Part shown: piece after piece, positions 1 to 64,000 of the stretch
Layout: every line of letters begins with the position of its first letter
Position numbering within the stretch: position 1 is the first letter of the stretch
Assembly (NCBI GenBank): GCA_023231475.1
Contig: JALJEE010002741.1
Coordinates: 1 to 64,000, forward strand
Source: Seison nebaliae
Lineage: Eukaryota
DNA: 64,000 bases
Direction: 5' to 3'
Made by a program: the position numbers and the translations under genes
The notes under the pieces: model-generated
Told to the model about the DNA's origin: nothing
Databases searched by the model: none
Seen by the model: only the letters and a program-made list of their open reading frames with translations

Positions 1-3000
1 CCGTCCATAATGATCAGATACACTGATTTCACATAAATATTCTGTATTACTAAAAATTGAAACATATATAAAAAATTTTAACGAAAATTTTAAAATTCTT
101 AATTAACTTGGCCACTTCACTTCCTAAGAAAATATCACCAATTTTTGATTGAATAATAAATGGTGCCATACCAAATTCATCATTCTTATCTGTATCATCA
201 TTTGAACGATCGTCAACAAGTTTCGTTTTCTTCTCTTTTCCATTGTTCAATCGACAATCAATATTATAAACAAGTGAACTAGGACCATATTGGAGAGAAC
301 GGTCGCCATCAGTAGCTCGAATACGTCCAACCAATTCCCCACGAGACATATTGGTAGGCATAGTGAAATTTAATATTTTATTTATTGGCGGTTTCTTTTT
401 CTCATCCGATTTTTTAACGTCGTTAATATCATTACTATTGGAAAATGTTGTTACGGACGCTGTCAAATCTCGTGGACTAATGAAAACTGGAGCATGATCA
501 TTCCGATCTTCAATTTGTAATGTAATGGTTGCTTCACTTCTTAATGATCGTGGATATCTTCCTTTATCTGTAGCCTGTAATTGAATCATAATAAAATCTG
601 TATCCATAGTATCATAATTGATCAATTTATTCGCTTTCAAACAAACATCATATCGTTTACTACCAGTTGATTGAAGCATCATTGAATTGCTACTATATGC
701 ACCTAACATCGAAGAACGATGATATTCATAAGGATTTCTTATCGTCTCCTGTTTCTTCACATCCAAAGAAAATAGTTTTTGTGCTGCATGACTTCCCACT
801 GACTTGAAGTTAGTCGATACATCAATCACTTCTATTATCACATCATTATTTGGAGATGTTACATCAGCATCAACAACTTGGAATTCGCCAATACATCTGT
901 CTGATGGCAATTTTTCTCCGACGGAAAAAGTACTTTGCAACATTAAAAATTTTGGTTTCTCATCATTCACATCAATCACATTGACAATTATATCTAAATT
1001 TGAACGTCGTAAAGTTAAATCTTCGGCGAATACAGTTACCGTGTGAGTTTGTGACGTCTCACAATCGAATGGTTTCACCGTTAACAATTTAGTAAAATCT
1101 GAAGATAATCGGAACATTCCCGAACCATCAACCAGATAATATGATATCGTTCCATTATCCGGATCGATAGCTTTGATATTCGCTACTAATGTTCCAGGAC
1201 CTTGATCTTCCGTAATGTTCACATGATATTCTCCCCGAACCACTTCGATCGGTTTTATAAATCGTGGTGGTAAATCGACACGATTCGATATTTTTATTAT
1301 TACTACTTCCGATACTTCGATTGAAGAATCAGTATCTCTCGCTGTAATTTTTACGGGAACTGCCGTTCCAGCGCCCCATTTTTGGGGGTCCAATTCTCTC
1401 GGATCGTTTACTTTCAAATTTATTTTACTATATCCATAATCATAATTTGGATCCACTGTGAATCTCGTATCATTAACTTGTATCGAATATTTGGAATGAG
1501 TATTACTCTGTTGGAAATCAGTTACTATTAATTAAACAAGAAAAGAATTAAAAATTTACCAAATCCAAATCTTCAACAGCGATTTCCAATGGAATGAAAA
1601 AATTCCTTGGAAAATATTCAGGTAATTGATATTCTTTGAACGGAATAATAATAGACGGTGATTTATCATTTACATCTTCAATTGCAACTTTAATTTCTGC
1701 TTTCTTATTACAGAAATTACTACAACCAATTTCTTTGGCGATAACAGATAATTCATATCTGAAAAATAGATAAACGTACAAAAGATGGAAAAGAAGAAGA
1801 ATACCTTGTTTTTGGTCGTTCTTCAAATTTTCCTCTTAGACGACTAGAATTTAAATTGTAATCTACATCGAACGTCGTTTTTGTTCGAATTTCTCCCGAA
1901 TATTTATCTAACGTGAATGATTTACTATCAGCTATTATTGAGAATGTATAATCAAATTATTTTAAAGTAATTTTAACCTGTGGCCTCCAGGAAATATTGG
2001 ATTGTATGTTTCTTTTCTCGAGGAAGAAATATGTCACCATCCACTGCACGAATCGTATGTACTAATGTTCCCTAAAATTATTTTTAAAATGAAAAAAAAT
2101 CATTATTAATATAATTAACCACATCAGCATTCTCCAATACCGAAACGGGTTTTAATGGCAATTCCAAAAATTTGGGTGGTGTATCTTGTACGTCAATTAC
2201 ATGAACTTGAATTTCATGTTTAACGTTTGTTTTCCGATCCTAAAATTATTGAATCATCATAAATCTCAACAAATTTAAATATTAACATCAGCTCTTATGA
2301 AAACTTTCATTAGTTTTTTCGTTTCGTAATCCAATTTCTTTTGAAGATAAATACTTCCTTTTACTGAAGCAAATTCATTTCGACTATATTGATCAGTTTT
2401 ACCCAATTGAAAGAATTCACCATCATCCATCTGAATGAGAAATTGATGAGAATAAAGCTCGAAATAAAATTAACGAAAAGAATTCTCATACTGAGAGAGT
2501 TTCTATTGAATCGATAATCTTTATCACGTGCTTCAACTTCAGCAATAATTGTGTTGAGTGTTGTATTCTCTTGTACACTAATATGTTGTGGATTAACTGA
2601 ACCGCTCGATTCGAAATATGGTTCATTATCATTGATATCCAATACACGTAATATGCCGGACGATGTGGTCTAATAAAAAAATTAATATTTTATATATTCT
2701 AAATTTAAACATTTCTTCTCGTTTTGAAATTGACGACGGTATATCCGAAAGTGTAAGTAGTTTGTTTCTCAAAATCCAGTGACATTCGTAACATTAACAT
2801 TCCATGATCATTCAATTTCATTATTGTATTACCGTCACTATTGAGTTTATATAAAATGGATCTCGTATCATAATCGGGTATTCTGCAGAGAATCGTATCT
2901 GGTGGTTCATTCTCATCCACCGTCAAATGATCCCATCGACATTCTTCGTAAGCATCGCTTCTATGTCGTTTCCCGTCGATCAAATGGAAATTGATAAAAA

Positions 3001-3043
3001 TTATTTTTGAAACAATTACAAAATATATCAATATGCTATTCAT
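1..3043 (-). CDS. Cadherin-repeat protein (5' part; continues off the left edge). Introns at about 2670-2710, 2431-2474, 2240-2286, 2072-2119, 1932-1977, 1759-1804, 1508-1559 and 50-107
   Basis: Signal peptide MNSILIYFVIV (ATG at 3043). Repeated cadherin Ca-binding motifs: LDFEK, DINDNEP, ARDKD, LDYET, DVQDTPP, DVNDKSP, AIDPD, DVNDEKP, DRNDHAP, ATDGD. Eight GT-AG introns join the ORF fragments in frame. Confidence 0.9.
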
Positions 3044-6000
3044 ATTCAGTTTGAAAATTTCCACATTCTATGACAAATGAAATGAGGTAAATGAAAATTT
3101 GTTAAATTGTGAGAGATGAAATAATATGATCAATAGTTTTTCAAAGGAAAATTATAAAACAAACTCGTTTTCCCAACGTTCGTTTATTAGGTGATGATCA
3201 GAGAATAAATTAGGCTAATCAACAGATATGGTCATTATAAAATGATGTCGTGCGAAGAACGGAAGCGAATACGGTGATAATGTATGTAAATGTTGACTAT
3301 GTTGATTCGGCCCTTTTCGAAAAAATCAAGTTCGAACAAAAACAATGAACATGGTGAAGAAATTGATGAATAGATGATGTTATATGTTCTTAAAAGCACA
3401 TGTCATAATGTTAAAAAGTTTTCTTGTCATATTTTAATGGAATTGAATTTGATAAAGTTCATTTAGAACTCAATCACTCACTCAAATGATATGCTTCATG
3501 TCTGTAAGAGACTAAAAAAGAAAGAAGCTTTCTGTATTTTGGATTTATAACGAAATCGAAACTTCTCATTCTTCTAAATAAATTGAGAAATGAAAAGTAG
3601 ATTTTGTATCGAAAAAACGATGGAGAATGAGCTAGATCAACTTAAAGAGATAAATGAGTTCAGGATATACTTCCAAATAGAAGTAATAGCCAATGCATTT
3701 GATATGTTTGATGAAAGTTAGCAACTTTGACTTGAGATACAAATTAAATATTTAGTTAATGAAGAATTCAGAGGGAAGAATGGAAGATGAATGAAGGTCG
3801 GTAAACGGAATCGATTACGTTCATTATTCTCTGTAAGTTGAAGTCTTGATGATTCATAAACATCGTAATTATAATAATAATTTACTGATTATAATAATGG
3901 ACATCTAACTAAACATGGAATGCTTAGAAGAATAAACAACCTTGAGCAAATAACTTAGTCGTCGGTCATGGAAATCATGGTCCTAATTATTATCAGGAAA
4001 AATTTTCTTTCTAACGGAATTGTTAATGCTCGTCAAAGTTAGTTGTCAGAAAATTATTTGTATGACTAAATTCATTTGATCAATGACTCATTAAAATTAT
4101 TATTAATAAAAATTCATATTGATTATATTAACAATATGAAAATTTCGATGTTCCTGGAAGAATTATTAATATTAGATCATACTGGTTAACAATAACTATA
4201 AAACTTGGAACAAAGGTACATTGATGTAGAAGATTCATGTTGATGGAAGAAGGAAATTAGTAAAAAAGAATAAAAATAAAATTTTTTTTCATATTTTCAA
4301 TTAGACTGAAATAAAAGCAAGAAATTCAAATGAAATTAAAAGAAGAAGAACTATCGTCATTAAAACAATATTGCGTCACATCCACAGTATTCATTCAACC
4401 TAATCGATCTATTGATAGATTTGAATTGATGTCAGAAAGCAGTAAAATACTTCTTCTCGTTTTGAAACGAGAAGTCGAATATTTCATGAATCAGTCATCG
4501 AATCGCTTGACCGATATTACACAATTCCCTCTGATGTGGATATTAGAGTTGAAAGAGAAGTTAACGGAAAGATGGATGCGATGAAAAAGAAACTTCTCCT
4601 TTCTTCATTCAACTTCTGTCTTCTTATGTTCAGCTTCACTGACTTCTATCTTTGGTTACATCATCCCCAAACGGAGGTAAATTTAATCAAACCAATTTTT
4701 TTGTTGAAAAAGAATTCGACTTTAAAAAATAGCGACTGCCCATTTCTTCCCCTCAAATACAATTTTAACATAATATTACGAAAAATTCAAAATCTCTTAA
4801 ATTACCGTTTTCTTCCTTAACAAAATGGAAAATTTACTGACAAGAGAATGAAGTGAAGAGTATTATATGTAAATTTGGAAGAGATTATTTGAATAAAAAA
4901 TTAAATTTTTCAGTTTCTACAATTATTAGTTGGACGAATAAACCTGAATGATCTCTAAGAATCATACCTAATATGAATAGAAGGAGAGCATAGAAAAAAG
5001 AGGACGAATGATTATAATTTTAATGAACTTCAACTTATATCATTTCGGGTCATTACAACACATCAGAGTCGAAGCCGCTATAAGATGAATATAAAAGAAT
5101 TAAGATGAAATAATATAGAAATGACGTAGGTTCATGCAATAAATTGATAATCATTATCATTTTTGTGTAGATCTTTTATCTAATGTTCCTTTAACATTTT
5201 CCTTTCTTTGAAATCTTTTTGAAAAACAAATTTGTTGAGATATCTCTCAATGTATCGATGTATCTACAACCAAATATATCGAAAGATATTCTCAATGGAG
5301 AGGTGAAGACATATCTTGCGGGATCCGATGGATATTCACAGATACTCAACATTTCTCTATGTCGATTTAACATGAGGTGAGATATCTCATTAGACAAATG
5401 ATAATCGTTCTCAATTTACCAGTACAACAATAGCAGTTGGATATTCAGATCAATGCAACAGATTGCATGAGCAAATAAATTGACACTTCTTTCTTTCTTA
5501 ATATTACGATGACGTGAATAATCAGTAAGAATGAATAAAATTTTGTAATTTGTCATTAACACAAATCTATTAAAATAAGTTTCATCATATTATACATTTC
5601 ATCAATTTATCAGTCTAACATTCGACGATCGTCGAACAATCATCTCCAATAGACGATTCCCTAGACTAAATTACTCAAATGAGAAAAACCAACAAACTCT
5701 CCTCAATGAATTTGATACGACACAACCACTTACTGGAGTTGACGAGCGAAAGTTAAACGAAGAGTTGGGGAAGGAGAATTTGATTTTTTTTCATAGAAAA
5801 TTTTCGATTTCGATTAAACGATTGTAAATTTATCGGAATTTCATTCTCTGATGAATTTATTGGGAGAGAAGTAAGAATCCCAATAAACAATGAAGAAAAT
5901 GTTAATTAAAATCTTGCGAACAATTCACACAGACAACCCACTAGGTGGAAGCAGCATGGAATGAGAATGACAATAATCATCAAAATTCAATAGAAGACGG

Positions 6001-9000
6001 AAGAAAGGAAGAATGGGAGAATCGAATTCAGTAAAGTTCCTTCATGTTCTTTAGTCACCGATGTCCCTATTAAACGATAGATTTGCATATTTCCTTCTTA
6101 GGCAACCTGTTAGTTCCTCATGACAGACGACCGATAGAAGAATGTTTTTAAATAAGATAAAAATTTCGAAGATGAACTTATCAGCTGAACTAAAACAATC
6201 TTCCTTTACATTTTCATTATAGCGAGGTGTTTAATAATTTGAAATTATTATCGGGAAATTGAAAAAAAAAATTCCAGAGAAAACTTTTTTAATTTTCAAT
6301 TTATTTAAAGAATGAGATCGAGAGAAATTGGATATCGATAATATGGTGAATATACGAAATTATCTTAATAAAATTAAAATAAAAGTACATAAGTGACAGG
6401 AAAATGATTACTTAAATTCTTAGGAAACTTTGAACTAGAAAATCGAGTAGGAAATGACAACGTTGGAAAATTGATCTTTCATAATATCTGTACTGAATCT
6501 GAATTTGGTGGTGGTTGGATGGATAACTTCAAGTTATTAACTTGTAGTTTCTCCTTCTTCGTTCAGAAATATTGAGCAGACGGATGAGAATAAGTGAGTA
6601 ACTATCGAATTGTCACTGTTTATGGTAGACAATTAGGAATTGTGATATGTATGAAAAAAATATTGGGAGAAAATAAATTCATAAATCGAGTTGGTTACAT
6701 AATTGTCAGATATAATAGATAAATTGAAGTGATCGACACAGATATTTGATAAGCAAAAGTTTTGAAATAAGATACATTTGTTTTCTTTACTTCTCATTTA
6801 TTGCGGTCAGTTGCGTAGATGACATGAGATTATGCAATTGATCAATCGAACACATACCGATTTACCAGCTACTTTTTCTCTTATTATCTTTCTAAATATC
6901 TCCATCGTTTCAATACACCGCCAATCATAACGTTCAGTGTATAGAGCAAATCATATCGATTCAAATTCCTACATGTTGGAAATCCATATTGAGTTATACA
7001 AACATTATGATGATGATAGACAATCACGTTAAAATTTGGCAATCTGCTCGAATAATTAACCCATTTGATTATTATCTAGTGTTGGGTTGAAATGAAAGAT
7101 TCTTTTTCCATTTAATCATACAAATAATGATGAAATATCGTCATATAAGAATATAATTCTCTGCGAATTATTCTCATGAATTATAATGGGATGAATTAAT
7201 TTCCGATGATTTTTCGAAAAATCACTACGGAACATATGAACATAATTGTAACAAAATTTTATTTTCCATAATTCAGTTTGATGAATATAATCAACCCAAA
7301 TCAACATCATTCAAGGTTCGATGGAACAATTCTTCAACTTCTGATCTTGAACAGAATATGGTTTAATTGGAAATAAGTCGAAATTCAGATTCTTCTTTTC
7401 CTTATCTCTTAAGATAAGTGATCATTGCCACGTTCTTCACTCGACGAACTTATCTTATGTAATTAAACAGTAAACAACATAAATCAGTAAATACAATAAA
7501 CAATCAAAGTTCCTAATCAAATCGGTAGTAAGGAAATGAAGAATGGGAAGTATTCTGATCAACTTGTCAACAATAACAGATGAGAAATTTCTCGCCATCA
7601 TTAAAGCAAAATGTCACATATTTATCTGACGGATTGAGGATGTGTATCTGGAGGAGACAGAAGTGGTTGTGATTGAATGGAGCATTCCTTCACGACCATC
7701 GGAGAATGATAATCGGAATAGTATTTCGGAGACGAACATGTATATGAATGACAAAATCGTGGAAAAAAGAAATCGGTTACTCATAACAACGAAAAGAGAA
7801 GGAATAATTAAGATTCAAGAATAAAAACAAAAAAAAATTTATTAAATATAAACAAACTATAACTATTTTTCTCGTAAGGCGAACCGAATGAATTGTTCTA
7901 TGCGTATAATTCTATTGCTAGAATTATTTGTTCATTATTTAACTACTTCCACTTATTCAAGGACTGATCTCACATATAGACATGTATTAGACAGACCTTG
8001 GAAAGTATATTATAATAATTACATATTATACATGTGCAATCTTTATGAGAAGAAATTTAACGTTAAATAATTCAATATAACTCAACTCTCCATTTCTCAT
8101 ATGAAACAGAAATATATTCGCTTTCCATATAACTTTATCATCGGCGACCATGACTACTCGTCTGGTGATATATTCATCCACATAATGGAGATGATGGATA
8201 AAAAGATGTGTTGAAATTGATGCATCATTGTTGGTATGATTGAAAAGAGGCGAATGTCCATCAATCAGTTAAGAAGAAAAATTATATAAAAATTTGATGA
8301 AAATTATAAATGGGAGAAATAAGTTACATATCGAATAGAATTCTTAAAGTTGTAAAATGGTGAAGGAATCGAATATTCAGTTAACGGAAACAACAATTAT
8401 TCGAGAAAAGAACAGCTGTTTCCGTATCAAATGATTGAAAAGTAATTATTGTCGACCATGTTATTGAACTCATTAACATTCGATTGTTCTTAAACAAATG
8501 ATTGATAAATTATTGATTGAAATTGACAATAATTTCCTAATTAAATTATAATTCTCCAATGAAAATTATTGTACGTAAATATTGAACTGTTACTATTGCT
8601 TCATTTTGAAATTACTTTTCCTTCTAGCAAAATATTCTGTTCCATCGACAGAAAAATCGGGTTCTCCAAACTCTTGAAATCAAAATTAAAAAAATTTTTT
8701 TTTTCAAATAGAATAACTGAAAGAAATGAAAGAAGAAATCTAATAAGAGACTGTTGAATAATGAGAAATGATTAAATGAATGATGAACTGTTACTAATAA
8801 TTATGGGAAGAAATAAATCAGATTTTGAGAAATCAAAATGTCGAACATGAAAAACATCTGGGCTCAGTTTCAACTGAGACTGACTCCAATACGATTGAAT
8901 TGAACATGTTCCTTATCGCAGAAGAGATTTCATTATATAATCAAGGAAGTGAAGTTAAAATAGATCGCCACTAGTGATTAATGTCCGTTTGAACGCCTAA

Positions 9001-12000
9001 CTGTTAATACAAAGAAAGAAACGATAACTGACCACCTGAACAATCTTTGATTACATTAGCTGGTTAAGGGAACAGGAATGATTAAGGAAGAATCAGAGAA
9101 ATACTTTTCTTATTGTTTTCTCTATTGCAGCCAATGGGCAAATGTAACATTTCTTCTTGTTTATTTAGGTTCATTATACCACGTCGAAAAAAGCAAACCA
9201 CGAATCTTTTCTAACGATGACGAGATGATGATGATGATGGAGAATGAATATATTCATCTTCTAAATAAATTTGCAATTGTTTTTCGATGTGGATAAAGAT
9301 TTCTCACTAAGGAGAATGTGGCAACTACTCGACATATTCGCAACAGAATATTAATTATTTCAATAAAAAAAATATTCTTAAGAATCTTCCTCATAGAATT
9401 TTATGATAATCGTAATTATGATCGTCATTATTAACTTTCCATCTATTAGCTCTTTCGAGAAAAGGTTCTCTCAAAGGAAATTTATTTTCTTCTCAATTTA
9501 CGTCATTCTCATTTGTGATGAACTAAAAAAAAAATCACTTTTGAATCCAAGAGGAATAATTCCATCTGGTTCGAAATTCAATTAAAGACAATGGTTCACC
9601 GCAGCCTCACATTGGTAATCATGTCGAAGTGGCCCATCGACATATCTATTCTTGAAGAAAAAAAGAAATGGAAGATAGAAACGGAATATTTCTTCTTTGG
9701 GAAAAGAATGACTTAATAGAAAAGTTGGTTATGGTGACGAATTAATTACTCGCCATCAAACGACAACGATGATTGATGTCGATAAAGTTGCGGAAAGGAA
9801 GTTCACGAGAACGTGAATGTTCAAATAAAACGAAATAAAGAAAGATTCTTCTTCCACTTCTATTGGTATTTTGTTGTTTTTTTTTGAATGAGTAAGAGAT
9901 ATGTAGGTAGGTAGAAGTGGAATATAAGAGTCGTAGAGACCGAGAACTAGTAGAAGGAAAAGGTATTAATGTGGGAGAATCGTAGAAGGAAATGAGGACA
10001 ATATCAAGAACTCGCCCTTCTTTCACCAAAGAACCGTTATCACCTCAATTATCATCATAAAATTTAATATTTAAATAATAATAATTTCCATTTTTTATAT
10101 AATTTATTTCGACGATACATGTGTCATCAGGAATGGTGAGAAGAAACGATAAGAAACTTGTTCAATAATGGAATGAATGTGCATGAATAAACTGAGACTT
10201 CCGTTTGCTGGATTCAATGAAGCGGAGGATGTTGTATTTCCTTACGAAAGCATCTGATTATTGATGAACGTTCTTTATTCCCGAAGATGACGATGACGTG
10301 ATGTTCCTTATATTGTCATTTGTTTTTCAGTTGGTCCCTCAGATCTGTCTATTGATATGAATTGATCAATTGTTTGTTGATGGAATAGCAATGAATTGGT
10401 GAGGAGGAAGTAAAAGTTCTTCATTGAAACAATGGAAGCTATTAGGACTCGATATTAACTCCTGGCGACATATACCAGTTAGTACGATAAATATTTCATA
10501 AAGTTAAAAACGTATTAAATGGAAAGTCGTCTTTGTTCTAAATAATTCTTCGGAGAAATTCGAGATGAACATAAATTTTGTAATGTTTTGTTTATCGATG
10601 ATATAACTCATTTCTGATGAAGATTTCATGAAGACTTAATTGAGGAGACTGGGGAAGGAAGGAAGAAAGAAAATGAAATTTTGAATTATTAATGAAATTG
10701 AACGGAAATTGTCAAATAAATTCATTAACATACATCCTTCCATCCGATCATAGATAATTTTTGGTAAACATTCAATGAAAGAACTACCATCTGGTATGAT
10801 GGCCGTTGGATAGGAGTAATAACACTGAAGAATAATGTGAGTAATGAATAATTTGAATAATAATTGACGATCAACATCGATTCTTCTTAGTCGACACATA
10901 ATGAACATGTTTTATTGAATCGTCCTTCGACGACGAGAAACGATATGTCCAAACAGATGATGATCGCTCAAATTTCTGAACGACGCTTGTCCGTTTTCAA
11001 TCACGATTCATCTACATAATCAGTAAATGACACAGAAACGAAATTAACTTCATGTTCAGTGTGACTTTGACTTGAAGCTACATGAAATACGAATCAAATA
11101 CGAAAATTATGTGACGAAAGTGAATATATTCAAAAGAGACGAATGAGATAAAATTGATGAGATTGTGGAGTGGTGGAGTTGATTGATTTAACACATTTTC
11201 GTTAAACTTGTTGCATTCGCATTCTCTTTCAATACTTACTGACTTATATCATTTGTGTTGTTCTTATTCCTGATATATCTTCACCGATTAATCATTTGAA
11301 ATATGAGCAAAAAGAGCGGAAAGAAACCGAATAAAAAACGAGAACTTGACTGAAAGAACTATATCAGTTTAATTTGAATATCAGGAATTGTGGAAGAGAA
11401 TAGAAAATCGGAAACTTTTACGAGATGTGAAAAAATAATTATATGAATTTTTTTCGTTTGAAGCAGTTGAGTAATGGAATGTTTAGTAATTCTTTCCTTC
11501 TGTTAGAAACCAGTACAATCATCATCACCACTAATAACGAGTATTTACAACGTTAAATTCATGACCTTAAAACCTGTTGCTATCATTATCATTCCAATAA
11601 TGATCATCACTATCATCAGCCTTCTCTCAATTATTAGACAGATGGAAACACATTATATTCTACTAAATTTTTTTTGTTCGTTTTTTTTTTCTTCCTTTAT
11701 CGAAGAAGAAGAAGTAGAAGACGAAGAAATGAGAGCATGAAAAGAAGAAGCATAACAACTATTGATGTTGATTGTCTTCGTCATTCACTTCGTATATGTA
11801 TACACGTCACTCGAACGAGAAGAATACTAGACTATTTCCCATATCTTTCTTTTTATTATTATCACGTCAACACTTAAACATTAGAGGACTTTTATTAGAG
11901 CTACTAAATACTACAACTCTTTCTGACAGGAGAATTCATTAACACAATCGTTTTACCACCATAATAATATTAACAATCGAGTACCGCAAGAATTTTGAAG

Positions 12001-13480
12001 AACACGAAAAAGAAATTCTTCTAACAAAATAAATCATATGGGTAGATGACGTAAAATTATGATATAAAAAAAAATCTTTCTTATATTGAATAATGACAAA
12101 ATAAGAAAAACAATAAAATCTTATAACAATAACAATAACACCAATGGAAATGAGGGAATTAAAGACGTTAGTTTAATAAGAAATTGTTTTATAAAAAAAA
12201 TAATCAGATAAAATCTTCCAATTTTTTTCAATGTTACCCTTCCATTCTCCTCCTATTTCCCAATGGTAATAGTTGTGGAATGAGAAAAAAATGATGTTAC
12301 TGATGATGATGATGATAGCGACAACAACAATCTTGGTGTTGTTGTTGTTACTGATGTTGAGAGAATAAGAAGCGTCGTCCTTCATCGTCATCACAAATGT
12401 GTTCTTCGTGGAACGCTTCCGATTAATTGAAACGTTCATGAGATTCTTTTATTTCTATTTTCCTTCTGATCATTTCTTCTCATAGCTAAGGAGAGAATCT
12501 GAAAAAATTTAATGAAGGTCAAAATTTTTAAGAGAGGAAAATCTCGTGGTGTAAATGGTCGAGAATAAAGGAGAACGACGGGAATTAATAATATCGATAT
12601 TTCGAGATGAAATGATGACGATGAGAAAAATGAGAAATAATAGCAATTTCAGACTCATTCCTCCTAACGATGTCTGCGATTGATTGCAGCTTACTCTTCT
12701 ATACTGTCACATTCCATTCGATTCTCTTTCGAATTTATTAGTTAATCCGATCGAAATTATGAAACAGTTTCGATGTCGATAGACGATGAACTTCACCTTC
12801 GATATTTTTTTCGGGAATTCTAATGAATCGAATGGAGAAATTCCTTGAAAAAAAAAAAACTCTTTCAAAAGAATAAGAAGAATTGAAGGAAAATTTTTTG
12901 AAATCATCAACAAAAATATGAGTTTGTTATTAGATAGAGAATTATGAAGAGAAATATTCTTTAGAATGAACATAAAATTTTCGTCAGATTAAAATGGACG
13001 ATTTACATGAATAACGATCGATGAGATCAATTGAGATAAATGTGTGAGATTTATAAACATCTTCTTATTTCGATCGACAATAGTCGAACTTCAATTGAGA
13101 TAATGCTCTCAACTTCTACAAGATCTCTGTTCGATGATAATTGACAAAACGACAATTTGTGACCTGTTAATCCGTCTGCTCAATTTCAACATTCTCTTTG
13201 ATAATTTTCTTAAGAAACTTTCGAGAATTATCGAAATGAAGAGTGATCAAAAAATGATTTATTTGAATTCGAATCATTTCATATAAGAATGACAACAAAA
13301 AAAGAATGGGAATAATAATGAGAAAATGTTTTGCTATTAAATTAAATTGTTCTTTCATTTGGGTAATTGTTTTGTTAACTAAATTTCATTTTTTTTCAGA
13401 ATTATCTCTCACACAATTTGTCAACAATTTTAAATTTTGTAGAAATGACAAAAATAAAAGTCGATTTCTTCTTTTCATAT

Positions 13481-16400
13481 TTAGTTATTTGGTGAACACG
13501 TTCCACAATTATCTAATTTGAGTTCTGATCGATTTTTCGGACGAATAATCTCACTGTTATTGTTGTTATTGTCCCTTGTTAAAGATGATGAAGAATTTTC
13601 GATACTTTTCATCAATTCTCCTTCTCGTTCTTGGGAAGTGATAATATTTGATGTTGTTGATGATTCATGAAAATTGTTTAAAGGTAATAAAGAATTAATA
13701 AAATCTTCTGAATTATCTTGATCGATTTCATCATCGTCATCATTATCATCATCATTTTCTGGATCATTGTCATCTGATGGAATATTGGAAATGGTGGCTA
13801 TCTTTTTCGATTGAGGAAGGTGATAAGCAACAGATACATGACATGTAGATCTATTATGTGATGAGGAAGATTGCTGATTTGTAATGGAGACATCATTCGA
13901 TTCTTCCAATTGTTCACAACTATTATTATAACAGAAAGGGAAAGCATCTGTACTTTCTTGTCGAGAGATTTGATTAGAATTCACCGGAGAATTCAATTGA
14001 ATATCTTCAAATTCTTCTTCATTCAAAATGCCATTATTCTGATTGGAATCATCAGCATATGAACTCTTCATAAAATGTACTAAAGCATTCTTCTGATTAT
14101 AAAGCATAGCTCTCAACATTTTTGGATTGGATTTAATCAGACCCTCACCATATTCTTCTTCCATTTCATCAATATCAACATCTGATAATGAATCATCCGA
14201 ATCATTCAGATGTTCATATTGATTCTTCTCATATTTTTCAATGTCCAACTTTTCCTTCTTTTCTCCTAAACGTTTCTTCTCATATTTCTTATCTTCCAAC
14301 ACTCGATCGACACACGACAAATCATTCCGTTCATGATGTCTCGTACAATTGAGTTGTGAATAGAATTTGGAAATGGGTTCCTTCTGATATTGTTGGTAGA
14401 TTCGGTGGATTTGTGAGAAGAGACTACCAATTTCACCTTCCAACTTAAAACCTTCTTCCGTTGAACGATCTTCGAGATGATGTAAGAGAAGAATTAACGT
14501 TTTCGGATTACTCAAATTCATTTGAACAATACTATTCTCTAAAAGAGCTCGGCGCATCTGAGAATTTCTGGGTAATCCTTTTAATGATGGTTCATAGAAA
14601 GCGGATAAAGAAGGAATGTAGGATGATATCGATTTTTCATTTTCATTCAATTCATCACTAATCGAATGATGACACAACAATGGATTATGTTGTGCGAATG
14701 ATTTGTTGAAATATTTTCTTTTTCGTTCATTGGAATGATTTTGAAAATATTTCCTTAATTCTTCTTGTGACGATCGATAACGACGAATTGCCCAATAACA
14801 TTTCTCATCCAACAACAAATCGAGTGATTGTGATGGATTATTTTTCGTATGTTTCAACATTTCCGTTATGAAATCTGCTGGAAATCCTAATTGCATCAAC
14901 TTCTCTAACGACTGACGATGAGGCCGGAAATGATCATGTTGTATTTGTCTCATATCAGCGATTAATGTATCGATATGTAATCGATTATCAATATCGACAA
15001 TCGATTCCTCAACATCTTCTACTTCTTCTTTCATTTCACTTTTCTCTGATGGTGATGTGATTGATGATGTTGATGTTGTCGGTATTGATGTGGTCAAATG
15101 AACATAAGACATATTATTACCAATATTCTGGTTTGTTGTATTTGAATCTTTATTCTTTAATGAATTTGATGATGTTTTCTTCGACTCTTCTAACAACCAA
15201 TCCATAGCAGAATCGAATTTATTGTTGAATTTCCTCAAAGCGACAATACATCGATGTTTATCAAATCCCATATCCATCAAATCATTCAAATGTTCTGTAT
15301 TCACATTGAAGGACGATAAAATGTCATCGAACTCTGATAATTGTTTTCCCGGTTTTGAATGGAATCGTACGATTCCATTTGGATTAATCGATCGTTTCAT
15401 CATCTCTTTAGCCTCATCCATCACCAGATACGAATAAGGTGAATAGGCAACTAATCGTTGAGATTCTTCGATTAATGTCACTAAAATTTTAACAATTTCA
15501 TAAAACGTCAATTGATGAGATTCAGTTGTGCGACGTTTATGTCTATTAAATACTTTCCTTTTCATATTTCTCGAATGTAGATGGAATTCATTCATTTGAA
15601 TATTACTCGAATTATCTTCAATATGATCACTGACATTCTGACACTTCGAATTACTCTCACAAACTATCTCTTTCTTCGACGTTACAGATGTGGCAGTTGA
15701 TGTTGTTATTATTGTAGAATTTTGGGCATGGTTCACCGTCGTACTTCCAATGTTATTGGTTGGAGAGGTGGTTGTTGTAGATGGTATGGAAGTGTAAGGA
15801 GTTGAACCGAATAATCTATATTTCTTTGTACGAGTTTTATTTGTTTTTGTCGTCTCTTTTTTTTGATGATCAATTTCTGATTTTATCGATTTATTTCTAT
15901 GATATAAATCGTTGCTGTTGATGATTGGAGCTCCAATCAAATCACAATAAATTCCATTATCTTCATTGTCAATCAAATGATCGATACTATCATCATTAAA
16001 TTCATTCAATTTATTTTTCATTTGTAAATTGAATAAAATCGAATTATTATCCTGATTTGTTTCCATTCTCACCGATGACGATGATGATGCTGATGTTCCT
16101 GATAATAAGACATCAGTATCTGACGATATATGCGTATCACCACTACCCACTTTCCCATTTATATCAACCAGATGAGAACAATGAGAATAATAATTATAAT
16201 TTTCCCAATTCGAATCGATTCTTTCAATTGGATGTTGATTCTTCATCGACATCTCATCATTCAAATATCGATTGAGTCTCAACGAGTTTGGAGATTTGAT
16301 TATTAAGAATGATAAAATATCTTCCACATTCTCAATATTCGTTAACTGATGATTATATTCCAAATATTTCTTCATATTCATTAATTCCATTTTCTCACTG

Positions 16401-16813
16401 ATCAATTTAAAGTGATGTTTTGATACAATACAATAATCATTCAAATGCCAGAAACTTTCGAATTTCATGTCAGGCATATTTGAACTTTCATAATTACTTA
16501 AAATCTCTTCAACAAACTTATCATGAAAATTTTCCAATGCTCTCTTCTTTAATCCTTCCAATGTGAATTCATCGATTTCCGTCTCACCAAAATAATAATG
16601 GACGGAAGATACCTTTCTCTGCAACGCATATTCTTCATATGATTGTTCATCAATCGATAAGGATGATAAGAATGCTCGATCTTTCAATTGTTTCCGATAA
16701 TACTTCCGAAATTGTTTGGGCAGGTCACTAAATGAGATTAGGAATATTGTATGATATTTTCCTCTTTGGTGGTTTGGTTGATGCATATTATCACATCTCA
16801 ACCATCGAAGCAT
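13481..16813 (-). CDS. UBAC1: UBAC1/KPC2-like protein (two UBA domains and an STI1-like segment), intronless, with long low-complexity expansions
   Basis: UBA1 LMDMGFDKHRCIVALRKFNNKFDSAMDWLLE, UBA2 FRPHRQSLEKLMQLGF, and STI1-like ALLENSIVQMNLSNPKTL occur in the UBAC1 order. Confidence 0.75.
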   Translation of the reverse strand: MLRWLRCDNMHQPNHQRGKYHTIFLISFSDLPKQFRKYYRKQLKDRAFLSSLSIDEQSYEEYALQRKVSSVHYYFGETEIDEFTLEGLKKRALENFHDKFVEEILSNYESSNMPDMKFESFWHLNDYCIVSKHHFKLISEKMELMNMKKYLEYNHQLTNIENVEDILSFLIIKSPNSLRLNRYLNDEMSMKNQHPIERIDSNWENYNYYSHCSHLVDINGKVGSGDTHISSDTDVLLSGTSASSSSSVRMETNQDNNSILFNLQMKNKLNEFNDDSIDHLIDNEDNGIYCDLIGAPIINSNDLYHRNKSIKSEIDHQKKETTKTNKTRTKKYRLFGSTPYTSIPSTTTTSPTNNIGSTTVNHAQNSTIITTSTATSVTSKKEIVCESNSKCQNVSDHIEDNSSNIQMNEFHLHSRNMKRKVFNRHKRRTTESHQLTFYEIVKILVTLIEESQRLVAYSPYSYLVMDEAKEMMKRSINPNGIVRFHSKPGKQLSEFDDILSSFNVNTEHLNDLMDMGFDKHRCIVALRKFNNKFDSAMDWLLEESKKTSSNSLKNKDSNTTNQNIGNNMSYVHLTTSIPTTSTSSITSPSEKSEMKEEVEDVEESIVDIDNRLHIDTLIADMRQIQHDHFRPHRQSLEKLMQLGFPADFITEMLKHTKNNPSQSLDLLLDEKCYWAIRRYRSSQEELRKYFQNHSNERKRKYFNKSFAQHNPLLCHHSISDELNENEKSISSYIPSLSAFYEPSLKGLPRNSQMRRALLENSIVQMNLSNPKTLILLLHHLEDRSTEEGFKLEGEIGSLFSQIHRIYQQYQKEPISKFYSQLNCTRHHERNDLSCVDRVLEDKKYEKKRLGEKKEKLDIEKYEKNQYEHLNDSDDSLSDVDIDEMEEEYGEGLIKSNPKMLRAMLYNQKNALVHFMKSSYADDSNQNNGILNEEEFEDIQLNSPVNSNQISRQESTDAFPFCYNNSCEQLEESNDVSITNQQSSSSHNRSTCHVSVAYHLPQSKKIATISNIPSDDNDPENDDDNDDDDEIDQDNSEDFINSLLPLNNFHESSTTSNIITSQEREGELMKSIENSSSSLTRDNNNNNSEIIRPKNRSELKLDNCGTCSPNN

Positions 16814-17179
16814 TTGGCGGTTAAATAAATTGAAACATTTCCTTCTCTTTCACAGGAAATGTTTTCTTCTTTCTCTTTTCTACTAAATATTGTTTTCCTT
16901 TTTTTCTTCTACTAAATGAGAAAAAGGTAATGGAATGGAACGGAATTGACTGTTTCGATTGAATAAATAAATAAATAATTATTTTTGATTTAAAATAAAA
17001 TAATAAACATCTATCAATGAACAGAAAGAATTAATATCAATTATCGAAATAAACGATGGTGATGATAATATGTTGTCATTAGTTTAAAGTGACAACCAAA
17101 AAAGAAAATATCATTATAACAAACAAAACAACAACAATAAATTGTCGATAAGAAAAAATAAAAATTAATAAGAATAAAA

Positions 17180-18097
17180 TTAATCATCTTCTTTTGGTAA
17201 CATGTCACTATCTTCTCTAACATCAAAATTCTCTCCGTATTGAATACAATTATCGAGAAGTAATGTCAATTGTTCTATTGATTCCTCATCATTCATATGA
17301 ATTGAAGAGAATTTCACTAAAGAATAGTCGTATAATGTTCTCTCTAAAATCTTTGTCAACTTTCCAAATTTGTTTGTAAAAGTTAATGGAGACGTTGAGG
17401 AAGAAGTTTCATCATCATCATTATTTTTGAAATTCATATCAAAATTATCATCATGAATTCCATCTGATGCTACACTGTAACCATAATCTAACATTTCCGT
17501 TGTATTCTCGTCTAACATGTCTTCGATTTGATTTCGATGTTTTGATGATAATAAATCCATTTTAGAAACGACATTCAATTGTGGCATTTCGAGATGCATC
17601 ATCGTCGATAAACCGGCTAATGATGCTGCAATATACTTCGATCTCTCAACAAGAAAATGAGCATCGATCACATAAAGGACGACGAGATTGAAATGAAGTT
17701 GTCTGGTGAGATGAGAGATGATATTAATCATTTCTGGACAATCAGTATATAATTCTAATTGACCCGGACAATCAAATAAATAAAACGTATCATCATCAAT
17801 TGATTCCATATTAATGAAACTCTCAAGAAAGTCCACATTCTCCGACAGATATTTTATGGCAAAGATCAATGCACCATTCGGTCCCAATCTCAATTCTTCA
17901 TCTTCTGCTATATCATCAACACTAATAAGATTTCGTACATCTCCATCAACATTATAATCGAAATGTTCAGCGGCTGGATCAAGATTTATGCACGAATGTC
18001 TTCGACGTATCGTTGAGAAATGAGAAGAGAGAATTGTACATAATGTCGATTTCCCAGCACCTGCTGGACCAACAACGAGAGCTCCATATCGTGACAT
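17180..18097 (-). CDS. GPN3: GPN-loop GTPase 3
   Basis: GPAGAGKST P-loop, INLDPAAE, LGPNG loop, FDCPGQLELY and C-terminal IQYGE. Confidence 0.93.
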   Translation of the reverse strand: MSRYGALVVGPAGAGKSTLCTILSSHFSTIRRRHSCINLDPAAEHFDYNVDGDVRNLISVDDIAEDEELRLGPNGALIFAIKYLSENVDFLESFINMESIDDDTFYLFDCPGQLELYTDCPEMINIISHLTRQLHFNLVVLYVIDAHFLVERSKYIAASLAGLSTMMHLEMPQLNVVSKMDLLSSKHRNQIEDMLDENTTEMLDYGYSVASDGIHDDNFDMNFKNNDDDETSSSTSPLTFTNKFGKLTKILERTLYDYSLVKFSSIHMNDEESIEQLTLLLDNCIQYGENFDVREDSDMLPKEDD

Positions 18098-18746
18098 TAA
18101 TAAACAGATTAAGGGAATTTCTTAAAAATTTCTTTTTCTAAAAATTCCCAATTAACCGATAACAACTAATAGAAGAAAGAAGAAATGATATGAAGTGATG
18201 ATGAAAATAATTGTCTTCATGTCGTAACATTTCTAAAGATTATCATAGGAATATATTTACGATGTTTCTAAAATATCATATCAATTTATATAAATATATG
18301 TTTAGAAGGAAGATGTAAGAGAAAAATAGAATTTCTCTACACATAAATTAATACAAGATTGTTTTCCTTATATAGATGTTGTCGATTTTATTATTTTCTG
18401 TTCTAATCTGGCAACAATATGGTAAAATTTAGTCACAGAAATATATGCAATCATTTCATTTCATTCTATACGACTATCACATGTAACATGAGAATATGTA
18501 TATACAAAATTACAATTACCTCCCAACAATTTAATAAAGTTTGGATGTCATAATAATGTATATTGACAACGAATAGAATAATTCTCACATATATTTTACT
18601 TTCTTCCCTTTATTTAGAAATTAAAGGAAAATTAATAGAGAAAAATCAAGAGACGAAAGTTTAATAAGTTTAACATTCTTTTTATCAAAACTACTTTTTC
18701 TATTTATCAAAAATTTAGCCAAATTATTCACAGATATTTTTCGAAA

Positions 18747-19164
18747 TCATATTTTCACATAATATTGATCTTCTTTGGCGATACCACAATCAGCGAGACC
18801 TTCCATTTCTGCATTGCATGCAATTCTTCCAGCTTTACCCAATGTCACTTTTCCTTCACTTTTCTTTTTATGGACAATTGGTCGCTTCTTCCCAAAAAAA
18901 TAGATGAGATATGCAATAACAGGTAATAATAAAAGTAGCCATAACAGTTGTTTTAATCCTGGTCCATAACTACCTCCAAAACAAATTATTTTATTCTTAT
19001 TGAAAATTTTAGTACCTGCAATTCTCATCATCCAATTTAGCTAGATGTGTCGTACAACAATATTTCCATTCACATACACCACAACAGTGTTTTCCTGAGT
19101 CACAATTCTTTTCATCATGACTCTTCCCGTACCAATCTGTATATGCTAAACAACTCATACTTTG
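18747..19164 (-). CDS. Shisa-like single-pass membrane protein (5' end unresolved). Exons about 19164-19016 and 18969-18747
   Basis: Minus-strand frame CLAYTDWYGKSHDEKNCDSGKHCCGVCEWKYCCTTHLAKLDDENC matches the Shisa cysteine pattern. It splices through a 46-nt intron to a TM helix LLWLLLLLPVIAYLIYFFG followed by a basic stretch. Confidence 0.7.
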
Positions 19165-20027
19165 CTAAATATATGTACTTAATCTTTTTGCTATTATTTG
19201 GTTATTCTGTGAATTTTTTGAAACGTGGAATTACACGTCACTTTATACTGATGTCCCATTTAATACAATGTCGGACTGTCCGTTTCTAGGAAAATAAATT
19301 AATTCGAAGAAAAATTATAACGTAAGTCTTAAAAATTAATTTTTATCTGATTCGATTTAAGAAGATCTGGGAGAAGATTTTGAAATTAAATTTTGGGCTT
19401 TTATCGATAAAATTTGATTAAATATTTAATTTAATAAATTAAGCTTAATGGTAGAAGGTAGTCCAAGCTAAATATTTGAGTAATAAATTCTGAAGACAAA
19501 GAATTTTTATGATGATAAGCTAATTTAGGTATACGAATATACTGAACTTCGTTACATACGAATTAAATAAAACTGCTTTTCATTGTGTTATTTGGTGGAG
19601 AAGAATATTTGAAATTTCTGTCTTAATTTTTTCCCTTAATAAATAATGAGACGAAACTATAACGAAACGACTGGACAACGTAAAGATGGGATAAATGTCA
19701 AAGTTAGTACATTTGGTAAGCATTTGATATTTGATGGTATGATGAGCGTAATTGATTCCACATAAGGAGCCGATTGCTCATTGGAAAAAATGAAGAAGAG
19801 AATGAAAATTTTTCCTAATAATTTAGAATAGGTATTGTATAGGAATAATTTTGTTTGATTTTTCTTCGTTCCACTCAAACTATCTCAATGACGACCAGTG
19901 ATACATATTACATATGTCTTATCTTTAAACAAATATCAGTAAATATATTGTGTGAATTTCATTGATAAATTTTCGATAAAAACCATTTCAATTTTCATAA
20001 TTTTATTCATTTTCAAATCATTTAAAG

Positions 20028-22736
20028 TTGAGATTGGGTCCCAATGGATATATTAAACATGATTCAACAGCGGGACGTCGACGTATTAAACAAATCCAGC
20101 ATCAAAAGCTCAAAAAGGTTCCGGAAGAGAAATTTGTCATGCCGACTGTCCAAATCGAAAATGATAATTATAAAAAAACGACAACCTTCACCAAGAATGT
20201 GAATAAGAATAATGTTGGAAATAAAGGAAATGATTTCGATCATCTACCAGATCGTGTAGTTATTGCCGATAATCGTGAAATGCGAATTAAGGAACCGATA
20301 ATTTGGGAGAATTCCGACCAGCGAAGAATTGAGAGTAGTGTCAGAAATGAAGTTTCTACTCGAGATTATCCATCACTACCCAAACCACGTGATGATTCTT
20401 GTATTGTTCATCAAGATCGATCGAATGATTTCAATTCCAATCATAATTATGTTGAAAGAGAAAAGAAGAAACCAGTTGAATTTTATATGGGAAAAAATCG
20501 AGAAGATGATTATATCAGATATCATGAAAACGATTATGATTCTTATCCGAAACCACATAACAATAACAGAGATCATTATTATAACAATAACAGGAGTTAT
20601 GTAAATAAACAGAGTGAAAGATCAAATCCACCAAATCAACGACATCGTTCTCCCGTACCTCCATTAAAACCACCATCCGATCCTCGACCTTATGACGTTA
20701 TTTATCGACGACGAGAATATTCACCAAACTATGAGAATGAGAGAAGAATTCGAATTACTAAAAGTCCAAAAGATCCGAGAGATCCGAGAGATCCGAAAAA
20801 AAGACGAATGGATTTTCATCGTCATACACCTTCTCCTGAATACAGATCAAATCCGACGAAAGAATTAGATTTGGATTATTTGAAAAGGAAACCAATGTCA
20901 CCCGATTTAACATATGACAATCGACCATATCGTAAAAGATCTGGTTCGCCATTGAAGAAATATGGTAAAGAAAGAAATGATTATTATCGTGATAGACGAA
21001 TGGATGACAATTATCGTCCAAATGAAATGAGTCGTCGAGATAATCGGAGAGATCGTCGGAATTATCCTGAAGAAGAATTCAATAGGAATCGTCAACAAGG
21101 TCGTCATCGTTCGCCAATAAAAGATATGCATAAAATGAAGAAAAATGTCGATAACAAATTTACAGATTTTCTTCGAAGGAAATCAGATTGGTTAGAAGAT
21201 GAACCAGAAAATGATAAAAGAGAGAAGGGAGATAATTATGAGAAATCTCTAAATCGAACTCGTGAGCGATCAATAGCTAGATTGATCGTGAGGAATTTGA
21301 AAGAGACGGTAACGAAGCGGGATATTTACGATTTGATGGCACCTTACGGAGAGATCGCCAATTGTCAAATGAATGAAGGAGCGGACAATCGGAGCGCGTA
21401 CGTCGATTTCACTAAGAGAAGAAATGCAGTAGATGCGGCAATCAAATATCATAGTCGAACATTGGACGGTTTGTAAATGAATAATTAAGTAGATGTGCTC
21501 ATCTATATTTAGTTCTTGTTGAATGAGACGAAATTTCTTGGAAACAGAGTCAGTCCTTTTCTTCTCATCAATTTTCCTCTTTCCATTCCGATAACGTAAT
21601 TTTAGTTTTCCCAATATATATTTATTTATTTTCTTATTTTACATTCCGTATGGACCAAAATTCCACAAACATGTCAATCTCCATCATATAATCCACAAAT
21701 CAAATCAATTAAATTCAATTCTTCCACAAATAAGATGAAGTTAATAGATGAAATGATAAAGAAAAATGTTACCATTATACAGATAAAGTACAAATAAATA
21801 ACTCAACACAAATATTTATTAAACAAGTGAATAATAAGACGATTATTCACCGTATTGGATTATTCAAATCAAGGACAATTCATGTGGAAAAGTAATTTCG
21901 GATATTGTTCTCAATTGGAAAATTAAATAAAGAAAAAAATGAATAAAATAAAGAAGAATTATTATAGTAAATGAATTGGAATGAATAAATCAATGAAATG
22001 ATTGACCAATAACCAATAAGAGAGGAATGATGAATAAATATCTCTTTGTAATTTTAATTCTTAAGTCACTCCCATGTCCATTTTTTTCTCAATCAACTAA
22101 TTTATTATATTCTCAATTTCCTCTTTTTCTTCTTCACTGAATTTCTTTATTGAAATTCAATAACTTTTTTATAGAACTAATGATTCTTCTCATTTTCTCT
22201 CCCACCATCCAAATATCTATGACTTTCTAGAATATGAAATGCAGATTGAAATTAAGAGTATCAACCAGACAACAAATACAATTCGAGATATCAAATTCGC
22301 AGAGAGGAGACCCAATCGACGACAAATGGATATAGTTCCATCGTCTTATAAGATATCTCGTAATGCAGATGTCGTGCCAATGGAAAGTGGAGGAGTACCG
22401 ACTCCTTTAGTTCGAAAAAATGATTTACCAGAATCGACGGCTGCTGTTGTGAGTAGCAATGCTTCTGCTGCTGCTGAGAAATATTATCAACGATTAACGA
22501 AAGATACGAAATTGAATCAGACGAAAAATCCACATATGCAACCATATTTAGGACCAATGAATTCAGGGTTAAATTTCTAAAATTAATTGAACCAAATTTG
22601 AATTGTGTTTTTTAGAACATTTATTAATTCAGTACGAAATGGAATTGTTGGAAGTGAAGCGTTGTATCTACACAATCCCCCGCCACCAATCATCGCCCCA
22701 CATCACTTACCACAATTTCCAACGAGTCAATATTGA
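20028..22736 (+). CDS. RRM protein of POLDIP3/ALYREF type with an Arg/Asp/Pro-rich N-terminal region. Introns 21469-22230 and 22568-22615; first exon possibly starts at ATG 19888
   Basis: RRM RLIVRNLKETVTKRDIYDLM...SAYVDF...AAIKYHSRTLD|EYEMQIEI. Splice phases are consistent and there is an acceptor AG at 20027. Confidence 0.7.
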
Positions 22737-23081
22737 AGTGGATTATCTAATAAATAATTAATTTTGTTTTATTCTTCTACTATTTTTTAATTGTTTCGCT
22801 CTCTAATCATTCTCTCCGATTAACCTCCACAAATAAACTTATTTTTATTTGAACACTTTACTAATTGTGAGAAGTAAATATAGCTCGAACGATAAATGAA
22901 AATGAGAAAACTATTTTCACTTTTGAATTAATTTTTCTTTCAAATATTTTTTTTCCATTTTTTTACCGAAAGTTTTATAATTTAATTTTTCTCCACCATT
23001 TTATCTCGCTTCCGATAATCCGTCAACATTTTCGGATTAACTTTTCAATCGTGATTAGTAAGTGGAAAATAAAGAAAAATT

Positions 23082-24538
23082 ATGCGAGAAATTGTTCACG
23101 TTCAAATAGGAAATTGTGGAAATCAAATAGGATCGAAATTTTGGGAAGTTATTTCGGATGAACACGGAATTGATCCGACAGGAACATATCATGGCGAATC
23201 CGATCTACAATTAGAGAGAGTTACAGTTTATTATAATGAAGCTATGAATGGACATTATGTTCCGAGAGCAGCATTAGTGGATTTAGATCCTTCAATGATT
23301 GAATCAATAATTGATACACCTTATGGTGGTTTATTTAAACCTGAAAATATTGTTACAGGTCATGTTGGTGCAGGAAATAATTGGGCGAAAGGACATTATT
23401 CACCTTTAGTTAATCCGGTAATGGATGTTATTAGAAAGGAAGCTGAAGCTACTGATGCAATGCAAGGCATTCAAATTACTCATTCGATTGGGGGAGGTAG
23501 TGGTGCAGGATTAGGAACAGGTTTAATTTAATAAGATTTTTAATAAAATTTATAATTTTAAATTAATATAAAGCATTAACTATGAGAATAGAAGAAGAAT
23601 TTCCAGATAAGATCGTTGAAACTGTTTCCGTTGTGCCATCACCTAAAGTATCAGATACTGTAGTCGAACCATATAACGCCACTTTAGCTTTCCATCATTT
23701 AGTCGAACATACTGATGAGACGTTTTGTATCGATAATGAAGCTTTATTTAATATTTGTATGAATACATTAAGAATTACAACACCAACATATATGGATCTT
23801 AATCATCTCGTATCTAGTGCCATGTCAGGAATAACAACATGTCTTCGATTTCCAGGTCAATTGAATGCTGATTTAAGGAAATTGGCAGTAAATATGGTTC
23901 CTTTTCCACGTCTACATTTTTTCATACCTGCTTTTGTCCCATTAACGAGTCGAAATAGTGTTCCTTATCAAGCCGTGTCTGTACATGAATTAGTTCATCA
24001 AATGTTTGAACCGGCTCATATGATGGCCGCTTGTAATCCAACAAACGGTCGATATTTATGTGTTGCATCTGTATTTCGTGGTCGAGTGAGTATGAAAGAA
24101 GTGGATGAATTAATGTCAAATGTTCAAATAAAAAATAGAAGTTCTTTCGTCGAATGGATTCCTAATAACGTGAAAACGGCCGTTTGTGACATCGCTCCTA
24201 GAGGACTGAAAATGTCAGCCACATTTATCGGAAATTCGACAGCAATTCAAGATTTGTTTCGACGGATTGCTGAACAATATTCAGCGATGTATCGTAGAAA
24301 AGCTTTCTTGCATTGGTATCTGAATGAAGGTATGGAAGAAGCGGAATTTATGGAAGCTGAATCCAATATGAATGATCTCATTTCCGAATATCAACAATAC
24401 GAAGAAAGTGATTTGAATGAAGATGAATTATATGATGAATTCGATGAATCACAAGATATACAGACTGAACATGAATCACCTGAACATGAAATTTATGAGA
24501 GAGCAGCATCAATTGGCACTCATCCAATAGAGGAATAG
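23082..24538 (+). CDS. TUBB: Divergent beta-tubulin; one 53-nt intron at 23521-23573
   Basis: MREIVH start, [53 protein letters not shown]. Splicing restores [12 protein letters not shown], collinear with canonical GTLLISKIREEY. Confidence 0.96.
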
Positions 24539-24898
24539 AATTTTAAAAAATAAATTTTTATGGAAGAAGGCAAATGTTTAATACGAGAAAAATGGATTTA
24601 TACCCAAACATAAAATACAAACACTCTGAATTGTAAACAATTTCTATTTTATTTTGTTTTCTTTTCGAAATTATTCCACCCCAACTTTTTATCCTAAATT
24701 CAACTAAAATGAAATTCAACGAAATTGAAATTTGAGTGAACAATCAAATTTTTTGACTCTAATTAATATTCTAATACCTACTTACTCTAGATATTGTTAA
24801 AACTTTACTAATTAAATATTCTCAGCATCAATATCAAATTCTCTTATTTATAGTTCACATTCTCATAGGCTCATTTTTGACAACACGAATACTGTAAG

Positions 24899-26435
24899 AT
24901 GGATACTGTACGATTTGAGAAGATGGATCAAACGAATATTATTAAGGGAAATGTCAAAGCTGAAATGGATATAAGACGACGCAACAAACGAGAAGAACGA
25001 AGATTAGATCATTTTGTTGAGAAGTTGGAAAAGAATCGTGTCAATCGAGTTCACACGACAAATTTGGATATGAACAAATTTATGAAATTAAGAAAAAGTC
25101 GATTTCCCAAATTACCTGAACCTCATTTCGTTAATATATTTCTTTCTTATTGTAATAAGTTCAAATGAAAAGGAATCGGAAAACAAAAACGATACTGTCT
25201 TAAATGCAACTGTCAAATTGACTGGGAAGAAGTTGAAAGCGATTCGAGAGAATGAACAGCGAAAAAGAAATCAAGTTCGACAAAGAATATCAACGCGAAC
25301 AATTTACAGTAGAAAAACAGGAGAAACAAATTCAACAAAACATCGAAGTAACAAGACGAGAACGACGACCGAAAGTAAAAATGATGGAAATACTCCACCA
25401 ACTGAAACAAGTAATCCACCTTATACTACATCTTCCCAATATAAGAGTAAGGAAGAACCGACTAGAAATGAAAATAGATTTTCGATAGAAACCGTCGAAT
25501 TTCCACCACCTCAATTTCAAAATGAACAAGATGCTATTCGAAGAGCATCGATAGTAAAGAAAGTAAGACAATATAATAGTGCACCATATCATAGTTTAAG
25601 AGATGATTATATTAAAGAAGGTACTACAATTTGTAGACGATTTAATATTTCAAATTTATTCGATTTGCCAACTATGGAAAAGACGCGATTGAGTGAAGAT
25701 TCGATTCCAAAAGATACTGAGTATGTTCAGTTACATCCACGATTACTCAAAAAACATCATTCACCTCAAAAATTTAGTAATTTCACTTTGCAAACATATT
25801 ATCCAAAAGCTTCGGCCGATCGTCCAAGTGTCCAAAATGTGAAATTGAATAAAAAATTAGGTTTGACTGATATCAAATATAAAGGAGATTGTCCGTTCCA
25901 ATCGAAACGATCTCTTTATGGACAACAACGTCCAAAACCAATCACTAATCATTATCAAGCTTTTGTTAAGGTAAAAAATCGGTTAACTGCCGACGTCAAT
26001 TACGACAAGAATCTCAATTCATATCAATTTGGAGGGGAAGATGAAGGAGATTCGTCGACATCCAAAAAACAGGAGGATGGACAAAAATGTTATACGACAC
26101 CGTTGAATGTGGTGGACCCACGATACAAAAAGACCACTGGTGATAGAGATTTAGAAAAACTATCTCAAGACAGAAAAGAAAGTTAATTTTCATTATCATA
26201 TTTAAATTGGGAGATTTTTGTGCATTTGTTAGGTAGTACAAAATTCCGATATCATTGTGAACGGATGGGATATATCAAAGCGCAAGAATATCAAGCTAAA
26301 TTTAAAAATATTACCAAATTCTCAATACCTGTTAGTGTGAATCGATTGAAATTGATACAGAATCATTTTTCTTCGGATAAATCATCATCGCTATCCAATG
26401 CAACACAAAGCGATCGCCAATCAAATATCGAATAA
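24899..26435 (+). CDS. Hypothetical basic protein with an N-terminal coiled coil; introns 25130-25172 and 26182-26232
   Basis: Three ORFs are joined in frame by two short GTT-AG introns. No domain confidently recognised. Confidence 0.7.
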
Positions 26436-26750
26436 TTTCAGACAAATTTTATTTTGTATAACTTTTATGGCAATCTATTTTTTAGGTTTCACATTTAAAA
26501 TTTTTCAGTTTTCAAAATATTTTCCTAAAATGTAAATTAAATTAAAATTTCGTTTTCAAATTTAGAAACTATAATTTGGAAATTTGATATGTTCATAAGT
26601 GAAATTATGTTTAGGGATTGTTTATGAGAAGAATGTGAAAAAGTGAAAGTTGAAAATATAAATTGTGGAAGTGAAAATAATAAATAAGAATGGATCATTA
26701 TCGAAATAATTCTTATAAAGAAAAAGAAGAAACATATCATAATTCTTTTA

Positions 26751-28356
26751 TTAAGTTAGTAAATCATTCGTCGTTTGATGATTTGTTGCCATTTGTTGTA
26801 GTGCTAATAAATTTAATTGTTGGTGTGTTTGTGGCTGCTGAAGTTTAATGGAAGATAAACTGTTTTGATCATTTATTGTCATTTGATTGTTTTGCAATTG
26901 TTGTTGATGTGTTTGATTTTGGTGATTTTGATGAGAATCGATTGGTGATGAATCTTGTTTATGTTCAATAAGTGACTGTGTTCGTTGATTAATAAGATAA
27001 TCTGAAATTTCATTTTGTTGTTGCATCTGTTGTTGGTGTAATTGGAGTAATCGAGCATAGTCTAATTTTTCGTTGGAGATATTATTATTTGAGACTAAGG
27101 AAATCGATTGCATATTATTTCCAACATTATTAGACGAAGATAAATTTTCATTAAAATTTAAATTTCCTATCAACTGATTTGTGGCAAGACAATCGTTATT
27201 CATCGTTTCATAAGAATAATTATTCTCATTACTTGACGATATCGGTTCCTTTTTCAATGATGTTGTTGTTGGATTCATATTACCGATCGTTTCATAATTA
27301 AAATTTGCTGCAACAGCTGCAGCAGCTGATAATGCATCAAATGATGTGAGATAATGTTGAGAATTCGATATACCGTTTGAAGTAATCATCGATTCTATTT
27401 AAATTAAAAATTTTATTATTCATAAAAAAAAATGTAACCTGTTGCTGCTGCAGCAATTGCTTGTTGATGATATAAGAGACCTTCGGTAAATTTCCTTCTT
27501 AACTTTTGTTCTTTCTTGTATTTCATTCGTCGATTTTGAAACCAGATTTTTATTTGTCTCTCCGACAAATTCAACATTGACGCCATTTCAATTCGACGTG
27601 GACGACAGAGATATCGATTGAAATGAAACTCTTTCTCCAATTCAACTAATTGGGAACTGGTATATGCAGTTCGGGCTCGTTTCGATGATGTACTGACACC
27701 AGAAAGTTCTGAATTATGTTCTTCCTTATCAGTTGAATCATGTTGAATATTTGATCTCTTTCTTTTCGTATCATTTACACAACCATTATTATTATTGTTA
27801 TTATTATCATTACTACTGTTTATTTCAGTTTGATTTGTATGATTATTATTATTGTTCGTTAAGGAATTATTGAGAAGTTTCTTTTGCTCATCGTTGTCGA
27901 AGAAATCATTATCTAATAAAATTCAGATAAAGATTAATTAGAAAAAGATTAAGATAATTAATATTTAATAAATTTTGGTTGATTCGTTTTAAATTATATT
28001 TTTATTGGATATATTTATTACATGTGTTCATGATTTTTTTCTTTTTCTTATCATATAATACGAATGGAGAAAAGAAGAAAAAGATACCGACTTGAAAAAG
28101 GTGAAGTTGATGTATCATCTGATTTTTTGGGTATGGCCAATGAGTTTGATAATGAGGAGCAACCGGAAGATGAAGATAACGGAGTTGGATTCTTCCATTC
28201 ATTCATATAACCATTTTCGTGATTACTTAACGGTTGTTGACGATGAAATGATTGTGTCTGCAATTGTTGAGGTAATTGCTGTGATAAATTGAAATATTTA
28301 TGGTTATTGTTATTGATAGGAGTGATAACGTTATTATTAAGAAAATTATCAGTCAT
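26751..28356 (-). CDS. Hox3: Hox3-class homeodomain transcription factor; three exons. Intron 27395-27438; first-intron acceptor near 27914, donor uncertain
   Basis: Homeodomain [60 protein letters not shown] has paralogue-group-3 residues (AYTSxQLVELE, YLCRPRR, MKYKK) and is followed by a long Q/N-rich C-terminus. Confidence 0.9.
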
Positions 28357-30191
28357 TATTTCCTTTTATTTTCTCATATGATTATCTAGTAAATATACAA
28401 GAAGAAGATATGATTGATTTGTTAGAATTATTCGGAGATTGTCTAATAATTCGTTTCGAATGGTGGAGACAATGAAAAATGAATAAAAATCATTTCAAAA
28501 AACGATAAAGAGAACAATTTCTTTCAGTTACTTTCTCTCGAATATTAAACACTTTTTTTGGTTTTCCTCATAAAAAAGTAACTCATTTAAGAAACCGCTC
28601 CCATCGCTAATCTTCATAACTTACAAACCAAACCGGTTCAACGAACGTCATATTCGATTACTATTTTCGAGTCATCGAAAAGAAATTAGTAGTTATAATC
28701 ATCATTCAACAACAACTGATGACGCACATCATTCAAGAGTGATTAGCAGTAAGAAAAAGGATGAATATCGAATTTTTTGTTTAATCAACTTACTCATTTT
28801 CCTTCTTTTCTCACCATAACAAACATAAAGTTTCAATCATAAAGAAATGTTTATGATGATTGTTGTTATGACGAATGGGAAGGAATAAGAAGATAGAGAG
28901 GACGTCGAATGCGAATGAATATCATTGAGAAGAAATGAAGTGTAACCGAACGCCTACTATGGGAAGTTGAATAGAAATTGAAATTGAGAAATGACGAACG
29001 TTGTCAATTGGGAGTCTCTTACTACTTAATCTGAACAATTGGGAAGAAAGAAGAAGAAGATGAAGACAACAGAGAGAAGAGAAACGCCATTGGAAATTCC
29101 CTTCATCAATATTTGGATGGATAAGAAAAACGAATAGATTCGATGCATTCGTCGTTAAAATACGATTAGTTTCATAATTGCTTAACTTTCTGATCCACTC
29201 ATTTATCCGCCTCAACTTTCTCTGACAGAGAGGGAAAACATCTTTTTGAGAAACACAAAAAATTCATTTTCTAAACATACAACTTCATCCATTGATTGAT
29301 GATGGACATACATGCGCTACAATTGATTGGTCGAATTGTTGATGAATTCGGTTAACTTAGATGATATGCCGTCATGAAAACGATGTTCAAACGAAAGTGC
29401 TCCTTCCTAAACACATTCACATCAAAATAAATTGATAAAAATAAAAGTCAGTTATTATTCTTACTCTTCTCTACTATTTTTCAATGAGAGAGAACATCCA
29501 GGTAAATGGTAGAATATACGGAAAGTATTTGATTGATTATTTCTCTTTTAATCTTTCTGATATTATTTGTGAGAATATTTGGTGTAGTTGAAGGAAGATG
29601 GAGAAGAAGATGTTTAGGAAAAGAATTGCTCCATTTGAAATGTGTCAAAACGATTACTTGTTCCCTCAGATATCTCCTTTTACTATTCGCAATTTGTTGA
29701 TGAATAATATATTCAACTAACTTCTAGAAAGCAAACTATTCCAATCAAAACAAATTTCTTTTGTTCTAAACTTCCTTCGATTTCTCGTTTGAATGGAGAA
29801 GGTAAATTTATTTCGAATAATGACCACACCTTATATTATCGGAAATATTTGCGTAATCATCTCACACGAACGAAAGAAGACAATAGAACAGTTTCTTATT
29901 TGATGATGATATTTTACTTCTTCCAAAATTTCCGTTAAATAGAAGAAAGAAGATAATCTTTGTCGATTTAAAAATTCGATCGGCAAAGATCGTCCTATTT
30001 CACAAGTTTTCTTAATTAATAACGCTGATGCATTCATTGGCGACGAGTGATGAAGAATATTTTATTCGATTCAATGAAAACAAAAGAGAAAGAAGATTTT
30101 TCGGAAGATTATGATTCGTAACTGAAACACATCGATAGTTGTCATATTTTATTCGACGAGTTCATTTGTTTCGGTTGATGAAATGATGGTT

Positions 30192-32676
30192 TTATTGAAA
30201 GATTCGACTCATATTTCTCCACGTTACCGTCAGAACACTCAACAAGATCGGACCAATAATAATTCCTTCGATGCCGAATATGTAGAGACCGCTAGCGAAC
30301 GATAATCCAACTAGATATGGATGATGATGATCACCGATCTGAAAATAAAAAGTATTGTCCACAAACAATGTTGGGAGGATGTGAACGATAAAGAACATGA
30401 TTGCACCAAATCCATTCTTCCTTATTAACCAAATCTCTAGAACTCCAGGAAGACAAACCCAATAGGTGCCGATCATTGGACAAACTGATAAGACAGTTGC
30501 CAAAATTGTTGGGAAAAAAATGAGTTGAAGATCAATTAACGAATGTGTCAACCAAGTGAACAATGCATAAAATGTTCCCATTTTTAAGAGAGTAGTAAAT
30601 ATTCCTGATATTGATCGTTGTATTTGATAGAGGAAACTTTCTGGGTCATTCCGTTGATTATTCCACCATTCTCTCAACATATTATTCAACGAACAATTTT
30701 TTTCATCCGATTTCATTTTTTCATATTGAATATTATCAATTAATCCATTCGATAATCCGAAAAGATGCCAATAAACTAATAAATAATAAACTGCTGTCAA
30801 ATAAACAATGAACGATACAAGAAAATTGATGATCGCTGTTGATGATGAGAGGATGATATAAATCAATGTAATGATGAGAGATGAAAGAAATTCGATATTC
30901 AATTTCATCAATTTCCAGCTCGATTGAATTAGTGAACGAAAAACTTCATAATTCTCATTAATTATTCCCGATTTCTTCCAATTCAAAACACTGAATAATT
31001 CGTCTTTCATTGAGAAAAAGATTGAATTGAAATTTCTCGTCCACATAATGGACTTGTGAGAGATGTGATAAATATTTTGATGATTTTTCAGTTTCACCGA
31101 ATATGGTCCAGAAATATCTGTATCATATATTTGACGCTCTTTTTCCGTCGTATATAATTGGAGGATAATGTAATCATAGAGACGATCCCAAATGATCAAT
31201 AATCGATGTTCAATAAGATTGATTTCTGTCTGATTTTCCGTGTGAAGAAAATTCCTTAACTGAAACATAAAATTTAAATAATAAATTAATTAAAATAATA
31301 TATTTAAAAGTTCTCACTTGATTACCCAGATATGATCTACCATATGTATGGATTTGATCAACGACGTTTGAGATTATGTCAGTCACATTCGACTCCTTCG
31401 GTAGTAGAGATTCGACGAATGAATTATTTTTGATTCCTTCATTGATGACATTACTGCTAAAAATGATAACTTCGCCTGTTTCACGATGAATCTGATTTTT
31501 GAAAGAAATATTTTTAATTAAAATTATATGAAAGAACAAAAGGAACATGGAAAGCAGCAAAAATCCCAATGATTAAAATGAAGAGCAACATTGAAATAAT
31601 GAGAAAGATTGAGATGACATGAAGAAGAAATGATTTCCTCAATTTCTTCGCAATTGCATAATTAATTTTCGTATGAAATTCATCGATTCCATTAAAGAAA
31701 TTTATGACACCTGGATAATTCCTGGAGAATAATATTAATGAAATTTGAAATGAATTATTGAGAGAAAAAAAACGATTAACCAAATTGAAAAAAAAGAAAA
31801 TAAATTTTGAAAAATTGATTGATTGAAAATATATTGAAAGAATGTCCGTAATACATTACCGATCATAATGACGATAAATGTACCGATTGAGATGGCGAGG
31901 ACGTAGAAGAGGAAAGGTTCCGACCAGAAATTAAAACTCAAATAAAGAAGAAATAATTGTTTAATATAATTGGTTGTAAGAGTTCCATTCGACGATTTAT
32001 TAATATGTTCGCTTTTATTCTTCTCCAATTTATTATGTTGATCATTTTGTTTGTTATACAGAAAACTGGTGAATAATCCGAGTAAAGTTGCAAGAATTAA
32101 GTTCTGATTCATTTCAACAAAGAAACATGACAAAGTAAAAAGAATGACATTGAAGGAAAGGAGAAGATTGATGAGGAAATCATAATCTTTCAATAATTGT
32201 CCAATGATAAGACCAATGAATATGAGAACGGATAAAACGACGATATTATGTTTCACAATAATTTCTTCATAAAGATAATGATAATCGTGAGCGAAGATTG
32301 TCAGTGTCACCGATAGAAATGGGAAGTAAAAGAAAATTGATAAGATTTCTTTCCAAAACTTTCGACCTTTCCTAAATAAGAAGGTCGTTGTAATCACATC
32401 GTTGCACAATGAGTAGATATTATAGAAGATAGTTGAAGCATTATTCTCTTCCACTTCCATTAATATTGATCGAAGATAATAATAAATTTTTGTTTTCAAT
32501 TGTTGTAAGACGAAAGCGGTTAAAAGTGAAAAGATGAGTGGTCGAATAAATAATTGGAAGACATAGATGACTCCATATAATAAGAGGCAAAATAAAACCG
32601 TTCCACACAAATAGAGACAATTGTAAAAAGCAAAAATTGAGGCGTCCACATTTCCTTTGATTAACATTTGTTCCAT
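30192..32676 (-). CDS. TMEM245: Transmembrane protein 245 (AI-2E family-like); introns 31722-31780, 31492-31546 and 31260-31317
   Basis: Multi-TM protein with KMGTFYALFTWLTH, PMIGTYWVCLPG and HPYLVGLSFASG...GIEGIIIGPILL motifs typical of TMEM245. Confidence 0.88.
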
Positions 32677-32994
32677 CTCCTTCTCAACTATCGAATTTCA
32701 ATGAAAATAAGTGTCTTATGAGGAAGTATTATGAAAATAAGCAAAATCGATCACTACACATCATTCGATCAATCAATTATTGATTTTATCTAAAATATCG
32801 ATCTAATAATGGGAAGAAGAGAAATGAAAATAAAAAATTTAAAAAAAAATTTTCAATTAGTTTTTGTTTTATATAATAAAGAAATTATGAGAAATTCAAC
32901 AAAAAAAATATATCATAAATTTCATTTCGTAAAGGAAAGTAAATAATTCCACTTCACAATTTTAACAAGAACCATAAGGATGAAAATAATTTAA

Positions 32995-35085
32995 TTATTC
33001 CCATTCAGTTGTACCTGGCGGCTTATTAGTTAGATCGTAGAGGACATTGGAAATTCCGGGAACATTCTTCAATTTTTCGAAAATATTTTTGATTGTTTTG
33101 GCTGGAACGTGTACTCCAGGTTGTGCTGCGATTCCTGTCATGAAATCTTTGGTCACCAGTGGTCTAATGGCGACAGTACGACCGCCAATTAATTCTTCTG
33201 TTACTGGTTGCATGATATTAATTGGTAAGAGTACTACTGGCATTTGAGCAATATCTCCACATGATTTCCATCCATCTGCAAATAATTCTCCAGTAGCAAC
33301 TCGATCACATTCACGTGCTAAATTGATGATTTCTGGTTTGAGTGTTGTAGGTATAACATATTTGACAGACATTGCATCACTTCGACTTCCAAAGAGGAAT
33401 GTCACTCGATTAATTCGAGAACAAATTCTACAAATGATTTTGGCTAAATTCATCAATTCATACCAATCGATTTCTTCACGATTCTTATTATTATGAGATA
33501 AAACGGCCACATATGAATAAGTTCGTTCATCACCTTGTACTCCTACCGTTCGAATTGGTAATAATGTCGTCAAATAAATAGATTCGTTCGATTTCTCATC
33601 ATACAATTTGGAAAGAAAATCAATTTCACTTTCATTCAATTTCCCTACAAACTCCTCCACCAATTTCGGCCATTTAATTCGAAATTCCCAAAATTCTGCA
33701 ATCTTCCTCAATCTCTCACTCGTCTTAAAAAACACATCTTTCTCGATGAACGGTTGTTGTGCACATAAGATCCGAATAGCTAAACCAGGACCAGGAAATG
33801 GATGTCGATTCACCAGATCTAATGGAAGTTTCAACGATTTCCCCAATTCTCTCACTTCGTCTTTGTGCAAATTCTTCAATGGTTCAATGACTCGATTCTT
33901 TTTCCGTAATTCTCGCACTAATTGACTGTCATTGTGATGAGTTTTAATTTTAGATGTCTTCTCATTTGTGGTGGCTAAAATGGAAGCGGATTCAATGAGA
34001 TCCGGTCTCAATGTTCCTTGAGCGAGAATAATGTCGGACAACATCAAATTATTCTTTGCGAGATAATTGAAAATATATTGTATGAATACATCTCCAATAA
34101 TATTCCGTTTATGTTCCGGATCGATGGTGTTACACAACATCTCTGTTTCCATAGTAACATTATATCCATTCTCTGTTTCGAAGTTCTTATCGACGAATTT
34201 GGATTGTAAGAAGAAATTCATACATTTCAAATGATCGATCTTCTCACAGAAATCTAATTCTCTTAATGATTTCATGACAAGTTCACTTTCATTATGTCTC
34301 ATGAATCCATGATCGATATGCACAGCCATAATATTCTCTTTGCCCAATGCTTTACTTAAGATTGCGCACGTAACTGTCGAATCAACACCACCACTTAATA
34401 GTACTAAAACTTTCTTTGGTTTCGGTAGAATGGTTTGATATTCTTGTCGAATCTCTTCGCATAATCCATCAATATTTATCTTCTCATCGAAATCTGATGC
34501 ATTACAATGACAGATTGAAATGAGGAAATTATTAAAAATTTTATTTCCAACTGTCGTCAATTGACTTTCCGGATGGAATTGTAAACCATAATGAGGTAAA
34601 TGTAAATGTTTCATGGCGAGCACTTTCTCCATACTCCTCGTTGATACAACGTCGATTCTTTCAAATAATTTCTCATTAATCGATCTCACCGAATCGGAAT
34701 GAGTTAATAGAACGTCGATCTCTTTTGTTGGAATATTTTTAAATAATTCATTTTCATTATCGATCAATATTGAACGTTGTCCATCATCACGAGATAATTC
34801 GCTCGTTACTTCTCCTCCAGACATTTTCGCGAGAAGTTGATGTCCGAAACAAATTCCCAGAATTGGAATATTCTCTTCAAACAAACTTTTATCGACTTCA
34901 ATCTTGTCGTTCACAGAACCTGGCCCACCACTAATAACGATTCCACAATATTCTTTCAACTTTTCCAATTTGGTTTCTAACGGAAAAACATCATAATTGA
35001 CATGTTCTTCTCTTATTCGTCTTTCGATCATTCCACGATATTGTGCACCAGCATCCAAAATAGCGATTTTCCCATTCTTTTTCAT
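32995..35085 (-). CDS. GMPS: GMP synthase (glutamine-hydrolysing), intronless
   Basis: ILDAGAQY, PILGICFG, QFHPE, SGGVDS, QGTLRPDLIES, KIKTHHN, RHPFPGPGL and C-terminal KPPGTTEWE. Confidence 0.97.
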   Translation of the reverse strand: MKKNGKIAILDAGAQYRGMIERRIREEHVNYDVFPLETKLEKLKEYCGIVISGGPGSVNDKIEVDKSLFEENIPILGICFGHQLLAKMSGGEVTSELSRDDGQRSILIDNENELFKNIPTKEIDVLLTHSDSVRSINEKLFERIDVVSTRSMEKVLAMKHLHLPHYGLQFHPESQLTTVGNKIFNNFLISICHCNASDFDEKINIDGLCEEIRQEYQTILPKPKKVLVLLSGGVDSTVTCAILSKALGKENIMAVHIDHGFMRHNESELVMKSLRELDFCEKIDHLKCMNFFLQSKFVDKNFETENGYNVTMETEMLCNTIDPEHKRNIIGDVFIQYIFNYLAKNNLMLSDIILAQGTLRPDLIESASILATTNEKTSKIKTHHNDSQLVRELRKKNRVIEPLKNLHKDEVRELGKSLKLPLDLVNRHPFPGPGLAIRILCAQQPFIEKDVFFKTSERLRKIAEFWEFRIKWPKLVEEFVGKLNESEIDFLSKLYDEKSNESIYLTTLLPIRTVGVQGDERTYSYVAVLSHNNKNREEIDWYELMNLAKIICRICSRINRVTFLFGSRSDAMSVKYVIPTTLKPEIINLARECDRVATGELFADGWKSCGDIAQMPVVLLPINIMQPVTEELIGGRTVAIRPLVTKDFMTGIAAQPGVHVPAKTIKNIFEKLKNVPGISNVLYDLTNKPPGTTEWE

Positions 35086-35514
35086 TCTCTTTCTCTGAAT
35101 TGAAAAGATTGAAAAAATTAAATTCCTAGTAAATAACGCTAAAAAGTCGGAGAGAAATTAATGACAAGAGAAAGTTTTTTGTTAATTTGAAAAATGAATA
35201 TTTTTCAAGAATGTCTTTTTTTTTTCATTCAATCTTATTTCAATAATACTTATTTTTCAATTGATCACACTACTCATCTTTTTTTCTATGGATGATGAAC
35301 TTAAAAAAGAGTTTTGTAAACTGGAGAAATCCAATTTTTTTTATTGTTTCTTCGTTTTTGTGTATTAATGAAATTAATGTGTAATATGATGAAAGAAATA
35401 ATAATTCCATTATTTTTTTCAAATGACAAATTATTTTGGATTTTTTCAATTTTTTAAGATTATTTATGATTTATTTAATGATTTGAAGAGAAAGCTTTTG
35501 AAGTTGTGAGGAAT
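35086..35514. promoter_or_regulatory. Probable bidirectional promoter (GMPS / POLR1C)
   Basis: Divergent genes are separated by about 430 bp of very AT-rich sequence. Confidence 0.45.
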
Positions 35515-37002
35515 ATGCACGTGCCGAACGATGTTGTCCGACAAAAGAGCGATGTACTTATTACCGAACATGGAGTTGAGGATGTTAATATTTTTATTGA
35601 ATTCAATTCATTATCAATCCATTCGATCAATTATAGACTCATTCGTCAAATATGCCGAATAATTTTGATCCATCGATAGACAAAGATCCGATAAATTTGG
35701 GGAAAGGATTTGACTTGTCTCGATTTAAAGAACAAATTACTATTAGCAGATTGAAAGAGTATGAAAGTGAAGATGGAAAAGAAATCCAATTCTTCTTGAA
35801 AGGATTAGAACCTGGATTTGTCAATGCTCTTCGTCGTATTATTCTTGTTGATGTTCACATCATTCATTTATCTGAATTCCATTGAAATTATTTTCATTTT
35901 TTAGTTGCCATCAATGGCAATCGATAAAGTTCTGATGTATCAGAATACTTCAGTATTGTCCGATGGAATATTATGTCATCGATTGGGATTAATTCCGTTT
36001 GAAGCGAATCCAGATGATTTCGAATTTAGATCTGATCCATCTTCCATCGGTTATTTTATTTCCATTTATATTTTAGGAAGTTATTCAAATTCCATTAAAA
36101 TTTATAGAATTAAAAGAGAATGAAGGAGTCAAATTCAAATTACAAGTGAAATGTTCATGGAAATTGAAGAAGGAAGACAGGAAAAATCTTTCAAATTCAA
36201 CTCCTGTCGATGATGCTTTCAAAGATTCCAATAGTTATAATTTCCATTCTTTCTCAATTTTAAAAACTCGTTTCCATTTTAGTTTATAGTTCACATTTTA
36301 AATGGGTGCCAATTGGGAAACAAAATGAAAAAGTTTAATTTTTTTTTCAAAAAAACATTTAAATTATTTTATTTTCAGTTCAAAGAAAAAGATGTCGGTC
36401 CGATCGATGGAGATATTCTTCTCAATAAATTAAGACCAGGACAAGTTTATTTTACAATTTAATTTATTAAGACACATTTCTCTTGAAGGAGATCGATTGT
36501 GAAGTTTTGGTTGTGAAAGGAATTGGGAAAGATCATGCGAAATTTTCTCCTGTAGGTTTCTTTCGAATTGCATTTGAAATTCTATAAAAATTCTTAACAA
36601 ATAGGAACCGTATATTATCGAATGTTGCCCGACATTAAATTATTACGTCCAATATTGAATGATGATGCTGAGACGGTGAAGAAATCATTTTCAAAAGGAG
36701 TTATCGGAATAAAAAAGAATATTCAGGGCGATAAAGAAGCTTTTGTTATAGATGCATCATTGGATAGATGTTCAAGAGAGATATTCAAAGATAAATCATT
36801 GTCAAATGCTGTCGAATATACGAGAAGAAGATATGAAGTAATATTCTCCATTGAATCTGTTGGACCGAAGAAATCAGCCGAATTATTCGTTGATTCATTA
36901 AATTTTCTGATAAACAAATGTAATAATATGTTGAATGTTATAAAGAAGAAGAAAGAATTCCGTTCTCATAAGAGCGATGTCATGCACGAAGATGATAAAT
37001 GA
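35515..37002 (+). CDS. POLR1C: RNA polymerase I/III subunit RPAC1 (AC40). Seven introns: 35584-35636, 35853-35904, 36050-36107, 36234-36282, 36333-36378, 36445-36488, 36556-36604. Start tentative
   Basis: NALRRIILVD|LPSMAI, HRLGLIP, KLRPGQ|EI, KGIGKDHAKFSPV|GT, YRMLPDI, FSIESVG. All junctions restore the conserved frame. Confidence 0.94.
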
Positions 37003-37071
37003 ATAATATATTTCTTAATTGTAAATTTTTTCTTAATTGTCTCTAACAATTTTCCATTTCTTTCCCATAGA

Positions 37072-40000
37072 CATGTCTTCTTTAGGTGATCAATTGAAGA
37101 AGTTGGCATTGCCGCAAGTGGTGGAGAGATTCAATTTCGATAAATTGAGAAAATCTTTCTTATTCGACAAAGAGAAAATATCGAAATTTGATGGAAATGC
37201 ATTGTTGTCTATCGGTCGAAATGGTTTCGACGAATTGTTGGAAGTGAATAAGAAAGATTTTATTGAATTTGAAAATCTCTTCGAATCGAGTACACTCCGA
37301 ATGGAGAATAGATTGAAATTATCCAAGAAAGAAAATAAGAAATTAGATAAGAAATTGAATAAATTAATCATTGGATTGACGGATTATTTCCAAGAGAAAT
37401 ATACTCATCGAATTATTGAATGGTTAATTTATAAATTCTCAATTCATTATTTTAATGTTGATGCATTGATCACGATGTCTCTATCATATCATCAAACGAG
37501 TTTATTCATTCGATTAATTCAAGTCATTTTCCCAGTCGATACGAAACGTCAAATCGAACAGAAATCATTTGCATCTCTTGAATATCTCCAAAATTGGTTA
37601 TGGATGAATGATCTAATTGCTGATTCTCAAATAATTCATCGCTCATTAATCACGAAAGAATTAATAAATAATCGAATTTTCTTCGAACAATTCCTTCAAA
37701 ATTTCATTGGAAATATTCATCGATCACCAACAATTGCCAAATTTGTTTACGTGTCCATCGTTTCAATTATTGAAGAATTAAGAGGTATGACCACTGAGAA
37801 AACCGACTATAAAATGTTAACGGAATTAACTGTTCATCTGATGGAGAAATATGAGAATATGATGGAATCGGAACAAAACATTACCGATATCAAATCAATA
37901 ATTTATATGAATAATTTCTTACAATTAATTAATTTCCATAATAAGATTAAATATGGGAATATCTTTAAATTTTATCAAGAAATCATTCTACAAACGAACG
38001 AAATAGATAATCATATTATCGATTATTTATCAATGTTCTTTTTGAAAGCGAAATGGAAGATTGATAATGAATCATCATATTGTTGTTTCTTCCATTATTT
38101 AGAAGAAAATCGGAAGAAAAAGAAAACCTTCGAATCAATAAAAAATCTCTTAAATTGTTTAATGGAAAACTTTTCAAGCAATTTATTAGAAATGATTAAT
38201 GAAATTAAATTAGAAACACGAAAACCATTTTCATCATTTCTCATTCATTATTCTCTTCGTCATCTTTCATCAAATCATGAAGTAATTTCCAATATTATGA
38301 ACGATTGTATGCGATGGATGAAAGTGGACAAGAACATCTCAATTTTCATCGTCACTCTCATTGTTGAAAATTTAACTGATGATAATTTGAAAATAAAGAC
38401 AATTGAGAAATTACTTCATTTTGGTGAACAATCGTCATTGGAGTGTTCGGAATATTTTGATAAAACGATAATCATAGGAAAATATGATGGAAAGATTCGA
38501 AGAATGTTATTGAAAATGAAAAAATGTCTCAAATACGAAAATTTATCGGAAGAAAATGAATTGCCAATTTATCTAGCGATTAATCATCAATCCATTGCTA
38601 TTCGTCAAGAAGCAATAAGAAAAATATTGGAAACATTCGAAGAAGAAGAGGAATATGATTTGGAAGAGATTATTGATATTTTCAAAAAAAACAAGTCAAT
38701 TTTCCATCAAACCGTTTTACGGAAAAGTTTTGTGCAAAATATGAAATATTCATTTCTTCAAAAATTTCATGAGAAAGATCTAATTTTTCTTTTTAATCAA
38801 TTAATTATTTCTTGTGAGAATGACGAGAAGAATGTGTCTCAAAATGAAGTGAGTATCATCGAGAAATGGTTGGAGAAGTTGAAGGAGGAGAATCATGAAT
38901 TAAATGAAAGCGTTCTCAATTTCTTATTAATTCAATTTAATTGTTATGGAAATGATGATAAAATATATTCGGATGAGAATGTCAAACAAATGAAATTTGA
39001 AAATGATGAATTAAAAGAATTTATTAAAGGACCATTAATAATGATTGGTAAATCGGAAAGAATGATAAAAATCGTTCGAATAATTATTTCTGATAAAGAA
39101 TGGATGATCGATATATTCATCAACATGGTAGATAATGAAAAGATGGCAATGATAAATTTCTTGAGAGAAATATCGAAATTAATAGGGAAATTGATTGAAA
39201 TTGAAGAAACGGAAATATTGCCATTATGTACGATATTAACGAAGCAGATGGAGAAACATTTTATTTTCAGGGATTTATTGGAAGAAATTTTAACAAATTG
39301 TATAACGAATAAAATATACGAGAAATTTATTAAAGATTTTGTAATGAGTTCACTTGTCGTTTGTGAAGATATTATACCAGAATATTATTATTCCATACAA
39401 TTATCAATCATGGACATTCTAATAAATGTTGGTCCTTGGGATTGTGTGGAGAAAAATCGAATTTTGGATTATCTTTTCCTCCTCGGTGCAACGAAGAAGA
39501 CATCGAAGGAAATTTGTAGAAAGTTCTTATTGACAATCATCAAAGATTCTTCTGAAAATGAAGCATTACAATTAATGGTACGATCGATTCGGAAAGAATC
39601 AGAACCGGAGAAAGTAATGATGGATTATATGAATTTCATCCGGAAACATGACTCGGTGGATGATAAAGAAATTTTTAGAAAAATATTTCATATGTCCAAT
39701 AATAATATTCGATTATTCAAATTTTTCCTCCAATACATCCAACAATCGAAAAGTAAAGCGATAACTCATCTAATTTTCAAATATTGTGAAGGACAACTGG
39801 ATCGATTGGAAGATGGAGAGAATAATATCTTGAAATATTACGCAGAAGAAATTCGTAATAAATTGCGAATAATTTACTTATATTTGCATCATAATATTTT
39901 GAGAAATAAACATATTATTCGAAAATCTCAATTAGCGAGCAATTACATCAATAAATTAATAACAATTCATTATAATAATTCTTCAATCGTAAATAAATCG

Positions 40001-43000
40001 ATTAATGAAATCGATGATACATTTCAATCGAATAATTCGAATGATGTCAATCGATTATGTCGTTTGGATCTCTATTCACTCTTTGCTGATTCCCCCAAAT
40101 TAATTCTCTCAGTAAATGATGAGAATCAATTCCGTCTCATTTTATTACAAGCTGTCGATTATATACCAGGTGATACACATTTCAATACGAAGAAAATGAT
40201 GACTTTGACTCCGGAAAATTTAAAAAGAGTTTTTGAAAAATTCTTTATAACTTCCAAAATTCAATTGATCGAGAAAGTTCTTTATACGACAACTTTCACA
40301 TTAATTCATCAACATGAAAATTCGTCAGTTATCCAAAAAGAGAAAGATATATTCTTCTTATTGAACGATTATTTTCCATATTTATTGAAAATTTTTAAAA
40401 GGTTAAAATTTCTCTACAATTCCAATTTGTTTCAACTCTTTTCATGATGATATGGAAAAGATTAGCGATTTTTAATTTATGAAATTTTTTATTGACAGTT
40501 TTCTTATCAGCTGAATTTCATTTGAATTCTCTCAATTATTTTATGATTATGTTTAAGAACATTGATCTTATCTGATGAATTAATTAATTATTTAAATCTT
40601 GATTTTTATTTAACATTTTTTAATGAAATTTCTTTCAATTTCAGATCAATCGAATTGAAATTATCTCAACCAGCAATCAATTTAATTATCAGATCGATTG
40701 ATATTTATTCGAGAGCAATCTTCGATTTACATGTGCCAAATTCAGAAATGTTGATTAGGAATAAATTTGGAGAATTACTCGATGGATTGATGCAATTTTT
40801 AATCGACAAAAATTTCCAAAATTTACAATTGGAGAAATCCATCATCAATATCGTTACGACCATCACTGCCAACATTCCCAAAATTGGTATTCCGAGAATA
40901 ATGTCAATAACTGAATTGTTGAATGATTCTTTACAAACTAAAGAATTGGTTTATGGATCAGATCATTTAACATTAGATGATTTTATTGATAAAATAATTT
41001 CGTCGTTTCCAAATATTCCTGATGAAATTCAAAAAGAATTTATACAAATGTTGAATGTAAATTTAGTAAGTAAGATGTTATTGGGAGATGATACGAAAAT
41101 TGTGAATATTCTTTTCGATAAAATAGTTTTCCATATGAACAATCCCGATTTCTTCTTCCAGATACCTATCATGATTATTGTACAAATAACAAATACGGAA
41201 ACAAAATCTTTGAGTCAACGATTGATATCTCTCGATAATGCCACTAATCAATTTAGACAATTGATGTGCAATATATTAAGTGAATTCCCTTCAACGCGTA
41301 TTACAGATCGTATGAGAAATATATTGAATTCAATAACAAAATTTGGGAAATATTTTCAAACGAATTTCTTAAACAAAGAACACAAATTATCAGAAAAGAA
41401 AGATTTCGTGATTGATAGATCGTTCGCTAATATGAAATCGTTACAAATTGGAAAATCGAATTTCCGTTTTGCACAAGTTAACTTGTTGAAATATGTGAAG
41501 CGATTATTGATAAGTTTATTCGAGAATTTTTCGAAGGAATTCGAAGAGAATCGAATAATTAACAAAATTTTATTGGAGAATTGTATAACATTTTTTAATG
41601 TATATCTATCACATACTCTTCCTGAATCGTTAAATGAGGAATCTTTCCAACATTCTATGTCAAAACTTTTGTTGGACATTACAGATAAACTATCAAAGAA
41701 GTTGAATGAAGAAAATTTCATTGATTTCCTTAGGAATCATGTATTCTCTCCAATAAATCAGACGAAATTGAAAGTTATCGAATTTGGTTTATCTGCTATG
41801 ATGGGGCGAGAAATTGAGAAACATTTATTGGAAGAATTATTTCCTTCGTTAATATCAATTGTAACATTTTCAATTGAAAATGATGGAATAAAAGATGAGA
41901 ATTCATTAGATGTTAATTATAATACACAATTAATTAATGGAATTAGAGCAGCGAAAATTATTCGTTTCAATTTACAAAACATCGACTGGACAAAGTTTTT
42001 GAAGAAAAATTTCATTTCACAGACAACAAAATTGAAAGTAAGTGGAGAGAAAAGGAAAATTGATGAAGATTATGAAATAAGTCTAACTTATCTTCAATTG
42101 ATAATTTTGTCATTAAATCAAATTAATTTGACATTGATTGAATTTAATGAAATGAAAGAACTGAAAAAAAATTTTGAAGAATCATCTCAACTTTTGAGAA
42201 ATGGAACAAATATGAAAATTTTATTGAGGAAAATTGAGAATGATGAAGAGGAATCGATTCTTTTCGATTATTTCTTAGCACTCATCAGTTTATTGGATGA
42301 TCCTCAACAACGAACAACATTAGATTTGAATGTATCAATTAAATATTTAATTCAATCGATTTTCAATTTTCTATTAATTCTCATGCGGAAGAATGATAAG
42401 AAACGATTGGAAATGGGAAAAATGATTTTTGGAAAAATAATTGAAAACAATTTAATTTGTCTCACAACTTATATGAAAGAGTTAATAGAAATGATTATAG
42501 TTTTAGAATATTTCCATTTATTATCAAATCCTCCAAAAAATAGAGATGATGAGAAAGATGTAGATGGAAAATTGGAGAGATATTTCCACCAACAAAATCA
42601 TGTTCATGGATTAATGTCGGGAAATAATTTGGTTTTCAACGAACTGACAAAGAATGTTCCTGCACATTTATTATTACCAAATCTCCTTCAATATTTCAAA
42701 TTATTTATTAGTCGATTGAATGAAGATAATATGATATGTTCAATGATTATATTCGGAATTAATACATCCATCTATTTCAAACCGTTCGAAAATGATAATG
42801 GAATATTCAAAAATAATCAAATAAAAGACTCTTTCCAAATTTATGATATTTTAGTTAAACAACTCGAAGTGATTAGTGGAACGTTGTTAAATCAAAATGG
42901 AACATCAGAATTCTTATGTAATTCAACACTCAATTTATTGGAATTCAGTTCGGATAATTTTAAAATTATTCTCAAAAAATATTTGTTGTCACCTGTCGAA

Positions 43001-44010
43001 ATTATCGATAGTCTCATGTTTGTTCATATGACGGAGAATCGTTTGTTGAGAATTTTTTCCGAATCATTGCTAAGTGTTTGTGAAGAATCGTTCGTCGAAT
43101 TATCACAAACTTTCATTAATTGGACAAATAATAATGGAGATCGAATATTTCCATTGACTATTCTCTCTCTCTATTTGAGTGGAATGGTTCAGAGTTTATT
43201 CAGTTCATATGCATTCTCATTTTTGGATGTAATTGCTGATCATCTTTCCGTAGAAAGTTTAATGACTTTTTAGATTAAAATTATTTAAATATTATTCTTT
43301 AGAATTATCGAAAGACAAATACAAATCGATTAATCAATTGATGATATTTAATTTGTTTTTATCTTCATTAAATTCAGTTTGTGTGTTTAATAATTCGAAT
43401 ATTTGGAATATGGATAATTCTACAAAATATTTCCAAATTATTTTAGGAAAAGTTTTACTTTTCTTCCCAATTTCTTTCTATATCTCCAATTCTTCTTTTT
43501 CCAGTATAACGAATTAATGACGGGAGAATGTTATAAGAAAATTATTACTCAAAATTTGTGGAAATCGATTAGTGGGAATGTGGGCAAATGTTTAAGCAAC
43601 ATTAGCATCTCTTCAAATGATCAAACTATTTGGAAATTGAGTCAAGATTCGATTATTGAAGAAATGATAAAAATTCGATATTCAGAAGAAGTTTATTCTA
43701 AATCTTTTATAAAATTTCAAATTTGTGGAAATTGTTACAGAATTTCATGTTGAACTACATCGAAATGTTAGAGAAGTTTTCTTCTCAATTCGGAAGTGAT
43801 TATCAATTCATCATTAATGAGGCAGGAATTATTATTGGTGAATTATTGGAAAGTTTCTTTTTTACTATTTTTAAAGAAAATATTATTTGGAAACTTTTTA
43901 AAGATAAAAATGAAAAAATCGAAAAACGCGGTAAAGAAATGTTGGAGAGTATCAATGAGTATTGTGGAATTGATTATCAGTCAATGTTATCATCGAAAAA
44001 GGATTTGTAA
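37072..44010 (+). CDS. HEATR1: HEAT repeat protein 1 / UTP10 (SSU processome). Introns about 40402-40644 (uncertain), 43257-43302, 43452-43504, 43691-43740 and 43853-43903
   Basis: N-terminus MSSLGDQLKKLALPQ...SFLFD...IEWLIYKFSIHYFNVDAL...YHQTSLFIR matches UTP10. The C-terminal ELLE..E.IEK pattern and about 2200 aa length also fit. Confidence 0.88.
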
Positions 44011-44106
44011 TGTAACTCTACTTTTATTTGTATAGACATCTATAAAAATTTTCTAATTGTTTAGGAAGTTTTTCTTTTGGTAAAATTTAAATAGAAAATT
44101 GTTTTA

Positions 44107-47100
44107 TTATTTGTTCATTGATGGGAGACGAGAAAGTAATTTGAAGAATGGATACATGTCTATGTTAGCGTCATGATGAATAATTTTTTCGATTTGTAAA
44201 GGATTTTGATTCGAGTCCTTCGTCGAATTGATCGATGTTGTATGAGATTGTAATTCCTTTCTTAATTCCTCATAGAAATGATGAAATTCTTCGTAGATAG
44301 ACCAATTTGCATAAGAAAATGTTTCGAGTTCTTGTTGAAATTGATCAGATCGTTCAAGAAGTTCTTCGAAACTGTCTAAAGTGAATAATTTGATTTCTTC
44401 AATTTGAAGAACATTTGAAATGACTCGATTGAATTTAGTTATTAATAGTAAGAGATTAGTGACATAAGTCTTAGCTTTTGGGAGGAAAAAGAAGAGAAGA
44501 TGCATCAAATTATGAAGGAAGCGCAAATGTTTCAAATGTAATTCATTTAAACTTTCCGTATGTTGATTTGTTGAATGTATTGTCTTTTCGAAAAACTTTT
44601 TAAGATTTTGAAGATGTCGAGTGAATTGTTCTTCTGCTACATCAACATAAATATAAGAAGTGAATGATGATAAGAATGATGATAAGAAATATCTGGTACA
44701 ATTAAGTTGATTGAAGAAATGTCTGATTCTCACACACAATTCCATCAATGGAATATTCTTTATAGTTTTATAATAATTTATAGTAATTTCTATTCGTTTT
44801 AAATATCGATTGAGTATCAACCAATTTCCACTCAAATCATTCTTACAACGATTAAGTAGAAAGAAGAAACGGAATATTCCATTATAGAATGAAAGAATCC
44901 GTTCATTAAACGTTAAATTTAATGGCCAAACTATTTTCGATTTGGATGACGAAATCTCCAACAAATTCCAAATGTCAATCACATAAATATGATATTTTTC
45001 ACCATTCTGTTCAATCACTTCGACATCCGTTGCAATATCAGTCAAATAATTAGTGAATTGACTCTCTAATAATGAATAAGATTTCTCCTGATTAAATTGT
45101 TTCAATCGACTCTTCTTCTCATCTCTCACATTCTTGTCTTCTGTTTCATCATCATTATTATTTAATATCATTGTTAATGGATTAGTTAACGTTAAATAGA
45201 AGTTCATATAAATCTTCTTATTATTAATGAATGAAAGATGTGAGAGTAATTCTTTATCCATTTTTTCATTGTAAAATTTCCAGATATTATTCGTCGATAA
45301 TACGTCGTGATGGAATAGAATTTGACGATTAAATAATTGTTGACAACTCCTCCCAATTAATTTCAATTGTTTCAAAAATGTTTGTAAGTTGAATTGATTG
45401 GAACCGATCTCGAAAATCGCGTCATTTGATCGATGAAGAATTATGGAGTATTCAGGAATTCGAATGGTATAATTCCGATTTAATAATTTCGATGCTGTTC
45501 GATTGAATCCGAAATGCCAAAGAGAATCGAATGAAACAAGATAGATTGAACGAATAACATTGAATGAGTGTTGAAGGAGAATCGTATTATTTAAGGAGAC
45601 AATTAACTTATCTTTAACAGTTTCATTCTCATTCAATTTTATTTGTTTCAGATGAACATAAAATTGGATATGACCGAAAAGAACTTTAAGAACTATCGAT
45701 GATAAGAATCGAATACGACTATCTAATACAGATAATAATTTATTTTGTAAATCGTCAATATCATCTACCATTTCTAATTCTTTCATATTTCTTTTATTTG
45801 TTTCATGTAAACTTTTCAAATTATCATCATAATCTAATATGGAATATAATAATGGTAATAATTCCACATCGAAATATGAATTACAATAATTCTCATCATC
45901 ATTAATCGAATCTTCATAATTATCAGCCATTCGACTAATCCAACAATATCGCTCTTCCGATATCTCATTTATGGATTTCTGTCGATTAAACTCCAACATA
46001 TTATGTGTCGTCAATTCTTCAAGAAATTGTTCTAACGTTTCATTGATAGAATGCAAAGTTTGATGAAGTATCTTTGTATATTTTTCAATTAACAAAAATT
46101 TTTCGGCAGCAGCAAATGGTAAGAATGGTGGAAATAATTCATAATTGATATAATAACTAAATTGTACCCAGAGACATGGCTTTAATAATTCTCTTTTGAA
46201 GAATTGTTGGAAATTGTTGTCTTCTCGATTCTCTAATTTGATTTGTTTCACCACTTTCTGTTGATCGACGGGATAAATGAAAAATTCATGGAACTGATTC
46301 ATAATCGATTCTTTCTCATTATTGAGAAGTAAATGGAATTTCGAATATAATAATTGAGATTTATTAATCCAAGTCAAACATTGATTAACAAAAACATTGA
46401 CACATTTGCTCGACACCTTTTTCAACCATCGTCCAACTAATTCATTTCCTCGACCATATCGATCCAAATGTTCATAAATCACATTGATGATTCGAGCAGA
46501 TATTTCAGTTAAATTTTGAAATTTCTCCACAAATAAACGAAGAACTTGAATTGATGTCGACGCATTCTTCTCACTTTTTAATGCTGTTGGCGATTGGAGA
46601 CAATCTGTCAAGAATTCTTCATCACAATTCACTTCACTTGAATAGTTTTGTAGACCAGACAACATTTCCTCAATCTCACTGCAAACTTTATAAATGACAA
46701 TCAATGGACGATGATAAATATTCAATTTACTTACTAAAGAATTCAAAGTGAATGTTTCTGCACTCTCTTTCTCATTCTGATTAAATGTTAATTTTAAGAA
46801 ATCGTCTTCATCGATATCACTCTCGATCTCTTCCTCCAAATCATTTGATGATAATTGACTATCGGAAATATTAATATATTGTTTCTCATTAATTCTTTCT
46901 TCATTATCGTTTTCATCAAAAATTATATTTAAAGATTCATTAACATAGTTGAAATCAGTTAAGTTATTGTCAATATCATTCTCATTTCTGATTTCTTTAT
47001 TTTCATTCTTTAAATTAATAAATCTTTCATCAATTCGATGGAGATCATTGGATATAATTTCTGATTCTTTCTCTTTCATTGTCCTTAGATTTAATCGTCG

Positions 47101-47550
47101 ATTGATAATTAAATGTCGTTCGATCATTTTATCAATTTCAATCAGTTTCTTATCGAACTCTTCATGTAAACATTCGTCGATTCCTTCACATAATGATTGA
47201 AGGTAAATGAGAGAACTTGATGAATTCAACAAATTAAAAACTGAATCTACTGAATCCAAATGACGACGCTCTTCTTCTGGATCCATCATCTCCACTTGTG
47301 GCAACGTTTCACACAAATGTCTCAATGGTAAATATCGATATCGCTTCACGAATCCATTCAAATACCATCGATATGACGCGATGTTTGTGAAGATATATTC
47401 GATCAATTCACTTTCTTGTTTAGTACAAATCTTCTCATTCCCTTTTAATAAGTTGGAGAATCGATCCAATTTTCCCAATTTATTTCGATTTTTTTCATCA
47501 AATTCATCATTTGTCAAAATTTTCAATATTATCTCCCGAATTAGCAACAT
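44107..47550 (-). CDS. TUBGCP4: Gamma-tubulin complex component, GCP4-like (Spc97/98 family), intronless ORF; start uncertain (ORF is open to 47589)
   Basis: VWPLNLTFNERILSFYNGIFRFFFLLNR, YIYVDVAEEQF, and N-terminal MLLIREIIL resembling GCP4 MIHELLL. Confidence 0.65.
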   Translation of the reverse strand: MLLIREIILKILTNDEFDEKNRNKLGKLDRFSNLLKGNEKICTKQESELIEYIFTNIASYRWYLNGFVKRYRYLPLRHLCETLPQVEMMDPEEERRHLDSVDSVFNLLNSSSSLIYLQSLCEGIDECLHEEFDKKLIEIDKMIERHLIINRRLNLRTMKEKESEIISNDLHRIDERFINLKNENKEIRNENDIDNNLTDFNYVNESLNIIFDENDNEERINEKQYINISDSQLSSNDLEEEIESDIDEDDFLKLTFNQNEKESAETFTLNSLVSKLNIYHRPLIVIYKVCSEIEEMLSGLQNYSSEVNCDEEFLTDCLQSPTALKSEKNASTSIQVLRLFVEKFQNLTEISARIINVIYEHLDRYGRGNELVGRWLKKVSSKCVNVFVNQCLTWINKSQLLYSKFHLLLNNEKESIMNQFHEFFIYPVDQQKVVKQIKLENREDNNFQQFFKRELLKPCLWVQFSYYINYELFPPFLPFAAAEKFLLIEKYTKILHQTLHSINETLEQFLEELTTHNMLEFNRQKSINEISEERYCWISRMADNYEDSINDDENYCNSYFDVELLPLLYSILDYDDNLKSLHETNKRNMKELEMVDDIDDLQNKLLSVLDSRIRFLSSIVLKVLFGHIQFYVHLKQIKLNENETVKDKLIVSLNNTILLQHSFNVIRSIYLVSFDSLWHFGFNRTASKLLNRNYTIRIPEYSIILHRSNDAIFEIGSNQFNLQTFLKQLKLIGRSCQQLFNRQILFHHDVLSTNNIWKFYNEKMDKELLSHLSFINNKKIYMNFYLTLTNPLTMILNNNDDETEDKNVRDEKKSRLKQFNQEKSYSLLESQFTNYLTDIATDVEVIEQNGEKYHIYVIDIWNLLEISSSKSKIVWPLNLTFNERILSFYNGIFRFFFLLNRCKNDLSGNWLILNRYLKRIEITINYYKTIKNIPLMELCVRIRHFFNQLNCTRYFLSSFLSSFTSYIYVDVAEEQFTRHLQNLKKFFEKTIHSTNQHTESLNELHLKHLRFLHNLMHLLFFFLPKAKTYVTNLLLLITKFNRVISNVLQIEEIKLFTLDSFEELLERSDQFQQELETFSYANWSIYEEFHHFYEELRKELQSHTTSINSTKDSNQNPLQIEKIIHHDANIDMYPFFKLLSRLPSMNK

Positions 47551-48394
47551 TTCGATGTACAATTCTTTCAAATTATCAAAATATGACAAATTCTTTTAAG
47601 TTTTTAGAAACCAGCATCGAAATAATTAAGTTGGCTATTAATATTTATGATTTCCCCATCAGCTTACTGTTCTCCAACTACTAAATTTTGTTAATTTCCT
47701 TTTAACGAATAATTTTGTTTTACTATTAAAAGTATATTAAGTTACAATTCTTTCAGTCTCTAAATATTTTATTAATTATTTAATATCTCTTATCCGCTCT
47801 ACTTTGGGGTTATTAGATTTAATAATAATAAGATTTCTTTCAAAATTTTTTCTTACTTGTCTTAATTTTTATTTAGCTTTAGTTCTAACTTGTGAAAACG
47901 AAAAACAAGACATTCAGAAAATAAAAGAGAATTTACAATTTAATTTTCTTTAATCGTCGATTTCATATTTGCTGAATTCTTAAATGGTTGTTTCACACGT
48001 TTAGGTTTAAGTCATACTTGCGATAACATAAAATGTAGAAACATATATAATAAGACATTCAGTGAAATATTGAAAAAAGTTTCAATTTATTATTGGGAGA
48101 AAAAGTGAAGAAATTTTTAGAAAGAAATATTATATAATCTTACTATCAATATCTCTTCAAAGGAATTTGAACCTTGTGAAAATAAACATTATCTATGTTA
48201 GAATAAAAGTTGATAATAAAAAAATTACATTTGGGAATTATTTGTCAAGTATATTATCTATTTGTCTTTGTTTGTGTAATCGATTAAAAATAAAACATAA
48301 AAAGCGAAGAAAAGGTAAATAAATTTTAGATCTAGGGATAAATTTTAAAAATCTTAATAATATTGAAGCCATGAGATGCTGAAATGAATTTCAT

Positions 48395-49796
48395 CTAATT
48401 AATGGAAGATAAAGAGAAAGCATTTTCCAGTGCGTCCAGTTCAGTTGCGTTGCTTGTTTGAGAAGAGGATGATGATGTCTCTAAAGAACTGCGAGGATTT
48501 CTTCTTATTCTGGGATAACCAGTACGTCGTCTTGCAGTTCGACGGTTTCCATTTGTTGGCAGAGGAGGACGACCATCCATTTGATACCGTGTCACATGAG
48601 TAACTGGAGGATTATCACCTTCGCGATGTTCAGTTTTGGTTACTATGGAAACGATCGAAGGTGATTTCGGTAAGTTCTTAAGAACTTGTTGCTCATGTGT
48701 TCGTTTATGCAATTCTGTATGCCAATCCGTTAAACTGGCAGTTCGTTGTATAGCTGGTGGTAACTTACCATAATCGATATTGGTTGTGCTTGGTTGAATT
48801 TGGGAAATGTTTCCATAATCAGTTCGTGTTTGTATGGAACAGGAACGAGTAGGTCGATTTCTTCTGGGAATATTCATTTGATTAACATTCCAATTATTTA
48901 TTGGGTTACTATTGAGATAATTAATTGGATTATTTAATGAAATATTTCCAATATTACTTGCTCGAGATGATGGTCGTTGGAATATGACATCATGTACTGA
49001 AGGTCGACGACTACAACTTTGAGAACGTGTTAGATTTCCTCTCGACGATCTTCCTAATTGTCTATTAAATCTTTTTTGATTTTCTATTATTTGCTTATAT
49101 TCGTTTCGATTCGGCAAATTAACTGGAGTCGATGGAATCATTTGACCACTGGCATAATCCACATAATTCCCTGGATTAATCATTCCATGTGGTCCTTTAT
49201 TTTTTACGTTATCTAATTCGCGATTACTATTCAGTTGTTCGACCATATAATCATGATTGTTCACTGACAACATACTAACACTTGGTTGTAATCCTTGTGT
49301 CATATTTGCAGTATTTGAATAATCTTTCCTATGGAATGAAAATTTCTTAATAGGTTCTTGATGTTCAACAACAATCTTCTCCAAAGTTTTATCTTCCTCG
49401 TCAACCGTAATCAATTCATCAGGACGATCGACGAAATTAAAAGTATTTTCATCAGTTTTCTGAGGTACCAACATCTCTGTGACTGGAATATAAGTATTCA
49501 TCGATTTGGTACCCCAAAAAATGCCTAAAATGAAAAATAAATATATTTACAAATCTCAGTTTTAAAACATTAAAATGTTAACCATCACCAGTCAATTTGA
49601 TTTCATGTCGCTTTTCATAAGCGTCGATTAATGATAATGCTTCTTCCACCAGATCATTATCCCGTTGTTGAATAGGTCGTTGAACTTGTTTATTTGCAGG
49701 TGTGGTATATGTAAGCCATCGTGAATCCTTGATGGACGGCTTATTACGGAGAAACGGAATGTTAATTTTCAATTGAGATTGACGCAAACGATTCAT
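48395..49796 (-). CDS. Hypothetical disordered S/R/N-rich protein; intron 49525-49582
   Basis: Two ORFs are joined in frame by a 58-nt GTT-AG intron. No recognised domain. Confidence 0.7.
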
Positions 49797-50400
49797 TCGG
49801 ATTAAGATGGACAGAGAATCATGAATAAGTGAATTGAATAAGAAATGAATTAAGAGATATTCATATAAATTTATTCAAAATACAATTATGATTAATTGTC
49901 CTTCAAATTCGAAGTAACAACAATAATAAATGTCAATTCATCGATAATCAAATGAATTATTAGAATAATTCAGAAAATAAAGAAGAATTTGGTGGAGGGT
50001 GATAATTTTTTATTGAATAAATTTCATGATATTCATATGATTAATTCGGTAAGACTTGATATAATGAGAAATTGAGTCATTTGGATACAGTCCATCGTAT
50101 CCATTCTCATATTCGACAATCAAATCAACAATCAATAAGTGGAGACAATAAGTGAAAGAAATTATTAAATTTTATTTGATTTAATTTCTTGTAGGAAAGA
50201 CACATCTCAAATCAAATCATATTAATCGCCATATCATATGAAACAGATGAAAGAATTATAATTAAATAGGAAATTTATAAAATTTGTTTTTATTAAAATT
50301 TTTCTTCTTTAGATAATTTATCGGTTTACTATTCTCATCAGTCAAGAATCTGTATAGATTTCTGATTATTTTCTGAACGATTTCTTCTTCTCATATACAG

Positions 50401-53400
50401 TCAATCATATTCAATCGCCTCTTTCAATTTTATACATCTATTTTTATTCTCTGTTGATATCACGTAACCTTTATGGCAAGTACATTCATATTGGTAATCT
50501 GTGCGCTCTCGACAATAATGTTCACAGTTCTCTGAACATTTCAATAATTCTATAAATTCATCAAAACATCCATTTTCCCCAATAATTAATCATTTAAATT
50601 TTAATCAATTTCAAATTATCTAACTTTGTTGAATGATTGCATTGATACCATTCGTCGCATCTGATAAATCATCTGATTCGAATATTAATCGTAGTGATTC
50701 GTCACTTCTCATTTGATAAGTTAAACGATTCTCAATAACATTATCTTCCCAGTAAATCGTCTTTTCATTTTGGAAAGGTCTCGTTTGTTTCCCCGTGCAC
50801 AATTCTTCAAAGTAACAATAATTATTCATTGAAATCTTTCGATTGTTGTAACGAAATTGATGATACTTCTCCATATTCAATAATGGATCCAACTTTGATG
50901 TATAATTCTTCAATAATTCATTTCTTATCAATGTCATTTCATTCCTGAGCATTCTCATCAAATTCTTCGAATCATCATCTTTCATTTTTCCTCGTAATCC
51001 CAACTTTGTCAAAACATTCTTCATTATCATCTTCTCCATATCATCCGAAAGTATTTTATTGAAACAAATATTATTATTCTTTTGTAGTTTGTAAATTTGG
51101 AGGAAATCTCTACAATTCTTCGTTCGTTCATTCTAACAAAAAGTAAGAAAATATTAAAAAATTACAATGTCAATAAAGAAAAGTCATTACAATGCCAACA
51201 TATTTGGGTAGATCGATTTGTGTGAAATTGATGAGAATTGAATAATTTTCTTTCGGGATAATGTCCCAAAGACATTGTTGTAAATTTGGATAAGAAATTG
51301 GGTAATTTTTTGTTCGCAATTCAACTGTTTCATTTTCATTCAGATGTCTTAAATCGATAATTCCTCCACATTCACCTGCAAATTTTATAATTTCTCAATA
51401 TTGAACTATAATTTAACTTCGACATTCGTATATTATTCTTCCGTTTACTTTCATCATGAATAATCGTGAATATTCGTCACAATTACATGTGTAATCATTC
51501 AATAAGTTCACACATCGATGGTTTCGACCACCACAAAGTTGATTAGATCCATTCTTTCCGTTGTAGATGATACATTCATTGGCATCGATAAAAACTTCTA
51601 ATACGAAACCGGTGGATGATGTTTCATTATCGGTTTGATATTCGATTAACATTGATGTCGTATCAGAAATTTTTGTATATTTATTATTCAAATAATTTGT
51701 TGATGAATATGTCCGATGTCTCTCATCATCATAATCATAATAATCTCGTTTAATTTCTTAAAGAAGAAAAATAGAATATAAAAGGATAAAAGAAATAAAA
51801 CAGAATTAACGTCGTTTGTCGACTCCGATTAATTCGTTTTTAGTTTCATTATGAAGAATTGAACCACACCATTCAGCCAACAAAGTATCAACGTTCAAAT
51901 CTTCATGATTATTGTACAATCGAATATAATCGAAACATTTCATAGTATCGACATGACGGTCTTCTAGAATCATCGATCTAACTCGAATTGCGGGATTATG
52001 AAATTTCTTCTTTGTGAAAATCTTCCAACGACAATGTAGTCGATTTTTGCTTTTATATGGGAAGTTTGGAGATTGTATTAACATAAATTTCTTCTTGTCA
52101 TTAAGTCTCTCATCTAAATTAATTATTCCTCCACATTGTGCTCGATATCGGATTGAGAGATGATCATTACGAAAGTCTAGTATCTCTTCAATCGTTTTAT
52201 TCAATTCATAAAAATATTCCAATAATTTCCCAGTTTTATGTTGAGAAAGTTTTCTCTTCAAATTTGATTTGTCTTCCGACGATTTATTGAAAATTGGAAG
52301 AAAACTATATCGATTTGAATAGTGTTTGGATAGAATGTCTTTTGAATGATTTGGAATAATGTCACCGAAGGGTTGTTCCAACCATGGAACAATCGGATAC
52401 TCCACCACCTCATTCAACATCAAATGTACTCGTTCGACAATTTTTGTTAAGATTCCTACTTCTGGTCTCCAAACCATTTCGATGACAACTATGGGTGATC
52501 TGGATGGAATAATTTTCGCTCGTCTAATTTCATCATGATCTTTCGACAGTAAACAAAATAAGTCTGTGGAACAAGATAAGAAAGATGAGTTAAATGAGAA
52601 ATGAGTTAAATTAACAGATTGTCGTATAAGATTCATATGGTCCATCGATGATTCTCATAAATTGTTTACAAATAAGATTTGTTACATAATCATCTTTCAT
52701 AATCTTATGTAATTTATAAGAAGTTTGTGGGAGTTTCATTTCTTTTACCAAATTCAAACCAATTCCATTTAATTCGACCAATACCGTTTCTGAGGAAGCA
52801 GATTTTAAGATCCAACTACATTTCATTGAACGAATATTGTGTGACTTGAATGGTTCAATTGGATGTGATCGTCTCTTGCGCACAAAACTTCCTTTATAAT
52901 TATTCGATTCATGTTTGTTGATATGTTTTATTAAGACTTGCATCAGCTCATCTATTTTGTCGAACATTTTTGTTACCAATTGGACATGTTCGATATTCGC
53001 TTTCCGTCGACGTGATCGATATTGTCCTTTATGATCGTTCTCGATTGGCGAGACGCGTCGATCAGTTGAAAATTTATGAATTAAATTTTTATTCAATTTC
53101 ACTTGTCGAAGAATTGAGGTATAGTTGGAAATTGTAATTTTTGTAGCGTTGAAATTCAATTTGTTATTAGGTAGGAAAAAAGTTGGGGATTTTCGAATAG
53201 TTGAATTGAAATTTCCAGTTTTGTCCTTCCTTTTAGAATTTAATAGCGGTTCGTCATTTTTTTGCGATTTGTCAACTTTTTCTGCATTCGACAATTTCCC
53301 TTCGAGATCATTAAGAACTTTTATATAAAATTCCACTTTTTCCTGACGGAATTCAAGATAATGTGCTGGGAGTGTAATACTCTTCAATTCGTCATCTTCA

Positions 53401-64000: not shown

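Follow-up and report, generated by a model that had tools for sequence, protein, structure and literature searches.

Most of the short introns predicted in the window, by which we mean the whole 64-kb stretch of DNA that was analysed, share a donor motif, A-n/GTT(A/T)A-n-n-TT (slash, exon-intron boundary), which from the sequence appears to replace the usual GTAAG. It is illustrated by POLR1C, an ordinary housekeeping gene in which all seven introns begin with GTT (Table 1). Based upon the donors of this gene and of its neighbours, we propose that the host's splicing machinery has likely altered its specificity and now recognises another intron start, while at least some of the introns have kept old positions.

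Excision of seven GT-AG segments between nucleotides 35584 and 36604 gives a single open frame of 378 amino acids, which can be aligned over its full length to RPAC1 proteins and scores 391.6 bits on an RPAC1 profile built from 48 of 150 homologues. In the PDB, the last exon matched RPAC1 chains alone (7a6h_C, E-value 4e-17), and it shows 27-47% identity to its 150 best matches; single-exon word-index searches with POLR1C returned no match. The predicted product qualifies as an orthologue of POLR1C/RPAC1 (AC40, a subunit shared by Pol I and Pol III). The introns are 44-58 nt long, end in AG and have no length that is a multiple of three; frame and homology argue for their removal as ordinary GT-AG introns, at the junctions ED/TH, VD/LP, SI/EL, SN/IY, EK/FK, GQ/EI and PV/GT. 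Contigs from two sequencing runs, belonging to two studies, show zero base differences across the gene, and either may be the source of the window. Both are DNA runs; one of them was examined for spliced joints and showed none. At position 54918, contigs from both runs carry four extra bases relative to the window.

Table 1. Coordinates of POLR1C, its introns and the other introns and sites discussed (slash, junction or boundary)
Feature	Position	Strand	Description
POLR1C/RPAC1 gene	35515-37002	+	8 coding exons, 378 aa, ATG 35515, stop 37002
POLR1C exons	35515-35583, 35637-35852, 35905-36049, 36108-36233, 36283-36332, 36379-36444, 36489-36555, 36605-37002	+	
Intron 1	35584-35636	+	53 nt, phase 0, GTTAAT..TAG, after coding base 69
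Intron 2	35853-35904	+	52 nt, phase 0, GTTCAC..TAG, VD/LPSM
Intron 3	36050-36107	+	58 nt, phase 1, GTTATT..TAG, two similar halves
Intron 4	36234-36282	+	49 nt, phase 1, GTTATA..TAG, aligns with implied human boundary K167/V168 (c.502)
Intron 5	36333-36378	+	46 nt, phase 0, GTTTAA..CAG
Intron 6	36445-36488	+	44 nt, phase 0, GTTTAT..AAG, RPGQ/EI, tandem AAG/GAG acceptor
Intron 7	36556-36604	+	49 nt, phase 1, GTTTCT..TAG, FSPV/G
Out-of-frame standard-type site GTAGGT (CCT/GTAGGT)	36552-36557	+	4 nt upstream of donor 7
Beta-tubulin intron	23521-23573	+	GTTTAA..AAG, fixed by Pfam contiguity (profile 1-128, then 133 onwards)
EFHB-like gene intron	56212-56166	-	GTTAAA; out-of-frame GTGAGA (CGG/GTGAGA) 8 nt upstream at 56220
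35 high-confidence introns	1508-56841		40-60 nt, median 49, 81% A+T

To place the junctions, every GT or GC and every AG up to 40 nt from each of them was enumerated. All 23 in-frame alternatives fell below the model on the profile, by 2.9 to 68 bits; the 16 that move a donor lost at least 6.9 bits each, the best with a non-GTT donor lost 7.8 bits, and for introns 4 and 7 this range holds no other in-frame solution. A spliced aligner guided by homology, which favoured no donor beyond requiring GT/GC, chose six of the seven donors identically, intron 1 lying outside its local alignment, and set the acceptor of intron 3 9 nt later. Frame, profile and aligner thus confirm the seven consecutive GTT introns, with the donors and lengths that a preliminary description of this DNA had listed. 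Its claim that protein sequence fixes the junctions stands; junctions 3 and 5, however, fall in variable stretches of the protein and are therefore fixed by frame, not by conserved residues. Its label of "micro-introns" exaggerates, since such lengths are ordinary for compact animals, the orthonectid median being 57 nt according to the accessible text of PMC6543705.

Intron 3 is a tandem duplicate, consisting of two halves of 27 and 28 nt (36050-36076 and 36080-36107), each GTTATT..TAG, on either side of a GAA; none of 5000 shuffles reached its score. Splicing the two halves out separately would leave the frame intact with one additional codon, but each half is below the 40-nt minimum of the high-confidence introns. 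Compared by eye, the seven introns have no evident mutual similarity beyond their ends, and this dissimilarity, together with three positions common to other eukaryotes, led us to reject a recent gain of introner type. A long open reading frame (37073-40447, plus strand) starts 70 nt past the POLR1C stop; it had no Pfam match, and we take its N-terminus to resemble HEATR1/UTP10.

Introns elsewhere in the window were predicted with a gene finder that has no donor preference beyond GT. Its first run, for which acceptor and composition were seeded on POLR1C and the tubulin gene, called 49 introns (41 GTT, 7 GTA and 1 GTG); for the second it was retrained with POLR1C excluded. From 49 short candidates with flanking exons of at least 45 nt, we kept the 34 that were found in both runs and required by frame. 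POLR1C intron 1, which was among the 15 dropped (9 GTT, 3 GTA, 2 GTC and 1 GTG), was restored on homology, giving 35 high-confidence introns from one 64-kb window, eight of them fixed by homology (seven in POLR1C, one in tubulin) and the other 27 ab initio. The tubulin in question is a divergent beta-type protein (23082-24538, plus strand) with its single intron just past the GGGSG loop. When standard donors were implanted, the finder recovered 29-33 of 35 introns (GTAAG 31, GTGAG 29) against 34 unaltered, which indicates that GTA and GTG donors are not overlooked by it. Counting GTN trinucleotides ahead of acceptor-like hexamers, independently of any gene model, gave no peak and was too noisy.

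Outside POLR1C, GTT begins 24 of 28 high-confidence introns, and 17 of the 18 with a unique in-frame donor. Seven GTT donors in seven would arise with a probability of 0.002 from the GT background of the window or 0.007 from the T content of introns, as against 0.34 at the host's own donor rate, and the GTT share of POLR1C does not differ from that of the remaining introns (Fisher p 0.56). Since GTT is dominant outside POLR1C as well, the run of seven is expected and not specific to this gene. POLR1C, proposed earlier as the test case, is indeed a good test gene and the best-anchored example, but the GTT run is shared with the rest of the window.

Intron interiors (T 0.50, A 0.33, C 0.11, G 0.06) served as the background for scoring the motif. 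Position +3 is T in 31 of 35 donors (p 1e-6) and A in only 3, a depletion (p 7e-4); +4 is split between A (21) and T (12); +5 is A in 24 (p 2e-5), C in 5, T in 5 and G in 1, so that T is depleted here (p 1e-5). Positions +6 (T 14/35, G 1/35) and +7 (A 13/35) are unbiased, and these are followed by T at +8 (28/35, p 2e-4) and a pyrimidine at +9 (30/35, p 0.001; T in 26). On the exon side, A is enriched at -2 (23/35, p 4e-4) and G occupies -1 in 10 of 35. The motif is loose, with 19 different donor hexamers among 34 introns, the commonest start being GTTAA (13/34). Acceptors are T-rich and ordinary (TAG 16, CAG 11, AAG 6 and GAG 1 among 34). The branch-point sequence YTRAY was present in 16 of 35 introns, as compared with 17.4 in shuffles, and is not enriched; weak branch points are common in animals. 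An apparent avoidance of GTTAA in exons (z -3.6) was rejected, since it vanished (z 0.0) once the null preserved the nucleotide following every codon.

It is highly improbable that AT-rich composition and gene prediction have between them produced this motif: the junctions were predicted from DNA, the first finder run was seeded on POLR1C introns, intron interiors are half T and 18 of 30 GTs within them are GTT, but the second run was trained without POLR1C, the implant controls pass, all eight homology-fixed introns begin with GTT, positions +3 to +9 hold 2.2 bits of information against a null mean of 0.45 and maximum of 1.0 (2000 draws), and the enrichment at +4 and +5 is for A, not T.

U12-type introns have an invariant RTATCC-type donor as their consensus, and were rejected because none of the 35 donors is of this type. 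Animal donors otherwise fall into two classes, NN/GURAG and AG/GU (PMC11732430). The introns described here resemble these in their GT-AG ends, the A/U split at +4 and, in part, the A at -2; unlike them, 29 of the 35 donors lie outside both classes, which have just 1 and 5 members here (six in all, and one of the seven in POLR1C). On a U2-type reading, the introns would therefore be regular in their GT-AG ends and in restoring the frame, and irregular in lacking a GURAG-like donor or an AG/GU exon end. For comparison, 80 POLR1C loci of other eukaryotes were taken from metagenomes, and the 53 judged likely genomic were examined with the homology-guided aligner. These 53 gave 19 frame-required introns, and after two with GC starts had been dropped, one of the 17 GT introns began with GTT and 11 carried +5G, a small sample from GC-richer loci that are not independent (10 of the 17 at one position).

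Several POLR1C introns appear to be old. In the human gene, the variants c.69+1G>A and c.70-1G>A show that the first intron follows coding base 69 (PMC8002209), which is the position of intron 1 here, with a proline at residue 30 in both proteins. The human variant c.502G>A is labelled Val168Met plus a splicing error (PMC8002209), and this label implies a phase-1 boundary K167/V168, with which intron 4 would align. In one of the metagenomic loci (L024:666-851) the sole POLR1C intron of the aligned region is in phase 1 at FSPV/A, the position of intron 7; its donor, GTTAGT, has T at +3 yet retains G at +5. Human boundaries matching introns 2 and 3 presumably exist also. They are not given in the accessible part of PMC7577547. 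Six of the seven positions were absent from the 80 metagenomic loci, which are biased towards intron-poor genes, so this is no sign of novelty. Introns 1, 4 and 7, then, stand at positions common to other eukaryotes, which points to at least three old introns whose donors were rewritten in place.

How these donors are recognised was investigated by predicting their pairing with U1, using decoys built from the same introns. The seven POLR1C donors form predicted duplexes of only +0.7 to -4.0 kcal/mol with standard U1, where a perfect site gives -14. The earlier view that these sites offer GU and little else is borne out by this weak pairing, but not by the distinct motif that extends from +3 to +9. 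In the normal register standard U1 is no better on the donors than on the decoys (z 1.3-1.6), whereas a hypothetical arm with two changes, opposite +3 and +5, reaches a z of 6.6, a score inflated by the arm having been fitted to these same donors. The required donor was the sole best among nearby GTs in 10 of 26 cases with standard U1 and in 20 of 26 with the two-change arm, a figure inflated in the same way. Next to donor 7, the site at 36552 pairs better with standard U1 (-5.1 vs -4.0) and next to the EFHB-like donor the site at 56220 does so too (-10.4 vs -1.6); use of either would break the frame. All U1 arms tested pair weakly with the donors. No snRNA genes were located within the 64-kb window. 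A U1-like pattern gave two matches in viral contigs, which were rejected as not being U1. Clustered eukaryotic snRNA, 5S and tRNA genes occur on two contigs filed as bacterial MAGs (L009:1-2453 and L010:1-2553), the former with an SRP RNA as well; these are most likely eukaryotic contamination of the bacterial bins.

The reading that we tentatively prefer, as one approaching an even prospect, is that a U1 arm which has co-evolved with the donors, as in Entamoeba, reads these short AU-rich introns. The old introns would have kept their positions while their donors became GTT(A/T)A; the spliceosome would span the short (40-60 nt), AT-rich intron in order to find it; and the pairing arm of U1 would be approximately AUUAAC instead of ACUUAC, the two changes lying opposite +3 and +5, perhaps accompanied by a matching change in the ACAGA box of U6. 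In its widest form the proposal is that a bilaterian changed its major 5' splice-site code to GUU(A/U)A throughout the genome, leaving intron positions as they were, compensating in the U1 arm and possibly the U6 ACAGA box, and losing the +5G-C pair on which the spliceosomes of other animals depend; this is a possibility that we rate below evens. Since +3A and +5T are both below background, a reader with changed specificity is suggested rather than simple decay. The A/U split at +4 is normal-register behaviour in other species (PMC11732430), and we would count it, with the Entamoeba precedent, in favour of a co-evolved U1 in the normal register. Against this, the unaltered portion of U1 should favour +6T and +7A, neither of which is enriched, and the T at +9 falls beyond the normal register. 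Even the two-change U1 is weak, at a mean of -3.1 kcal/mol; proteins and contacts across the intron would therefore have to share the load.

Placed after it is the rather unlikely alternative that the snRNAs are standard and U1 pairing is nearly dispensable, the donor being set by intron definition, proteins of the TIA-1/U1C/LUC7 type on U-rich tracts, U5 loop 1 (-2A) and U6 (+3U wobble, +8U, +9Y). The weak pairing of every U1 arm and the enrichment of -2A, +8T and +9 pyrimidine are what it would predict. It has precedents as well: in the accessible text of PMC13644364, myxozoans and a dicyemid have a 5' signal reduced to "GTa", with conventional U2 and U2AF in myxozoans, and the available portion of bioRxiv 10.1101/2022.06.08.495308 indicates that most lineages with atypical donors, such as yeasts, Giardia, Trichomonas, Micromonas and Thecamonas, keep a standard U1 without compensation, which also counts against a co-evolved arm, and that the U6 ACAGA can pair with +2 to +6 of GUUUGU. 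Relaxed selection alone, however, predicts leftover +3A or background and not the depletion of +3A and +5T; standard U6 has no partner for +5A; and strong standard sites nearby, such as that at 56220, should compete.

Less probable again, and doubtful in our view, is that standard U1 pairs one base deeper (a +1 shifted or bulge +2/+3 register), so that GUUAA is read as GUAA with an extra U. These registers account for +3U, +4A, +5A and +9U, and for GTTAA as the commonest start; counted in matches, they exceed the decoys with z 5.4 and 3.4 for the common U1 end and 8.5 and 6.4 for a U1 starting AAAC, another point against a changed arm. Shifted registers are proven in human cells, at some 1.5% of sites, in the part of PMC4856993 that is accessible. 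The same text reports no melting transition for a shifted site lacking +6G, and the +6G that this register needs occurs in 1 of 35 donors; nor is the mean predicted duplex energy with standard U1 any better than that of the decoys (-1.7 vs -2.4; -2.7 vs -2.6). We favour the co-evolved U1 arm over standard snRNAs with protein- or U6-led choice, and these over the shifted register.

Among known systems, Entamoeba has GUUUGU(U) donors and a co-evolved U1 arm, ACAAAC (bioRxiv 10.1101/2022.06.08.495308, accessible text). As judged from that text, the window shares with it a majority of +3U (31/35, one window), AT-rich introns and a poor fit to standard U1, but Entamoeba keeps +5G, with 88-90% GUUUGU, while here we find +5A, a loose motif and a predicted bilaterian host, and its arm is known whereas the one proposed here is deduced from the donors. 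Myxozoans and Dicyema japonicum, to go by what is available of PMC13644364, are likewise compact animal genomes with short introns in old positions and loss of +5G; in contrast, they keep +3A and lose information, where here +3 is T and the motif would be replaced rather than erased, and introns of myxobolids and Dicyema are 20-30 nt as against 40-60 nt. Human +1 shifted and bulge +2/+3 sites also start with GUUAA (PMC4856993, in part, and Roca and Krainer 2009 as cited there), but they are a rare, validated and +6G-stabilised class, whereas the donors here form a majority without +6G. We found no description of a majority of GTT(A/T)A donors in an animal in the running text of the openly searchable literature, and no such donor data in the accessible text of PMC8351084, PMC6543705 and PMC11347168. 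The pattern could already be visible in the splice logos that PMC13644364 gives for 51 animals and PMC11347168 for 263 species, in figures or supplements. What is new here would be the majority of GTT(A/T)A donors in an animal, +3U being known from Entamoeba and loss of +5G from myxozoans and the dicyemid.

The window is gene-dense, with 26-34% GC per 2 kb, and encodes cadherin, CUB, astacin, rhodopsin-family receptor, homeodomain, tubulin and GMP synthase domains. This metazoan-type set indicates an animal host, and the homeodomain, which from its translation we take to be Hox3-like, points to a bilaterian. It belongs to a homeobox gene (26751-27922, minus strand) with an intron at 27438-27395 that likewise starts with GTT; no second homeodomain was found among the 21 long open reading frames scanned in the window. 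The GMP synthase shows 40-46% identity to that of many animals and reaches at most 46% with any of the 119 other homologues listed, none of which is a close relative. Sequence comparison thus suggests a fast-evolving, long-branch bilaterian. No introns were predicted in the genes for GMP synthase (32995-35085), a gamma-tubulin complex component (44107-47550), a GPN-type ATPase (17180-18097) and a GPCR (57936-59804), all on the minus strand. With seven retained in POLR1C, intron loss looks very uneven among the genes of the window.

Few elements of the animal splicing code are as stable as the purine at +3 and the G at +5. An animal in which both have been swapped at old intron positions would be a natural experiment on how introns and spliceosome change together, and POLR1C intron 7 and the EFHB-like intron would serve as built-in tests, owing to the standard-type sites 4 and 8 nt from their required donors. 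Gene prediction in this genome by programs trained on other animals will yield wrong gene models. The interest lies in what may be a genome-wide donor signal, POLR1C itself being unexceptional.
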